Assembly (NCBI GenBank): GCA_965248445.1
Contig: CBDFJG010000002.1
Location: 672,001 to 736,000, forward strand
Length of the DNA: 64,000 nucleotides
Direction: 5' to 3'
Source of the DNA: Planctomycetota bacterium
Lineage (GTDB): Bacteria > Planctomycetota > JAJSAM01 > JAJVHW01
Program-made: the position numbers and the translations under genes
Notes under the pieces: model-generated
Seen by the model: only the letters and a program-made list of their open reading frames with translations
Databases searched by the model: none
Told to the model about the DNA's origin: nothing
In this document: positions 1 to 64,000 of the stretch, in pieces
How positions within the stretch are numbered: position 1 is the stretch's first letter
Layout: each line of letters starts with the position of its first letter

Positions 1-2
1 GG

Positions 3-664
3 GTGTCACGCACGAACGGATCGCGAGTACGGAGCAATGGCGGCACCAGCGCAACGGTCCGCGGTTCCCGTGTGGCCAAGCGGCGCCCGCGCGAGGACAC
101 GAGCCACCCGGCTCTGATGGTTGCGCTCCGCGACGAGCAGCGCACGCGCACCCTCTTCACGAAGCTCTCCTTCATGGCGCGCGCCCGCTACGGCCTCCGC
201 CCCGACGACTCCGAGGACGTCTTCCACGAGGCCGTCGCGACGTACCTGACGATCCACGCGCGCTACCCGTCGGGAGACAACCACTTCGGGCTGCTCGTCG
301 GCATCTTCCACAAGAAGGCCCTCGAGCACCTCGGGGCGCGGCAACGCACCGGCGCACCGGCCGCGTGGCTCGCCGATTTGTCGCGCGGCTGCGCAGCGAC
401 CGGCCGGACATGGCCCGCGGCGAGGACCCGAAGGGCGCGACCGTGCAGCGCGTCATCCGGGACGAGGACGCGCAGCTGATCAGCGCGGCGATCTCGACGC
501 TCTCCGACGAGGGACGCGAGTTGCTGCTCACTCTGGCAGAGGGGCGCATGACCCGTCTCGAGCTGATCGAGAGCCTCGGCATCAACCGCAACACCTTCGA
601 CACGCGACTACGCTCGCTCCGGCTCAAGCTGAAAGAGACCCTGCTTCGGCAGGGCGTTCTCTAG
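3..664 (+). pseudogene. ECF-type RNA polymerase sigma factor, frameshifted by an 8-bp duplication
   Basis: Region-2-like DSEDVFHEA in ORF 3..479 and region-4-like LSDEGRELL...LGINRNTFDTRLRSLRLKL in ORF 365..664. Removing one CGCACCGG copy (345-360) joins them into a 217-aa ORF. Confidence 0.75.
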
Positions 665-775
665 CCCGCATCCGCAACGGGTTCGGCGTGCGGTGTTCTC
701 CGCACAGGTGCTGCTGCAGCCCTTGTCGCCGGTCGCCGCTGCCCCGTTTGGATTCGCGTCTGGATTCGCAGCGGC

Positions 776-1285
776 TCAGTACGTGAGGTGGCGCCGCGCC
801 CGCTTCACCTGCCCGCGCCGGATGAGCATCAGCACGACGATCGCAATCAGCGATCCGAAGGTGATGTTCTTCGCGTCCTCGATGAGCTTCGCGGTGGCGA
901 TGGGGTCACTGCTGCCCGCGACCTCGGCGGTCGGGTGCAGAGTGATGTCCTTGTCCTCTTTGGGGATCGTGAGCCGCTGGTGATCGATCACGAGGACGCG
1001 AGACGTCGTCAAGTCCGTGTGGATCGGCTCGCCGTAGATCGAGACCACTACGCGGCGGCGCTCCTCGCCCTTCAACCGCCGGAGGTCGGACCGCGCCTGG
1101 CTGCGGTTCATGTCGATCGACGAGTACTCGGTCACGGCGCTCTTCATCAGCACGACGTCGCGGCCCCACGCCCGGTCCAGCCCCCACGCCACCGGGAACG
1201 CGAGCGCTCCCAGTGCGGCGAGGAACAGCAGAAGTTGGACGATCTTCGTCACGTGGTGGGGGCGGCCCACCACCGGCAAGCTCAC
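776..1285 (-). CDS. hypothetical membrane protein (two TM segments)
   Basis: 169-aa ORF with hydrophobic N- and C-terminal helices. Confidence 0.65.
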   Translation of the reverse strand: MSLPVVGRPHHVTKIVQLLLFLAALGALAFPVAWGLDRAWGRDVVLMKSAVTEYSSIDMNRSQARSDLRRLKGEERRRVVVSIYGEPIHTDLTTSRVLVIDHQRLTIPKEDKDITLHPTAEVAGSSDPIATAKLIEDAKNITFGSLIAIVVLMLIRRGQVKRARRHLTY

Positions 1286-1404
1286 CCAGGGTCACACTAA
1301 CTCACACGGGGGTCGTCATCCGTCTATCGGGGCGCTCACCGAAACCGTCGAGAGGCCCTCTGGACTCACTTGGCGGGCGGGCGCCGCCCGGCTACGAGTG
1401 AGGC

Positions 1405-1710
1405 GTGAGTTGCTCCCACGACCATTCCGGCGACAGCGAGCGGGACCTGTGCATCTGCTTCCACGTCCCGCGCGACAAGATCATCCGCTACATCAAGCGG
1501 GAGCGGCCGAAGGTCCCCTCCCTTCTCTCGGAGTGCCTCTCCGCCGGCACCGGCTGCGGCTGGTGCGTCCCGTTCCTCGAGAAACTCCACGAGGAGGTGA
1601 TGGCGGGGCAGGAGCCGTCACCGGCGATGACCGGCGAGGAGTACCGCGCGCGGCGCCTGCGGTATCACGAGAAGCTGCGGCAGGGTGTCGCGAACCCTCG
1701 CGAGGACTGA
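1405..1710 (+). CDS. BFD-like [2Fe-2S]-binding protein
   Basis: CxC (LCICFHV) and GTGCGWC motifs. Confidence 0.85.
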   Translation: MSCSHDHSGDSERDLCICFHVPRDKIIRYIKRERPKVPSLLSECLSAGTGCGWCVPFLEKLHEEVMAGQEPSPAMTGEEYRARRLRYHEKLRQGVANPRED

Positions 1711-1746
1711 CCCGCACGATCGCGCAGCGCGCGTGTCGGCCGGCGC

Positions 1747-1920
1747 CTAGGTGGACTTTTGCCAGCGCCAGGAGGTGCAGCAGAGTACGCCGACGCCGCC
1801 GATGACCATCACCACCAGACCGATCTCGTAATGGTCCTGTCGCTGGTCGGTCTTCAATCCGTCCCCGGCCATCACCACAGCTCCGGCCAGCACGACGATC
1901 GCCCAGGCGATGGCTTTCAT
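1747..1920 (-). CDS. small membrane protein (57 aa)
   Basis: ATG 9 nt after the kinase stop codon; two hydrophobic helices (MKAIAWAIVVLAG..., IGLVVMVIGGVGV). Confidence 0.55.
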   Translation of the reverse strand: MKAIAWAIVVLAGAVVMAGDGLKTDQRQDHYEIGLVVMVIGGVGVLCCTSWRWQKST

Positions 1921-1928
1921 CGTTGCCG

Positions 1929-3791
1929 CTACTTGCTCGCGTCGTCCGGATCGACGAAGAAGCGGCGCAACTTGTCCTTCGCGTCGCCCATGGCGTCGAC
2001 GATGGTCGCCGTCACCGCATGCTCCTGCGCCTGCTCGCTCAGTCCCAGCTCGCGGGCCAGCACGGCGAGGAACACGTTCTCGTCCACCCGGCGAATCGAC
2101 GTGAACTTCTTGAACAGCTTCCACACCGCTTCGGCCCCGACGGTCGTCCACTCGATGCGGCGCGGCAGGTCCCCTGCCTTCGAGGACAGGCCCTTCTCGT
2201 CGGCTGACACCAGCACCTCGTCGTGACCCGCGTCCTTCTTGACGACGACGGCCATTATCTGGTTGGCTTCGAATCCTGCGTTCAGGCGCTTCGTGAACTC
2301 GACTGACAGGTAGTCGATGCGCGTGGACTTCTTGCGCCAGTCCTGGAACGACTCGCCTTCGATCTTCGAGTGCTTGGAGGCGATCCCCTTCGCTGCGCCG
2401 AAGTCGTAACGGCCGATCGCCTCGAGCAGCGCCTTGCGCTCGTTGTTGACGCGGTCATCAACCGCTGCGCGTTCCTTCGCCCTGACTGCGTCGGCCTCGG
2501 CCTGAGCGGCACGGCGTTTCGCGCCCTTCAGGTCATCGCCGGCCTTCAGCCCCCACTCGGTGCCCGTGTGGTCCGTGGCCACCTGCTCCCACTTCTTCAC
2601 GGCGCCGGCGTAGTCCCTCTTGTTGTTCGCCACCCAGGCAACCGCGTTCTCGTACGCGACCTTCGCGGCCGCGATCTTGGGGTCGACCTTCGGCACGGGC
2701 GGCGTGGCGGTGTCGCCGTTGCCGGCCCGGACGCCACCGCCATGGCGCGGCGGGGGCGGATTCACCACGTCGGGAGGGACGGCGCCGGTGTCCGTCTCGT
2801 CGCCCTTGCCCTTCAGCAGGAACACAGCGGCGATCGCGGCCACGACGATCAGCCCGATCACGCCGGCGATCATCGGCGCGTTGCTCGACGACTTCGCCGC
2901 GGCGCGCGAACGCCGCTTGCGCTTGCCGCCCTTGCCCGATGTCTGCTGCGCGCGGGTCTCGACGAACGGTGCGAGCATCTCGACTGCTTCGGCGGACGTC
3001 GGCCGGTAGCCCTTTGCGGACACCAGCAGCTTCTTGACGATGTCGTCGTAGTCCGAGCCGAGGTCGGGCTTCACCACGGACGGCAGAATCAGGTCCGCCT
3101 TCACGTGGGCGGCGAGGATCTCCTTGACCGTGCCGCCGGTGTACGGAAGCTCACCCGTGAGCATCTTGTAGATGCAGATGCCGAGCGCGTAGACGTCGCT
3201 CTTCTCGTCGATGCGCTTGCCCTGACACGCCTCGGGCGACATGTAGAGCGGTGTTCCGATGCGCGTCGTCGTGGCGCCGCCGGCCAGCCCGAAGTCGAGC
3301 ACCTTGACCAGACCCGTGCCGCGTTCGAGCATCACGTTGGGCGGCTTCACGTCGCGGTGCACGACGCCGGCTTCGTGCGCCGCTTCGAGTGCCTGCGCGA
3401 TCTCGAGCGCGATGCGCAGCGCCTTCTTGACCGGCAGCGCGCCGTCGCGCTTGATCAGCTCATGGAGCGTCTCGCCCGAGACGAGCTCCATGAGGATGCA
3501 GACCTCGTGCTCGTCGTCCTCGACGACGTCGTACACGCGGACGACGTTGGCGTGCTCGACCTGAGCGATTGCGCGCGCCTCTGCAATGAAGCGATCTCGC
3601 ATGTCGTCCGTGCCGGAGAACTCCCCGGCCATGACCTTCAGCGCGATGTCGCGGCCGAGCGGCTCGTAGTGCGCGCGGTAGACCCCGGACGTTCTCCCGT
3701 ACCCGAGCGGCTCTCCGACGACGCATCTGGCGATCGTCTTGCCGACGTGCTGGCGGGGGTTGGAGGGGGGCTGCAGCGGGGCTCGGGACAT
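1929..3791 (-). CDS. membrane-anchored Hanks-type Ser/Thr protein kinase
   Basis: LGYGRTSGVY, ALK, HRDVKPPN, DFG, GTPLYMSPE; TM helix followed by an extracytoplasmic domain. Confidence 0.93.
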   Translation of the reverse strand: MSRAPLQPPSNPRQHVGKTIARCVVGEPLGYGRTSGVYRAHYEPLGRDIALKVMAGEFSGTDDMRDRFIAEARAIAQVEHANVVRVYDVVEDDEHEVCILMELVSGETLHELIKRDGALPVKKALRIALEIAQALEAAHEAGVVHRDVKPPNVMLERGTGLVKVLDFGLAGGATTTRIGTPLYMSPEACQGKRIDEKSDVYALGICIYKMLTGELPYTGGTVKEILAAHVKADLILPSVVKPDLGSDYDDIVKKLLVSAKGYRPTSAEAVEMLAPFVETRAQQTSGKGGKRKRRSRAAAKSSSNAPMIAGVIGLIVVAAIAAVFLLKGKGDETDTGAVPPDVVNPPPPRHGGGVRAGNGDTATPPVPKVDPKIAAAKVAYENAVAWVANNKRDYAGAVKKWEQVATDHTGTEWGLKAGDDLKGAKRRAAQAEADAVRAKERAAVDDRVNNERKALLEAIGRYDFGAAKGIASKHSKIEGESFQDWRKKSTRIDYLSVEFTKRLNAGFEANQIMAVVVKKDAGHDEVLVSADEKGLSSKAGDLPRRIEWTTVGAEAVWKLFKKFTSIRRVDENVFLAVLARELGLSEQAQEHAVTATIVDAMGDAKDKLRRFFVDPDDASK

Positions 3792-4055
3792 ATCGAGGCG
3801 GTCTCTGGTGTTCTGAGAGGGGAGAGCGGCTCTCTCCCGCGAGGCTGGGCGCCCGAGGCGCGCGCCTCCGTCCGAGCATAGCCAAAGCTGCAGGCTGCCG
3901 ATATGGATGTCGGGGTGTCAGTTGATCCCCCGCGGGCTGCCGACCCGTCCAAAGAGGGGGACGCAGGCCCGAGACTGGGCGAGACTGACATCGCCACGCG
4001 GGGCCGAGCGTCGCGTGGCACGCCGTGTGCCTGAAGAGTCCTGGAGGAACCTGAG

Positions 4056-6641
<2,586 letters not shown>

Positions 6642-6863
6642 CGGGCTCGCTGCCGAGCGTCACGAGGATCGCGGGGCGATCCTGGCGCCGCGCGCCGTTC
6701 GCATGACTTCCTCCTACGCGGCTCGCAACCGTCGCGCCCTGCGCGATTCTCGCAACGAGGGCCGCCCGCTGTAGGGCCGGGCCGCCGCGCCCGCCCGCTC
6801 CCTCGCATCGGACCCCTGGGGTCCGCGATACTGCTCTTCCAACCAACGAAGAGGAGCACCGCG

Positions 6864-7313
6864 ATGAAGCCCCCGCCCAAGGACTGGCCCCGCATGTCGA
6901 GCGCGATCTTCTGCGCCGACGCCATGGCCGAGATCGAGTTCATGAAGCAGGCCTTCGGCTTCGCCGCCAAGCTCGTGGTCCCCGGTGAGGACGGGAAGGT
7001 CCTGCACTCCCAGCTCACCTACGGCGGCGGCCTCGTGATGGTGGCGTCGGCCGGCGCCTCGCCCCGTCCGACAGCCTCGATCTGCCGCTCACCGCAGCAC
7101 CTCGATGGCTCCAACACCCAGAGCCTGATGCTCTACGTCGACGACGTGGACGCCCACTGCGCCCACGCCCGCGAGCACGGCGCCGAGGTCGTCATGGAGC
7201 CCGAGACCATGAACTACGGGGACGAGTACTGGACCGATCGCAGCTACGAGTGCGTGGACCCCGAGGGCCACCACTGGTGGTTCGTCGAGCGGATCAAGAC
7301 GGCGGGCGACTGA
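6864..7313 (+). CDS. VOC/glyoxalase family protein
   Basis: AFGF, LYVDDVDAH, DPEGHHWWF motifs; GAGGAG RBS. Confidence 0.9.
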   Translation: MKPPPKDWPRMSSAIFCADAMAEIEFMKQAFGFAAKLVVPGEDGKVLHSQLTYGGGLVMVASAGASPRPTASICRSPQHLDGSNTQSLMLYVDDVDAHCAHAREHGAEVVMEPETMNYGDEYWTDRSYECVDPEGHHWWFVERIKTAGD

Positions 7314-7424
7314 TCCCCTGGATCTCCCGCGGCCTCAGGCTCCGCCGGAGCCTCGGAATCCGTCCGTTCGACCCGGAATCCAGCGATCCGTCCCGATCCT
7401 GGTTCGTTCAGGCAGGATGAGGTC

Positions 7425-8480
7425 ATGACCCGGACCGAGACTCCTTCATCCGGCGGGGGCGCGAGCGCCCTCACCGCCTGGCTCGCAGGCGGTGTCTTCG
7501 TGCTGCTCGCGCTCCAGGTCTTCGCGATCTGGGACTCCCGCGCCGCGGCCGAGCGGACCAAGACCGCGATGGCCGACCTCGAAGCGATGGCCGCCAAGCT
7601 CGAGAAGGCCTCTCTCAAGATGGAGAGCATGGACCGCCGAATGGCGGAGCTCGAGCGGCTGATGACCGTTGCCGACGACTGGGACTTCGTGGTCGACGAG
7701 ATCGTGCGCACGCGCACCCGGGTCGACGACATCATCATCGCGCTCGAGAACCGCGGCGAGCAGCTGGGCGAGGAGATCAACCAGCCCCCCGACCTCGACT
7801 GGACGCAGCCCGAGCTGTTCGACGCCGCCAAGCGCGCCGCCGAGCAGGTCGGCATCGAGCTGCGTCCCGACGAGGTACGCGTCCCCGCGCGCCTGGTGCT
7901 GAAGTCGGGTGTCCTCGAATACCTCGCGTGTCTCGAGGGCGGCAAGCTGCACGAGTCACTGGTCGAGCTGATCGGCAACGGCGGCAGCGAGGAAACCCGC
8001 CGGCACAAGCAGTTCGGCGCGCGTCTGAACAACGCGCTCCAGGCGATCGGTTTCACCCGCGGGGAGCCGATCCGGTTCTCCCGCGGCGGCACGCGTCCGG
8101 CGCAGGGTGCGCCCGTCTACCTGTTCATCGAGTGGGAGGAGGAGGGGAAGCCCGTCACGGTGCGCGCCGAGGACCTCGTCTGGAACCACGTCGAGAGCCG
8201 TCCGATGGAGCGGGGCGCGTGGGTCTACGTAGGCTCCCGCTTCGTCGAGGGCATGGACGAGGGCGAGATCGTGTACGCCGCGGACCTGACCGCCGAGGCC
8301 GTCGCGACGTACTCCTCGCCGACCACGATCATCGACACCACCGCGGTGGGGGCCCAGGACGACACGGTCTTCATCGTGGCCACGCCCCGGCTTCCCGAGG
8401 GCGTGATCGACTGCACGTTCGTCCTACGTAAGGAAGACAAAGCCCCGTCACGGGAGTTCACTCTCCCGGAAGATGAGTGA
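7425..8480 (+). CDS. membrane-anchored coiled-coil protein with YdjY-like domain
   Basis: N-terminal TM and coiled coil, then LEYLAC..GKLHESL, LQAIG, VRAEDLVWN, WVYVGSRF. Confidence 0.7.
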   Translation: MTRTETPSSGGGASALTAWLAGGVFVLLALQVFAIWDSRAAAERTKTAMADLEAMAAKLEKASLKMESMDRRMAELERLMTVADDWDFVVDEIVRTRTRVDDIIIALENRGEQLGEEINQPPDLDWTQPELFDAAKRAAEQVGIELRPDEVRVPARLVLKSGVLEYLACLEGGKLHESLVELIGNGGSEETRRHKQFGARLNNALQAIGFTRGEPIRFSRGGTRPAQGAPVYLFIEWEEEGKPVTVRAEDLVWNHVESRPMERGAWVYVGSRFVEGMDEGEIVYAADLTAEAVATYSSPTTIIDTTAVGAQDDTVFIVATPRLPEGVIDCTFVLRKEDKAPSREFTLPEDE

Positions 8481-8512
8481 GCTCGGGTACCGATACTGAG
8501 ACATGGCGCTGA

Positions 8513-9508
8513 GTGAGATACGGATCGCAGGAGAGCAGCAGAGTGACTGACAAGAACCGGGAGGCCCTGGCACAGGCCCAGAAGCTGGTCCAGCGCGCGC
8601 GCCGCCGACTGATCGTCGGCGCGGCGGGGGACGGTTTCTTCACAGGCGTGCTCTTCGGGTGCGTGCCGGCGCTCTTGCTCGGACTCTCGTGGCTCGTGGG
8701 CTTCGGCCCGGAGCCCGGCCCGTGGTTGATGCTGTTCCCCGGCATCGGCGCGCTGTTCGGCGTGGTCGTCGCGATCGGATTGGCCCCGGACGAAGCGCAC
8801 TCCGCACTCATCCTCGACAAGGCCGCGGGCACCGGCGAAGCGCTCGTCTCCGCATTGACAGCGACGGACGCGCAGCCCGCGTTCCGCGCCCTCGCCGCCG
8901 AGGGTGGTGTCAGCGCGGTGGGGGACCAGCCGATGCGCACGCTGCTCCCGTGGCGCGCGCCGTGGACCGCGACCGCCGCCGTGCTCGCACTGCTCGCGAC
9001 GTCCGCGCTGGCGTTCCTTCCGGGCGCTGCCGAAGAGCCGCAGCCCATACCGCACACCACGCCCGCCGACGTCACCCCCGGCATCCCGAGTGACACCGGT
9101 TCCGCCGGCACGCCCGGCGACTCGACCGAGGGCGCGCTGCCGACCGACGTCGTACCGACGGCGGAGACGGACCCCGCGACGCTGCCTCCCGAGGACCTCG
9201 AGACACTGGCCCGCGAACTCGCGGCCCGCGGCTCGAAGGAAGCCGAGGCCGCTCTCAAGGCCCTCGAGCACGACGACTTCGAGACGGCGCGGGCGGCACT
9301 CCGTGAGGCTCTCGCCGCCGGTTCCGGCGTCAAGAGCGAGGACGGCACGGGCAGTCTGACCGCCTCGAGCGCCCCCGGTAGTGGCGTGGCCGGCGCATGG
9401 TCTTCGGGCCGCTGGCCGCTCCGGTACGATCGCGCCATTCGCCGCTACATGGCGGCCCAGGAAGTCCATGCCACCGTCCCGGCAGATGGTGAGAGGAACC
9501 CGCGATGA
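8513..9508 (+). CDS. hypothetical membrane protein
   Basis: Three TM segments and a Pro/Thr-rich linker; start may be GTG near 8543. Confidence 0.65.
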   Translation: MRYGSQESSRVTDKNREALAQAQKLVQRARRRLIVGAAGDGFFTGVLFGCVPALLLGLSWLVGFGPEPGPWLMLFPGIGALFGVVVAIGLAPDEAHSALILDKAAGTGEALVSALTATDAQPAFRALAAEGGVSAVGDQPMRTLLPWRAPWTATAAVLALLATSALAFLPGAAEEPQPIPHTTPADVTPGIPSDTGSAGTPGDSTEGALPTDVVPTAETDPATLPPEDLETLARELAARGSKEAEAALKALEHDDFETARAALREALAAGSGVKSEDGTGSLTASSAPGSGVAGAWSSGRWPLRYDRAIRRYMAAQEVHATVPADGERNPR

Positions 9509-9524
9509 CCTTGAGTACCGGCAA

Positions 9525-10751
9525 GTGAGTCGCAAGCTCGGCGTATGGACCCTGGGTGCTTACGGCAACGTCGCGGCGACCGTCGTCGCCGGCGCCGCCT
9601 CGATCGCCCGCGGTCTGAACGACCCGACCGGTCTGATCACCGCGACATCTGACTTCGCGGACCTCGACCTGATCGGTCTGGGGGACCTCGTCTTCGGCGG
9701 TCACGAGATCAGGAAGGGCAGCGTCCTCGGCGCCGCCCGCGACTTCGGCAAGCGAAACGGCGTGCTCACCCCGGCGCTGATCCTCGCGGTCGAAGACGCG
9801 CTGACCGACGCCGACGCGAACGTCCGCCCGGGCGTCCTCCTCGACAGCGGCGACGAGGTCCGCCAGATGGCGAGCGAGGACGCGCGCACGCACAAGGACC
9901 CGAAGGACCTCGTAGCGCGCGTGCAGGCCGACATCCGCGAGTTCCAGGAGCGTCACGGACTCGACGACGTGATCGTCGTCAATCTCACGTCCACCGAGCC
10001 GCGCGACGAGGACGTCCCCGCCCTCCGCTCCGCCGAGTCGTTCGAGAAGGCGCTGCGCCGCGGACGTCTCGACGGCGTGCCGAGCTCGGTGCTCTACGCG
10101 TACGCCGCCGTGCAAGCTGGCTACCCCTTCATCGACTTCACGCCGTCACCCGCAGCCGGCGCGGCCCCTGTGCGCGCCGCCGCCAAGGTCAGTTGCGTTC
10201 CGCACATGGGCCGCGACGGCAAGACGGGTGAGACGCTCGTCAAGACGGTGCTCGCCCCGATGTTCATGGCCCGCAACCTGCGCGTCCTCTCCTGGGAGGG
10301 CGTCAACATGCTGGGCAACCGCGACGGCGCGGTCCTGCGCGGCAAGGGCGCACTCGCCTCCAAGATCTCCGACAAGGACGAAGCGCTGCGTCGGATTCTG
10401 GGTACTGACGACACGCACTCCCGCGTGCACATCGACTACGTCCCCTCGCTCGAGGACTGGAAGCAGGCGTACGATTTCATCCATTTCGAGGGCTTCCTCG
10501 GCGCCCGCATGCAGATGCACTTCCTGTGGCAGGGTTGCGACAGCGCCCTCGCCGCGCCCCTCGTGCTCGACCTCGTCCGCCTCACCGATTTGGCCCACCG
10601 CCGCGGCGAAACCGGCACCCTCCCGCACCTGGCGTGCTTCTTCAAGACGCCGATCGACGTAGAGGTGCAGGACTTCGCCGAGCAGGTGGGGTTGTTGCGG
10701 GAGTACGTGGGGCAGGTGAACGCGGAGCGCGTCGGGTCCGCCGCGTCGTAG
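9525..10751 (+). CDS. ino1: myo-inositol-1-phosphate synthase
   Basis: GAYGNVA Rossmann motif, GRDGKTGETLVK, LGNRDG, GCDSALAAPLVLDL; GTG start inferred at 9525. Confidence 0.92.
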   Translation: MSRKLGVWTLGAYGNVAATVVAGAASIARGLNDPTGLITATSDFADLDLIGLGDLVFGGHEIRKGSVLGAARDFGKRNGVLTPALILAVEDALTDADANVRPGVLLDSGDEVRQMASEDARTHKDPKDLVARVQADIREFQERHGLDDVIVVNLTSTEPRDEDVPALRSAESFEKALRRGRLDGVPSSVLYAYAAVQAGYPFIDFTPSPAAGAAPVRAAAKVSCVPHMGRDGKTGETLVKTVLAPMFMARNLRVLSWEGVNMLGNRDGAVLRGKGALASKISDKDEALRRILGTDDTHSRVHIDYVPSLEDWKQAYDFIHFEGFLGARMQMHFLWQGCDSALAAPLVLDLVRLTDLAHRRGETGTLPHLACFFKTPIDVEVQDFAEQVGLLREYVGQVNAERVGSAAS

Positions 10752-11070
10752 CTGTCACGAGGGCGCGCCCACCCCGCGATTGTGCGGCGTCTATTCGGAC
10801 ACGTGACCGTGGCCCGCATCGCACGACAATTCCGACTTCTATCGCCACGGACGCCGGTGGCCGAGTGTGGCGAAGCGGCGGCAATGGTAGAACACGCGGC
10901 CCAATTGGCAGGATTGGCGCCACTCAAAGCCATCTACATAGAGCAGCTCGGTCACTTGGCCGGGGGGGGGGGGGCGGGAGTCTGTGTGTCGTGCGTCGGG
11001 GTGCCTGCCCGCTCGACGCCGTTCGATGGCGCCGTAGACTCCACCGAGGAAGCTCGCGGATGCACTGGGG

Positions 11071-13184
11071 GTGGGCATGGTCGGGAAGACACGCAGTTCA
11101 AAGAGGCTCGTTCGTTCGCTCGTGATCGGAGGAGCGATCGGCGCGCTCGCACTGACACCCGGCCTGGGCCGGTCGGAGGACGAGAAGCCCGGCGCTGCGC
11201 GCGTCGAGCGAGAGGCGCCGGAGTCGGCTGCGGATGCCGCGGTGCGCACGCAGCTGCAGGTTCCGGCCGCGAACGACGTCGGGCGGAGTGTCTCGCTGGG
11301 CGTGCTGGTGAGCGCGTACGAGAGGGCACTCGGCGTGAGGATGACGGTCACCGACGCCGCGCATGAAGCGGCGGGCGAGCGCGACGTGCCGATGCCGACG
11401 GCGGCGGGGCTGACGGCGGAGCAGCACCTGGACTTCGCGCTGTGGCAGCTCGACCTGCACCTGGCTGTTCGCGACGGCGGTGTCGCGATCGGCACGCCCT
11501 CCGAGGTGTTGGGTGCCGTCGACCGGCGGATCTACGACATCCGTCCGGTCCAGGAGGCGCTCGCCGCGCACTGGAACGGGTCGGGGGACGAGGGCTCCGA
11601 GCGGCGCGGGCACATACCCGTGCTCGGAGCCGAGGACATGATCACGCTGATCCAGATGGCGGTCGGCCCGCAAGACGTGTGGATGGGGGAGTCGGTCAGC
11701 ATCTCCTCCGTTGACGGAGGGCTCGCCGTGGTCCAAACCACGGAGGTGCATGCGGGCATCGAGGCCTTCCTGGCGCGTCTCGCGACCTACTTCGATCCGG
11801 TAGTGGAGGAGGCGACTCCGGCGGATCAGCGCCTGCAGGCGGCGCTCGCCCGCCGCGTCTCGGTTCGCGCGGAGGGAACGCCGCTCCGCGACGTAGCGCT
11901 CCGGCTCGAGGAGGCGATGGGTGCGCCGGTGATGGCCGCTGCCGATTGCGCGGACGCACCGATCACGCTGGATCTCGTCGACATCCCCGCGCAGCAGGCG
12001 GCCACCTGGCTCGCGCGGTCCGCGCGGGTGTACCTGTCCACGCAGGACGGCGTGCTGCTGTTCTCCCAGCAGCCACGGAACGAGACCCGACTGTACGGCG
12101 TGGGCGCGGCGATCGCGCCGCCCCCCGGTCGCGTCCTTCTCGACCACGTCGTCGAGCTCGTGACGTTCCTCGAGCCGCGGACCTGGGAGGAGTTCGGATC
12201 GGTCGAGGCGTTCGCGCCGGACACGCTCCTTGTCCGGAACACACAGTTCGTCCATGCGAAGATCACGCGTCTGATCGGCGCGCTGGAGCGGTTCGCGGAA
12301 CCGTCGTCCGCGACGTCAGCGGTGTCCGTCGTCGTCGAAGTGCCGGAGACCGCCGCGGACACCGCGGTTCACGCACGACTGGACGAGGCGGCGGCGACCG
12401 GTTTCGTCGGCGACTTCACTCTGGCGACACTTCCACGGGTGATCCGCGATACGTACGGCATCAGCGTCCTGATCGGGAAGCCGGGGAGCACGCAGGAGCA
12501 CGCGACCGTGTCCGTCCCGGATGCCGAGGGACTCACCGTGCGGCAGCAGCTGTCGCGTGCTCTGGCTCCTGCGGGTCTCGGCATCGGTGTGCAGGACGGC
12601 GTGCTTCGCATCGGCAAGTCGCACGCGCCGGTCGGTGCCATCGAGCGCCGCTACTACGACTTGCGGCCCGTCGTCCAGGCGTTCGCGGCGCGCGCACGCG
12701 ATGCGTCATCGGGGGGCTCCACTGCGAGTGAGCCCGTGTCCCGTCGCGCGTCGGTCTCGGAGGAGGACATCGTCGCCCTGGTCTACAAGTGCGTCGGACC
12801 GAAGGACATCTGGACCTCGGCCGGTGTCAGCCTTGCGTTTGGCCGCGAGTTGCTCGTGGCCGTGCAGACTCGTGACGTCCACGAACGCACGCATCACATG
12901 CTGGAGCGCCTTCTCGACTACCAGGACAGCGATGCCGGGGTGCTCGCCGACCCGGAGGGCTCGGTGTGGTTCTACGACGTCGCGACGTCGGGGATGTGCT
13001 GGAGGCGGCCGGCGAAGCTCTCTCGGGAGAGGATCTGCTCGACCGCGTACGCGCGATCGAGCCCGGCGCGTGGGAGAACTCGGGGTGGGTCGAGGTCGTC
13101 GCGCCGGATCTCCTGGTCGTGAGCAACGCGTCGGAAGTGCAGACGCGGGTCGCGGAGCTGCTGTCGCAGCTGACGAACGAGTAG
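11071..13184 (+). pseudogene. secreted protein with repeated STN/secretin-N-like domains, frameshifted near the C-terminus by an 8-bp duplication
   Basis: Signal peptide; repeats of R.YD(I/L)RP...W...LVVQT.EVH. Removing one CGACGTCG (12975-12990) joins ORF 11071..13122 to 12966..13184 (701 aa). Confidence 0.7.
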
Positions 13185-13269
13185 CGCGCCATACCGAGAC
13201 CGGTGTCATCTGCCAACCGGTGTCGTGAGCGGGGCGATGGGACTCAGTCGTTGAGCGCGGGACGACTAG

Positions 13270-14938
13270 CCGCATCTGTTCACGAGACGTCGCGATGACG
13301 GTGCTTTCGGAGTCCACAGGGTCAGATCTTGGCCAGGCGAGGGCGGATGCTGTCGTCGTTGCCACAAGGGCAACGCGAGTGAGCGGCCGAAACGGCGCGG
13401 ATTCTGCGGTGTGGGCAGACCGTAGGCCGGGCGGTGGTGTGGCGGACGGCGCGGCGGGACGTCAGGTCGGCTTCGGGGATGCCAGCAGTCGTTGCGCGCA
13501 GCGCTCGAAGACGTGCTGCCAGGGCCACGACGAGGACATCGAGACCCAGATCCGGCGCGTCGTGATCCGCACGAGCGCGCCGATCTTGAGCAGCCGCAGG
13601 CGGATCGTGCCGGCTTGCGCACGCGCCATCTCGGTGCCGGCGAGACCGATGCGTCGCAGCGCACAGGTCAGGACGTAGGCCATGGCCGACATGGCCATCC
13701 GCACGGCGTTGCCCTGCATCGTGTGCACCGACAGACGGGTGCCGAAGAGCTCGAGCTGCTGCTCCTTGATGCGATTCTCCGCCTCGCCCCGGGCGCAGTA
13801 GAGCTGCTCGTAGAGACGCTTGCTGCTCCAGCTACGAGGCGGCAGATTGGTCACCACGAAGCGGGGATTGCGCTTGCCGCCCGGCAGGTGCTCGGCCTTG
13901 GCGACCACGCGACGCCTCTGGCTCCAGCTCCCCAGCGTGGTCCAGGCAAAGTCGCGAAAGACCCGGGCTGCTCGGCCGGTCTGCACGGCACGGGCTGCGG
14001 CCTCATCGAGCGCGTCTTCGACGTGTCGCTCAAGGCGCTCATTGCGCGCCATGCCCAGCAGGTAGAAGTGGCCGGCGGCCTCGCACCAGGCCATCAGCTC
14101 CTCGCGGCAAAAGCCCGAGTCTGCGCGCACGAGCACCTTGGCCCGGGGCCAGCGGCGCCGCAGACGTAAGACCAGCGCACGGAGCTCGTCCACGACTCCG
14201 CGCGCGGGATCTCTGTCAGCGGTCTGGAGCCGAGCGAGCAAGAGGTGCTCGCCGCAGAAGACGTACAGCGGCAGGTAGCAGTAGTGCCCGTAGTAGCCGT
14301 GGAAGAAGCGGCCCTCCTGCCGGCCGTGCAGCCGCACGTCGGAGTGGTCCAGGTCCAGCACGAGCAGGCCCGGATCCTCCGGCCCCATGGCCTCGCAGAA
14401 GACGTCGCTGAGCACGCTGTCCACGCGCTCCTGGTCCATCTCGATCTTGGCGTAGCGCGTCTGTGCCGTGGCGCCGAGCTGCGTGGTCTCGAGCCGCGAG
14501 AGCGTCGGGTGCGTGGCCAGAGCACCCTCGCGCTTGCCGCACGCCGCGGCAAACAGCGGGTCCTTGCCGACATGGTCGTGGTCCACCAGATCCTCGTAGC
14601 CCGCGCACAGCCCGAAGACCCGCTGACGCAGCATCTGGCCGACCGTGTGCTCGACCCGACGCGGGTCCCGGTGGTCCCCGAAGCAGCGCGCAAACCGCGA
14701 GAGCAGATCGATGCGACGATCGACCCGCTCGAGCAGCAGCACGCCCCCGTCGCTCGTCAGGGTACCGGCGTCGAAGCGCGTCACCGCGGTGCGTCCACAG
14801 ATGCCCGCGAAGAGGGTCCCCTGCGGGCTACAGTCTGTCGTCATCGGGCCGGCGCTCCTGTCGGTGCAAGTACTGGCGCGTACGAGCACTTAGACAGACG
14901 ACGGCCCGCTCAGATTCCCGGCTGGTGAACGATTCGGG
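13270..14938 (-). mobile_element. IS1380-family insertion sequence, copy 1 (1669 bp)
   Basis: Imperfect IRs CCCGAATCGTTCAC / CCGCATCTGTTCAC; CTAG on both sides (13266-69, 14939-42); near-identical to copies 2 and 3. Confidence 0.93.
13462..14844 (-). CDS. IS1380-family DDE transposase
   Basis: TSDGG, GYEDL.D, LDLD, RADSGF, RGEAENRIKE; ATG (MTTDC) with AGGAG RBS. Confidence 0.93.
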   Translation of the reverse strand: MTTDCSPQGTLFAGICGRTAVTRFDAGTLTSDGGVLLLERVDRRIDLLSRFARCFGDHRDPRRVEHTVGQMLRQRVFGLCAGYEDLVDHDHVGKDPLFAAACGKREGALATHPTLSRLETTQLGATAQTRYAKIEMDQERVDSVLSDVFCEAMGPEDPGLLVLDLDHSDVRLHGRQEGRFFHGYYGHYCYLPLYVFCGEHLLLARLQTADRDPARGVVDELRALVLRLRRRWPRAKVLVRADSGFCREELMAWCEAAGHFYLLGMARNERLERHVEDALDEAAARAVQTGRAARVFRDFAWTTLGSWSQRRRVVAKAEHLPGGKRNPRFVVTNLPPRSWSSKRLYEQLYCARGEAENRIKEQQLELFGTRLSVHTMQGNAVRMAMSAMAYVLTCALRRIGLAGTEMARAQAGTIRLRLLKIGALVRITTRRIWVSMSSSWPWQHVFERCAQRLLASPKPT

Positions 14939-15152
14939 CTAGGAGCCGGACCAGCACCGACACCAGCAGCAGAGCCTGCCAGCCTGTCATGGCCCGTCCT
15001 GGATTACTGACGATTCGAGCCCCGGCGAAGTACGCTCACCGCTGCGGGCCCGGTATGTGCCGGGCCCGCCCTGGTTGGGTGACCGAGGCGCCGCAGAGGT
15101 GACCGAGGCCCCCGCAGGGATCGCTGAATGGGCGGATTCTCCCGGGGGCGCT

Positions 15153-16670
15153 TTGACGGCTTCGCGACGCAGCAAGAAGACGAGCTCGGCCTCCCGGCGG
15201 AAGACCACGCGCGGCAGCACCGCCAAGAAGGCCGCCAAGAAGCGGGCCCCTGCAAAGACCGCCAAGAGGTCCTCCAAGAAGTCCGCCGCCAAGAAGTCGG
15301 CCAAGCGATCCGCCAAGAAGACCACCACGCGCACGTCGACGAAGCGTACCGCCCCAGCGAAGAGGACCGCGAAGGGGTCGAAGAGAACGCCGAAGAAGAC
15401 CGCAAAGAACCCGACGAAGCGAACGACGAAGAGAGCCCCCCCGAAGAAGAAGACGACGGCGCGGAAGACCGCGCGGAAGACGACGTCCCGCAAGACTTCG
15501 AGCAAGACTCCCCCGAGGAAGTCGCCGAGGAAGTCGACGAAGAAGGCCCAGAAGAAATCGTTGCAGAAGAAGTCGGGCCAGAAGAAGTCGGTGCAGAGGC
15601 GTTCAACCGCTAAGAAGCCCGCCGCGAAAAAGTCGGCGAGCAAGAAGTCGGCTAAGAAGCCGGCAAAGAAGAGCGCGCCAGGGCGCGCATCCAAGCGACC
15701 GGCGAAGTCGGCTGCGGCAACGAAGTCCTCCCGCAAGAAGGGACGGATTCCGATCAAGCCCCAGCCCAAGAAGACGTCCGGGAGCAAGGTCTTGTCAGGT
15801 AAGTCCAAGGCGAAGTCCGAAACCAAGGGCAAGAAGCGCCGAGAGCGCAAGCCCAAGCCGCCGGCGAAGACGATGCAGGCGCCCGAGCCCGTCCGCGACA
15901 TCCTCGTACTGTCGGCCATGCCGGACGTACGCCGGGCCGTGGGCGCGAGGGAGCGCCGCCGCTCGGCTCGCGGACACATGAAGCCCGACACGTCCGCGCC
16001 GGAAGTCGAGAGCGACGAGTCGCGTGAGCCGATCGACGCATCGCTGATCATGCAGACGCTGGCGGTAGACGTCGCGCCGAAGATCGAGGACAACTACGAC
16101 TACTCGGTGCTCGACGAGTTCCAGCAGTCCAAGCACTGCCCGAACGCGACGCGCATGGTGAACACCGGCTGCGGCGGCGGTGAGGCGGCCGTCTACTTCG
16201 CGAAGATCGGGTTCCAGTGCGTCGGCATCGATCCGGATCGCAGCGAAGTCGGGCTCGCGCGCGAGCGCGCCTGGCTCGCCAGCACCGACATCGACTTCAT
16301 GGTGGGGGACCTCTTCGAGACCCCGAACCTGCTCCCCGCGGGCTCGTTCGGACTCGCCGTCGACCGCGGCGCGTTCAGCAAGATCGAAGAGGATCGCGAC
16401 CGCCAGCGCTACCTGTCCAACATCCGCCGCCTCCTCTTCGAGGGAGGCGTCCTGTTCCTCTCGGCCGGCTACTTCCCGCTTACGGGCAGCGCCGGCCCGA
16501 AGAAGAAGACGAAGAGCCGCCGCGCTGCGTCGCAGATCCTGCTAGCGCGTGAGGGCGGCGTCGTCGTAGGGGAACTGCGTAAGGCGGGCTTCACCCTCCT
16601 GCACCGCGTCCTGCGGCAGACAGCCGACTCCGGCGACCTCGGCGAATTGCTGCTGACGCTGCGCAAGTAG
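15153..16670 (+). CDS. histone-H1-like Lys/Ser/Ala-rich domain fused to a class I SAM-dependent methyltransferase
   Basis: About 240 aa of KKxAKK-type repeats, then VNTGCGGG, VGID, GDLF, AVDRGAF, LLFEGG; TTG start inferred. Confidence 0.75.
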   Translation: MTASRRSKKTSSASRRKTTRGSTAKKAAKKRAPAKTAKRSSKKSAAKKSAKRSAKKTTTRTSTKRTAPAKRTAKGSKRTPKKTAKNPTKRTTKRAPPKKKTTARKTARKTTSRKTSSKTPPRKSPRKSTKKAQKKSLQKKSGQKKSVQRRSTAKKPAAKKSASKKSAKKPAKKSAPGRASKRPAKSAAATKSSRKKGRIPIKPQPKKTSGSKVLSGKSKAKSETKGKKRRERKPKPPAKTMQAPEPVRDILVLSAMPDVRRAVGARERRRSARGHMKPDTSAPEVESDESREPIDASLIMQTLAVDVAPKIEDNYDYSVLDEFQQSKHCPNATRMVNTGCGGGEAAVYFAKIGFQCVGIDPDRSEVGLARERAWLASTDIDFMVGDLFETPNLLPAGSFGLAVDRGAFSKIEEDRDRQRYLSNIRRLLFEGGVLFLSAGYFPLTGSAGPKKKTKSRRAASQILLAREGGVVVGELRKAGFTLLHRVLRQTADSGDLGELLLTLRK

Positions 16671-16681
16671 GCGGCGCGCCG

Positions 16682-17551
16682 TTGCGCGCGACCCGCCGCA
16701 TCGAGATCCTGCTGGGGGGCGGCTTCTGGACCGTCGTGGCCGTCACCGCGCTGGTCCGTGGGGCCGCGGACGCCATGCTCCCGTACGCCGCAGCCGCCGT
16801 GCTCGGTGCGCTCGTCTGGACACTCGTACTGCGCCGTAGCGCTGCGGCGACAACCGTCCTCGACTGGCTCCCGTTCCCGTTCGTCGTTCTGACGTACGAG
16901 ATGCTGCACGCGGTGGTGCCGCGCTGCTGGCAGGGGACGATCGACGCCACGCTGCGCGCCGCCGATCAGTCGATCCTGGGCGCGGATCTGACGAGCCTGC
17001 TGGGGTCGTGGCCCGACGCCGGCGGCGCTGCGTTCTTCTCCGCCTGCTACGCGACGTACTACGTGCTTCCGCTGTCGCTGGCGGTCTGGTGGTGGCGCCG
17101 AAATCGCACGGCGTTCCGGGAGCTCATGGCCGGTGTGGTGGGCGGTCTGTTCATCGGATATCTGGGATACCTGTTCCTCCCGGCGGTGGGGCCGCAGGCG
17201 CACCTCGCTGTCGAGGACGGGGGTGGCCTGCTCGCCGGTGACTTCGTCGGCACGGCGATTCGAAGCCTCAACTCATCACACGCAGGCGCCTTCCCGCGCG
17301 ATGCGTTCCCCAGTCTGCACACGTGCAACGCGGTGACCGCCGTGCTAGTCACGATCCGCCACGAACGGCGCGCCCTCTGGTACGCGGGGGCGCTGGCGGC
17401 GGGGATCGTGGCCGCGACGATTGTCCTGCGATGGCACTGGATGGTGGACGTCCTGGCCGGTGCGGCGCTCGCGGTCGCGTGGCAGGCCGTCGTCCCTCGG
17501 TTCGTGGCGTGCGAGAGCGCCGCGTACACTTCGGATCGGAAACGACCATGA
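16682..17551 (+). CDS. PAP2-superfamily membrane protein (Aur1/inositol phosphorylceramide synthase-like)
   Basis: PAVGP, DAFPSLH, LRWHWMVDVLAG; multiple TM helices. Confidence 0.85.
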   Translation: MRATRRIEILLGGGFWTVVAVTALVRGAADAMLPYAAAAVLGALVWTLVLRRSAAATTVLDWLPFPFVVLTYEMLHAVVPRCWQGTIDATLRAADQSILGADLTSLLGSWPDAGGAAFFSACYATYYVLPLSLAVWWWRRNRTAFRELMAGVVGGLFIGYLGYLFLPAVGPQAHLAVEDGGGLLAGDFVGTAIRSLNSSHAGAFPRDAFPSLHTCNAVTAVLVTIRHERRALWYAGALAAGIVAATIVLRWHWMVDVLAGAALAVAWQAVVPRFVACESAAYTSDRKRP

Positions 17552-18774
17552 CTCCAGACGACCTCGCCGGATCACTCGCGTCCCCGCAGATCGTGCGGCT
17601 GGAGCGGCTCAGCGCTGGCGTGCCGGGCACGCTGGCGGTTGCACTCACACACGGCGGTCCCACAGGCGCTCTCTCCGACTGCATCGCGCTGCTCGCCCTC
17701 GACGCGTTGCCGTCGACCAACGGTCCCGTGGTCGCGGCCGCCGACGCAGCGCTGGCTGCCTCGCTCGCGGCCGTCTGTTCCGCGCGCGGCCGGCGCGCGA
17801 TCGTCGTCGTCGACGGCGATCTGCCCATCGTGGACCGGAATCGAATCGCTGCGTTCGGCGGCGACGTCCGGCCGTGTCCTGCAGGCACGGCAGACGACGA
17901 CGTTCGCTCGCCGCTCACCGTCGCGCGCAGGATCGCGGAATCCACCGATCGTGCCACGCTGGTGGAGTGGGACGCCCTCGATGCGGCGCCGTTCATGTCC
18001 GCTCTGCAGGCCGCCGCGGGCGCCACGTCGCTCACGGTGCTCGTCCCACCCGGCGGCGAGGTGCTCGCCGCCGCACTGCGGCGCACGCACCAGGGCACGG
18101 TTCTGCTCGCCACCACCGACCGTGGCGGAGACGCCGAAACACAGCGGGTCGAGGATCGCGACGCCGCACAGGCCGCACGGCGGGCCGCCGCCGAGGAAGG
18201 CCTGCTCACCGGCATGGCGGGTGGGACGGCTCTGGCGGCAGCACTGCGGCGGGCCGATCGAGCCGGCGACGCCGGACCGGCCGAGACGGTGATCGCGCTG
18301 CTCACCGGACGCGGGGAGCGCGCCTTGACCACGGTGTTCGACGACGACTGGATGCGCCGCCATCACCTGCTGCCGGAGCGATCCGCGCTGACCGCCGGCG
18401 CCATCGTTGCACGCAAGGGCGGCGCACCGCGCGAGGTCGTCGTGCTGGCACCGGACGCGAGAGTGAGCGACGCCGTGCGGATCATGCAGGAACTCGAGAT
18501 CTCACAGATCCCGATCGTGGACGAGGGCGCGGTGGTGGGCACGGTGCGCGAGGACCAGGTGATCGACCTCCTGCTGCACGCCCCGGACAGCAAGGACGGT
18601 CCGGTCTCCGCGGTGATGGACGACCCGCTGCCGGAAGTAGACGGCGCCGCCTCCGTCGAGGCCGTCCAGGAGCTGCTGGTGTCCGGGCACACGGCAGTTC
18701 TCGTTCGCCTGGACGGCGGTGGCCGCGACATCGTCACGAAGTACGACCTGATTCACGGATTGACGCGTTCCTAG
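17548..18774 (+). CDS. degenerate cystathionine beta-synthase-like protein (fold-type II PLP domain plus CBS pair)
   Basis: AARRAAAEEGLLTG, VFDDDWMR and a C-terminal CBS pair (ISQIPIVDEG, IVTKYDLI); ATGA overlap with upstream gene; PLP lysine absent. Confidence 0.75.
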   Translation: MTPDDLAGSLASPQIVRLERLSAGVPGTLAVALTHGGPTGALSDCIALLALDALPSTNGPVVAAADAALAASLAAVCSARGRRAIVVVDGDLPIVDRNRIAAFGGDVRPCPAGTADDDVRSPLTVARRIAESTDRATLVEWDALDAAPFMSALQAAAGATSLTVLVPPGGEVLAAALRRTHQGTVLLATTDRGGDAETQRVEDRDAAQAARRAAAEEGLLTGMAGGTALAAALRRADRAGDAGPAETVIALLTGRGERALTTVFDDDWMRRHHLLPERSALTAGAIVARKGGAPREVVVLAPDARVSDAVRIMQELEISQIPIVDEGAVVGTVREDQVIDLLLHAPDSKDGPVSAVMDDPLPEVDGAASVEAVQELLVSGHTAVLVRLDGGGRDIVTKYDLIHGLTRS

Positions 18775-18782
18775 GAGCCACC

Positions 18783-19937
18783 ATGAACGACGCTGAACAC
18801 GGTTTCGGAACACGCGCGATCCACGGCGGGCAGTCGCCCGACCCGTCCACCGGTGCAATCATGCCGCCGGTCTACATGACGAGCACGTACGTGCAGTCGT
18901 CGCCCGGCGTCAACAAGGGGTTCGACTACTCGCGCACGATCAACCCGACCCGCATTGCGCTCGAAGCGAACCTCGCGGCGCTCGAGGGGGCGAGTCACGG
19001 GCTCGCCTTCTCGAGCGGGATGGCGGCCGGAAACAGCGTGCTGCAGCTCTTGTCCGCCGGCGATCACGTCGTCGCCTGCAACGACCTCTACGGCGGCAGC
19101 TACCGGATCATGCGCGCGGTGTACGAGCGCTTCGGCCTCACGTTCTCGTTCCTCGACACGACGGACGAGGACGCGTACACGGCGGCGTTCCGACCGGAGA
19201 CCAAGCTCGTCTGGATCGAGACCCCGAGCAACCCGCTGCTCCGGATCTCGGACATCGAGCGGTGCGCATCGATCGCGCGCGACCGCGGGGCGCTCACGGT
19301 CGTCGACAACACGTTCGCGACGCCGTACCTGCAGCAGCCTCTCGCGCTCGGTGCGGACATCGCGCTCCACAGCACGACGAAGTACCTCGGTGGCCACAGC
19401 GACGTGGTCGGAGGGGCGCTGCTCATGAACGACGACGGCCTGCACGAGCGCTCGCGGTTCCTGCAGAACTCGGTCGGGAGCGTGCCCGGCCCCATGGACT
19501 GCTTCCTCGTGCTGCGGGGCACCAAGACGCTGCACCTCCGCATGGACAAGCACGCCGAGAACGCCGCGCACATCGCCGAGTGGCTGAGTGGCCACGACGC
19601 GGTCGAGCGCGTGTTCTATCCCGGCCTTCCGTCGCACCCCCAGCACGCACTCGCATCGCGACAGATGCGCAACGCCGGCGGCATGGTGAGCTTCGACGTG
19701 AAGGGCGGACTCGCCGGAAGCCGCCGCGTCGCCGGGCGGGTGCGGCTCTTCGCTCTCGCGGAGAGCCTCGGCGGCGTGGAGTCGCTGCTCGACCACCCGG
19801 CCATCATGACCCACGCCTCCATCCCGCGCGCGGAGCGCGAGGCGGCCGGGCTGACGGACGGCCTGCTACGGCTATCGGTCGGCATCGAGGACCTCGACGA
19901 CCTCATGGCCGACCTCGAGCACGCCCTCTCCGGCTGA
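18783..19937 (+). CDS. cystathionine gamma-lyase/gamma-synthase (Cys/Met metabolism PLP enzyme)
   Basis: YSRTINPT, ETPSNP, DNTFATP, HSTTKYLGGHSD, AESLGGVESL. Confidence 0.93.
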   Translation: MNDAEHGFGTRAIHGGQSPDPSTGAIMPPVYMTSTYVQSSPGVNKGFDYSRTINPTRIALEANLAALEGASHGLAFSSGMAAGNSVLQLLSAGDHVVACNDLYGGSYRIMRAVYERFGLTFSFLDTTDEDAYTAAFRPETKLVWIETPSNPLLRISDIERCASIARDRGALTVVDNTFATPYLQQPLALGADIALHSTTKYLGGHSDVVGGALLMNDDGLHERSRFLQNSVGSVPGPMDCFLVLRGTKTLHLRMDKHAENAAHIAEWLSGHDAVERVFYPGLPSHPQHALASRQMRNAGGMVSFDVKGGLAGSRRVAGRVRLFALAESLGGVESLLDHPAIMTHASIPRAEREAAGLTDGLLRLSVGIEDLDDLMADLEHALSG

Positions 19938-19972
19938 GAATTCGACGAAGCGGGTACGAACCTCCGGCGTCG

Positions 19973-21472
19973 GTAACCGTTCACCCCTTCGTCGCGAGCC
20001 AGGATCCAGATCGTTCGGCCATCGGTCGATCAAGATGTTGTGGGCGAGCGGCAGGACGAGGATCTGCGGGCGATGGTCGAGGGCCTTCTGGCCTGGATCG
20101 AGGAGCTGGAGCGTCGCGAAGCGAAGCATCTGCGCCGCATCGACGAGCTCGAGTCGCGTCTGAAGCGTGACTCCCGCAACAGCTCGAGGCCTCCGTCGTC
20201 GGACCCGGCGTGGTCCAAGCGCCGTCGCGGCCGAAGGCCGCGTAGCGGTCGCAAGCAGGGCGGACAGCCGGGCCATGAGGGCACGGCGCGCGAGCTGGTG
20301 GATCCGTCCAACGTCGATGAGACCAAGGAGCACCGTCCCGACCTCTGCGACGCGTGCGGACACGACGATCTCGAGCAGGGCATCGGCGATCCGTACCGGC
20401 ACCAGGTGACGGTGCTCCCGCGCGTGCTCGTCACGGTGCGGGAGCACCGGCTGCACAAGGCGCGGTGCCGGCGCTGTCGTGCGGTCACGACGGCGGTCCT
20501 GCCCGATGGCGTGCCGACCGGGGCCTTCGGTCCGCGGCTGACCACACTTGCCGGCGCGCTGCGCGGCGTGTACCGCGTGAGCGTGCGGGAGACGCAGCGG
20601 CTGCTCGGTGAGATCTTCGGTGTGAAGATGTCGCTGGGCAAGATCAGCGACTGTGAGCGTCGGCTCAGTGACGCTCTGCACTCGTCGTACCTCGAAGCCC
20701 TCGGGGCAGTCCGCACGTCGCTGCGAGCCAACGTGGACGAGACGTCGTGGAAGGAACGGGGCCGGGTGTGCTGGCTGTGGGCGGCGGAGAGCGAGCACGC
20801 CACAGCCTTCGGGATCGATCGCCGCCGCAGTGCCAAGGCGAAAGGGCGGCTGATCGGGCGGCGCTTCGGTGGCACGGTGATCAGCGACCGGATGGGTGCC
20901 TACGAGTCACACCCACTTGCCCGCCGCCAGCTCTGCTGGGCGCACATCGAGCGCGCCTTCCGTGCGCTGGCCGAAGGCCCGCGAGGACATCGCCGCTTCG
21001 GCAACAAGGGCGTCATGATCGCGCAGTCGGTCATGCGCAGCTACCGGCTCTTCGGTGAGCACGGCGACCGTGACCGGCTGCAAGGCGAAGCCGCTGTGCT
21101 GCGCGGACGGCTCGAGCGACTGATCGCGAACGACGACTCGGCTCTGGCCAACCATCTGCGCCCCCGCGTGGTCGCCCTCTTCACCTATGCGCGGACCCAG
21201 GACGTGAGTCCGACCAACAACGCCGCCGAGCGCGCGGTCCGCAAAGCGGTGCTCTGGCGCAAGGGCTCCTTCGGAAGCCAGTCCGCTCGCGGACTCCGCT
21301 TCGCCGAGCGCGTGTTGACCGCCGCGGCCACGCTGCGACGCCGTGGCGACCAAGTCTTCGACTTCCTCGCCGACTCGGTCGCCGCGCACCTCACCGGCGC
21401 CGACCCGCCCGTCATGGTCCCGCTGCCCCTCGCACGCTGAGGCTCACACGCTGTCAAGGGGTGAACGGTTAC
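19973..21472 (+). mobile_element. IS66-family insertion sequence, single-ORF (ISBst12-like), 1500 bp
   Basis: 17-bp perfect IR GTAACCGTTCACCCCTT; 8-bp TSD CGGCGTCG at 19965-72 and 21473-80. Confidence 0.93.
20040..21440 (+). CDS. IS66-family transposase TnpC
   Basis: NSSRPPSSD, GGQPGHEG, Zn-finger CxxC pairs, VDET, SDR, QLCWAH, TNNAAER. Confidence 0.93.
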   Translation: MGERQDEDLRAMVEGLLAWIEELERREAKHLRRIDELESRLKRDSRNSSRPPSSDPAWSKRRRGRRPRSGRKQGGQPGHEGTARELVDPSNVDETKEHRPDLCDACGHDDLEQGIGDPYRHQVTVLPRVLVTVREHRLHKARCRRCRAVTTAVLPDGVPTGAFGPRLTTLAGALRGVYRVSVRETQRLLGEIFGVKMSLGKISDCERRLSDALHSSYLEALGAVRTSLRANVDETSWKERGRVCWLWAAESEHATAFGIDRRRSAKAKGRLIGRRFGGTVISDRMGAYESHPLARRQLCWAHIERAFRALAEGPRGHRRFGNKGVMIAQSVMRSYRLFGEHGDRDRLQGEAAVLRGRLERLIANDDSALANHLRPRVVALFTYARTQDVSPTNNAAERAVRKAVLWRKGSFGSQSARGLRFAERVLTAAATLRRRGDQVFDFLADSVAAHLTGADPPVMVPLPLAR

Positions 21473-21525
21473 CGGCGTCGCGCGTCGTACTCCATGGAAG
21501 GGGTGCTACGCACCGGAGGTGCACG

Positions 21526-22791
21526 ATGCGCGTGACCGCACTGCTCGCCCCCGTCCTCGTGACGGGACTCACCGTCTTCACCGTCTTGGCTGGGCTCACG
21601 GCCTGCTCAGGCGGCCAGCCGAGAGGAGGTGACGCCGCCCCCGAAGAAGGCGTGGATCGTGCGGTTCGCCTCGACGAGCACCGCACGCTCGGCGCGCCGC
21701 TGACCATCGGCAACCTGCGCGTGTGGCCCGTCCACTCGGATGCCTCGCTCGACGTGGGGGAGTTTCTCACGCTCGCCGAAGCACAGGAGGCCGGCGTCGC
21801 CAAGGTGCGCGAGGTCGGGAGCCAGAACCTGAACTCGAACGGCAGCGCCACCGTCGGGACACTCGAGGTCGTGAACGGCAGCGACAAGCCGATCCTGATC
21901 CTGGCCGGCACCGTGGTGAAGGGCGGCAACCAGGACCGGCAACTGGGCCAGGACGTCGTGGTGTCAGCGGGCGCGACCGTGCCCGTCCAGGCTTTCTGCG
22001 TGGAGCAGGGGCGCTGGAGCAGCGCGCGCGAGGGGGTCGCCACGGACGGCGAGTTCGTCGCGCTCGAAGCGGTGACGAACGCGAGCATCCGCAAGAACGC
22101 GCAGTACGCCAAGGACCAGGGTGCCGTCTGGGAGGAGGTCGCCGCCGTGCGCGACGCGGCGTTCACCGCGCCCTTCACGTACAGCCAAACCGGCAGTACC
22201 CGGGTCCGGACCCGCGAAGCGGGCGGAGGCGGCGGGCACGGCCAGGACATCGACTCGAACGACGTGATCATTGCGTCTGTTGCGACTTTCCGAGACGAAC
22301 CCGTGCGCGACGCGTACCAGACCTTCACGTACGCCACCGAGGGATCGACGTTCATCGATGTGCTCGAGAAGTCGCCACCGGAGGTGGTCGCGAAACGGGA
22401 CGAGACGGCCGCCGCCGTGCTGGCTCATTTCGAGGTGCTGGCCGCGGGCGAGGACGCCCCGATCGGCTTCGCGTACGCCATCGGCGACGATCCCGTCACC
22501 GTGCGTGCGTTCGCTCACCATCGGTTGCTCGCCAAGAACCTCGGGAGCTTCGCCAAGGCGATGGCCGTCGAGGCCTCGCTCGCCGAGGGCGAGTCCTCGA
22601 ACTGCACCGCTGAGGACGTCGTGGCGATGGTCAAGGACATCGCGAAGGGCGACGAGAGGCGCGTGGAGACCGCCGCGGCGAATGCACTCGGTTTGCGAGA
22701 GAACGAAACGGGCTGGAACGGCAAGTGCCTGTTCGATGCAGACGGCGACGGCAAGGAGGATTCGCTGACGGAGGACTGGACGCGGCGCTAG
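21526..22791 (+). CDS. lipoprotein with ARPP-1/DUF6569-like domain
   Basis: Lipobox LTAC; ILAGTVVKGGNQDR, FCVEQGRW, QGAVW motifs; GGAGG RBS. Confidence 0.75.
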   Translation: MRVTALLAPVLVTGLTVFTVLAGLTACSGGQPRGGDAAPEEGVDRAVRLDEHRTLGAPLTIGNLRVWPVHSDASLDVGEFLTLAEAQEAGVAKVREVGSQNLNSNGSATVGTLEVVNGSDKPILILAGTVVKGGNQDRQLGQDVVVSAGATVPVQAFCVEQGRWSSAREGVATDGEFVALEAVTNASIRKNAQYAKDQGAVWEEVAAVRDAAFTAPFTYSQTGSTRVRTREAGGGGGHGQDIDSNDVIIASVATFRDEPVRDAYQTFTYATEGSTFIDVLEKSPPEVVAKRDETAAAVLAHFEVLAAGEDAPIGFAYAIGDDPVTVRAFAHHRLLAKNLGSFAKAMAVEASLAEGESSNCTAEDVVAMVKDIAKGDERRVETAAANALGLRENETGWNGKCLFDADGDGKEDSLTEDWTRR

Positions 22792-22803
22792 CCGCGTCGC
22801 TAG

Positions 22804-24472
22804 CCCGAATCGTTCACCAGCCGGGAATCTGAGCGGGCCGTCGTCTGTCTAAGTGCTCGTACTCGCTAGTACTTGCACCGACAGGAGCGCCGGCCCGATG
22901 ACGACAGACTGTAGCCCGCAGGGGACCCTCTTCGCGGGCATCTGTGGACGCACCGCGGTGACGCGCTTCGACGCCGGTACCGTGACGAGCGACGGGGGCG
23001 TGCTGCTGCTCGAGCGGACCGATCGTCGCATCGATCTGCTCTCGCGGTTTGCGCGCTGCTTCGGGGACCACCGGGACCCGCGTCGGGTCGAGCACACGGT
23101 CGGCCAGATGCTGCGTCAGCGGGTCTTCGGGCTGTGCGCGGGCTACGAGGATCTGGTGGACCACGACCATGTCGGCAAGGACCCGCTGTTTGCCGCGGCG
23201 TGCGGCAAGCGCGAGGGTGCTCTGGCCACGCACCCGACGCTCTCGCGGCTCGAGACCACGCAGCTCGGCGCCACGGCACAGACGCGCTACGCCAAGATCG
23301 AGATGGACCAGGAGCGCGTGGACAGCGTGCTCAGCGACGTCTTCTGCGAGGCCATGGGGCCGGAGGATCCGGGCCTGCTCGTGCTGGACCTGGACCACTC
23401 CGACGTGCGGCTGCACGGCCGGCAGGAGGGCCGCTTCTTCCACGGCTACTACGGGCACTACTGCTACCTGCCGCTGTACGTCTTCTGCGGCGAGCACCTC
23501 TTGCTCGCTCGGCTCCAGACCGCTGACAGAGATCCCGCGCGCGGAGTCGTGGACGAGCTCCGTGCGCTGGTCTTACGTCTGCGGCGCCGCTGGCCCCGGG
23601 CCAAGGTGCTCGTGCGCGCAGACTCGGGCTTTTGCCGCGAGGAGCTGATGGCCTGGTGCGAGGCCGCCGGCCACTTCTACCTGCTGGGCATGGCGCGCAA
23701 TGAGCGCCTTGAGCGACACGTCGAAGACGCGCTCGATGAGGCCGCAGCCCGTGCCGTGCAGACCGGCCGAGCAGCCCGGGTCTTTCGCGACTTTGCCTGG
23801 ACCACGCTGGGGAGCTGGAGCCAGAGGCGTCGCGTGGTCGCCAAGGCCGAGCACCTGCCGGGCGGCAAGCGCAATCCCCGCTTCGTGGTGACCAATCTGC
23901 CGCCTCGTAGCTGGAGCAGCAAGCGTCTCTACGAGCAGCTCTACTGCGCCCGGGGCGAGGCGGAGAATCGCATCAAGGAGCAGCAGCTCGAGCTCTTCGG
24001 CACCCGTCTGTCGGTGCACACGATGCAGGGCAACGCCGTGCGGATGGCCATGTCGGCCATGGCCTACGTCCTGACCTGTGCGCTGCGACGCATCGGTCTC
24101 GCCGGCACCGAGATGGCGCGTGCGCAAGCCGGCACGATCCGCCTGCGGCTGCTCAAGATCGGCGCGCTCGTGCGGATCACGACGCGCCGGATCTGGGTCT
24201 CGATGTCCTCGTCGTGGCCCTGGCAGCACGTCTTCGAGCGCTGCGCGCAACGACTGCTGGCATCCCCGAAGCCGACCTGACGTCCCGCCGCGCCGTCCGC
24301 CACACCACCGCCCGGCCTACGGTCTGCCCACACCGCAGAATCCGCGCCGTTTCGGCCGCTCACTCGCGTTGCCCTTGTGGCAACGACGACAGCATCCGCC
24401 CTCGCCTGGCCAAGATCTGACCCTGTGGACTCCGAAAGCACCGTCATCGCGACGTCTCGTGAACAGATGCGG
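22804..24472 (+). mobile_element. IS1380-family insertion sequence, copy 2 (1669 bp)
   Basis: Same ends as copy 1; CTAG at 22800-03 and 24473-76. Confidence 0.93.
22898..24280 (+). CDS. IS1380-family DDE transposase
   Basis: Near-identical to the other two copies. Confidence 0.93.
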   Translation: MTTDCSPQGTLFAGICGRTAVTRFDAGTVTSDGGVLLLERTDRRIDLLSRFARCFGDHRDPRRVEHTVGQMLRQRVFGLCAGYEDLVDHDHVGKDPLFAAACGKREGALATHPTLSRLETTQLGATAQTRYAKIEMDQERVDSVLSDVFCEAMGPEDPGLLVLDLDHSDVRLHGRQEGRFFHGYYGHYCYLPLYVFCGEHLLLARLQTADRDPARGVVDELRALVLRLRRRWPRAKVLVRADSGFCREELMAWCEAAGHFYLLGMARNERLERHVEDALDEAAARAVQTGRAARVFRDFAWTTLGSWSQRRRVVAKAEHLPGGKRNPRFVVTNLPPRSWSSKRLYEQLYCARGEAENRIKEQQLELFGTRLSVHTMQGNAVRMAMSAMAYVLTCALRRIGLAGTEMARAQAGTIRLRLLKIGALVRITTRRIWVSMSSSWPWQHVFERCAQRLLASPKPT

Positions 24473-24619
24473 CTAGGCTCAACGAGGGTGTCGAACGCGC
24501 TTCCTCCGGCACCCCGGGTGCCGATCTCGAAGGCACCCGGGCCCCGGGAGCGAAGGCACACGAAGGCACACACCGAGGGCGTCCAGGCGCGGGGGTGCAG
24601 CCCGCGATACTGCCTGACC

Positions 24620-25042
24620 ATGAGGCGAACAGTCCACGAGGTCGCGATCAGGACCCTCCAGAACCGCATACCGGACCTGAAGATAGGGCGGTTCGGCGCC
24701 GAGGTGCGCGCCGCGCTCAAGCGCGACCCCGACGACATCCCCTGCATCGAGGAGTACGCGAGCTTGACGAGGCACATCCGGCCGGATGCGTACCGCATCG
24801 ACGAGACGGAGTGCGCGGTGTACGCGTACGAGATCGAGGACGCGAGCAAGCTCTTGATGCACAAGATGCTGTGGCTCGGACTGCTGTGGCTCTCGCTGGA
24901 GGGGGACGGCTGGGACTTGCACGTCTACGTGCTGGATCGCTACGGCCTGCAGCAGCGCGAGGTCCCGCTCGGAGACTTCTACTTCGCGGCGCTCGAGCGC
25001 AACGACTACGAGAAGGTCGCCGCCGAAGCCGCCGCCATGTAG
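24620..25042 (+). CDS. hypothetical protein, possible PD-(D/E)xK nuclease fold
   Basis: RPDAY...YAYEIED pattern; 140 aa. Confidence 0.5.
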   Translation: MRRTVHEVAIRTLQNRIPDLKIGRFGAEVRAALKRDPDDIPCIEEYASLTRHIRPDAYRIDETECAVYAYEIEDASKLLMHKMLWLGLLWLSLEGDGWDLHVYVLDRYGLQQREVPLGDFYFAALERNDYEKVAAEAAAM

Positions 25043-25193
25043 CCGGCGCCCCTGTTGGGGGGCAGCTGATTTGCAATGTCCCCGGGACCCCCGGAACGAC
25101 GCGCACAGGCTCGACTAAGCGGCGCCTGACGGCGTCTCTGGCACCTGTTTCGGTGTGTACCGTTCCCCGAAGCGTTCCCCGGGGGTGCGCGAG

Positions 25194-26048
25194 ATGACGG
25201 CCCGCCAGCGAGTCGCTCGTGCCTCGTGTGCGCGCTGCGGGACGACCGTGGGGCGGCCTCACAATGTGTACTGCAGCAAGCGGTGCGCGGGCCTGGCAAA
25301 GACCCCTCGGCGGTTCGACGTGACCCCCGACGAGTTGGAACGTCTTGTCTGGTCGGAGCCGACCCAGGTCATCGCCGAGCGGCTCGGGGTGTCGGACGTA
25401 GCAGTCGCGAAGCGATGCCGGGAACTCGACATCGAGAAGCCGCCGCGCGGCTACTGGGCGAAGCGGGTCGCCGGCAAGACCGTTGCCCGTGACGGCTCGG
25501 TTCGCAACCAGATCGCCTGGTGTGCGTGCGGCTGCGGCGATGTCATGTGGAAGTGGCGCGGTGCGCAGGCGAAGCCTCGCCAGGCCATCAACGGACACAC
25601 GATCCAACACTGGGCTGGGACCTACGACGAGCGCCTTGCTCGCCGCGTCTCCTTGACCCTTCGTCGTGCGCTTCGGCGAGAGGCCCGGCGGTTACGTCGG
25701 TGGCGAGCGTCCACCGGGAGCCGCGGCCCCCTCGATATCAACGTCGTTGCCCGCCTCCAATGCCGGGCCGCCCACCTTGACGACATGTCTCGCGCTGCCG
25801 TCGATGTCGCGGAGGCGTTCAGCGAGCGCACGTTCTGCGAGTACGTCGGGGTCATCTGGCTCGCCGTTCGAGAGGCGTGGCTCGAAGGCGTCCGCTGCCT
25901 CGATGCCCTGCTCATCGCGGCGCGGCGAGCGGTGCGCGCGTCCTGGCGACAGGGTCGGGGTCGCGCCCGATTCTCGACCGACGAGATGGGTGATGCCTTC
26001 GACTGGCTCCCGGTCTACGCGCAGTCGTACAGCGAGGCGCCCCGATGA
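25194..26048 (+). CDS. mobile-element protein with Zn-finger and HTH motifs
   Basis: CARC...YCSKRC, LVWSEP..IAERLGVSDVAVAKRC..PPRGYWAK, CACGCG. Confidence 0.65.
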   Translation: MTARQRVARASCARCGTTVGRPHNVYCSKRCAGLAKTPRRFDVTPDELERLVWSEPTQVIAERLGVSDVAVAKRCRELDIEKPPRGYWAKRVAGKTVARDGSVRNQIAWCACGCGDVMWKWRGAQAKPRQAINGHTIQHWAGTYDERLARRVSLTLRRALRREARRLRRWRASTGSRGPLDINVVARLQCRAAHLDDMSRAAVDVAEAFSERTFCEYVGVIWLAVREAWLEGVRCLDALLIAARRAVRASWRQGRGRARFSTDEMGDAFDWLPVYAQSYSEAPR

Positions 26049-26215
26049 CCGCGAAGCCGCTCGCCATGACGGTCGTGGTCAAGCCGCGCGATGGGATCTT
26101 CGTCGCGTTGACCATCGAGCACTTCATGGCGTCGGCTGGCCCTACGCCGCTCGCTGCGTTTACGGGACTCGTCGAGTCGCTCGCGGGTCAGGCGCACCTG
26201 GATCAGATGGGCTAG
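26045..26215 (+). CDS. small protein, weakly HicB-antitoxin-like (56 aa, possibly truncated)
   Basis: ATGA overlap; VVVKPRDGIFVALTIEHFMASAGPTPLAAF resembles the HicB N-terminal beta-beta-beta-alpha pattern. Confidence 0.35.
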   Translation: MTAKPLAMTVVVKPRDGIFVALTIEHFMASAGPTPLAAFTGLVESLAGQAHLDQMG

Positions 26216-26493
26216 TGCGCCCAAACATGGACCCGCCTCTCGCCGCGCGCGCCGCGAGCCGAACGTGGGTGTGGAGAGTTCGTGGATTCGCACGGCCCAC
26301 CCGGGCGGCGCCGCCGGATCGGGCATGTGGAAATCGTGGATGAGTCATGTCGGCGCTTGCGTAACCACCGATTCGGACGTATGTAGCCTCGGATTCGCCC
26401 GATGTCGAGTTCCTGGGAGGAACCACAAGATGTTCTCCACAAAGGGGTTAGGTTGATGCTGTGGGTAGTGTTCGCTACGCTTCGGGATCCCCA

Positions 26494-27486
26494 ATGACCG
26501 GACCCGCGAAGTTGCCACACCTGTTCTTCCACGCGCCGTGCTTCGACGGTGTCGTGTCCGCAGCACTCATCCTGCGTCACCTGGTTGAGCCTCACATGCT
26601 CGACGCTGTCAAGCTCGAGCCTGTCAACTACGACGAGAAGGACAAGTGGCTCGACCGTCGCCTCCCCCGAGACTCCGCCGTGGTCGACTTCCTCTACCAC
26701 CCGGATGCTCACTTCTGGGTGGATCACCACCGCACGACATTCCTCACCTCTGCCGCGGAGTCGGACTATCGCTCGCGGCTCTCTCGGGGGGACCAGTGGC
26801 AATGGTACGACTCCAGCGCTGACTCCGCCGCGCGCGTGATCTGGACGCGGTTGCACGACGCGGCCCCCGTGGATGCAGCGCGGAGCACGGAGATCGTTCG
26901 ATGGGCGGACATCGTCGATGCGGCACGCTACGAGAACGTCACTCAAGCGGTCTGCGCCCAGTCCCCGGCGCTCCGAGTTGCGAGGAGCCTCGCGCGCGAT
27001 CGGGATCGTCTGCATAGCACGTGGCTTGTGCGTGAGCTCTCGCGACGGTCCTTGGACGACGTAGCCGCCGACGCCCGCGTGCGAGACCGCGCCGACGGTA
27101 TGGACCGCGAAGTGAGAGACGGCCTCGCGCGCCTGAAGGCGGCAACGCGGCTAACCGACGACGGCGTCGCGGTCTTCAACGTGGACGCGCGCGACGTCGT
27201 CGTGAATCGCTACGCGCCGTTCCTCCACTACCCAAGTGCGAGGTACTGCGCAGGCATTCTGCGCTGGGATGATCTCGCGAAGGTGACCGCAATGCGGAAT
27301 CCCTGGATGGACTTCCCGTCTGCCCCACTCGGGGTGATGTTCGCGCAGGTTGGTGGTGGCGGCCATGAACGCATCGGTTCCGTCATGCTACGCGGCGATC
27401 GCCGCGTCGAGGCCGGGGCTATACTCCACGCGCTGCTGGCGTCGATACGAGAGTGGGAGGATGCCCCGCGGCTGGAGCCCGCGTGA
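26494..27486 (+). CDS. DHH/DHHA1-family phosphoesterase
   Basis: HAPCFDG, VVDF, DHH, DIVD and C-terminal GGGH motifs. Confidence 0.85.
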   Translation: MTGPAKLPHLFFHAPCFDGVVSAALILRHLVEPHMLDAVKLEPVNYDEKDKWLDRRLPRDSAVVDFLYHPDAHFWVDHHRTTFLTSAAESDYRSRLSRGDQWQWYDSSADSAARVIWTRLHDAAPVDAARSTEIVRWADIVDAARYENVTQAVCAQSPALRVARSLARDRDRLHSTWLVRELSRRSLDDVAADARVRDRADGMDREVRDGLARLKAATRLTDDGVAVFNVDARDVVVNRYAPFLHYPSARYCAGILRWDDLAKVTAMRNPWMDFPSAPLGVMFAQVGGGGHERIGSVMLRGDRRVEAGAILHALLASIREWEDAPRLEPA

Positions 27487-28574
27487 CTAGTCGCTTCAAC
27501 TTCTTCGACGTCTACGGCTACTTGATCCCCGGTACGTGGCTGTTGCTGGGGTTGAGCGCGCCACTGTTCCTGGTCATGCGTCCAGACATCGATGCCTCGC
27601 TGGGCTCGGCGACTCTCGCGCTGACGTGCCTGTTCGTGCTCGCCTACGTCAGCGGACTCCTCATGAAGACGCTGACTCACCGCGCGCTCCCGTCGTGGAG
27701 CCACGTTCGTGGCGCGACGAAGCGGCCAGAAGTGCCGTCCAACTACCTCTTCGATCCGCGCCTGGCCCGGGCGAACACGTTCTCGCCGGACTTCTCAGCA
27801 GCAATCGAGAAGGCAGTCGCGGAGCGTGTGCCATTCTGCACTCCTGCGTCTCGGCTGACGGACTTCAAGACTCCTGGCTCCGATGGCACTCGCAGGGACG
27901 TGTTTCGCATGGCCCGCGCAGCGATCATCCGGTCCAATCGCCCGTCTTACGTCGAGCAGTTTCAAGGGCTGTACGAGATGTACCGTGGCCTCTGCATGGC
28001 CTCCTCTGCTGTCGCGTTGTACCTCTCGGGTTGGACGATCGGCGCAACAGTGCACGAAGCGAAACTAGGCTCTTCGTGGGCTGATCGAGATGTGTCCGTG
28101 CTCGTCACGCAAGTCCTGGTCGCCGCGGCGCTAGCTGCGTTGTGGACATCGAAGTGGACCGAAGTCCTCAAGATGCGGATGCTCTTGAACGAAGACGAAC
28201 CGACTTCTGATCACGCGGAGGGGAAGCGCAGCTTGCTCGCGGAGATGTGCTGGAAGCTCCGGTCGAGTACGGCGCTCAGCACACGACCTCGCATGCGGGA
28301 GTGCCCGCTGTGGAGACGCTTGTGGTGGGGACTTGCAGCGGTCTTCGGTGGTGCGGGATTCTTGGTGTCGGTTCGCGCGATGGAAAGTGACCGCGTCACA
28401 GAACCGACGCCTGAACACCTCGCTCTCGCAGCTCTTGTCTTCATCACCGCGGCGGTGTTGTTTCGGTTGTCGCATCTGAACGGAACGGAGATCTGGGTAC
28501 GGCAGGTCTACGAGGAACTTGTAGCAGACCACTGTTCGCGTTCCGACCAGCCGAGCGTAGACGACGACGAGTAG
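27483..28574 (+). CDS. multi-pass membrane protein, translationally coupled to the DHH gene
   Basis: GTGA overlap; FNFFDVYGYLIPG N-terminus; about 6 TM helices with two soluble loops. Confidence 0.75.
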   Translation: MTSRFNFFDVYGYLIPGTWLLLGLSAPLFLVMRPDIDASLGSATLALTCLFVLAYVSGLLMKTLTHRALPSWSHVRGATKRPEVPSNYLFDPRLARANTFSPDFSAAIEKAVAERVPFCTPASRLTDFKTPGSDGTRRDVFRMARAAIIRSNRPSYVEQFQGLYEMYRGLCMASSAVALYLSGWTIGATVHEAKLGSSWADRDVSVLVTQVLVAAALAALWTSKWTEVLKMRMLLNEDEPTSDHAEGKRSLLAEMCWKLRSSTALSTRPRMRECPLWRRLWWGLAAVFGGAGFLVSVRAMESDRVTEPTPEHLALAALVFITAAVLFRLSHLNGTEIWVRQVYEELVADHCSRSDQPSVDDDE

Positions 28575-28659
28575 GCTGCGAGGAGTTGCGCTGTGTGAGG
28601 CAACGCGCTCCGACGCAGAACTCCGCCTTCGCACGGTTCGTCAACGTGGGTGCCGGAGT

Positions 28660-30027
28660 TCACTCAGACGCGACGGTACGATCGGCCGAGAGCACCGCCG
28701 CGACCCGCGACTCTCCGGCGATCCTCCGCGCCACGTCCTCGATGCCCAACACCGCCTCGAGCGTCCTCGCACCCGCCGGCACGCCGGCCACCGGCTCGAG
28801 GTAGTAGCGTTCCGCTGTCCGGACGCTGTGCCCGTACCGCGCCGCCAGCGTGTACGTCGTCATCCCCAGCCCGGGCGCCGCCGCCGCGTAGGACTCGCCC
28901 GTCTGCCGGAGCTTCTGCGGTCCAGCACGCGGAACTCCCTCTTGTGCCGCGAGAGCGTTCAACGCGACCTTGAGGACGTCCACCGACATCGGCGCCGTCG
29001 TCGTCCCGAACACGTACCCCCGCTCGCCGGACTCCTGTCGCAGCCGGCGAAGAAGGTCCGCGATGCTCGGGCACACGTCGAGACGTATGCGACGTACACG
29101 CCGCGTCTTCGTCGCCCTCCCTTGCAACGTGAGGAACGGCGACGGGTTGCCGAAGCCGTCGAGGGCGTCGAGGGAGACGTCCTCCCACCGCAGGTTGAGG
29201 GCCTCACCCCGCCGACACCCGCAGAGCAGCACGAGCAAGAGGCAGCCTGCGACAGGCGCGTTCCGCGGCGTCGCCCCCACCGTGCCCCGTCCAGACTTCT
29301 CGGCACGCGTCATCCGCCACGTCTTGGCGTCGTGCGCGAGCGCGGCCTCGAGGAACGCGACGATCTCCGGCGGCCGAAGTACCTCCAGCGCCGAGTCCGC
29401 CACCTTGACGTGTTCGAGGGCCTCGCCAATCTCATCGCGGGAGAGCGCGAGGTAACGCGCCTTGCGCGACCAGTTCAGGAACGCGCGCACACTGGTCAGG
29501 ATGCGATTGACCGTGACGGGAGAGAGGACGCGACTCTCGCTCGCGCGGTCCCCTCGTCTCCCGCCGGCGGCGGCGCGCGTGCGCTTCATCACAGCGACGT
29601 GCAAGCGAAAGTCGGCCAGATGTCGCACGTTCACAGCGAGCACGTTGCGGACCTGGCGCGCGGCGCACCACGCGGCGAAGCGTCCGGAGTCGCGGCCGTA
29701 CGTGTCGAGCGTTCGCTCGCGCGTCCGTTCCGCGCGCAGATTCGCCGTGCAACGCGAGATCGCGTCCTCAAGGGAGATCGGCACGTACGCCGCCCGCCCG
29801 GCGCTCTTGGCGAGCTCTGCCGCGCGCTCCTGCAGGTTCGTGGAGAGGTCGACCGACCAGCGACACGCGGCGTCAATCGACGTGATCCCGAGCTTCACAA
29901 GGCTCTTGCTCCTGCGCTTGCCGGAGACGGCATCGCGGTACGTGGCAACGAGGCCGTAGCCAGCGCGCTTGGAGTGCGAAACGCCGGGGTGCCGCTCGCG
30001 GCAGGGCTTACCCTTCGTCCGGGCCAT
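28660..30027 (-). CDS. tyrosine recombinase/integrase
   Basis: GCRRGEAL (R), TKT (K), QKLRQT (HxxR variant), YGHS, ERYY; SAM-like N-terminal region. Confidence 0.88.
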   Translation of the reverse strand: MARTKGKPCRERHPGVSHSKRAGYGLVATYRDAVSGKRRSKSLVKLGITSIDAACRWSVDLSTNLQERAAELAKSAGRAAYVPISLEDAISRCTANLRAERTRERTLDTYGRDSGRFAAWCAARQVRNVLAVNVRHLADFRLHVAVMKRTRAAAGGRRGDRASESRVLSPVTVNRILTSVRAFLNWSRKARYLALSRDEIGEALEHVKVADSALEVLRPPEIVAFLEAALAHDAKTWRMTRAEKSGRGTVGATPRNAPVAGCLLLVLLCGCRRGEALNLRWEDVSLDALDGFGNPSPFLTLQGRATKTRRVRRIRLDVCPSIADLLRRLRQESGERGYVFGTTTAPMSVDVLKVALNALAAQEGVPRAGPQKLRQTGESYAAAAPGLGMTTYTLAARYGHSVRTAERYYLEPVAGVPAGARTLEAVLGIEDVARRIAGESRVAAVLSADRTVASE

Positions 30028-30128
30028 GGGGACCTCCAATCAGGTGTCCGTGCGCCAAGCCGCGTGCCGGGGTGACCGCCCCGGGCGCGGCGACGCAAGG
30101 ACCTGATCGTAGCCCTGGCGCCCCCCAT

Positions 30129-30149
30129 CTGTATGCAGCCTGTATGCAG
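30129..30149. repeat. direct repeat CTGTATGCAG x2, putative integrase arm-type sites
   Basis: Copies at 30129-38 and 30140-49, between the integrase start and the att core. Confidence 0.5.
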
Positions 30150-30268
30150 AATTCCGGCGAATGGTGGCGAAAGAGGGGCCCGGATGGCGGCACGCGATGG
30201 GCTTGAGAACCAGCGTTTTACTGCGCTCTGTCGCCATGCTTCGCCAGCGGCGAGACTGCTCGCCCAGC

Positions 30269-30314
30269 ACTGTCGATCCGGAGGTTGCGGGTTCGATTCC
30301 CGTCACCCTCGCCA
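30269..30314 (+). tRNA. 3' half of tRNA-Asp(GTC), att site; not a complete tRNA
   Basis: CTGTCGA anticodon loop, TCCGG, T-arm GCGGG-TTCGATT-CCCGT, CACCCTC-G-CCA (discriminator G); no D-arm or 5' acceptor strand upstream. Confidence 0.8.
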
Positions 30315-30327
30315 GCACTAAGCATCA

Positions 30328-30362
30328 AGCCCGTCGGACTTTAGGTCCGGCGGGCTGTCTTC
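30328..30362 (+). terminator. intrinsic terminator-like hairpin downstream of the tRNA 3' end
   Basis: AGCCCGTCGGAC-TTTAG-GTCCGGCGGGCT followed by GTCTTC. Confidence 0.6.
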
Positions 30363-30427
30363 GCGTGACGGCCCAATCTCACGGGCGGTACCCGAAGCGG
30401 TACCCAACACGGCACCGATGCGCCGTT

Positions 30428-33400
30428 TTAGGCCAGGTCGCTCGGGCCGCCGCCCTCGCCCGGATCGCCCTCCCACGCCGCCATGATCTCGCGGTTCAGG
30501 CGGAGGTGCGTGAGCATCGAGGTGCGCGTCTCCTCATCCACCTGCGCCACCGACTCGTCGAGCAGGCGCTTGGCCTCTTCGAGATGCCTGGGCTTCGCGG
30601 TCGCCTCGTAGAGTCGCAGCCCGGCCTCCATCCGCACGCGCGCTTCGAGGCGCTCTCCGTGCGCCGCGAATGCCCGCTCTGCAAGCACGACCGCAGCGCC
30701 CGGGAGTCTCGTGGCGAGGGTCAGCGCAAGAGCCTCGTTGACCGGGTCCTCGTCGGCGCGTGCCAGCTCGAGGCGTTCTTCGATGAGATCTCGCGCCGCT
30801 TCCACGCGCCCGGCACGCAACTCGATTCCGATCACGGCCGGGAGGTTCCAGTGTGCCTCGCGGTGGGCACCGACTTCGACCAGCAACGCCCAGCCGGCCC
30901 GCAGGTGGTCACCTGCCTCGTCGTCGAGGTTCGACTCTGCGAGCACGACTCCGAGATTGCTGCGAGAGAGTGCCTCGAGGGACCTGTCCCCGACCTCGCG
31001 ACTGAGCGTAAGAGCTCGCTCGTAGTGCCCCCGCGCATCGCTCAGGCGGCCCTCGTAGTAGCAGTTGGATCCGAGATTTCCCGTTGCGCTTGCCTCGAAC
31101 TGCCGGTGCCCGATCTCGCGACACAGCGTGAGTCCGCGCTCGTAGTGCTCCCGCGCCTCGTATAGACGGCCCTCGGACCAGAAGACGCCGCCCAGGTTGG
31201 CCGTGGCGATGGCCTGGCCGAGCCGGTCCCCGATCTCACGGCTGAGCGCGACGTACTGCTCGTAGTGCTCCCGCGCCTCGGGCAGGCGGCCCTCGCGCCA
31301 GAAGATGGTGCCCAGGTTCCCCACGGCGGCGGCCTCGGTCCTCCGGTCGCCGCGAGCCAGCGCGAGTTCGATCGCGCGGCGGAAGGCCGCTGTGGCCTCA
31401 GTGTGCCGAGAGGTCGCACGGAGGACGTTGCCGAGCGAAATGGCCGCCTTCAAGAGCACTTCGTCGTCGCCCGCTTCCTCCGCCAGGCGCCCGGCTTCCC
31501 GCGCGCACTCCTCCTGCCGCGCGCGGCGGCCAAGCGTGTTGAAGGCGGCGGCCACTCGCAGAAGCGCCGTCGCGCGCTCGGTCATGGTCAAGAGGTCCGG
31601 GATCGCGAGGGCGCGCTCGGTGAGCGCCACGACTCGCGCGTGTAGGTAGCCCGCGGTCAGGTGCGTCTGCGCGGCGGGGAGGTAGCGCAGCGCCGACTCG
31701 CCGCGTGCGCCCTTGAGGTAGTGCTCGCAGAGATCCACGCAGAGCGCGCCGTCCAGCGTCTCGGGATCCTGGGCGGCGGCCTTCGTGCGCGTCTCGAGCG
31801 CTTTCGCGAGGGCGGCGTGGTACTCCTCGCGCATCTGCTCGTGCAGACTGCCGTACAGGGCCTCCTGCACTTGATGGTGGTCGAAGACGTAGCTGCGTCC
31901 TGACGCCCGCACCAGGCGGTGCCTCCGTTCGATCTGCCCGCACCGCTTGAGCAACGGAATGCGCCCGACGCCGAGCACGTCGCCGATCAGCGCCGGATCG
32001 AACTTGAATCCCCAGCAGCACGCCACGTCGAGCAGATCGCGTTCTTCTTCGCTGAGATCCGCAACACGCGCGTTCACCAAGTCCAGCACCGACGAGGGGA
32101 TCTGGATGTCGCCGATGACCGCGGTCGAGGACCATGCGCCGTCGTCGTTCTGCGTGATGAACTGCCCCTCGCGCAGGCCGCGCAGGATCTCGAAGACGAA
32201 GAACGGATTGCCGTCGGACTTGACGGCGATCTGGTTGCCCAGGTCGCGTGCCAGTTGCTCGGACCGCAGAGTGTCCTCGAGCAGCCGCACCAGATCCCTC
32301 GGGCCCAGCCGCGGTAGCGAGAGTTGACGCGCCTGGTCGAGGCGCGTCAGGCCGGCGAGCCAGTCTTCCGAGACGCCCGGCCTCGTCGTCCCGATCAAGA
32401 GCACTCTGTGCCCCGGCACGGCCATCGCGAGCGACGTGAAGAGTGCGCGGCCGTCGTCGGGAGCGAAGTGCAGATCGTCGATCAGGACGACGGTCGGGCG
32501 CTCGGCCCCGAGTGCGCGGGTGGCGTTGACGAAGCAAGTCTGGAGCGAGTTCTTCGTCAGCGGCTCCTCGCCCTTCGGCGTGGTCTCGCCGCGGAGCAGC
32601 GCGTCGAAAGCCGGGACCAGCACCGGCGTCGCGGTCAGGTGATCCGCGCAGCCGCCCTCGCCGAACTGCTCACGGTACGCCGTCGAGAAGCCGCCGGCCG
32701 CAGTCGCTGCGCCGCCGGGCGGGTAGGAGCCGAAGAGGAAGTTGATGTCCTCGCCGTCGCGCTGCATCCGCCCGATGAGTTCGTCGATCAGGCGGGACTT
32801 GCCGATGCCCGCCTCGCCCTCGATCAGGACGACGTTGCCCTCGCCGGACTTCGCGACGTCGTACAGCGCGCGCAGCTTCATGAGTTCGTCCTCACGTCCG
32901 TAGACGGCCGTCTCGCGCGGGATGCGTACACGGCGAAGTGGGCGCTTCGTAAGCGTGCGGATCATCGACGCGCGGTGGCGCCACCACGCGGAGGCCTCGC
33001 TGTCGGCCAGCACCTTCGCGAGTTCGTCCGCCGACGCGAACCGCTCCTCGCGGTCCTTCGCGAGCAGGCAGTGCACCAGCTCCTCGAAGAACGCGGAGAG
33101 CTGGGGGTTGATCTCCCCGAGCCTGCGCGGCTCCTCGTGCAACACGCGCCGCACGACCTGCGGGATCTCTTCGGCGTAGTAGGGATTGATGCCCGATGCG
33201 AGTTCGTAGAGGACCAGTCCGAGCGTGTGCAGGTCCGCGCGACCGTCGAGTCCCTTGCCGCCCTCGCGGAACTGCTCGGGTGCTGCGTAGTGCAGCGACC
33301 CCACGAACATCCCCGTCTGCGAGAGCCGCAGCGCGTCGTCCGTCGAGCGCGCGACGCCGAGGTCCATGATCTTGACGACGTGGTCGGGCGTGATGAGCAC

Positions 33401-33805
33401 GTTCTCGGGCTTCATGTCGCGGTGGATCGCGCCCGCCGCGTGGATCGCCGCCAGGCCGTTGCTCACCTCGTGCCCGATGTGGCGGCACAACTCCTCGGGC
33501 ACCCGCCCGAGTTCGACGAGCAGCTCCGCGAGCGTCTGCCCCACGACGTACTCCATCGCCAAGTAGTGCTGCCCGTCGATCTCCCCGCCGTCGAACGTGC
33601 TGACGACGTTGGGATGCCGGACCGTCTTGCCGATCTCGATCTCGCGCGTGAACCGCTCCGTTGCGTCCGCGCCCTCGAGCAGGCGCGCGTGCACGACCTT
33701 GAGCGCGACGACACCGCCGGGACCGGTGGCGCGATAGACGGTCCCCATCCCGCCCGAGCCAAGCTCGCGGTCGATGCGGTACGGGCCGAGGGTCTCGCCG
33801 ATCAT
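30428..33805 (-). CDS. Ser/Thr kinase - AAA ATPase (STAND-like) - TPR protein
   Basis: LGSGGMGTVY, HRDMKPEN, DLG; GEAGIGKS, LIDDLH, GNPFF; TPR repeats. Confidence 0.92.
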   Translation of the reverse strand: MIGETLGPYRIDRELGSGGMGTVYRATGPGGVVALKVVHARLLEGADATERFTREIEIGKTVRHPNVVSTFDGGEIDGQHYLAMEYVVGQTLAELLVELGRVPEELCRHIGHEVSNGLAAIHAAGAIHRDMKPENVLITPDHVVKIMDLGVARSTDDALRLSQTGMFVGSLHYAAPEQFREGGKGLDGRADLHTLGLVLYELASGINPYYAEEIPQVVRRVLHEEPRRLGEINPQLSAFFEELVHCLLAKDREERFASADELAKVLADSEASAWWRHRASMIRTLTKRPLRRVRIPRETAVYGREDELMKLRALYDVAKSGEGNVVLIEGEAGIGKSRLIDELIGRMQRDGEDINFLFGSYPPGGAATAAGGFSTAYREQFGEGGCADHLTATPVLVPAFDALLRGETTPKGEEPLTKNSLQTCFVNATRALGAERPTVVLIDDLHFAPDDGRALFTSLAMAVPGHRVLLIGTTRPGVSEDWLAGLTRLDQARQLSLPRLGPRDLVRLLEDTLRSEQLARDLGNQIAVKSDGNPFFVFEILRGLREGQFITQNDDGAWSSTAVIGDIQIPSSVLDLVNARVADLSEEERDLLDVACCWGFKFDPALIGDVLGVGRIPLLKRCGQIERRHRLVRASGRSYVFDHHQVQEALYGSLHEQMREEYHAALAKALETRTKAAAQDPETLDGALCVDLCEHYLKGARGESALRYLPAAQTHLTAGYLHARVVALTERALAIPDLLTMTERATALLRVAAAFNTLGRRARQEECAREAGRLAEEAGDDEVLLKAAISLGNVLRATSRHTEATAAFRRAIELALARGDRRTEAAAVGNLGTIFWREGRLPEAREHYEQYVALSREIGDRLGQAIATANLGGVFWSEGRLYEAREHYERGLTLCREIGHRQFEASATGNLGSNCYYEGRLSDARGHYERALTLSREVGDRSLEALSRSNLGVVLAESNLDDEAGDHLRAGWALLVEVGAHREAHWNLPAVIGIELRAGRVEAARDLIEERLELARADEDPVNEALALTLATRLPGAAVVLAERAFAAHGERLEARVRMEAGLRLYEATAKPRHLEEAKRLLDESVAQVDEETRTSMLTHLRLNREIMAAWEGDPGEGGGPSDLA

Positions 33806-33963
33806 GGCGGGGAGCGTAGCAAGGAGCTGTAGCCGGAGTCACAGGGGGGCCGAAGGGCGGAGTCCCCCCGGGCCGGGGCACTCTGCCTCGCGCTAGGAGT
33901 CCCGGGTTTCATGCGCGGCCACCCGTCGCTCGAGATGCCGCGGTAACCGGATCGCATCTCCCC

Positions 33964-34089
33964 ATGCAGCCGCCCCGCCGTCCGCGCCGCTGGGGCCGTC
34001 TCACGGTGTGCGCGGTTGTCGCTGCCGCCATCGCCCTCCCGTTCCTGCTCTGGCTCGCGGGCTTCATCGCTGGCTACCCGCACGACTGA
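33964..34089 (+). CDS. small membrane peptide (41 aa), PRRPRRW family
   Basis: MQPPRRPRRWGRLTVCAVVAAAIALPFLLWLAGF; N-terminus shared with the two downstream ORFs. Confidence 0.4.
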   Translation: MQPPRRPRRWGRLTVCAVVAAAIALPFLLWLAGFIAGYPHD

Positions 34090-34321
34090 CCCGGGGCATC
34101 CATCGGTGCAAGCGCCCCGGCCCGACGCGACGGGCGACCGGCAGGGGGGCGGGTGGGGGCCGGATAGTCCCCGGGGCGCCGGCCCCCCTGCTCGATAGGG
34201 AGTTCCAGCCGTCGCAGCCGCGAGGAGTTCGCCCCCCGGGCGGATGCCCCTTCCGCTGCACGAACCCGTGGAGAGAGCCGCGCCGCCGGGAAGGCCCATC
34301 TCCATCATCTAGACTCCCCTC

Positions 34322-34738
34322 ATGGAGACCCCTCCGCGGCGTCCGCGACGGTGGAGCCTTCGCGCGTTCGGTGTCTTGCCGCGCGTCGTGTTGGTGTTCG
34401 CCCTTGTGGCGCTGGTTGGGTGGCCGGAGAGCCACGAGTTCGTGCGCGGGACGCTCACCACCTTTCCGGAGGGCTCGTTGCTGACCCTTCACCGCCGCGT
34501 GCCGCCTCGTCAAAGATGGCGCAGCCGCCCCATCAGTATCAGGACACCCAACGAACGCCTGACGCACGCGGGAGCGAGTGCGTCCTTGATCGGGGACGGC
34601 TCGCTGGTCGTGTGGGCGCCAAGCGACTCGCGGGGTTGGACGCGGTATCTGGTGCGTGACTCGACGGTCCGATTGATCTCGGGCGGCACGGATGACACGC
34701 TGTGGACGACGCGCGCGAGCGCGCATGCCTATCGCTGA
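34322..34738 (+). CDS. hypothetical membrane-anchored protein, PRRPRRW family
   Basis: PRRPRRWSLRAFGV...WPESHEF...RDS; paralog of the next ORF. Confidence 0.55.
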   Translation: METPPRRPRRWSLRAFGVLPRVVLVFALVALVGWPESHEFVRGTLTTFPEGSLLTLHRRVPPRQRWRSRPISIRTPNERLTHAGASASLIGDGSLVVWAPSDSRGWTRYLVRDSTVRLISGGTDDTLWTTRASAHAYR

Positions 34739-34752
34739 AGGATGATCCGCGA

Positions 34753-35058
34753 GTGGCGCTGACTCCCGCTCCCCGCCGTCCGCGCCGCTGGAGTCATCGC
34801 GCGTTCGGGGTCGTCGTCCGCGTCTTCCTGGTCCTCGGCCTGATGGCGATGGTGGCGTGGCCGGAGTGGCACGAGTTTGGGACGGAGTTCTTCGAGCCAC
34901 TCTTCGGGGGGCACTCGTCGTCGGTTGACGGCTACTGGGCGTACGGGACGCGCGGCAAGGACGTGCGGTACGTGCGCGTCGGCTGCGTGCCGACAGACGA
35001 CGGCAGGCTCCGACTACTCCTCCGCGACTCCTCCCTCGGCGTGATCGCTGGGCGCTAG
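34753..35058 (+). CDS. hypothetical membrane-anchored protein, PRRPRRW family
   Basis: PRRPRRWSHRAFGV...WPEWHEF...RDS. Confidence 0.55.
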   Translation: MALTPAPRRPRRWSHRAFGVVVRVFLVLGLMAMVAWPEWHEFGTEFFEPLFGGHSSSVDGYWAYGTRGKDVRYVRVGCVPTDDGRLRLLLRDSSLGVIAGR

Positions 35059-35466
35059 CTCCTGTCGCGTGGGCGGCTGAGGACGTAGAGGCCAGCGAGG
35101 AGAGCCATGAGGGAGTGCGGCCCCCTGACGAGCATGTACGCGGTGGACAGCGACGATTCGCCCGCCGTCGTCTTCGATGGCGCCATCAGCGTCCATACCG
35201 CCGGGAAGTACACGAGCGTCCACAGGACGCAGCAGGCCATCGCGACGACGAGCGCACCGCCGCTCGCCGCTCCGCGGAAGAAGTTGTGGCTGCGCGTCTG
35301 TTCCGCCAGGTCACCGTCGCGCCACCGTCGGCTGAGCACGTACAGGCCGAGTAGCAGGGGGACCAGACCGGAGTTCAGTTCGCTCGCACCGATCAGCAGC
35401 AGATCGGTGGGTCTTCCCTCGAAGGGCACCAGTTCGGCAATCGAACGCGCGCCGCGCAGGATGTCC
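35055..35466 (-). CDS. hypothetical membrane protein, 5' end uncertain (next to IS)
   Basis: Hydrophobic ORF with internal repeat GLYVLSR; coordinates approximate. Confidence 0.45.
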
Positions 35467-35558
35467 ATCGCGCCGAGCAGGCAGCAGGACGAACAGCCCG
35501 ACCTGGCCCAGACTGGTGAAGCGGAGGAGGAACGTCCGGGCGCATGCGCCGACTCTAG

Positions 35559-37227
35559 CCGCATCTGTTCACGAGACGTCGCGATGACGGTGCTTTCGGA
35601 GTCCACAGGGTCAGATCTTGGCCAGGCGAGGGCGGATGCTGTCGTCGTTGCCACAAGGGCAACGCGAGTGAGCGGCCGAAACGGCGCGGATTCTGCGGTG
35701 TGGGCAGACCGTAGGCCGGGCGGTGGTGTGGCGGACGGCGCGGCGGGACGTCAGGTCGGCTTCGGGGATGCCAGCAGTCGTTGCGCGCAGCGCTCGAAGA
35801 CGTGCTGCCAGGGCCACGACGAGGACATCGAGACCCAGATCCGGCGCGTCGTGATCCGCACGAGCGCGCCGATCTTGAGCAGCCGCAGGCGGATCGTGCC
35901 GGCTTGCGCACGCGCCATCTCGGTGCCGGCGAGACCGATGCGTCGCAGCGCACAGGTCAGGACGTAGGCCATGGCCGACATGGCCATCCGCACGGCGTTG
36001 CCCTGCATCGTGTGCACCGACAGACGGGTGCCGAAGAGCTCGAGCTGCTGCTCCTTGATGCGATTCTCCGCCTCGCCCCGGGCGCAGTAGAGCTGCTCGT
36101 AGAGACGCTTGCTGCTCCAGCTACGAGGCGGCAGATTGGTCACCACGAAGCGGGGATTGCGCTTGCCGCCCGGCAGGTGCTCGGCCTTGGCGACCACGCG
36201 ACGCCTCTGGCTCCAGCTCCCCAGCGTGGTCCAGGCAAAGTCGCGAAAGACCCGGGCTGCTCGGCCGGTCTGCACGGCACGGGCTGCGGCCTCATCGAGC
36301 GCGTCTTCGACGTGTCGCTCAAGGCGCTCATTGCGCGCCATGCCCAGCAGGTAGAAGTGGCCGGCGGCCTCGCACCAGGCCATCAGCTCCTCGCGGCAAA
36401 AGCCCGAGTCTGCGCGCACGAGCACCTTGGCCCGGGGCCAGCGGCGCCGCAGACGTAAGACCAGCGCACGGAGCTCGTCCACGACTCCGCGCGCGGGATC
36501 TCTGTCAGCGGTCTGGAGCCGAGCGAGCAAGAGGTGCTCGCCGCAGAAGACGTACAGCGGCAGGTAGCAGTAGTGCCCGTAGTAGCCGTGGAAGAAGCGG
36601 CCCTCCTGCCGGCCGTGCAGCCGCACGTCGGAGTGGTCCAGGTCCAGCACGAGCAGGCCCGGATCCTCCGGCCCCATGGCCTCGCAGAAGACGTCGCTGA
36701 GCACGCTGTCCACGCGCTCCTGGTCCATCTCGATCTTGGCGTAGCGCGTCTGTGCCGTGGCGCCGAGCTGCGTGGTCTCGAGCCGCGAGAGCGTCGGGTG
36801 CGTGGCCAGAGCACCCTCGCGCTTGCCGCACGCCGCGGCAAACAGCGGGTCCTTGCCGACATGGTCGTGGTCCACCAGATCCTCGTAGCCCGCGCACAGC
36901 CCGAAGACCCGCTGACGCAGCATCTGGCCGACCGTGTGCTCGACCCGACGCGGGTCCCGGTGGTCCCCGAAGCAGCGCGCAAACCGCGAGAGCAGATCGA
37001 TGCGACGATCGACCCGCTCGAGCAGCAGCACGCCCCCGTCGCTCGTCACGGTACCGGCGTCGAAGCGCGTCACCGCGGTGCGTCCACAGATGCCCGCGAA
37101 GAGGGTCCCCTGCGGGCTACAGTCTGTCGTCATCGGGCCGGCGCTCCTGTCGGTGCAAGTACTAGCGAGTACGAGCACTTAGACAGACGACGGCCCGCTC
37201 AGATTCCCGGCTGGTGAACGATTCGGG
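35559..37227 (-). mobile_element. IS1380-family insertion sequence, copy 3 (1669 bp)
   Basis: Same ends; CTAG at 35555-58 and 37228-31. Confidence 0.93.
35751..37133 (-). CDS. IS1380-family DDE transposase
   Basis: Near-identical to the other copies. Confidence 0.93.
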   Translation of the reverse strand: MTTDCSPQGTLFAGICGRTAVTRFDAGTVTSDGGVLLLERVDRRIDLLSRFARCFGDHRDPRRVEHTVGQMLRQRVFGLCAGYEDLVDHDHVGKDPLFAAACGKREGALATHPTLSRLETTQLGATAQTRYAKIEMDQERVDSVLSDVFCEAMGPEDPGLLVLDLDHSDVRLHGRQEGRFFHGYYGHYCYLPLYVFCGEHLLLARLQTADRDPARGVVDELRALVLRLRRRWPRAKVLVRADSGFCREELMAWCEAAGHFYLLGMARNERLERHVEDALDEAAARAVQTGRAARVFRDFAWTTLGSWSQRRRVVAKAEHLPGGKRNPRFVVTNLPPRSWSSKRLYEQLYCARGEAENRIKEQQLELFGTRLSVHTMQGNAVRMAMSAMAYVLTCALRRIGLAGTEMARAQAGTIRLRLLKIGALVRITTRRIWVSMSSSWPWQHVFERCAQRLLASPKPT

Positions 37228-37283
37228 CTAGGGCACACACGCCGGAGTTGATCGGGTGCGAATGCCCGCCGGTCTCGGCCCCG

Positions 37284-38129
37284 CTACCCCCGCCGGCGGC
37301 CGTGCCACGCCTCGTCGTACTCGCGCTCTTCCTTCAAGTTCGCCGGCGCGCCCACCACGTCGGTGATCGTCGGCAGCGCGGTGCATCCGAAGTGCGCGAG
37401 CATGCGCTCGACCTCGCGGGGGTCGTTCAGGGCCTCCACGGTCGTCTCGAAGTAGCGGACGCCCGGGAAGCGCTCCTGATAGGCCCGAGCTCGCGCCAGG
37501 ACCTCGTCCACGTACCACTCGAGGCAGTCGAGTTCGTACCTCACGATGAAGTCGGCGACGCGCGGCTTGGGCAGCCCCAGGCGCGCGTAGACACGTCCCC
37601 CACGGAACGGCAGCTTGAGCAGCCGGAAGAGCGAGTACGTGAGCCGCGCCGGCAGAAGGCGCCGCGGCGGTGCGACCAACGGCCCCGCCGCGTCGGGAGT
37701 GATGACCAGGCGCCGACCGCTCGACATGAGCGGGAATACGCCGAGCCGGAAGAGGCTCGCGGCGACCTTCGCCTTGTCGCGCGTGAGGATGATCACCCCC
37801 ATCTTGCTCTCCGACAGGTGCTCCGGAAGGAGCCAGCCGAAGCCCTTGATGAAGTGGTGGCTCGTCTCGACGTAGAGGTCGTGCTCGCGCCGCACGTCGT
37901 GGATCTTCGCGACCTTCTCACGCACCGGCTCCCGCATCGGTTCGGGGTTGCCGAGCAGATACGCGCGCATGGCCGGCCCGTCGCAACGGGGACTCGGCTC
38001 GTGGAGCGCGCGGCACCCGGCGACGTGCTTGAACAACGTCGTCAGATAGCCCGATCCGGACCGTCCCGCGTTGATGCAGAAGATGGACTCGACCGCATCG
38101 CCGGTCGCCGCCGCGTCGCCGTGCTCCAC
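37284..38129 (-). CDS. sulfotransferase-like P-loop protein
   Basis: IFCINAGRSGSGYL (5'-PSB-like), HEP, IILTRD..VAAS (3'-PB-like); start uncertain. Confidence 0.7.
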   Translation of the reverse strand: MEHGDAAATGDAVESIFCINAGRSGSGYLTTLFKHVAGCRALHEPSPRCDGPAMRAYLLGNPEPMREPVREKVAKIHDVRREHDLYVETSHHFIKGFGWLLPEHLSESKMGVIILTRDKAKVAASLFRLGVFPLMSSGRRLVITPDAAGPLVAPPRRLLPARLTYSLFRLLKLPFRGGRVYARLGLPKPRVADFIVRYELDCLEWYVDEVLARARAYQERFPGVRYFETTVEALNDPREVERMLAHFGCTALPTITDVVGAPANLKEEREYDEAWHGRRRG

Positions 38130-38262
38130 CTGTTCGGAAGCCCTCCAGCCGGCACGATCGCCGAGCGCGTCAGCTTGGCAGCCCGCCACACACTGCACTC
38201 AGAAGAAGTCATCCCCTGCCGCGGCGAGGCTGACTGCCCCGTCGCGGGCTAGACTGCCGCGC

Positions 38263-39756
38263 GTGGCGACCCGCGTACGACTGCTGATCCTCGTCGCGCT
38301 GCTGCTGCTCACGGGGGCACCAGCAGTCGCCGGAGAGGGCCGTTCGTTCGAGACGCTCACCCTCGCGCAGGGCACGCCGTTCGAAACCCCCGTGTACATC
38401 CAGGACTCGGGGCACAACGGACCGACGGTCGTCATCATCGCCGGCCTGCACGGCGACGAGCCGGCGCCGCCGTACGCCGCCGAGCAGATCCGTCATTGGC
38501 CCCTCCGCCAGGGACGGCTGGTCGTGGTCCCGCGCGCGAACCAGCCAGCGCTCGGCAAGCGGACGCGCTCGACTCCCGGTGTGCCGAGGGACGTGGCGAA
38601 CGCGAACCGCAATTTCCCACGTACCGAAGAGCCCAAAGGTGCCGCGCCGCGGGGCGAACTCGCCGCAGCACTCTGGTCGCTTCTGCGCCACGAGCGGCCC
38701 AAGTGGGTGCTCGATCTGCACGAGGGAACCGACGTCCACAAGCGCAACCCGAAGAGCGTCGGCCGCACGATCATCATGGCACGCGAGAAGCGGGCCGACG
38801 AGGTCTGCGATCGCATGCTCGCCGCTGTGAACAGCACCATCTCCGACGAGACGGTGCACTTCGTACGGCTGACCAGTCCGGTCGATGGAGGCGTCGCGCG
38901 GGCCGCAGCCGATCGCCTCGGCGCGCGCGCGATGATCGTCGAAACGGCCGTGAAGGGGCTCGCGGTCTCCACGCGAGCGATGCAGCAGCGAGTGCTCGTG
39001 CACCGGTTCCTGCTCGACCAGAAGATGCTGGCCCGCGGTGTGGAACCAGCCGACGTCGGATTCAGAGACGGCGAACGACTGGACACGGTGATCGGCGTCT
39101 ACGACGGCGGCGGCACCGGGGGCGCGGGAGCCCCAAGTCTGCTGCGTCAGTTGCCCGAACTGCCGGGCGTCGCGGTCGCTCGAGTCGGACCGACCGAGAT
39201 CCGCGCCGGAGCCCTCGACGGCTTCGACGTGGTCGTCTTCTCCGGGGGGATGGGCGGCAGCCAGTCGCGATGGCTCGCAGACGGAGGGCGCGAGAACGTG
39301 CGCCAGTTCGTGGAGAACGGAGGCGGGTACGTCGGCATCTGCGCCGGGTCGTACCTGGCGTGCACGGGCTTCTCGTGGGGGCTCGGCATCCTGGACGCAC
39401 GCACCAAGTCGCCGAAGTGGCGCCGCGGCAAGGGCACCGTGCGCATGCAGTTGACCGAGGACGGCCGAGAGTTGCTCGGAGACCGGGCCGATCCGTTCGG
39501 CGTCAAGTACGCAAACGGACCGATCCTGGCGCCCGCCGGCAACGACGACGTGCCGGACTTCGAGACGCTCGCCTTGTTCCGCACCGAGGTCGCGAAGAAC
39601 GGCGCACCGAAGGGCATCATGGTCGACTCCCCCGCCGTGGTGCGCGGCCGGTTCGGCAAGGGCCGCGTCGTCTGCTTCAGTCCACATCCGGAGCAGACCA
39701 AGGGACTGCACGATCTCGTGCGACGCGCGGTGAGCTGGCTCGCCGCGGACGACTGA
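38263..39756 (+). CDS. secreted M14/succinylglutamate-desuccinylase-like Zn peptidase fused to a BPL_N (class I GATase-like) domain
   Basis: Signal peptide; GLHGDE, NRNFP, DLHE, ET; GGYVGICAGSY and SPHPE. Confidence 0.85.
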   Translation: MATRVRLLILVALLLLTGAPAVAGEGRSFETLTLAQGTPFETPVYIQDSGHNGPTVVIIAGLHGDEPAPPYAAEQIRHWPLRQGRLVVVPRANQPALGKRTRSTPGVPRDVANANRNFPRTEEPKGAAPRGELAAALWSLLRHERPKWVLDLHEGTDVHKRNPKSVGRTIIMAREKRADEVCDRMLAAVNSTISDETVHFVRLTSPVDGGVARAAADRLGARAMIVETAVKGLAVSTRAMQQRVLVHRFLLDQKMLARGVEPADVGFRDGERLDTVIGVYDGGGTGGAGAPSLLRQLPELPGVAVARVGPTEIRAGALDGFDVVVFSGGMGGSQSRWLADGGRENVRQFVENGGGYVGICAGSYLACTGFSWGLGILDARTKSPKWRRGKGTVRMQLTEDGRELLGDRADPFGVKYANGPILAPAGNDDVPDFETLALFRTEVAKNGAPKGIMVDSPAVVRGRFGKGRVVCFSPHPEQTKGLHDLVRRAVSWLAADD

Positions 39757-39828
39757 CCGCACTCTGCCCGGTCCGTCGCCGCTCCGAGAGTTGCAGCTTC
39801 GCGCGAGGCGTGATCGTCTCGGTGCTCC

Positions 39829-41613
39829 ATGGCGCTTCTGGTCCTCGACGACATCCACAAGGCGTACCCCGAGCAGGAACTCCTGCGCGGTGTGTCACTC
39901 GTCATCGAGGCCGACACCCGCATCGGCATCGTCGGGCGCAACGGCACGGGGAAGTCCACGTTGATGCGCATATTCGCCGGAGTCGAGGAACCGGACTCGG
40001 GGCAGCGCACGTTGAAGAGCGGTCTGCGGGTGGGACACCTCATCCAGGAGGCACCGGAGTACGCGGGGCGCGTGCGCGATGCGGTGCGAGGAGACGGCCA
40101 CGCGCCCGATCATCGCGTCGAGGAGTTTGTCTCGCGCGTGGGCCTGCCGGACCCGGATGTGCTCGTCTCCACCCTGTCCGGTGGAGAGCGGCGACGGGTG
40201 TCGCTCGCGCGCGTGCTCGTCGAGGCGCCGGATCTGCTGCTCCTCGACGAGCCGACCAATCACCTCGACGCGTTCGTGATCGACTGGCTCGAGGACCATC
40301 TGCTCAAGAGCCGGCTACCTGTCGTGATGGTCACGCACGACCGTTACTTCCTCGATCGCGTCGTGGACCGCGTGATCGAGATCGACCGCGGCGCACTCCA
40401 CTCCTACGACGGCGGCTACGCGGGCTACCTCCGGGGCAAGGCCGCGCGCGCGGAGACCGATCGCAAGGGCGAGGTCGCGCGACAGGGCCTGCTGCGCCGC
40501 GAGACCGACTGGATGCGGCGGGGTCCGCCCGCGCGCAGCACCAAGGCGAAGGCGCGGATCGCGCGCTATCACCACCTGCTCGACGACGCGCCCGAGGCGC
40601 CGCCCGGTGAACTGGCGTTCGCGATCCCGCCGGGACCGCGGCTGGGCACGCGCGTGGTCCGCGCCCGCGACCTCGCCCTGCGCGTCGCCGATCGAACGCT
40701 GGTCGAGGGACTCGACCTCGACGTCGGCCAGGGTGAGCGGCTCGGTATCGTCGGGCCGAACGGCGCGGGCAAGACGACCCTGCTGCGCGCGATCACGGGA
40801 CAGCGCCCTCCGGACGCGGGCACCGTGGACGTCGGCGAGACGGTGCGGCTGGCCGCGATCGACCAGCAGCGCGCGGACCTCGACCCGAAGAAGACGGTCG
40901 TTGAGGAGATCGGCGCTGCCGGCGACCACGTGAAGATCGGCGAGCGCTCGGTTCGACTCGAGAGCTTCCTCGACGGGTTCCTCTTCCCGGGGGACCGAAA
41001 GCATACGCGGGTCGAGCGTCTGTCGGGCGGCGAACGCAATCGCGTGCTGCTCGCGAAGCTCCTCCTAAAGGGCGGCAACGTCCTGGTGCTCGACGAGCCT
41101 ACGAATGACCTCGACCTGCCGACGCTCCGCGCACTCGAGGAAGCACTGATCGCATTCGAGGGGTCGGTCGTGGTCGTCAGCCACGACCGCTGGTTCCTTG
41201 ACCGGGTGGCGACGGAGATCCTGCACCTCGACGGACTCGGACGCGCAACGCGGTACGGCGGCGGCGTCAGTGACCTCCTCGAGCGCTTGTCCGCGGAACG
41301 CAGGGAGAGCGAGACCGCCTCAGCGAGATCGGAGCGCGCCCGCCGCACCACGAAGAAGCCGGAGCCGCGCGCGCGCAGCCGCCGGCTGAGCACATGGGAG
41401 ACGCGAGAGCTCGAGGCCCTCCCCGCGCAGATCGAGACCGCTGACGCGCGTCTCGAGGGCTTGTCCGCGCAACTCGCCGACCCAGCCCTCTACAAGGGCC
41501 CCGCCGCCGAGCGCGAACGCGTGCAGGCAGAACATGGAGTAGCGGCCGCCGAGAACGAACGCCTGTACGCCCGCTGGGAGGAGCTCGAAGCCCTCCGCGA
41601 CGCGCGCTCCTGA
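39829..41613 (+). CDS. uup: ABC-F family ATPase (Uup-like)
   Basis: Two ABC domains (GRNGTGKST, GPNGAGKTT, LSGGE, DEPTN), ARSTKAKARI linker, C-terminal coiled coil. Confidence 0.88.
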   Translation: MALLVLDDIHKAYPEQELLRGVSLVIEADTRIGIVGRNGTGKSTLMRIFAGVEEPDSGQRTLKSGLRVGHLIQEAPEYAGRVRDAVRGDGHAPDHRVEEFVSRVGLPDPDVLVSTLSGGERRRVSLARVLVEAPDLLLLDEPTNHLDAFVIDWLEDHLLKSRLPVVMVTHDRYFLDRVVDRVIEIDRGALHSYDGGYAGYLRGKAARAETDRKGEVARQGLLRRETDWMRRGPPARSTKAKARIARYHHLLDDAPEAPPGELAFAIPPGPRLGTRVVRARDLALRVADRTLVEGLDLDVGQGERLGIVGPNGAGKTTLLRAITGQRPPDAGTVDVGETVRLAAIDQQRADLDPKKTVVEEIGAAGDHVKIGERSVRLESFLDGFLFPGDRKHTRVERLSGGERNRVLLAKLLLKGGNVLVLDEPTNDLDLPTLRALEEALIAFEGSVVVVSHDRWFLDRVATEILHLDGLGRATRYGGGVSDLLERLSAERRESETASARSERARRTTKKPEPRARSRRLSTWETRELEALPAQIETADARLEGLSAQLADPALYKGPAAERERVQAEHGVAAAENERLYARWEELEALRDARS

Positions 41614-41721
41614 TCGCCGCCGGCCCAGCACGCCCCCTGCCTCACTCCGTCGCCGCAGTGATGCAAAGTCCTTTGCATTGCAAAGTCAATCGGTCAGAGT
41701 GCCCCCACCAAGGAGGCACGC

Positions 41722-42390
41722 ATGCACCCCGAAATCGCCGGTCGCGACGCCGAGACGCCCCCACCCGAGAGACGCGCGCCCGACGAGCCGCTGTCCTCAA
41801 GTGAACTCGCACGCTCGCTGGCGCGGCCGGACCTGGCGGCGGTGCACGTCCTCGGGTCGCCGGAGCGCATTGCGAGGACGGCGACGGGTGACGGGACACT
41901 CTGGCCGCTGATCGCCTTGCTTTCGGTCGTCAGTCTCGTGATGGCGCTGCCCTACGGCGCGCTCACGACTCCGAACGAATTCTGGAACATCGCGGTGCTG
42001 TTCACGGGCTCGTTGCTGATCTGTGTGCCGTCGCTGCTGGTGTTCCTGCAGTTCCTGGGCAGCAACGGGAGCCTTCTGCGAGACGTGTCGTTCGCGTTCA
42101 TGATCTCGGCCACGGCCGGGTTCTTCACGCTCGGGTTCGCCCCCATCATCTGGTTCATCGATCTCACGACGAACACGGGCGACGGGTCGCTCGTCACGCC
42201 GAGACGACTCTCGGCCTTCTTGCTGGCGTTGTCGCTGGCGCTCGGCATCGTCCAGATGACCCGGTGTCTTCGCTCGAGCTCGGCCCGGGAGCGTCTGGGC
42301 GGGCGCTTCCTGGTCCTGATCTTCGTCTGGATCGGCCTGCTGGTGTTCATCGTGTGGCGGATGGCCGGAGAACTCGGCCTCCGCGGATGA
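41722..42390 (+). CDS. hypothetical 5-TM membrane protein
   Basis: AGGAGG RBS; hydrophobic helices. Confidence 0.7.
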   Translation: MHPEIAGRDAETPPPERRAPDEPLSSSELARSLARPDLAAVHVLGSPERIARTATGDGTLWPLIALLSVVSLVMALPYGALTTPNEFWNIAVLFTGSLLICVPSLLVFLQFLGSNGSLLRDVSFAFMISATAGFFTLGFAPIIWFIDLTTNTGDGSLVTPRRLSAFLLALSLALGIVQMTRCLRSSSARERLGGRFLVLIFVWIGLLVFIVWRMAGELGLRG

Positions 42391-43172
42391 TCAGAGCGCT
42401 CCTGACGATCCTGTGCGCATCGGCGGTCTACGGCTACGCGATCGGCTCGGTCCATAGTCCCCGGATCGCGTCCTGGAGCCTTGCCAAGTTCCCGATGCTG
42501 GTGTTCGTGACGTGCTCCATCTGCGCTCTCGCCTACTTCGCGTTCACGCTGCTCGTGACGCGGGAGCTGACGCTACGGGACGTCACCCGCGTCTCGCTCC
42601 GGACGTTCGCGGACATGTCCGTTCTGCTCGCTGCGCTGGCGCCGGTCTCGTTCTTCTTGGCACTGACTGTCGACCAGCCGACCTCTGCGTCGCTCGAGGA
42701 GTACCCGTTGTTCGTGGGGATCAACGTCATCCTCATCGCGTGCGCCGGCTCGGTGGCGCTGCTACGCCACACGCTGCGGCTTGCGCGTGAGTACGAGCTC
42801 GGCATGCGGAAGTCTGTGCTCGTCGTCACGGCCTGGCTGGCCATCAGCCTGTTCGCCGGTGGCCAGTGTGCCTGGGCAATGCGCCCGTTCTTCGGGGCGC
42901 GGACCGTGCAGATGAAGAGGTTCATGGAGTGGACCGATCCCGACTGGCGCGGCGCCACGAGCTTCTACGAGGCGGTCTGGCATCTTCTCGCGCCCCCCCC
43001 TCCTCCGCGGCGCTGGGCGACGCCGCGAAGTAGTCGGGCATTCGGCTTGTCGGCGAGCCTGGAATCAGCCGCCGCGGCTGTAGCTCGGCTCCTCATCCGC
43101 CGATGGAGAGTTAGTGCTTCCCCGACCGGGAGGCTAGTCATCCCTTTCACCACCACTGATCCGCCGCGCTGA
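42387..43172 (+). CDS. hypothetical membrane protein (possible partner or paralog of the preceding gene)
   Basis: ATGA overlap; GGQCAWAMRPFFG, SFYEAVW; C-terminus uncertain after a C8 run. Confidence 0.7.
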   Translation: MIRALLTILCASAVYGYAIGSVHSPRIASWSLAKFPMLVFVTCSICALAYFAFTLLVTRELTLRDVTRVSLRTFADMSVLLAALAPVSFFLALTVDQPTSASLEEYPLFVGINVILIACAGSVALLRHTLRLAREYELGMRKSVLVVTAWLAISLFAGGQCAWAMRPFFGARTVQMKRFMEWTDPDWRGATSFYEAVWHLLAPPPPPRRWATPRSSRAFGLSASLESAAAAVARLLIRRWRVSASPTGRLVIPFTTTDPPR

Positions 43173-43330
43173 ATGTGCGTGGCGGGCGATGCGGCGAACA
43201 ACAGGGCCTCTCGCAATGCCTCTCGCAATGCGATCGAGGTCACGCCGCCCACACTTGTCTTTCCCGTGCCTGTTGTCTGGGTCAGATCACAAAGCCGCGT
43301 GGCGCATCGTCACGGCGGCGGAGAATATGA

Positions 43331-44626
43331 TTGTCCAGTACACAGATACAGCCGCGGGCTGAGGGCGGGTTCGGCCGCTTCCGGCTCGACTCCGCGCTCA
43401 TGCGCGGCATCCGGGACGCTGGGTTCGACGAGCCCCGTCCCATTCAGAACGAGACCATTCCGGCCTGCCTCGAAGGGCAGGACGTCATGGGACTCGCACA
43501 GACGGGCACCGGTAAGACGGCGGCATTCGCGCTGCCGATCCTGCAACGCCTGATCGAAGAACCGGGCGCGGGACCACTGGTCCTCATCCTGGCCCCCACC
43601 CGCGAACTCGCGCTTCAGATCGACACCGAGATCCGCGCGCTCGCGAAGTTCACGAAGATCAAGACGGTCACCATCTTCGGCGGACGTTCCGCCGTCACGC
43701 AGGTGCAGGCGTTGCGGCGCCGCCCCGAGATCGTGGTCGGGTGCCCCGGTCGAGTGCTCGACCTGCTGCAGCAGCGGAAGCTCGATCTCTCCGAGGTCGA
43801 GACGCTCGTCCTCGATGAGGCGGACCACATGTTCGACATGGGGTTCCTGCCCGACATCAAGCGCATCCTCGCCGCGTTGCCGGACGACCGTCAGAACCTG
43901 CTCTTCTCGGCCACGATGCCGAAGGAGATCAGGTCGCTCGCAGACAGCATCCTCTACCAGCCGCACGTCGTCGAACTCGCGCACTCGCGTCCGGTCGACG
44001 CGATCGAGCACTTCCTCTGCCCCGTCCGCAATGACGACAAGCGAGAGCTCCTCGAGTGCGTGCTCGACCGGGACGACTGCGAGACGGCGATCGTGTTCAC
44101 CCGGACCAAGCACCGGGCGAAGCGCATGGCAGTCCAGCTTCAGAAGCGGGGTCTGCGCGCGATCGGTTTGCAGGGCAACATGTCCCAGCCCCAGCGGGAC
44201 CGCGCCATGGGCGGCTTCCGTGACGGCACGTACGACATCCTCGTGGCCACCGACATTGCTGCACGCGGACTCGACATCGCCGGCGTCTCGTACGTGATCA
44301 ACTTCGATCCGCCGAACACGACCGACGCGTACACCCATCGCATCGGACGCACCGGCCGCTCCGGACTGAGCGGGAGAGCGGTCACCTTCGTGACCAGCGA
44401 GGACGTCGCTTGGATCCGCGACATGGAACGCGCTCTCGGGGAGACGATCGAACGCCGCCCGTTCCCGGGCTTCGCGCCGGAGAACATCGACGCGGCGGCC
44501 GGCCGCCCGAAGTCGACGAGAGGCGGGCCGCAACGGGCATCGCACGGGCAGAGAGGCTCGACCGGTGGCCGGCGTCGCTCGCGTAGGCGCAGCTCGGCCG
44601 GTTCGGTCTCCCGCCGCAGGCGCTGA
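43331..44626 (+). CDS. DEAD-box RNA helicase (RhlE-like)
   Basis: AQTGTGKT, PTRELA, DEAD, SAT, ARGLD, HRIGRTGR; Arg-rich tail. Confidence 0.95.
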   Translation: MSSTQIQPRAEGGFGRFRLDSALMRGIRDAGFDEPRPIQNETIPACLEGQDVMGLAQTGTGKTAAFALPILQRLIEEPGAGPLVLILAPTRELALQIDTEIRALAKFTKIKTVTIFGGRSAVTQVQALRRRPEIVVGCPGRVLDLLQQRKLDLSEVETLVLDEADHMFDMGFLPDIKRILAALPDDRQNLLFSATMPKEIRSLADSILYQPHVVELAHSRPVDAIEHFLCPVRNDDKRELLECVLDRDDCETAIVFTRTKHRAKRMAVQLQKRGLRAIGLQGNMSQPQRDRAMGGFRDGTYDILVATDIAARGLDIAGVSYVINFDPPNTTDAYTHRIGRTGRSGLSGRAVTFVTSEDVAWIRDMERALGETIERRPFPGFAPENIDAAAGRPKSTRGGPQRASHGQRGSTGGRRRSRRRSSAGSVSRRRR

Positions 44627-44708
44627 CACCGCGTCGCAGCCGACACGGCGTCTCATCGGGGGGCTCAGCCAACCGGCCCACGGACGCCGATGAGGGGCTA
44701 CGGCCCCG

Positions 44709-45452
44709 ATGTCCCTCCGCACCTTCAGCCGCCCCGCCACGGAATGCGCCACTCGCCTGCACGACGGCCACCGCGCGTGGCTGATCGGCGCCGGCCTGGC
44801 CGTGCTGGCGCACCTGTTCTGGCTCGGCGGCTACATCACTTGGTTCCTGGGTGCGCTCTGTCACGAGATGGGCCACACGTTCGCCGCGCTCGCGACGGGT
44901 TGCCCCGCGTTCCCGGCGATACGGCTCGACGGTCACGCGGTCACGATGCTGAACGACCAGATACTGCCGCTCGCGCTGTTGATGATCGGCGGTGTCGCGT
45001 GGTGGTGCTGGAACGCGCGGGACAACCGCACACTACTCGTGCTGCGCGCGCTGCTGCTCGTCCCGTTGCTGATCGCGCTCATGTCGAAGAACGCGCGCGA
45101 CATGCTGATCCTGTACGCCGGGCAGGGCGGTGAACTCGCGTTCGCGGGCGTGTTCCTCTGGCGCGCGTACACCGGCGGCTTCACGCAGACGAACGGAGAG
45201 CGCCCGCTGTACGCGATGCTCGGTTGGGTCTTCGTGTTCGAGAACCTGATGCTCGCCGGCGGCCTGATGTTCTCGTCCGCCGCGCGGAACGAGTACCTCG
45301 GAAACGGCTCGTTCGGAGTCCAGAACGACCTGGTCCGGATCGCGAACGATCACCTCGGCACCGGGCTTCCGGGCGCCGCCGTACCGCTGCTGTTTCTCGC
45401 CATCGCGACGCCGCTCGCCGCCTGGAAGCTCGGGCGACTCGCACGCGATTGA
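44709..45452 (+). CDS. membrane protein with HExxH (M50-like zinc metalloprotease)
   Basis: HEMGH inside TM region, YAG, ND motif. Confidence 0.65.
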   Translation: MSLRTFSRPATECATRLHDGHRAWLIGAGLAVLAHLFWLGGYITWFLGALCHEMGHTFAALATGCPAFPAIRLDGHAVTMLNDQILPLALLMIGGVAWWCWNARDNRTLLVLRALLLVPLLIALMSKNARDMLILYAGQGGELAFAGVFLWRAYTGGFTQTNGERPLYAMLGWVFVFENLMLAGGLMFSSAARNEYLGNGSFGVQNDLVRIANDHLGTGLPGAAVPLLFLAIATPLAAWKLGRLARD

Positions 45453-45479
45453 GTAGCCTCCGCCGCGGAGGACCTGCTC

Positions 45480-47021
45480 ATGCGATCGCGTCTGACTCAC
45501 TGGGCGGCCGTGCTGACTGTCGCCGCCGTCACGTCACTGACTCACGCCGACACGCAGCAGTCGGGCGAGATCCCGATGCTGACGCCGACGGCGGGGTTCT
45601 CGGCTACGTCCCTGTTCACCGTCGGTGAGGCCGTCGGCGCCTACCGGCCGCCCGGCATCCTCGACGGGCTGGGAGCGTACGTGCACGACGCGAACACGAT
45701 CCGCGTGCTCGCCAATCACGAGCTGTCCGACGACGACGGATACGCGTACGCGCTCCGAAATGGCACCCAACTCACCGGCGCACGGATCAGCTACTTCGAT
45801 ATCGACCGCCGCACACGGCAGATCTGCGCCGCCGGCCTCGCCTACGGCCGCGTTTACGACCGCAGCGGCAAAGAGGTGACCGCCGCGACGCAGATCAATG
45901 AGGCGAGTCAGACCGGTGACGGCCTGGCCCGCTTCTGCTCCGGCCGCCTCGTGAACGCCGGCGAGCGCGGGTTCGTGGACACCGTGTATTTCGCGGGTGA
46001 AGAGGTCTCCGACTCGTCACACGCACACGGCGGCGGCGAGTGGGCCCTCGATGTCGCGAACGGCGACCTGTGGGCGTGCCCGGAACTCGGACGCGCGAAG
46101 TGGGAGAACGTCGCGCCGCTCGACGCCGGTAGCAGCAAGCACGTCGCTCTGCTGATGTGCGACGACACAGCGGGTGCACCGCTCTTCCTGTGGGTCGGCA
46201 AGAAGTCGAAGAAGGGGAACTTCCTGCAGCGCAACGGGCTCGCCAAGGGCAAGCTGTACGCCTGGATCGCAGACGGGTCGGCGCGCGACGCGGGAGACTT
46301 CAACGGCACAGGCGCGACGCTCGCCGGGTCGTTCGTACGCGTCAAGGCGCGCAACCCGCGTCAGGCGCGCCGTGGCGGGTACGACAACCGCGGATACCTG
46401 GACACCTCCACCCTTCGGCGCGAGGTCGCGAAGCTGCGCGCGTTCGAGTTCGCGCGCCCCGAAGACGTGCACGACAACCCGTTCGACGGCACGCAGGCCG
46501 TGTTCGCGACGACGGGCTCGAGCGACTACCCGGACGACCGGTGGGGCCAGGTGATCCGCGCCGAAGTGGACTTCACCAAGCTGAGGAAGCCGCGTGCGAC
46601 GCTGACGATCCTCTACGACGGCGACGAGTTGCCGGAGCCCGACGAGGGAATCCGAAACCCGGACAACCTGGTCTGGTCCGAGGACGGGTTCATCTACGTG
46701 CAGGAGGACGCGTCGCGGAGCGCGTTCGGGACCGTGTCGGACATCGAGGCATCGGTGTGGGCCCTGGATCCCGTGTTTCGGACCGCAACGCGGATCGCCG
46801 AGATGAACCGGTCCGCCGTACCGTCCGGCCAGACCGACGACGACGCCGGAGAGTTCGGGAACTGGGAGTCGTCCGGCGTGCTCGACGTGACGAGGCTGTT
46901 CGAGACAGTCCCCGGCGAGCGGCTGCTCATGCTCGACGTGCAGGCGCATGGCATCGACCTCGACAGCGCCGACCTCGACCAGGGCGGTCAACTGCTGCTG
47001 CTCTCGATCGGCGCGCCCTGA
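45480..47021 (+). CDS. secreted PhoX/DUF839-like beta-propeller phosphatase
   Basis: Signal peptide; DGLG, NHE, FCSG, GRAKWEN, RPED, PDNL, QED, WESSG, VQAH. Confidence 0.8.
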   Translation: MRSRLTHWAAVLTVAAVTSLTHADTQQSGEIPMLTPTAGFSATSLFTVGEAVGAYRPPGILDGLGAYVHDANTIRVLANHELSDDDGYAYALRNGTQLTGARISYFDIDRRTRQICAAGLAYGRVYDRSGKEVTAATQINEASQTGDGLARFCSGRLVNAGERGFVDTVYFAGEEVSDSSHAHGGGEWALDVANGDLWACPELGRAKWENVAPLDAGSSKHVALLMCDDTAGAPLFLWVGKKSKKGNFLQRNGLAKGKLYAWIADGSARDAGDFNGTGATLAGSFVRVKARNPRQARRGGYDNRGYLDTSTLRREVAKLRAFEFARPEDVHDNPFDGTQAVFATTGSSDYPDDRWGQVIRAEVDFTKLRKPRATLTILYDGDELPEPDEGIRNPDNLVWSEDGFIYVQEDASRSAFGTVSDIEASVWALDPVFRTATRIAEMNRSAVPSGQTDDDAGEFGNWESSGVLDVTRLFETVPGERLLMLDVQAHGIDLDSADLDQGGQLLLLSIGAP

Positions 47022-47076
47022 CGCGGAGGGGAACCCGATAGCCTCTGCTCCGCGTCGAACGTTGGGAGACCACGGC

Positions 47077-48117
47077 ATGCGGACCTCGACCTGGATCAGT
47101 CTTCTCGCCTGCACCGCGCTCGTCAGCGCACTCCCCCTGGCCTCCGCGCAGGAGAAGCCGGCGCCGCTCTGGCCGCAGGAGGGTTACGGGGCGCTTCGCT
47201 CGGCTGCCGCAAAGGCCAAGACGAGCGGGAGCCGCCTGCTGCTCGGCCTCTCCGGCGGCGACCACTGATGACCCTCGTTCAAGTTCGAGAGCGGTTCGCT
47301 CTCGCCCATGCTCGAGGACGCTCGCGTCGTCAAGGCCGCTGAGCCGTACACGCGCCTGTTGATCCGCGTCCCCGAGGCGTACCTGCTGCTGCAGCATTTC
47401 GAGGACGCCACGCGTCCGGGCCTGTTCGTGCTCGATGCGGACGGCAACCCCGTGGACTCGATCTCGTTCACCGGGCTGAGCGGCGAGGACGGCGCGAAGC
47501 AGATCGCCGAGTGGCTCGACGAGACCCGCGAGACGCCTGCGCTCGCAACCATCCGGCTGAAGATCGAAGCCAAGGACATGGACGTGATTGCGGACGCCGT
47601 CGAGGAACTCGAGGGCGTCGAATGGGCCGCGGAGACGGACGAGTCGTTCGACGTGGCCGTCACCGCCGGCACGGCGACACCCACGCACGTGGTCGCAGCC
47701 GTCAAGAAGGCGGGCGGCAGTGCGACCGTCATCGAGCCCGTCGCGGTCACGTTCACAGCGCGACGCAAGGGCGCCGAGTGGAACGCGGGCGACGTCTCCG
47801 CGCTGCCCGGCGTGCAGGCGGTCACGACCGGCGAGCGGCCGGTCGCCTGGTGCGCGCCGTTCTTGCTCGACGGCAAGGCACTCACCGCGGCAGCGCCCGG
47901 GTGGGTGGCCGACGTCGAGGAGACGGTCCATCGCCTGAAGGACTATCCATCGACACCGAGCGGCGCCCGCGTCGCGCGCTACGCGCTCGCGGTGAACGGC
48001 GTCCTGGCGGTGTTCCCCGACATCGCGAAGAGCAGGATCACGGTCGTTGCGCGCCCCGCCGTCACTAAGAAGAGGGTCGCGGACGCCCTCGTCAGCGCCG
48101 GAGTGAAGCCCAGGTAG
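47077..48117 (+). CDS. putative secreted thioredoxin-like selenoprotein (tandem UGA at codons 64-65) with C-terminal HMA-like domains, 346 aa
   Basis: Upstream ORF (signal peptide plus Trx N-terminus) and ORF 47308..48117 are in the same frame, separated only by TGATGA at 47266-71; hairpin downstream. Confidence 0.7.
47272..47317 (+). promoter_or_regulatory. bacterial SECIS-like hairpin
   Basis: CGAGAGCG-GTT-CGCTCTCG (47286-47304) with lower stem CCTCG/CGAGG. Confidence 0.6.
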
Positions 48118-48247
48118 CCACGCTCGTTTGCGAGGGACCTGGATCCCGGCGATGCTCGCTCAGGAGCCCGTGCTCGGGCAGTCGGCGCATCGCCAACGGG
48201 TGGCATTCGCGCCTCGGCCGCCCCCTCGGGCCGGGGAGGGAGTTCGG

Positions 48248-49231
48248 ATGCGTACCTACCAAGCGGCGGCGTTCGCCATCATCGCAGGCTGTGCCGTGCT
48301 GTTCGGCGGAGCCACGGAGACCTCACGCGCCTCGACCGGCGACCTGAGCAAGCAGCAGGTCAAGCAGCTCGAGAAGGAGTTCAACCAGATCGTGAAGCAG
48401 CACAAGCAGTCGGGGAACAACAATTTCAAGGTGTTCAAACAGGGCATCGGGAACATCAACAAGGACGTCAAGTCGGGGACTGCGGATCCGTTCCAGATCT
48501 TCTTCGACACGACGAACGACCTGGACTTCATCTTCGACGGCAGCCTGTCGTCCACGCGCAACGCGATCGCGGGGATCGAGGGCGTGTCGTCGAGCTTCTA
48601 CGCCGCGAACACCGGCGTGCCGGACTCGATCCCCGAACTCAGTGGCGCTCCCGGGAGTCTCATCGACGACGCCGTCGGGAGCCTGAACGCAAACAACGGC
48701 AAGCTGCTCACCAAGATCCGCAAGCTCATCTCGAAGCTCGAGAAGGCTGCGTGCAAGGAGGACATTCCGCCCTTCACCGGACTGCGCGGCATCCCGGAGT
48801 TCCAGGCCCCGCACGTGGAGCGCACCGGCTTCTTCGGCAGCGGCATGACCGAGAACCGCGCGAATATCATCTTCACGACCTCCGGTGGGCAGACCTCGAG
48901 CCGCGTTTTCTCCGTGCTGGGCTACTTCGACTTCGATCCCCTCGACAACGACGAGACGTGGACCGGACTGTTCGATCCGGACGGCACCGAGCTCGACAGG
49001 CAAGAGCTGACGCCGTCGACGAACGGGGTGTTCCGCGGAGGCTTCTCCACAAGCAGTTCCGGGACCAAGAACATCGGGGTGGACATCTTCGATCCCGACG
49101 ACGACAGCCTGATCTTCGCGGACGGCTTCGAGTCCGGGGACACCTCGGCCTGGACCAACGAGCAGGGGCCGATCAGACCCGTTCAGGCTCGATCTCGTCC
49201 TGCCCCGTGTGGGCTGCGCAGACTGGGCTAG
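48248..49231 (+). CDS. secreted hypothetical protein with IFADGFESGDTSAW motif
   Basis: Signal peptide; GGAGG-like RBS; motif near the C-terminus. Confidence 0.7.
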   Translation: MRTYQAAAFAIIAGCAVLFGGATETSRASTGDLSKQQVKQLEKEFNQIVKQHKQSGNNNFKVFKQGIGNINKDVKSGTADPFQIFFDTTNDLDFIFDGSLSSTRNAIAGIEGVSSSFYAANTGVPDSIPELSGAPGSLIDDAVGSLNANNGKLLTKIRKLISKLEKAACKEDIPPFTGLRGIPEFQAPHVERTGFFGSGMTENRANIIFTTSGGQTSSRVFSVLGYFDFDPLDNDETWTGLFDPDGTELDRQELTPSTNGVFRGGFSTSSSGTKNIGVDIFDPDDDSLIFADGFESGDTSAWTNEQGPIRPVQARSRPAPCGLRRLG

Positions 49232-49298
49232 CATTCTTGGACGAGGAAGGGCCTCCGATCCGGGGACGCACGCTGCGTGGGATAGGGAGGATGGACCG

Positions 49299-50954
49299 AT
49301 GAAGGTCGTCAAGTCGCTCACAGGATTCGTCCTGTCAACCGGGCTCGTGCTGCTGCTGTCTGCGCCGGGCCTCTCGCATGGTGAAGAAGAGCACCGGTGC
49401 ATCGAGGACGCCTCGCTGCATCGACCGGAGGTCGGGGCGCCGCTGCCAGAAGCGGAGGGTGGCGTCGTCGTCAGCATCTCGGAGACCTGCGAGTTCGTGA
49501 AGGTGATCGTTCACGAGGTCAGCAATGAGGTCGCGCTGAACGTGACGCTTCAGCGCGAGGATCAGGTGTTCGAGATGGGCGCCGTGCCCGGGTCCGAGGA
49601 AGGCCCGCGCGTGCTGGTGCGCTACAGCTGCGAAGGCGACACGCTGCCAGGCGAGGTCGAGTCCGTCGAGGCGTTCTTCGGTTTCGCGGTCCTCGTCAAG
49701 AATGCGGAGGGCCAGGTCGTCCTGCGCGGCGAGGTGCCGACCCTCGAGTGCGAAGAAGAAGAAGAGGGCGATGGCGAGGGTGACGGCGAAGGCGACGGCG
49801 AGGATGAAGGTGACGGCGAGCACGAGGAGCCCGAGACCGAGATGGGCCACTTCGAACTCGAGCGCCCCGAAGGCGGACTCGAGCCGGAGGCCAACGGCGG
49901 CATCGCGATCTGGAAGCGCGGCGACCGCGAGAAGTTCGTGCTCGAACTCTGCGGCTTCGAACCGGAGTCCCGCGTCCTGATCTACATCAGCGACGGTGAA
50001 GAGGAGTTCGCCCTGGTAGACGACCTCGGCATCGACGGCGAAGGATGTGCACGCTTCTTCCGCGACACCGGCGAAGAGCAAGAGCTCCCGCTCGGACTGT
50101 CGCTCGAGCAGTTGGAAGAGCGCCGCCTGCAGATCCGTGACGGCGAGGGCAACGTGCTGCTGGTCGGCCGAGTGCCGGAACTCGAGGACGAGAAGCACGA
50201 GGAGACCGAGAAGTCCCGCGGGCCGCTCACGCGTCCGGAGAACGCTCCGAACCGCGAGGCCGAAGGCGCCGTCGGCGTTTGGCGCCGCGGCGAGCGCGAA
50301 AAGTTCGACGTCGAGGTGGGCGGTTTCGCCCCCGAGACGGGACTGCTTCTCTTCATCGCGAACGCCGAGAGCGAGTTCGTCTTGGTGGACGACCTGCGCA
50401 CCGGCGAGCGCGGCGGCGCTGAGATCTTCCGCATGAACTTCGAGGGCGGCGAGTTGCCGCTCGGCGTGGACTCGCTCGATGAACTGGCCGGCCGCGACAT
50501 CCAGATCCGCAATCTGGATGAGCAGGTCGTGCTGGTCGGCGAGGTCCCCGCGTTCCGCGCGGATGACGACGGTGATGTGCGCGAGCGTGAGACCCACCGC
50601 GACGAGGTCACCGGCGCCAAGATCGGAGTGCGGGTGCTCATCAAGGTCTCCAAGGGCCGCGAGAAGCTCTCGTTCGAGATGAAGCACCTGCCCAAGGGCT
50701 TCTCGATCAACAAGCGCCGCCGCGGCGGCAGCAGGGAACAGGTCAGCCTGTTTATCGCGGACGAGCTGGGCACGATGACGGAGGTCGGCAGCACGAGAGT
50801 CCGCCGCCGCCGCACGGCGAAGCTCCGCTGGAACAGCAGGAAGGGCCACACGCTGCCCCTCGGCGTGACATCGATCCGCGACCTCTCGGGTCGCGCATAC
50901 GAAGTGAGAATCGGCGACACCGCCGTTGCCGAGGGGTTCATCCCATTCTTCTAG
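49299..50954 (+). CDS. secreted acidic protein with four tandem ~120-aa repeats
   Basis: GGAGG RBS, signal peptide, repeated LPLG..S...L.GR...IR...G.V.L.G.VP; EGDG linker. Confidence 0.8.
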   Translation: MKVVKSLTGFVLSTGLVLLLSAPGLSHGEEEHRCIEDASLHRPEVGAPLPEAEGGVVVSISETCEFVKVIVHEVSNEVALNVTLQREDQVFEMGAVPGSEEGPRVLVRYSCEGDTLPGEVESVEAFFGFAVLVKNAEGQVVLRGEVPTLECEEEEEGDGEGDGEGDGEDEGDGEHEEPETEMGHFELERPEGGLEPEANGGIAIWKRGDREKFVLELCGFEPESRVLIYISDGEEEFALVDDLGIDGEGCARFFRDTGEEQELPLGLSLEQLEERRLQIRDGEGNVLLVGRVPELEDEKHEETEKSRGPLTRPENAPNREAEGAVGVWRRGEREKFDVEVGGFAPETGLLLFIANAESEFVLVDDLRTGERGGAEIFRMNFEGGELPLGVDSLDELAGRDIQIRNLDEQVVLVGEVPAFRADDDGDVRERETHRDEVTGAKIGVRVLIKVSKGREKLSFEMKHLPKGFSINKRRRGGSREQVSLFIADELGTMTEVGSTRVRRRRTAKLRWNSRKGHTLPLGVTSIRDLSGRAYEVRIGDTAVAEGFIPFF

Positions 50955-51196
50955 GCCGCTGTCACGACACGCAACCCGGGCAGGGCGTCAACGGACGCCC
51001 GGCCCGCTCCCATTCCGCGCAGCACGCCCCGGAGACCGGGCCGCGCTGCCGGTGCGCGCGTTGTGCTAGGCTGAGATGCGGGAGGCAACACGCGCGCTCC
51101 ACCGGCGAAGCTGCGCCGGGTTCGGGGAGGCGTGCGGCGTGTTGCGGAAGTGTGCGTCCGCGTTCCGTTGAACAGCGCGGACGGTAGGAGGAAGCG

Positions 51197-53545
51197 ATGC
51201 GCCGAATCTTGATCGCCGGTGTGCTGGGTCTGTCCGCTCTGCTCGGTCTCGAACGCGACGCGTTCGCGTGAGGACCGGTCCCCGCACCACCGTGCTCAGT
51301 GGTGATCTGGTGGACGCCTGTCCTCGCGAAGTCCTTCGTCAACAAGAAGAGCGGCGACCTCACGCTGAAGATCGACTACGCGTCGTTCATCGGGTGGAAC
51401 GAGGTGTGCCCCCTCCCGGACTTCGCAGCGATCCGGGTCAACGTGACGGCGACCCCGGTCGGAGGCGGGACGCCGTTCGTAGTCGGGGAGCAGACGTTCT
51501 CACCCACACCGCCGTCGACGCCGGGTCGCCAGCCCGACGCATCGGTCGACTACGTGATCGCCGCAGGAACGCTCTCGTTCGGGGTGGACTACGTGATCGA
51601 GATCATCGGTACGTGCGAGGTGCGGTTCCCAGGCACCGGCCCGGGGACCGGCCTGTACGCCGACACGGCGACGGTCGAGAGCTGCATCGTGCAGCCGACG
51701 CCGCTGGACGAGAACACGCCCCGCCTGGGCATCTGCTGCCTCACGAAGGAAGACGGGCTGGTGTCGATCGCGGAGCGCGGTGACCAGCGCGCGACGTACT
51801 ACCTCATCAGCAACAACGATCCGAAGCACGCGGTCACCATCGATCTCGGGAGCAGCGGTTTCCAGGTAGCGAATCTGCCGGACGGCTTCTCGGTCGCGGA
51901 CGTCCAGGCCGCGTACGACGCGGGTGCGGCGTCGATCTCGAGTCCGGTCGAGGGCGCCGACACCTTCGTCGGCTTCTTCGAGGGAGACGTCCCGGCAAAC
52001 GGCATCGTGCCGAACCCGGCGGATCCAGGGGCCGTCGATCCGCTCACGATCACGCAGGAGGGCCTCGTCCTCGCACCGTTCGAGTGCCGCATGATCTGCA
52101 TCGTCACCCGCAGCAACGGCATGTGCGCCGACGGCTCGTGCTCTCGACGCAACCTCAAGGTCACCGGTGAGTTCGCAGACGGCTCGTCGGCTCTCGCGTG
52201 CGCGATCTCGGCGCACGCCGTCGAGGCCGGCGCGCCGCGACAGGCGCCGCGCTGCCTCTACACAGACACGATCAAGGTCGGTCCGGACGATCAGGTGCTG
52301 TTCTCCCGGGGTCACTTCGGCAACCGGTCGGGGCCGATCCCGTTCGCCGAGACTCACTTCGGCGGGAACGTCACGCCGGCGTTCCAGCCGTTCCCCGGTG
52401 AAAGCTCCACCGAGCTGCGAGGCGCCAACTTCCCCTCGCCGGAGCCGTTCCCTGATCAGGCGTCGGACACGATCGCCGAGGAGCCGTTCCTGGTGGACTC
52501 GTTCTTCGACATCTCGTACGAGATCGAATTCTTCGGTGGCGGCCTCGTCGGCCCGCCGACGCGAAATCGCACGACGGTCTTTGGGATCGGTCAGCTCCAG
52601 CAGGGCGTGCCGGTCGACGTCCCGGTGGTGCTTGTTCAACCCGCGGTGCCTGTGGGGCCGCAGTTCATCGTCGACTCGTTCTTCGACGTCGGGACGGGCA
52701 ACGTCCTGATCCTCGATGCCAGCACCCCCGAGCCGCAGCAGGTCTACAACGGTCCAATCAGCGAGCTCCAGCAGTTCGCAAACGAGTCTTCGCTGGTCAA
52801 CATCCCGCCCGGCACGTGCCGGACGATCTCGAAGTCCGGCAACACGGCTCAGAAGTACAGCGTGCTCGCGCCACACAACCGCACGTTCGTCCTGGGCAAG
52901 AAGGACCGACCGAGCTTCTTCGACGGAGGCATCCCGGTCGTGAATGGGCAGGACACCCAGCCATCGCCGTGGGACGCCGTTCGTGAGGGGATCGGTGTGC
53001 AGCCGCGGTCCCCGAGCGGCACGGACACAGTTCCGATCGAACTCGTCGCACTCGATCTGCAGAGCGTCGATCCGATCGACGTGGACATCTTCGGCAAGAA
53101 GAACAGGGTGCGGGACTTCCACTCGTGGGTCTGCGTCTCGTGTCCCGGCGGCCTCAACATCGCCGACTCGCCGTTCCTCGTACGCGTCGTGAACCTGCCC
53201 GGTAAGCCGGGCATCAAGAAGGACTTCAAGAAGGCGAAGTCGTTCAAGAAGGTCCCGGTCGGCAACACGACGACCGGCATGATCACACTCCGGAACAAGG
53301 GCAAGGGACCGGTGTCGTTCCGACCGCCGGCCACCCTTCCGGCGCCGTTCAGCTGGGTCAGCGACGTCTCGGGGTTCCACACCGTCTACCCCAAGGGCCA
53401 GCTCCAGCTCGAGATCGCCTACACGCCCGTTGGCGAAGACGGAAAAACCAAGGGCAAGGACAAGGTCACCGCCGAGGTGCTGCGGAGCGACAAGGAGAAG
53501 CCTCTCAAGCTGAAGCTGAAGGGCGACTGGATCGACGCTCCCTAG
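51197..53545 (+). CDS. putative secreted Cys-rich selenoprotein (UGA at codon 25), 782 aa, C-terminal Ig-like domain
   Basis: AGGAGG RBS, ATG 51197 and a 24-aa signal peptide in frame with ORF 51299..53545 across TGA 51269-71. Confidence 0.65.
51272..51315 (+). promoter_or_regulatory. bacterial SECIS-like hairpin
   Basis: CACCAC-CGTGCTCA-GTGGTG (51285-51304); lower stem GTCC/GGAC. Confidence 0.45.
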
Positions 53546-53561
53546 ACGATCGAAGCAACGC

Positions 53562-53591
53562 GACGGCCGCGCGCTCCGGTGCGCGGCCGTC
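53562..53591. terminator. hairpin between convergent genes
   Basis: GACGGCCGCGC-N8-GCGCGGCCGTC, an 11-bp perfect stem. Confidence 0.6.
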
Positions 53592-53613
53592 TCGATTCCC
53601 TCAAGCGCCGAGA

Positions 53614-54816
53614 TCAGGCGCCGAACACGCTCTCGGGTGTCTCGGCGAATCCGTCGAGCAGCGCTGCCATGACGTGTTCGGTGACCTCGTCGACCGCCGT
53701 CTCGAGGTCGTCGTTCACGACGACCGGCACGTCGAGCCGGTCGGCTTCCGACATGAGGAACGTCTGCACGCCCCAGATCTCGTCGAAGTGGTCGAGGTAG
53801 CGCTTTGCGCGGCGATCGGGCGTCTCCTTGCCGCGGCCCTTGATGCGGCGGCGCAGTTCCTTCGGGCTGAGCACACCGAGCAACGCGCGGACGACAATCG
53901 GATCGTCCGCACCGCCGGTCTGCAAGTCCGCGAGCAACTCGCTCTGCAACGCCGGGTGTAGGTGCACACCCTCGAGGATCACACTGACCCGTTCCCGTGC
54001 CGCACGCCCGACAATCGCCTCGGCAGCGACGGAGATCAGTCGGGACTGAGTCAGGTACCCCTCGATCAACAACTCGGAACCGGACTGTGCACCGGGTTGT
54101 GGCAACGCGGTGTGCGCCTCGAACGAGGACACGTGCAACGCGGGCGCGAGCCGGTCGGGGACGATCGTCCGCATCACCTCCCGCAGCATGTCCGTGGACT
54201 GTGTGCGGACGACGTCCATGCGGTGCGCAATTCGTGTGGCGACCGTGCTCTTGCCCGTGCCCGTCGAGCCGCCGATCACGAGAACGAGCGGGCGGTCACC
54301 GTGCCGGAACGCCTCCCACGCGAGGTAGCGCCGTGCGGCGGCGGCACCGAGCCGTTCCTCGAGGAGACCGTGTGTGCGGCTCTTGATGTGCGCGAGGTCG
54401 ACTTCGTTCACGCCCTCGCGGACCAGGCGATCCCGAAGCTCGGTGGCCAGGTCCTCGGACTGCTCGGCACCGATTCCGCACGCGATCAGGCTCTCCCGGT
54501 GGCGTCCGCGTGAGTAACGCTGCGTCGATGCGTCGGACAGCCGGATCTCGAGGCTCCGGATGGGCTGGGCCTTCCGGTAGCTCTCGACGACGTCCGATGC
54601 GACGTCCTGAGCCTCCTCTAGGCGCCCGGCCACCAGCTCCCTGAGGGCGCCCGAATCGATCTCCGTGCGATCCGTCAGCTCCTCGCGCACCTCCGACGCG
54701 ACGCGGTACGCCACCTCGAAGGGCAGCCCGGCCGCCTGTAGAGAGCGGGTCAGGATGCCACGCAGAAACGGCACGCGCGCACCGGTCCCCAGGTCGATGA
54801 CGGCGGCTCTAGCCAC
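53614..54816 (-). CDS. 2-phosphoglycerate-kinase-like P-loop kinase with two ATP-cone-like domains
   Basis: PFLRGILTRSL, YSRGRHRESL; GGSTGTGKST, STDMLREVMR, LHVSSF, ILEGVH. Confidence 0.8.
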   Translation of the reverse strand: MARAAVIDLGTGARVPFLRGILTRSLQAAGLPFEVAYRVASEVREELTDRTEIDSGALRELVAGRLEEAQDVASDVVESYRKAQPIRSLEIRLSDASTQRYSRGRHRESLIACGIGAEQSEDLATELRDRLVREGVNEVDLAHIKSRTHGLLEERLGAAAARRYLAWEAFRHGDRPLVLVIGGSTGTGKSTVATRIAHRMDVVRTQSTDMLREVMRTIVPDRLAPALHVSSFEAHTALPQPGAQSGSELLIEGYLTQSRLISVAAEAIVGRAARERVSVILEGVHLHPALQSELLADLQTGGADDPIVVRALLGVLSPKELRRRIKGRGKETPDRRAKRYLDHFDEIWGVQTFLMSEADRLDVPVVVNDDLETAVDEVTEHVMAALLDGFAETPESVFGA

Positions 54817-54966
54817 CGCACCCCCTCAACTCGCTGCGCGGTCCCCGCGTCCTCGCCATCCGGAGACTATAGTGGCCGCCGCCCCGAGTGCGGCGGTGGC
54901 GCGCGACCCGGCGACGGGCGGGTCGAATTTCGGTCATGCCCGAGCTACGCGGCCTAGATTCCCGCC

Positions 54967-56169
54967 ATGGGACCAGAAGGGGCCTCAGGACGCGGCGAGC
55001 GAAACCTCCACCCGCTCGTGCGTTTCGTCATTTTCCTGTGCCTTCTGTTCCTGTTCCTCGTCTCGATCAAGTTGCTCGGCGGCACGATCAAGGCGCTTGG
55101 CGCGGAGACGGCTTCAGGTCTCTTCGACGGCGTGAGCAGTCCCTTTGCCGCACTCGCGGTGGGCATCCTCGCGACGGTGCTCGTGCAGTCATCCTCCGTG
55201 ACGACGGCGACCATCGTCACGGCCGTCGGGTCCGGCGAGCTCTCCGTGGCTACCGCCGTTCCCATGATCATGGGCGCGAACATCGGCACGTCGGTCACGA
55301 ACACGATCGTCGCCCTCGGGCATGTCAGGCAATCACGCGAGTTCGAGCTCGCGTTCGCCGGCGCCACCATGCACGACTTCTTCAACCTGATCGCGGTCAC
55401 GATCTTCCTGCCCATCGAGATCTTCACGTCCGGCGGGTTCTCACTTCACGACGGTGGGATTCTGACCGAGGCGGCCGTGCACCTCGCCCAGGTGCTCGAT
55501 CCGGACATCAATCTCGTCGGGCCCGTGGTGGCCGAGGTGGCGTCGAGCGGCTGGAAGAGCCCCATCCAGGTGTCGGTGAAGTGGCTCACGAAGCTCGTGC
55601 AGGGCATTCTGGCAACCGATCCGAAGAGCCCGACGCACTTCGAGATCGGCATGTTGTTCGTGGTCGCTCTCGGCGGCATCATCGCGACGCTGACCTACAT
55701 CACGCGCAACATGAAGAAGCTCATCGCCGACCGCGCCGAGCGGGCGCTCAACGCGGCCCTCGAGAAGAGCGGCCTGATCGGCATCGTCGTCGGCATCGGC
55801 ATGACCGTGGCGGTGCAGAGCTCGAGCATCACGACATCGCTGCTGATACCCATGATCGCCGCAGGCGTACTGTCGCTGCGCAATGCGTTCCCGATCACGC
55901 TGGGGGCGAACATCGGGACGACGGTGACCGCCCTGATCACCGCGATCGTGGCCGGTTCGTGGGGTCTCGTCATCGCGCTGGTGCACCTGATATTCAATCT
56001 GGCGGCCACATCGCTGGTCTATCCGGTGCCGGCGGTCCGGTTCCTGCCGGTCCGCATGGCAGAGTGGCTCGCGCGGCTGACGCTGAAGAACCGGCTGTAC
56101 GCTGCGCTCTACATCGTGATCACCTTCGTCGTCATCCCGATCTGCGGGATGCTGATCTTCAAGGACTGA
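54967..56169 (+). CDS. Na+/Pi cotransporter (NptA/SLC34 family)
   Basis: Two VQSSS motifs and two GANIGT motifs. Confidence 0.92.
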   Translation: MGPEGASGRGERNLHPLVRFVIFLCLLFLFLVSIKLLGGTIKALGAETASGLFDGVSSPFAALAVGILATVLVQSSSVTTATIVTAVGSGELSVATAVPMIMGANIGTSVTNTIVALGHVRQSREFELAFAGATMHDFFNLIAVTIFLPIEIFTSGGFSLHDGGILTEAAVHLAQVLDPDINLVGPVVAEVASSGWKSPIQVSVKWLTKLVQGILATDPKSPTHFEIGMLFVVALGGIIATLTYITRNMKKLIADRAERALNAALEKSGLIGIVVGIGMTVAVQSSSITTSLLIPMIAAGVLSLRNAFPITLGANIGTTVTALITAIVAGSWGLVIALVHLIFNLAATSLVYPVPAVRFLPVRMAEWLARLTLKNRLYAALYIVITFVVIPICGMLIFKD

Positions 56170-56172
56170 ACC

Positions 56173-56853
56173 ATGTTCGAGTGGCTGAAACGGATGACAG
56201 GCCGCGGGCCCTCCGGCCTGCAGAAGATGGCGCACGATCTGGAACGCATGATCCAGGAGGGCCGGCACGAGTTCGACGCCGCGTGCAGCGTTCTGCTCGG
56301 CGGAGCCGATCCGTCCACGGTCCGCGACGACCTGCTCACGACGGACAAGCGCATCGACGCGCTCGAACAGTCGATCCGCCGGCAGATCGTCGTGCACGGC
56401 TCGGTGACGGGTTCCGCCAACCTGCCGGAACTGCTGATCCTCATGTCGGTCGCGAAAGACGCCGAACGTGTCGGCGACTACGCGAAGAGTCTGTTCGCGC
56501 TCGCGGCGCACCGCACGTTTCCTCGTGGAGCGGAGCACCACGAGGACTTGCAGGCGCTGCGGCTCGCGGCATCGGCGCTACTGGCCGAGGCACCGCAACT
56601 CTGGGAGACGCAGGACCGCGAGGCCGCGGTCGCGTTCATCGCGCGCGCGCAGGTGTGTGTGGACACGTGCCAGGAACGGATGATCTCCGTCTTCAAGACG
56701 GAGAGCTGCTCCGGCGCCGACGCGGCGGCCGTCATGGCGTACCGGTACCTGCGCCGCGTGGCGGGCCACATCCAGAACGTCGTCTCCGGCATCGTCAATC
56801 CGGTCGATCGGCTGGACTTCACTGACGAGCCGGCCGTTCCGGACCCGGAGTGA
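56173..56853 (+). CDS. PhoU-domain protein
   Basis: DKRIDALE..IRR, KDAERVGDYAK, RYLRRVAGHIQN. Confidence 0.85.
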   Translation: MFEWLKRMTGRGPSGLQKMAHDLERMIQEGRHEFDAACSVLLGGADPSTVRDDLLTTDKRIDALEQSIRRQIVVHGSVTGSANLPELLILMSVAKDAERVGDYAKSLFALAAHRTFPRGAEHHEDLQALRLAASALLAEAPQLWETQDREAAVAFIARAQVCVDTCQERMISVFKTESCSGADAAAVMAYRYLRRVAGHIQNVVSGIVNPVDRLDFTDEPAVPDPE

Positions 56854-56915
56854 ACGCCGCACCCCAACCCGGTGGCTTGGCGGAACCCACACGACCCGCT
56901 TGCGTCCAAGTCGGT

Positions 56916-58277
56916 ATGCGACTCCCCCGCCCCGTTCTTGGCGCTCTGGCTCTGCTCGCGGTTGTCGCCGCCGGCGCCCTGGCGGATAGCTGGAGGCCGT
57001 TCGGGCGCCAGCGCACATCGGACGCCAATGGCGAGTACTACGTCGTCATCGACGGCAGCTACTCGGACGGGTCGTTCGTCTACGCGCGCCGGGCCGAGGG
57101 TGCCACCCGCGTCGAGGCGGAACGGGATCGCAACAACAGCGACGCACACAAGGCCGGGCGACTGCGGCCGGGCGACGCCGTGCTCGCCCGAGGGCAGCTG
57201 CGGCAGTTGCCGTTGCACGTACACGTCTCGAGCCGCGGGAACGGCTTCGTGTGCATCGAGAAGTACGGAAACGTCGGCTACGGGAAGTCGGTGGTCATCG
57301 TGTCGCCGAAGGGCGAGATCCACCACGAGCTCAAGCTGTCGGATCTCTTCGACACGGCGACGATCGAGACCTTCCAGGCGAGCGTGTCCAGTATCTGGTG
57401 GCACGACGCGTCCTGGATCGACGAGGAATCCGAAGCGGTCGTGCTGAGCAGCGGCAAGCTACTGCGCGTCGTCTCCATGAAGAACGGTTCCGTGCGCAAC
57501 GGAACACATGACGATGTGCGGAAGGCGATCGATCACGACGACCCGGCGGTTGTGAACTCGGCGATCGACATCGCCGCGAAACTCGGCGTGAAGGGGCTGG
57601 ACAGCGTGTACGGCGCTCTGGTCCTCGACGCATCGCGTCCGCTCGGTGCCCGCCTGCGCGCAGGCGCAACGTTCGGTACGCCGAGCGACGTCGTAAAGGA
57701 CCTGTTCCGTGACGCGGCCGAACGCCCGCTGCGCAACGGCGTCACGAAAGAAGACCGCGCCTTCGCGCTGGAGCGGCTGGGCGACGTGCTCGGCGAGGAT
57801 GCGCTGCCCATCCTCCGGGACGCGATGCGCGGCGAAGCGGGCGACGGATGGCACAACGCGCAGACCGGTCTGGCACGCATGGGCACCGCCGCTGTTCCGA
57901 CGCTGATCGCAATTCTCGGCGACGAGGGCACGTCCGACTACCGAGGCGGCGCCGCCCACGTCCTTCGGAAGATGGCCCCCGGCGTCGCCCGCCCGGCCCT
58001 CGATGCGTTGCTCGACACGATCTCGGACCCCGCGAAGTACGTCGCCAACGCTGCGGCGAACGCTGCGATCTCGATCGACAACGAGGGGATCGCCGGCCGC
58101 CTGGCCGAGATCCTCGCAAAGGGCTCGACGCAGGACGGGCGCATCGCGAACTACTTCGAAGGCGTGCGGCACGAACACGCGATCCCTGCGCTCGAGAAAG
58201 CACTCCCCCGCCACAACAAGGACTCGTACGTCGCCGGGCGGATCCACGAGGCGCTCGCATTCCAGCGCGGGCGCTGA
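56916..58277 (+). CDS. secreted protein with C-terminal HEAT repeats
   Basis: Signal peptide; AVPTLIAIL, ALDALL, AIPALEKAL repeats. Confidence 0.75.
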   Translation: MRLPRPVLGALALLAVVAAGALADSWRPFGRQRTSDANGEYYVVIDGSYSDGSFVYARRAEGATRVEAERDRNNSDAHKAGRLRPGDAVLARGQLRQLPLHVHVSSRGNGFVCIEKYGNVGYGKSVVIVSPKGEIHHELKLSDLFDTATIETFQASVSSIWWHDASWIDEESEAVVLSSGKLLRVVSMKNGSVRNGTHDDVRKAIDHDDPAVVNSAIDIAAKLGVKGLDSVYGALVLDASRPLGARLRAGATFGTPSDVVKDLFRDAAERPLRNGVTKEDRAFALERLGDVLGEDALPILRDAMRGEAGDGWHNAQTGLARMGTAAVPTLIAILGDEGTSDYRGGAAHVLRKMAPGVARPALDALLDTISDPAKYVANAAANAAISIDNEGIAGRLAEILAKGSTQDGRIANYFEGVRHEHAIPALEKALPRHNKDSYVAGRIHEALAFQRGR

Positions 58278-58280
58278 CGG

Positions 58281-58871
58281 TCAACCCTCAACCCCGAGCG
58301 TGGCGCGCAGCACCTTGCGCGCGCGAAACAGCCTTGTCTTGACGCACGACTGACTGACGCCGAGCCGGTCCGCGATCTCCGCACAGGAGAGGCCGTGTTC
58401 GTAACGGTGGCGCAGCGTCTCGCGAACAGCGGACGGCATCTCGTCGAGCGCCGCGGAGAAGAGAGCCGCCGAGCGCGGACACGGTGGCTGCGATCCGGAC
58501 CGGCGGATGACGCGCGGCATGCCCGGCGCCCCGTCCATCGACTCGTCGTGCGCGCGCAGCGACGGGCGCTCCCGCGCCGCCCTACGCAATGAGTCGATGG
58601 CGGCGTTCCTCGCGATCCGGAGCATCCCGCCGTCGAACGCACCGACGTCGGCGAGCCTCGGGAGCGCGCGGAACACGGCGAGGAACGTCTCCTGCGCCGC
58701 ATCCTCGGCGCCCTGGGAGTCGCGGACGACGCGTCGGACGGCGCTGCGCACGCGCGGCTGGGTCAACCCGTACAAGGCGGTGAACGCACCGGGCGCGCCA
58801 GCCCGTGCCGCCGCCACGACCGTTGGATCCGTGCGAGTCGCCCGCGATGAACCGTTCAAGCGCTCCGTCAT
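58281..58871 (-). CDS. ECF RNA polymerase sigma factor
   Basis: AEDAAQETFL, IARNAAIDSLR, GLSCAEIADRLGVSQSCVKTRLFRAR. Confidence 0.88.
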   Translation of the reverse strand: MTERLNGSSRATRTDPTVVAAARAGAPGAFTALYGLTQPRVRSAVRRVVRDSQGAEDAAQETFLAVFRALPRLADVGAFDGGMLRIARNAAIDSLRRAARERPSLRAHDESMDGAPGMPRVIRRSGSQPPCPRSAALFSAALDEMPSAVRETLRHRYEHGLSCAEIADRLGVSQSCVKTRLFRARKVLRATLGVEG

Positions 58872-59023
58872 GCCCGTTGCCCTCCGTCGAGTGACGCGGA
58901 GGGAAGAGCTGCCGGGAACCGCCCGATCCGCACTCATCAGGACGGCGGAACGCACGGCGATGATCGCGCCGGTTCTCGCTAGACGCGGACCGCGCGATTC
59001 GCGCCTCGCGTCGGGAGCGTGTG

Positions 59024-59926
59024 CTAGAGCAGGTCGAGGCCGACGAGGACCTCGCGGAGCCGCGCTTCGGTCTCCGGCAGCGCGGGCAGGAGCGGGCGCC
59101 GCACGAGTCCGGTGCCGCGCCCCATCAGACGCCGGGCGCACTTGACGGGCACGGGGTTCGGCTCGTCGAACAGTGCGCGGAACAGCGGGAGAAGCCGGTG
59201 GTGCGCGGCCGTCGCCCGTTCGAGATCACCGGCCAACGCGGCACGGACCATTCCGCCGACAGCATCCGGCGCGACGTTGGCTGCGACCGAGATCACGCCA
59301 CGCGCTCCGACGGAGATCATGGGCAGAGTCAGCGCGTCGTCGCCCGACAGAACCTCGATGTCGCAGAGCCCACGAATAGACCCGACGCGATCGGCGGAAC
59401 CGGACGCCGCCTTGATGGCGCGAATGACGGGATACGCCTCGCGCAGCCGGGCAACCGTCTCTGGCAGCAGGTCGATGCCGGTGCGGCTCGGGACGTTGTA
59501 GAGGACGATCGGAACGGTGGTCGCTTCGGCGAGTTGCGCGAAGTGGCCGAACAGCATGCGCTGGCTCGGGCGGTTGTAGTAGGGGCAGACGAGCAGGACG
59601 CCGGCCGCACCCGCCTCTGCCGCCGCGCGGGTCAGGCGCACGGCTTCGCGCGTGGAGTTCGAGCCCGCGCCGGCGACGACCGGCACGCGTCCGGCCGCGC
59701 GGGCGACGACGCGCGCCACCACAGAATCGTGCTCGGCGTGGGAGAGCGTCGGCGACTCCCCGGTCGTGCCGCAGGGGACCAGCACGTCCACGCCGCCGTC
59801 GATCTGCTCGTCTACGAGGCGGTCGAGCGCGTCGAGGTCGACGTCGGAGTGACCCTCCCCGCCCCCCGACATCGGCGTCACGAGCGCGGTCCAGAGTCCG
59901 CTCATCGAGAGGCGGCCGTCACTCAC
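59024..59926 (-). CDS. dapA: 4-hydroxy-tetrahydrodipicolinate synthase
   Basis: [43 protein letters not shown]. Confidence 0.93.
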
Positions 59927-60702
59927 CGGGAGCTCTCTCCTCGCGGGGTGCCGCCGACCGCGCGGCGCATCGCCACTGCCATCTCCCGGACGGCGCGCTC
60001 GAACCCGACGACCAGCGCGCGCGCGACGATCGAATGACCGATGTTCAGTTCCTCGACGCCCGCGATGCGCGCGACGGGACCGACGTTCTTGTAGTCGAGA
60101 CCGTGACCCGCGTGGACGATCAGGCCGATCTCACGGCCCGCCGCGGCCGCCATGGTCAGCTCGGCCAGCGCCTGTTCGCGATCGCGCCCGTGCGGCGCGT
60201 CGGCGTACCGGCCCGTGTGCAGTTCCACGGCGGCGGCGCCTGCCTCCCGCACCGCCTGCAACTGTTTCACGTCGGGATCGATGAACACCGAGACGACGGC
60301 GCCGCCCTCGGCAAGCCGTTCTACGACGGCCGCGACGCGCGCAGGATCCGCTGTGCAATCCAGCCCGCCCTCCGTCGTCACCTCCTCGCGCCGCTCCGGC
60401 ACGAGGCAGATCGCGTGCGGTCGGATGTCCTCCGCAATGCGCACGACTTCCGGCTCGCACGCGATCTCGAGATTGAGATGGCGCACGACGCTGCGTAGCA
60501 CGCGGACGTCGCGCTCCTGGATGTGCCGCCGGTCCTCGCGTAGGTGGACCGTGATCCCGTCGGCTCCGGCGGACTCGGCGAGCAACGCGCACTCGACCGG
60601 ATCCGGCCGGTCGCCGCGACGCGCCTGGCGCACCGTCGCCACGTGGTCCACGTTGACGCCGAGGCACGGCACGCCGGTCGGGGAGAGTGGTGTGACGAGC
60701 AT
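59923..60702 (-). CDS. pdxJ: pyridoxine 5'-phosphate synthase
   Basis: [50 protein letters not shown]. Confidence 0.95.
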
Positions 60703-60791
60703 GCAGGGAGAGTAGCGGACCCGGGCTCCCGTCACCGCCTTCCCGGTGGGCGATCGGCCACGCTCGGGACACTGCGGAGTAGACTGGCCGG

Positions 60792-61256
60792 GTGCGCCTC
60801 CGACTCCCGCTCTGCCTCGCCCTCGCCGCCGTCGCCGGCCTGGTCACCCTGACCCTGCACGGGCAGGCGCAGGAGGAGACCGCGACGCTCTACGTGTCCG
60901 GTCTGACTGTGGGCAAGAAGCAGACGGCGCTCGTGCGCATCCACAACGCTTCCCCCAGTGCGGCGGACATCATCTCGGTCGAGTACCGCATCCGTCACAC
61001 CGATGCAGGCCAGACGCTGTTCCTCGCCCCTGCGGGTGCACCCGTCCGGTCGGGGGAGACGCTGGAACTCGACCTCGGGGCGATCGTGAACGCGCATCGC
61101 GCTTCGATCGACCTGGGCGAGTTCGAAGGTCCGGTTCAGTTCGTAGCGTTCGGGACAGGCGGGGTCTTCCGCTCGTTCGGCCCCGAGACGATGGTCGTCG
61201 AGGCGCAGCAGAAAGAGGGCCGGGCGACGTTCGCTCCCGTCGTGGAATGGAGATGA
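60792..61256 (+). CDS. secreted hypothetical beta-sandwich-like protein
   Basis: Signal peptide; similar layout to the next ORF. Confidence 0.65.
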
Positions 61257-61260
61257 GCCG

Positions 61261-61785
61261 ATGAAGAGCCCAATCTGGAGAAGCCCAATCTGGAGCAGCA
61301 CTGGCCGGAGCAGCACTGGCCGACGTATCGCAGGCATCATCCCGCTGCTCGCCGTGGCCGCAGTGCTCGCGTTCTCGTTCGCACCGCGACACTCCGCGCA
61401 CGCCGACGGTGCGTCGTGCACGGCCGTTCTCGCCGGGATGGAGTCGGGGAAAAAGACGCCGGTCGAGATCCTCGTGATGAACCTGTCGCCGGGCACGGCG
61501 ACCCTCGACTTGCTCGTACGAGGTCCGGACGGCGCCGTGCTGCTGGATCAGGCGGGGTCGGTCGTCGTCACCGCGCGCGGCACGCGTTCGGTCTCGATCA
61601 GCGACCTGCTCGCCGAGGGCGTCAGGCCGAAGGACGTCTACAAGGGCCTCGTCTCCGTGGAACTGACGGGCGACGCTCCGTTCGGTGATGAGTTCTTCAT
61701 CGTTCACGCGACGCAGTATTTCGGGAAGCGCAAGAACCCGAAGGGTGCCGTGGTCTTCCGGGCGCTCTTCCTGACCGACGAGTAG
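61261..61785 (+). CDS. secreted hypothetical protein (distant paralog of the preceding gene)
   Basis: Signal peptide; G...GKK(Q/T)T...I.N.SP pattern shared with 60792..61256. Confidence 0.65.
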   Translation: MKSPIWRSPIWSSTGRSSTGRRIAGIIPLLAVAAVLAFSFAPRHSAHADGASCTAVLAGMESGKKTPVEILVMNLSPGTATLDLLVRGPDGAVLLDQAGSVVVTARGTRSVSISDLLAEGVRPKDVYKGLVSVELTGDAPFGDEFFIVHATQYFGKRKNPKGAVVFRALFLTDE

Positions 61786-61896
61786 CAGGCTGCTGGCCGA
61801 CGCACAACCGGCTGCTCGTAGACGAAGGGCCGGCCGCCACGATCACGGGCGGCGATTCGCTACGCGCGCACCGATCCCTACGTCCGCACCGACTCC

Positions 61897-62469
61897 CTAC
61901 GCCCGCACGAGGATGAGAAACACCGTGCGGCCGAAGGTCTTCTCCCGCTCGACCGAGTAGCCGGTCGCGTTCGCAGGCGCGAAGTCGCCCTTCTCGCACT
62001 GCACGACGACGCAGCCGCCGCCGGCCAGCACGGGCTCTTCGCCCTCGAGCAGCCACGCGAGCAGCTTCGAGACGTCGGCCCGCCGCTCCTTGAAGTGCGG
62101 GTACGGCGGCGCTACGAAAACGAGGTCGTGCTCCGCCCCGACGGGTGGCCGTCGGTAGGAGTCCGAGGAGACCACGCGTACCGCGGCATCCGCACCGAGC
62201 ACGTCGTGCACGTTCTGCCGCAGCGTGCCGAGCGCGGCCCTTGCGCGCTCCACGACCACCGCGCGGTCGGCGCCGCGGGAGATCGCCTCCACCACGAACG
62301 CGCCCGTGCCGCCGAACAGGTCGAGGACGGCGGCGCCGGGGAGTCGAGGCGCCAGGATGGCGAACAGCGACTCGCGGTGAGCGTCCATCGACGGCCGGGT
62401 TCCCTTGCCGGGCACGGACCGCAGGCGCCGGCCGCCGTGCTCCCCTCCGGTGATCCTCAGTCCGCTCAC
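61897..62469 (-). CDS. rsmD: 16S rRNA m2G966 methyltransferase RsmD
   Basis: LRITGG..GGRRL, TRP, RESLF, LDLFGGTG, EAISRGA, APPY. Confidence 0.88.
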   Translation of the reverse strand: MSGLRITGGEHGGRRLRSVPGKGTRPSMDAHRESLFAILAPRLPGAAVLDLFGGTGAFVVEAISRGADRAVVVERARAALGTLRQNVHDVLGADAAVRVVSSDSYRRPPVGAEHDLVFVAPPYPHFKERRADVSKLLAWLLEGEEPVLAGGGCVVVQCEKGDFAPANATGYSVEREKTFGRTVFLILVRA

Positions 62470-62666
62470 GACGCGAGGTTGCGGGCAACTCCGGGACCAG
62501 TGAACTATTCGCCCTGCCCGGCAGGGGGTCTGGGTGCCGCTCTCTGCCGGCGGTATCCGCTCGGCGGCGGCTACCGATACTGATAGAGCTTCAAAGGAGG
62601 GTCGGCAGGCTGTGCCGGCGACGGATGAGCCTATATCTACTCGACCGCTCGAGGGACGCCCTGCGG

Positions 62667-62924
62667 ATGAACAGTGAGCAGGACCACGACCGGACCGGAG
62701 ATTCTCCGGAGTCGGCAGAGACCGAAGCGACCGAGCCCACGGTCCATGCGGAGTTCGCAGAAGGGGAAGACCTGGCCGGGATTCTCAAGATGCTGACCCG
62801 CTCGCCCGATGCAAGAGGTGACCTCGTAGACGACATCCGCGCGCAGCTGAGCGCGGGTTCGTACCTCTCCGAGGAGAGGCTCAACCTCGCGATCTACAAG
62901 CTCCTCAAGGACTTTCTGGACTGA
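62667..62924 (+). CDS. FlgM-like anti-sigma-28 factor
   Basis: R.DLVDDIRAQLSAGSY..EERLNLAI.KLL C-terminal pattern. Confidence 0.55.
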   Translation: MNSEQDHDRTGDSPESAETEATEPTVHAEFAEGEDLAGILKMLTRSPDARGDLVDDIRAQLSAGSYLSEERLNLAIYKLLKDFLD

Positions 62925-62931
62925 TCCCACG

Positions 62932-64000
62932 ATGACTGGCGCCGGGCTGATTGGCATTGGTAACCGGCCCGATCGGCCGGGAGGCGGCAGCGCATCACGC
63001 CTCATCGCCGCCCTGCTGGCCGCGGTGCTCGTCTCTTCCGTCGCGCTGCCGGCGCGCGCGGGATGGTGGGACACCGCCGGCGGCGCGAAGGCCGCGACTC
63101 TGGAAGAGGTGCGAGCCACGCCTGACACGTGGCGTGACGTCCCCGTGGTTCTTCGCGTTCGCTTCGACGCTCTGGTCGAAGGCGTCAACCCGTTCTTCAC
63201 CCAGTTCACGGCCAAGGAGTGGCAGCCCATCGCGGTCCTGCCCCGCGGTGACAAGTCACCAGCGTCTCCCGTCCCGCGGATCGGTGAGACCACACAGGCG
63301 GCCCGCTTCAGCAAGGTGTTCGTCCGGCGCGGCGGCGCGGACGACCTGCGGCTCGCTCGACTGCGCCGCGGCCAGCCGCTGCTCGTGCGCGCCGTCGTGC
63401 GCGACACGACCGGCGGTGACCCGTGGCTCGAGGTTCTCTCGATCACGGCCGGCGGCGACGATCCGACGCCCGAGGAGAGCGCGACGATCCAGCAGGCCGA
63501 GCACTTCCTCTCGCGTGACAACCCCGGCGCCGCCGCGGTCCTGCTGAAGCAAGTCCTCGGCGGCCGCGAGTTGTCGACGGAACTCGAGCAACAGGTCCGC
63601 GGCCGTCTCGGCATCGCGCTCTACGAGATGCGACGGCACGACGAGGCGTTCCCGCACCTCGCCGCCGGGCTGCTCGCCGAACCGACCAACCGTGAGTTGC
63701 GCCGACGCGCTGCGGCAGTGGAAGACCACCTGGCAAGGGTCAAGTCCGGCGAGCGCGATCCGCTGAGCGCACGTGACCTCCCCGAGACGGCACGCCCGGC
63801 GAGGCCGGCGCCCGTGACACCGCCGCGAGACCCGTCGCTGGATGACGAGCCCGCGCCGCTGTCTCTCCCGGGCGCCCGTCCGCGTCTGGCGGGACCCGCG
63901 GGACTCGCCGCCCCGGTCACGCCGACGGGCGCCCCGCCGCAGCCCGCGACGGCCGGGGACGCTCCGACACGCCCTGCGGTGCGTCTGCCGCCCGCTCGCA
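62932..64000 (+). CDS. secreted hypothetical protein (TPR-like helices, Pro-rich region), runs off the window end
   Basis: Open frame from ATG 62932 (not in the ORF track): ...LIAALLAAVLVSSVALPARA-GWWD...NPFFTQFT... Confidence 0.65.
   Translation, partial: MTGAGLIGIGNRPDRPGGGSASRLIAALLAAVLVSSVALPARAGWWDTAGGAKAATLEEVRATPDTWRDVPVVLRVRFDALVEGVNPFFTQFTAKEWQPIAVLPRGDKSPASPVPRIGETTQAARFSKVFVRRGGADDLRLARLRRGQPLLVRAVVRDTTGGDPWLEVLSITAGGDDPTPEESATIQQAEHFLSRDNPGAAAVLLKQVLGGRELSTELEQQVRGRLGIALYEMRRHDEAFPHLAAGLLAEPTNRELRRRAAAVEDHLARVKSGERDPLSARDLPETARPARPAPVTPPRDPSLDDEPAPLSLPGARPRLAGPAGLAAPVTPTGAPPQPATAGDAPTRPAVRLPPAR

Follow-up and report, generated by a model that had tools for sequence, protein, structure and literature searches.

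The gene and its surroundings

The window, meaning the whole 64,000-nucleotide stretch of planctomycete DNA that was analysed, contains a gene on the forward strand that begins with an ATG at 47077, passes through two consecutive TGA codons at 47266-47271, and ends with a TAG at 48115-48117. The TGA pair accounts for the only two in-frame stops between this ATG and the TAG. A preliminary description of this DNA had proposed such a single frame, and translation with TGA as U confirmed it, giving a protein 346 aa long. We call this the UU gene (Table 1). It had also been stated that gene callers split the gene in two. We observed this in the ORF listing made with translation table 11, where one piece stops at 47268 and a 269-aa ORF (47308-48117) is listed separately downstream of it, and the protein database holds the 269-aa downstream piece as an entry (P0002). 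As a check on the support for TGATGA in the underlying data, we compared positions 46900-48300 with Logan contigs from four runs and found no differences; these are assembled contigs rather than raw reads and come from one sample, possibly the source of the assembly, so that the agreement is not independent.

Upstream of the UU gene and ending 55 nt before it is a gene predicted to encode a PhoX-like secreted phosphatase (45480-47021, +; PF05787, E 2e-8). Downstream are two long ORFs (48128-49231 and 49209-50954, both +) that appear to encode secreted proteins and have no Pfam family at a meaningful E-value. A search of 46900-48300 against Rfam with E up to 1 gave no match. Between 45300 and 49400 we found no promoter-like site and one terminator-like site at chance level.

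Table 1. Features of the UU gene, given as positions in the window
Feature	Positions	Strand	Basis
Probable Shine-Dalgarno sequence GGGAGA, ATG 7 nt downstream	47064..47069	+	Sequence; presumed function
Whole gene, 346 aa with both TGA as Sec	47077..48117	+	Translation, AlphaFold2 model
Predicted signal peptide, about 24 aa, A-S-A end	47077..47148	+	By eye from sequence; leaders of homologues similarly hydrophobic
Thioredoxin-fold domain (Thioredoxin_7/DsbH-like)	47155..47538	+	VIA-align, Foldseek
Tandem in-frame TGA TGA, predicted Sec64-Sec65	47266..47271	+	Homologous sites, Cys-Cys proteins, alignment
Bacterial SECIS-type hairpin, 8-bp stem, GUU loop, loop G at 47294	47286..47304	+	Folding, conservation, constraints of PMC13188914 Fig. 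2A
Pro114, presumed cis-Pro loop position	47416..47418	+	Invariant in alignments A1, A2 and A5; aligns with Pro of 2ju5 and 1vrs
HMA-fold domain 1, no CxxC	47533..47742	+	Model 129-198: Z 9.1, rmsd 1.9-2.2, 67-68 aligned (VIA-align)
HMA-fold domain 2 (the least direct test of the three), no CxxC	47731..47913	+	Secondary-structure order as in the other repeats
HMA-fold domain 3, no CxxC	47914..48114	+	Model 256-322, VIA-align

Domain architecture of the predicted protein

We modelled residues 25-346 with AlphaFold2 using 87 sequences, with U modelled as C, and obtained a mean pLDDT of 96.5 and a pTM of 0.92. Residues 3-130 of the model match DsbH, DsbD-gamma, and thioredoxins, with VIA-align scores of Z 11.4 against DsbH 2ju5 (rmsd 3.1, 118 aligned) and Z 10.9 against the DsbD C-domain 1vrs (rmsd 2.8, 110 aligned). 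The earlier alignment of U64 with the first Cys of a CxxC motif was reproduced against DsbH 2ju5, a weak match at E 0.096 that was the best in a sequence search of solved structures. This places the redox residue where the active-site helix begins, and Pro114 is located at what we take to be the cis-Pro loop of thioredoxins.

The protein had previously been labelled as thioredoxin-fold. This holds for the N-terminal domain; the C-terminal two thirds, which had not been described, are predicted to be comprised of three HMA-fold domains. The third aligns with 4a48 (Z 11.5, rmsd 1.2, 64 aligned) and with CopZ 1cpz (Z 11.0, rmsd 1.3), and the second is included in a two-domain match of model residues 190-322 to CopA 2rml (Z 9.5, rmsd 6.5). 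The CxxC metal-binding loop is missing, and the sole Cys past the signal peptide, C258, is unconserved. Neither Pfam nor NCBIfam contains a family for the read-through protein. NF041199 (cut-off 300 bits) gave no match for P0001, and relatives scored 23-42 bits over the PDZ part only.

Conservation of the TGA pair

Searches for homologues yielded 82 pooled rows that cover the TGA site and two that do not. The 82 rows reduce to 54 distinct sites drawn from 42 genomes in 20 families and from metagenome contigs; the genomes are related, so the counts are not independent. The codons at these sites are TGATGA in 53 of the 54 and TGCTGA in one. The TGA-TGA form is present in all 42 genomes and recurs across proteins that are just 30-55% identical.

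Among 60 relatives, three matched with two TGA codons in each, and scans of genome and metagenome contigs yielded 6 and 11 loci; 20 of the 21 loci that we inspected span the site and all 20 have TGATGA. A profile search of 401 genomes returned 27 matches with two TGA codons in 25 genomes and one further strong match that begins past the site, and four weaker matches proved on inspection to be ordinary proteins of the thioredoxin-like type. Class-level searches of 17, 56, 251, and 40 genomes, which partly overlap, added 17 more carrier genomes. The gene was not found with P0001 or A5 in any of seven genomes from the same family (76-93% complete), pointing to a patchy distribution. The copy in a genome from the same order (L014) is identical to the L020 copy.

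In a first search of the protein database, all 12 homologues start past the TGA-TGA site. Since callers split UU genes, the family is invisible in protein databases. Of the database proteins that do span the site, 13 carry Cys-Cys and a single one carries WW, while one cluster shows His-Leu there and another lacks the motif; the Cys-Cys proteins are known as protein sequences only, with codons and organisms unseen, and queries read as CC favour such matches. The WW protein (P0090, from JGI) also has W at three other redox positions, and its W residues correspond to TGA codons in L104 and L105, its relatives at the DNA level. P0090 is therefore probably a gene call in which TGA was read by code 4. 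Tryptophan codons at the site had been named as evidence against selenocysteine; homologues have TGA-TGA, TGC-TGA, or Cys-Cys, and no Trp codons were found. Both the 13 Cys-Cys proteins and the one TGC-TGA site in DNA align with the UGA pair, and the residues directly after the site are conserved in the Cys-Cys proteins.

The preliminary description had proposed a UxxS redox motif. The vicinal pair stood up, and the Ser is not invariant: position 4 of the motif is S in 33 sites, T in 9, and another residue in 12, and is never Cys (n = 54). We therefore rejected UxxS as the defining motif and consider the vicinal pair to be the conserved feature.

The sole TGC-TGA copy (L096, G430:C236) shares its genome with a UU copy (L092), and a partial selA match is located approximately 7 kb away from it on its contig. 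Three other copies appear damaged. One has an insertion-sequence gene upstream (L101, G648), one has an upstream stop and a broken stem (L109, G599), and one has an internal deletion with loss of the hairpin GT (L059, G073).

We placed the variants in a quick midpoint-rooted tree of 125 columns and 69 rows, from which L032 and L058 were omitted as too short and in which P0072 and P0033 were not included. The CU row and a nine-row CC clade (support 94) were both nested with UU rows. Another three CC rows, on long branches, belonged to the other subfamily. Although this tree is short, unfinished, and midpoint-rooted, the placement of CU and CC rows among UU rows suggests that UU is the older state and has been lost repeatedly.

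Selenocysteine machinery and other candidate selenoproteins

The host genome (5.4 Mb, 92% complete) contains selA, selB, and selD over their cut-offs and a tRNA-Sec, so that the machinery whose absence had been raised as an objection is present. The selD gene itself has one TGA, and simple folding did not clearly reveal a hairpin for it. Across carrier genomes selA was found in 41 of 42 (23/24, 17/17, and the host genome), and the rate across the phylum was 285 of 401. The carrier lacking selA is 80% complete and has matches to selB and tRNA-Sec. In the genome with damaged copy L109 (G599), selB was not matched and no tRNA-Sec passed the cut-off.

We scanned the host genome for junctions, defined as stops with coding-like sequence on both sides. 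A hairpin with a GT loop was found at 23 of 145 TGA junctions, compared with 2/175 for TAG and 0/25 for TAA. From two listings, of 28 and 23, we chose 20 candidates by eye; 19 match thioredoxin, AhpD, or DUF3179 families, many of them below curated cut-offs as fragments. The host genome contains at least 19 further candidate selenoprotein genes (within L064-L083), mostly thioredoxin-fold and many apparently exported. One candidate without a Pfam or NCBIfam match (L082, C4:1210341(+)) has Cys-TGA in QLDEEFC-U-T followed by a hairpin, a context that we presume to resemble selenoprotein N. Two others are Trx7/PDZ-type NF041199 genes with UxxU, namely UVPU and UDPU (L075, C3:1539463(+); L076, C3:1611745(-)); this family is listed as CxxU with one Sec in the part of the catalogue consulted (PMC13188914).

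A conserved hairpin follows the two codons

Both coordinates and folding bear out the earlier claim of a perfect 8-bp hairpin. The 5' arm CGAGAGCG (47286-93) and the 3' arm CGCTCTCG (47297-304) enclose a GTT loop (47294-96), and the loop G is 22 nt from the second UGA and 25 nt from the first. The model for bacterial SECIS elements, as given in the sections consulted of PMC13188914, has a loop of 3-9 nt with G first, a stem of 4-16 bp, a spacing of 16-37 nt, and an energy of -7.5 kcal/mol or lower. The hairpin of the UU gene, with 8 bp, a GUU loop, spacings of 22 and 25 nt, and an energy of -11.8 kcal/mol, fits this model. Its folding energy was modestly better than that of shuffled sequences (z -1.1 to -2.6 over four windows), and the case for it therefore rests on conservation.

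At 52 of the 54 sites the GT is enclosed by a stem with 5 or more bp and no mismatch, in 51 cases at 22 nt and in one at 25 nt from the second codon, and so the concern that relatives might lack the hairpin did not materialize. The two sites that fail the stem test are L109 and L059, which are damaged in other ways. The exception in spacing (L048, G278) has one extra codon that places the loop 25 and 28 nt from its UGAs and represents a natural spacing variant. The GU of the loop is fixed even though its position is synonymous: the loop codon is GGT in all 34 sites with Gly and CGT in all 17 with Arg, while nearby control codons are so in 7/53 and 3/41 cases and usage across the host genome is 12% for GGT and 10% for CGT. 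Similarly, Leu at +10 is CTC in 48/49 sites versus 15/42 at +14. An alignment of 18 sequences had 94.4% of stem cells paired, versus 31-63% in slid controls; two-sided changes occur in three of the eight pairs, and covariation is thin. RNAalifold predicted the same stem unprompted. Among 298 in-frame TGATGA candidates in the host genome, a GT hairpin follows only the UU gene and one implausible frame. From these sequence comparisons we conclude that the hairpin is under selection at the RNA level.

One hairpin and two UGA codons

Fifteen such single-UGA candidate genes in the host genome have the GT 18-34 nt past the UGA, with two at 22 nt and three at 25 nt. Both tandem codons are thus at spacings that the host organism appears to use, and a single hairpin can plausibly serve both. 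The stem starts 17 nt after the first codon and 14 nt after the second, longer than the 11 nt given for E. coli fdhF in the portion of PMC8659212 that was available, and should therefore remain folded outside the ribosome at both steps. With a recoding efficiency of 30-40% per UGA, the E. coli value in the part of PMC4513850 consulted, two consecutive UGAs could by our own arithmetic yield just 10-15% or so of full-length product. This possibly low yield and a spacing beyond that of fdhF count against the double-Sec reading, as do the His-Leu cluster and the cluster without the motif.

Together, codon conservation, Cys-Cys homologues, the machinery, the hairpin, and the predicted fold make it very probable that the UU gene encodes one exported protein in which Sec64 and Sec65 are both decoded as selenocysteine. 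The adjacent-Sec reading first made of this DNA is therefore upheld as a prediction. Decoding would proceed with a SelB-GTP-Sec-tRNA complex on the single hairpin reading the first UGA, 25 nt from the loop, and, one translocation later, a second complex on the same hairpin reading the second UGA at 22 nt. The protein would then be exported with two selenols placed in the active-site loop of the thioredoxin domain, where they would most likely alternate between the reduced state and a vicinal diselenide. Both export and this redox chemistry are predicted from the sequence. The Sec-Sec domain may then serve as a periplasmic redox module for thiol or selenol sites that bind soft metals.

Family forms, metal context, and possible role

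Two main forms account for most of the 54 sites: in 17 the protein is extended by a long tail at the C-terminus, and in 28 a PDZ-like domain, recognized with a crude pattern, precedes the UU domain. The remaining 9 are of neither form. Fourteen have a metal context: five are fused to an HMA(UxxU) domain, six lie beside such a gene, and three are beside zf-CopZ and MerTP-like genes, one of these with MerR. The other 40, mostly judged within 1.5-kb flanks, have none. The window gene has no informative neighbour, and its neighbours show no link to metals; its own HMA-fold domains are without metal-binding cysteines. For family members of the Trx-HMA type we rejected a conserved operon after scanning 92 of 151 candidate neighbour ORFs, which were mostly unrelated.

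The fused forms vary. Three proteins (L052, L054, and L055, in G371, G397, and G245) join the UU domain to HMA(UxxU) and a CxxC thioredoxin and have four in-frame TGA codons. A cluster in two genomes (L086 in G235, L043 in G306) encodes PDZ-Trx(UU), HMA(UxxU)-Trx(UxxC), and a second PDZ-Trx(UU). A further arrangement, PDZ-Trx(UU)-HMA(UHGU)-Trx(UxxC) in a single frame, is found in L104 (G559:C72), L105 (G496:C43), and P0090. L104 and L105 each have five in-frame TGA codons at redox or metal positions in this one frame, with a hairpin after each group; the loop after the HMA pair is of the GGGCU type, not GU.

The HMA folds in the protein and the metal-linked fusions and neighbours suggest a link to metals, and we tentatively view the family as a periplasmic selenol redox module connected to soft-metal handling, a role that we would put slightly short of an even chance. 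A different function with the same decoding is that the Sec-Sec pair directly chelates Hg(II), Cu(I), Ag(I), or similar soft ions and is not a redox couple. This would agree with the heavy-metal binding to which CC and CU motifs have been tied (bioRxiv 10.1101/2022.07.06.499078, in the part consulted), with the MerTP, zf-CopZ, MerR, and HMA(UxxU) neighbours or fusions at those 14 sites, and with the absence of a conserved resolving residue. It fits less well with the invariant Pro at the thioredoxin cis-Pro position and with a window gene that has no metal neighbours. The cis-Pro of thioredoxins disfavours metal binding at the active site. We consider direct chelation unlikely and favour the putative redox module over it. 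The wider proposal, that Planctomycetota use one coding-region SECIS twice, for successive codons, to make a vicinal Sec-Sec site in a thioredoxin-fold domain at the core of a periplasmic selenium relay for mercury- or copper-like soft metals, with fused forms of up to five Sec in UU, UxxU, and UxxC motifs, is rather doubtful, a shade less so than chelation.

Other readings of the TGA pair

The decoding itself could differ from the double-Sec reading. One of the two UGAs, probably the second, might encode Sec, with near-cognate readthrough or a Cys-loaded tRNA-Sec mostly placing Cys, Trp, or some other residue at the other and so producing an X-U site. The sole mixed site, L096, is TGC-TGA with its hairpin unmoved, which ties the hairpin to the second UGA; many catalogued families have CU motifs (PMC13188914, as far as consulted), and double insertion may be inefficient. 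Yet TGC would suffice for Cys and the first codon is TGA in nearly every site, the 25-nt spacing is found among single-UGA candidates of the host, ARAGORN detected only one tRNA with a UCA anticodon in the host genome, and the CU and CC rows are nested within UU rows in the quick tree. We regard a single Sec as improbable.

Still less credible is a true double stop that separates a short exported peptide, perhaps with Sec as its last residue, from a downstream protein with its own start. TGA is the main stop in the host (1303 of 2071 long ORFs, with a second TGA following in 16), and an ATG lies within TGATGA. Against this, the first in-frame start after the site varies from codon 3 to codon 69 with no common position, and we rejected a conserved restart on this basis; the frame of the overlapping ATG is 2-254 aa with no common length. 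The stops would cut inside what is one thioredoxin domain in the model, leaving the signal peptide on the first piece only. With no shared restart or length and a cut within one domain, we consider it unlikely that the gene is split. The frame continues uninterrupted past the site in homologues with Cys-Cys or Cys-TGA, the former with the conserved residues after the site noted above. A pseudogene, an assembly error, or genome-wide reassignment of TGA can practically be dismissed: even with three copies that look damaged, the same two codons persist in 42 genomes at the low identities given above, contigs from four runs agree, and TGA terminates most host genes.

Relation to known selenoproteins

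The double-Sec reading places the gene in what is, judged from sequence, most likely a real and uncatalogued selenoprotein family spread across uncultured Planctomycetota, with two adjacent UGA codons and one in-frame hairpin. A 2026 catalogue of 119 prokaryotic families lists UxxU, UxxxxU, and CU motifs with at most 2-3 Sec and no UU in the part consulted (PMC13188914). We found no bacterial UU selenoprotein in the literature searched, the coverage of which stops short of Haft and Tolstoy 2025 and the BSepDB family table S2, and no mention of consecutive Sec in the available portions of PMC12013277 and PMC13326102; UxxU is mentioned in that of PMC2398784.

The excerpt of PMC7539508 gives the GUGUU motif of algal PDI_e as the first report of consecutive Sec, with no bacterial homologue found. 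By that description, PDI_e resembles the UU gene as a PDI-like protein with a thioredoxin fold and a predicted Sec-Sec pair. It differs in being eukaryotic, with a SECIS in the 3'UTR whose position is not tied to the codon, whereas the UU gene is bacterial with its hairpin inside the ORF, and in its motif, GUGUU against G-x-x-T-U-U, with G-G-D-H-U-U in the window gene. Bacterial thioredoxin-fold selenoproteins that use SelB and an in-ORF SECIS include Trx UxxC (PF00085), Trx7/PDZ (NF041199), and VPGUxxT (NF041383) (PMC13188914 Table 1, seen in part). Like the UU gene, they have this fold, a first redox residue encoded by UGA, a downstream hairpin whose G-U loop is 16-37 nt away, homologues with Cys, and a genome with Sec machinery; unlike them, the UU gene has two adjacent UGAs, no conserved resolving residue, and three HMA-fold domains lacking Cys. 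Bacterial UxxU proteins (Prx-like UxxU, the metal-binding NF041115, and the FmdB family) also have two close UGAs before a hairpin, but 9 nt apart rather than adjacent, and HMA(UxxU) domains like those of NF041115 are fused to or beside members of the UU family. SaoL, SaoB, SaoC, and HgcA resemble the UU family in having a vicinal Cys/Sec pair that is replaced by CC in some homologues, and this pair is proposed to meet heavy metals; these proteins have other folds and one Sec per pair, whereas the UU family has UU as a rule and CU only exceptionally (bioRxiv 10.1101/2022.07.06.499078, from the text at hand).

Bacterial Sec insertion is thought to be inefficient and bound to a set distance between hairpin and UGA. 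UGA-UGA kept in dozens of genomes thus provides a natural test of one SelB-binding hairpin serving two consecutive codons, probes the spacing tolerance of planctomycete SelB, and has a bearing on making multi-Sec proteins in bacteria. If the prediction is true, the family would contain a naturally occurring vicinal diselenide within a thioredoxin fold, for which the CU and CC relatives are ready controls. The five in-frame TGA codons of the L104 and L105 fusions, if all are Sec, would exceed the 2-3 Sec given in the consulted part of the catalogue (PMC13188914).

Follow-up and report, generated by a model that had tools for sequence, protein, structure and literature searches.

Bacterial selenoproteins of the SelB/SECIS type are marked by an in-frame UGA, a consensus-fitting hairpin within the open reading frame (ORF), homologs with Cys, and a full selenocysteine (Sec) machinery, all of which are shared by the gene described here. 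The published consensus for the bacterial SECIS element comprises a loop of 3-9 nt, a G in the first two loop positions, and a spacing of 16-37 nt (PMC13188914). In addition, exported bacterial proteins combining a signal peptide with Sec or Cys motifs have been described as SaoB, SaoX, and SaoC (10.1101/2022.07.06.499078), and a functionally fixed Cys at the mature +1 position is known from TIMP (PMC2871463), in which it is bonded to a distant Cys. The present gene lies in a 64,000-nt window (the whole stretch of DNA that was analyzed), and its TGA directly follows the codons of a predicted signal peptide.

Gene layout and the TGA behind the leader

The target gene (51197-53545, plus strand) encodes 782 residues when the TGA is read through (protein P0001), ending at TAG 53543-45, and its features are as follows.

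51186..51191, plus strand: Shine-Dalgarno sequence AGGAGG, read in the sequence 5 nt upstream of ATG 51197
51197..53545, plus strand: whole gene, 782 codons and TAG, with coding statistics typical of the genome
51197..51268, plus strand: signal peptide of 24 codons ending A-F-A, predicted to be of the signal peptidase I type
51269..51271, plus strand: TGA, likely Sec25 and predicted mature +1 residue (Cys column in homologs; identical in four run assemblies)
51269..52261, plus strand: unnamed family core, residues 25 to ~355, with conserved Cys33, 71, 163, 310, 315, and 335
51285..51304, plus strand: SECIS-like hairpin with a 6-bp stem and the loop CGUGCUCA, from folding and comparison with reference sites
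52124..52126, plus strand: Cys310, predicted bonding partner of Sec25 from its co-loss with Cys+1
53222..53524, plus strand: C-terminal Ig-like domain (HYDIN/ASH/choice-of-anchor D type), below the curated cut-off

The AGGAGG, ATG 51197, the leader, TGA 51269-71, and the in-frame 748-aa ORF without a signal peptide of its own, all reported in the preliminary description, were each read in the sequence. The standard ORF starts at GTG 51299 and equals, without the leader, database protein P0002 (748 aa), which is the only form in which the target is entered. The dicodon score (0.31) and GC3 (0.88) of the gene matched the genome medians (0.32 and 0.87, respectively) closely. With its n, h, and c regions and a terminal A-x-A, the leader resembles a signal peptidase I substrate, and cleavage is predicted after Ala24, which would expose Sec at +1 of a 758-residue protein. 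The lipoprotein (signal peptidase II) class was rejected for the target, in which the leader ends A-F-A and no lipobox occurs. The product had also been called Cys-rich, which holds to a moderate degree, with 16 Cys/Sec per 758 mature residues (2.1% vs. 0.93% genome-wide), 13 of which fall within residues 25-353. The C-terminal Ig-like domain was matched by PF22544 (E 3.6e-5, 24.4 bits vs. the cut-off of 25.5) and NF012200 (E 0.0014).

Contigs assembled from four runs of a single sample, which is probably the source, were compared with 50900-53800 and showed 0 differences, excluding an error peculiar to a single assembly; the comparison was made on contigs rather than reads, and one sample does not provide independent sampling. 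The sequencing error considered in the preliminary description was thus addressed at the contig level, and the reading of TGA 51269-71 as an assembly error was rejected, the TGA recurring in four assemblies of the sample.

The promoter search for the target gene returned no match. An 11-bp GC-rich inverted repeat without a T run is situated at 53562-53591, between the target stop and the convergent gene 53614-54816, and is a possible bidirectional terminator. Upstream (48248-50954, plus strand), two genes encode apparently exported products, one with an IFADGFESG motif and one Glu-rich, which had no significant Pfam family and were absent beside the homologs of the target. Among the eight window neighbors, none recurred beside homologs, barring one Na/Pi transporter match.

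Homologs and the residue at mature +1

Searching 1.84 billion representatives yielded 190 clusters (150 of them listed); 151 homologs were examined, 28 without a leader being left out and 123 reaching back over it. Among the matches listed, the column of the TGA was Cys in 115 of the 123 leader-bearing homologs, and not the Trp, Arg, Gly, or Ser that the preliminary description had associated with a simple nonsense mutation. The typical homolog N-terminus consists of A-x-A followed by C-x-G-x4/5-C, and the family Cys is kept exactly at +1 despite leaders of very different length, with extra residues ahead of it in at least two homologs (L109 and L110). Named homolog loci belong to Planctomycetota, Acidobacteriota, Bacteroidota relatives, Verrucomicrobia, and Proteobacteria, and the closest of them, L010, suggests Planctomycetota as the phylum of the target genome.

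The leaders of the Cys+1 homologs end in an AxA-type motif in 109/115 and in a strict lipobox in 7/115, and residue -2 is bulky or charged in 73/115. The tails of 46 homologs included T9SS sorting (12), TSP3 (8), and dockerin (2) types. The AxA ends, rare lipoboxes, and T9SS/TSP3/dockerin tails together suggest that the homologs are likely exported and non-lipidated and carry a free N-terminal Cys. These data bear on the alternative that translation truly begins at GTG 51299 and yields a 748-aa protein lacking a signal peptide, or that Cys+1 is a lipoprotein anchor with a lipidated Sec in the target. Lipoproteins are usually recognized by a Cys at +1 (lipobox pattern [LVI][ASTVI][GAS]C), and the GTG was chosen by gene callers for both P0002 and the related P0003; however, the lipobox and -2 counts argue against an anchor, and the GTG has no Shine-Dalgarno sequence, sits in the hairpin stem, and as a start would cost the protein its leader and two near-invariant Cys, making this alternative highly improbable.

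The shared core (residues ~25-355) harbors the motifs RGDQ..YY..NND and RSxGMCxDGSC and had no Pfam, NCBIfam, or significant PDB sequence match, including none to thioredoxin, in agreement with its earlier designation as a non-thioredoxin protein. Analysis of homolog P0005 in the ESM Atlas yielded CARDB/DUF11-like (Ig-like) matches of 0.76-0.77, within the range of shuffled proteins, and no match for the middle region, and the Ig-like (CARDB/DUF11) resemblance of its core is regarded as a weak lead.

The TGA itself was detected at 0 of 40 distinct homolog loci with a visible N-terminus, 38 of which had Cys and 2 another residue (a count leaving out the target's own L008/L038, the duplicates L010/L039/L047, the spurious L046, and the truncated L052). 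Searches of 61, 401, 301, 42, and 301 overlapping genomes revealed no stop in any match except that of the target genome (G000), contig scans for further copies gave 0, 26, and at least 7 loci, and word-index protein searches returned P0002-P0004 and P0154 only. The nearest relative with DNA sequence, G005 (same family, locus L009), has TGC in this column; it possesses selB and TGA in three companion families, yet Cys in the target family.

P0003, known from protein only, shares 69% identity with the target, is intact at 750 aa, has its called start exactly where P0002 does, and retains the second Val of the hairpin stem (see below). In a tree built by a quick method (46 rows, residues 36-400), P0001 and P0003 formed a clade (SH-aLRT 100) whose sister was the Cys form P0005, with P0003 0.37 changes per site away. 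The same start, the second Val, and this clade would be most simply explained by a shared upstream TGA and SECIS, in which case Sec would have arisen once in the P0001/P0003 ancestor, with both genes intact since, while a contig edge or a start mis-call could also be the source of the P0003 truncation. The two proteins additionally share C-V-S-C at 646-649, which is absent as a pair in five other close homologs.

The hairpin, the Sec machinery, and other TGA genes

As previously described, a hairpin with the arms CACCAC (51285-90) and GTGGTG (51299-304) carries a loop, CGTGCTCA (51291-98), starting 19 nt after the UGA, and it was present in both the MFE and centroid structures. Its stability alone was unremarkable (z -0.01 for 51272-51315 and z -2.28 for 51269-51330). 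The Cys33 codon is located within the loop, and the 3' arm corresponds to Val35-Val36 (GTG GTG), containing the mis-called GTG start. The published consensus (PMC13188914) was passed by the target and 27/29 reference sites, as well as by 243/600 ordinary TGA stops, indicating poor discrimination at 69% GC. A narrower rule (at least 5 stem pairs, a codon-to-loop distance of 14-27 nt, and GU within the first three loop bases), set post hoc with the hairpins already seen, was passed by the target, by 19 of the 29 reference selenoprotein sites (chosen by eye from protein motifs, without family-scan confirmation), and by 85/1835 (4.6%) ordinary TGA stops. Moreover, it was passed by 260/3000 synonymous recodings of the target peptide and by 2/31 Cys homologs (L017 being dropped for its wrong frame, and 7 loci, the target's own among them, having no call). 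In the target, the loop opens with CGUG, which is more frequent than any other start in the reference genes (6/27); its length is 8 nt, compared with 3-6 nt in the 19 rule-passing references. The Rfam scan of the target gave three chance matches only and no SECIS. The SECIS prediction suggested in the preliminary description was thus supported by the published consensus (40% background) and by the post hoc rule, but not by Rfam.

Stronger evidence for a SECIS comes from the departure of Val35-Val36 from the family. The column of Val35 is K/R/Q in 111/124 homologs and Val in 1, and that of Val36 is T/S in 115/124 and Val in 0, suggesting that the protein sequence was adapted to the needs of the RNA stem; a fresh nonsense mutation would not account for this. 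This concerns directly the alternative that the conserved Cys was recently lost by a TGC to TGA mutation, leaving a young pseudogene with a chance hairpin. Such a loss takes a single change, fits the lack of TGA at the other 40 loci, and is compatible with the ~5-9% of control sites that pass the narrower hairpin rule; a look-alike also exists in the same genome, namely L059 (G000:C3:1286471, minus strand), which has a TGA at its leader end, no hairpin, and Pro, Ser, and Arg in three relatives, and which is likely a true nonsense mutation. However, L059 lacks both a Cys homolog and a SECIS, whereas the target has both, so that these two tests separate them. Moreover, the Val-Val change would have to precede the mutation by chance, and P0003, despite its distance, is intact and cut at the same place. 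Recent loss of the Cys codon therefore appears improbable.

Genes for Sec incorporation, whose absence would have spoken against the initial proposal, were all found in the target genome, including selA, selB, selD (with one TGA of its own), and a tRNA-Sec scoring over the cut-off, and selB was present in 16/17 genomes of the class. A genome scan for TGA with coding sequence on both sides detected 29 other motif-picked sites, mostly of the thioredoxin-type UxxC, among which are sites that we take from their motifs to be of the AhpD and SelW types; a SelD-type site is also present. At least 29 motif-picked TGA sites, together with the genes carrying Sec at the tip, amount to a large selenoproteome for a planctomycete. 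Overall, it is very probable from these comparisons that TGA 51269-71 is recoded as Sec, i.e., that this is a real selenoprotein gene using the standard SelB/SECIS route.

Three further families in the target genome have a TGA at or next to the predicted mature start. Family A (L055; G000:C4:226645-226902, minus strand; TGA at C4:226830) encodes a small exported membrane protein with A-F-A followed by U-P-N-C and was without a match in the NCBIfam scan. Among its relatives (L064-L076), TGA occurs at +1, in the context AxA-U-P-x-C, in 9 genomes of two families (9/15 loci) and Cys in 2 others, with a GGUC loop 17 nt downstream of the TGA in all 9 genomes, and family A is a clearer case of Sec at +1 than the target. 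Family B (L057; G000:C4:680511-681347, plus strand; TGA at C4:680592) is exported, with A-E-A-G-U-C behind the leader, and has a paralog at C1:334643 (minus strand, L058); G-U-C was found at 10/15 loci and G-U-U at one (L091), along with one P-T-U-P paralog and a Cys paralog (L090). The locus counts for these two families left out L077 and L088 (spurious or mis-framed). Family C (L056; G000:C4:1662829-1663479, plus strand; TGA at C4:1662919) is exported, with S-S-A-G-U-G-P-P-F-A-C and a SECIS-like hairpin, had no match in the NCBIfam scan, and contains one TGA somewhere inside each of 12/12 matches in the class. Since families A, B, and C keep the TGA across relatives, Sec at or next to the mature start appears to be a conserved habit of the class.

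Three other genes with an in-frame TGA were observed in the same genome. L060 (G000:C3:877035, plus strand) is a candidate selenoprotein gene: it encodes a large, presumably FG-GAP/ASPIC-like protein containing D-G-U-S-C-V-W, and its SECIS-like hairpin is strong (loop CGUGUC, 20 nt). L062 (G000:C4:812149, plus strand) is likewise a candidate: its product is a small membrane protein containing A-T-A-G-T-U-V-V-R, a hairpin with a GGU loop lies at 18 nt, and the NCBIfam scan gave no match. L061 (G000:C3:666870, minus strand) has a TGA without a SECIS; the frame is GspF/PilC-like, and the TGA may reflect either a gene boundary or a nonsense mutation.

Potential role of Sec25 and comparison with known systems

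In 117 full-length rows, all six homologs without Cys+1 also lack Cys310, whereas Cys310 is kept in 109/111 with Cys+1 (phi 0.86), although kin among the rows are not independent and the significance is overstated. The six retain the family core, Cys33, and Cys71, and the five of them included in the tree fall in about four separate places. Other apparent Cys pairs in the family are c85/c134 (phi 0.75) and C163/C335 (phi 0.52). The co-loss suggests that Sec25 is likely bonded to Cys310, which is most likely its partner rather than the nearby Cys33, and we consider it probable that a Sec25-Cys310 selenenylsulfide takes the place of a Cys+1/Cys310 disulfide inferred for the family.

According to the explanation that we favor, SelB would recognize the hairpin downstream of the UGA and insert Sec, signal peptidase I would cut after Ala24 and leave Sec as the first residue, and Sec25 would bond to Cys310 of the RSxGMCxDGSC loop. 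Rather than simply stapling the fold together, the resulting Se-S bond would provide a cell-surface protein with an exposed site that can be switched by redox, and Cys315 may act as a resolving thiol. The Sec form would have arisen from Cys in a Sec-rich planctomycete lineage, its SECIS being gained partly through the change of two conserved residues to Val-Val, and without selenium, translation would stop after 24 residues. This whole account, i.e., an exported selenoprotein with Sec at +1, the Cys310 bond, and a redox-switchable surface site, is held with somewhat better than even confidence, and the redox role and any substrate are its least supported parts.

The same selenoprotein could instead carry a purely structural Sec25-Cys310 bond, stapling the N-terminus to a second domain for faster or stabler oxidative folding without turnover. 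This is consistent with the many conserved Cys in apparent pairs, the anchoring/adhesin-type tails (TSP3 8, T9SS 12, and dockerin 2 of 46), and the absence of a detected redox fold. However, six homologs keep the core without the pair, the cost of a SECIS and two amino-acid changes is easier to explain for a reactive residue, and Sec mostly replaces redox-active Cys (PMC13188914), rendering a structural staple unlikely. An exposed redox-switchable site is favored over it because the Cys pair is dispensable in six members and costly to convert.

Furthermore, Sec+1 could act like the N-terminal Cys of TIMP, being bonded to a distant Cys while its free amine (and Se) coordinates either a metal or a target enzyme's zinc. 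In TIMP, the N-terminal Cys takes the place of the water bound to zinc, and inhibition is lost when a single residue is added (PMC2871463). In the target family, the Cys is fixed exactly at +1 although leader length varies widely. Against this stand the lack of likeness to any solved structure in the PDB sequence search, the lack of a conserved protease or metal gene adjoining the homologs, the C-x7/8-C spacing, and the extra residues before Cys in L109 and L110, and a TIMP-like role is accordingly considered quite improbable. The bond in TIMP is Cys1-Cys70, and no sequence similarity was found between TIMP and the target family.

More speculatively, and with less than even confidence, this lineage may use signal peptidase to unmask Sec as a reactive tip on at least four unrelated exported families in one genome. 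The target would then belong to an ancient, widespread family of Cys+1 surface proteins and have been converted to Sec by rewriting two conserved residues, and its free amino-selenol, cycling with Cys310/Cys315, would constitute a new kind of site, not based on the thioredoxin fold, for redox chemistry or metal capture outside the cell.

With regard to catalogued selenoproteins, none of the 119 families in Table 1 of PMC13188914 matched the target by name, model, or motif, bearing out for that table the initial view that no known family was recognizable; four of these families have no motif given there and were set apart from the target by Pfam/NCBIfam scans only. The target differs from the catalogued families in its U-x7-C at the mature N-terminus, its length of 758 aa, and its lack of a thioredoxin match, and is likewise distinct from the thioredoxin-fold selenoproteins with UxxC/CxxU motifs, no such fold being matched in Pfam or NCBIfam. 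A Sec at mature +1 was not found in this table, in keyword passages of related selenoprotein papers, or in literature searches, and the terms "Signal peptide" and "Planctomyce" are absent from the main texts of PMC13188914, deep-Sep (PMC12013277), and BSepDB (PMC13326102). The model of the Omp28-related selenoprotein NF045500 (GOS_C) matched 10/46 homologs but not P0001; in P0017 and P0024, the match covers residues 857-954, a repeat tail also matched by the thrombospondin-3 model and outside the core.

Automatic gene calls truncate genes of this kind and leave out the signal peptide, as in P0002 and P0003, and secreted selenoproteins are thus probably undercounted. A Cys-to-Sec swap usually marks a reactive residue and here points to the working end of a nameless family of ~190 clusters, and the target provides an example, open to direct testing, of how a SECIS arises at the expense of the protein sequence. 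The Sec of SaoB, SaoX, and SaoC is either located internally (Sec72 of SaoB) or C-terminal, and these proteins have ABC-binding folds or are lipoproteins (10.1101/2022.07.06.499078), whereas in the unrelated family of the target it would stand at +1 behind A-x-A. Judged by its sequence, the target is likely a new non-thioredoxin, exported selenoprotein family using the standard mechanism, with Sec predicted at +1; if so, a large exported family outside the thioredoxin fold, with Sec at the mature +1 position, would join the selenoprotein catalogue.
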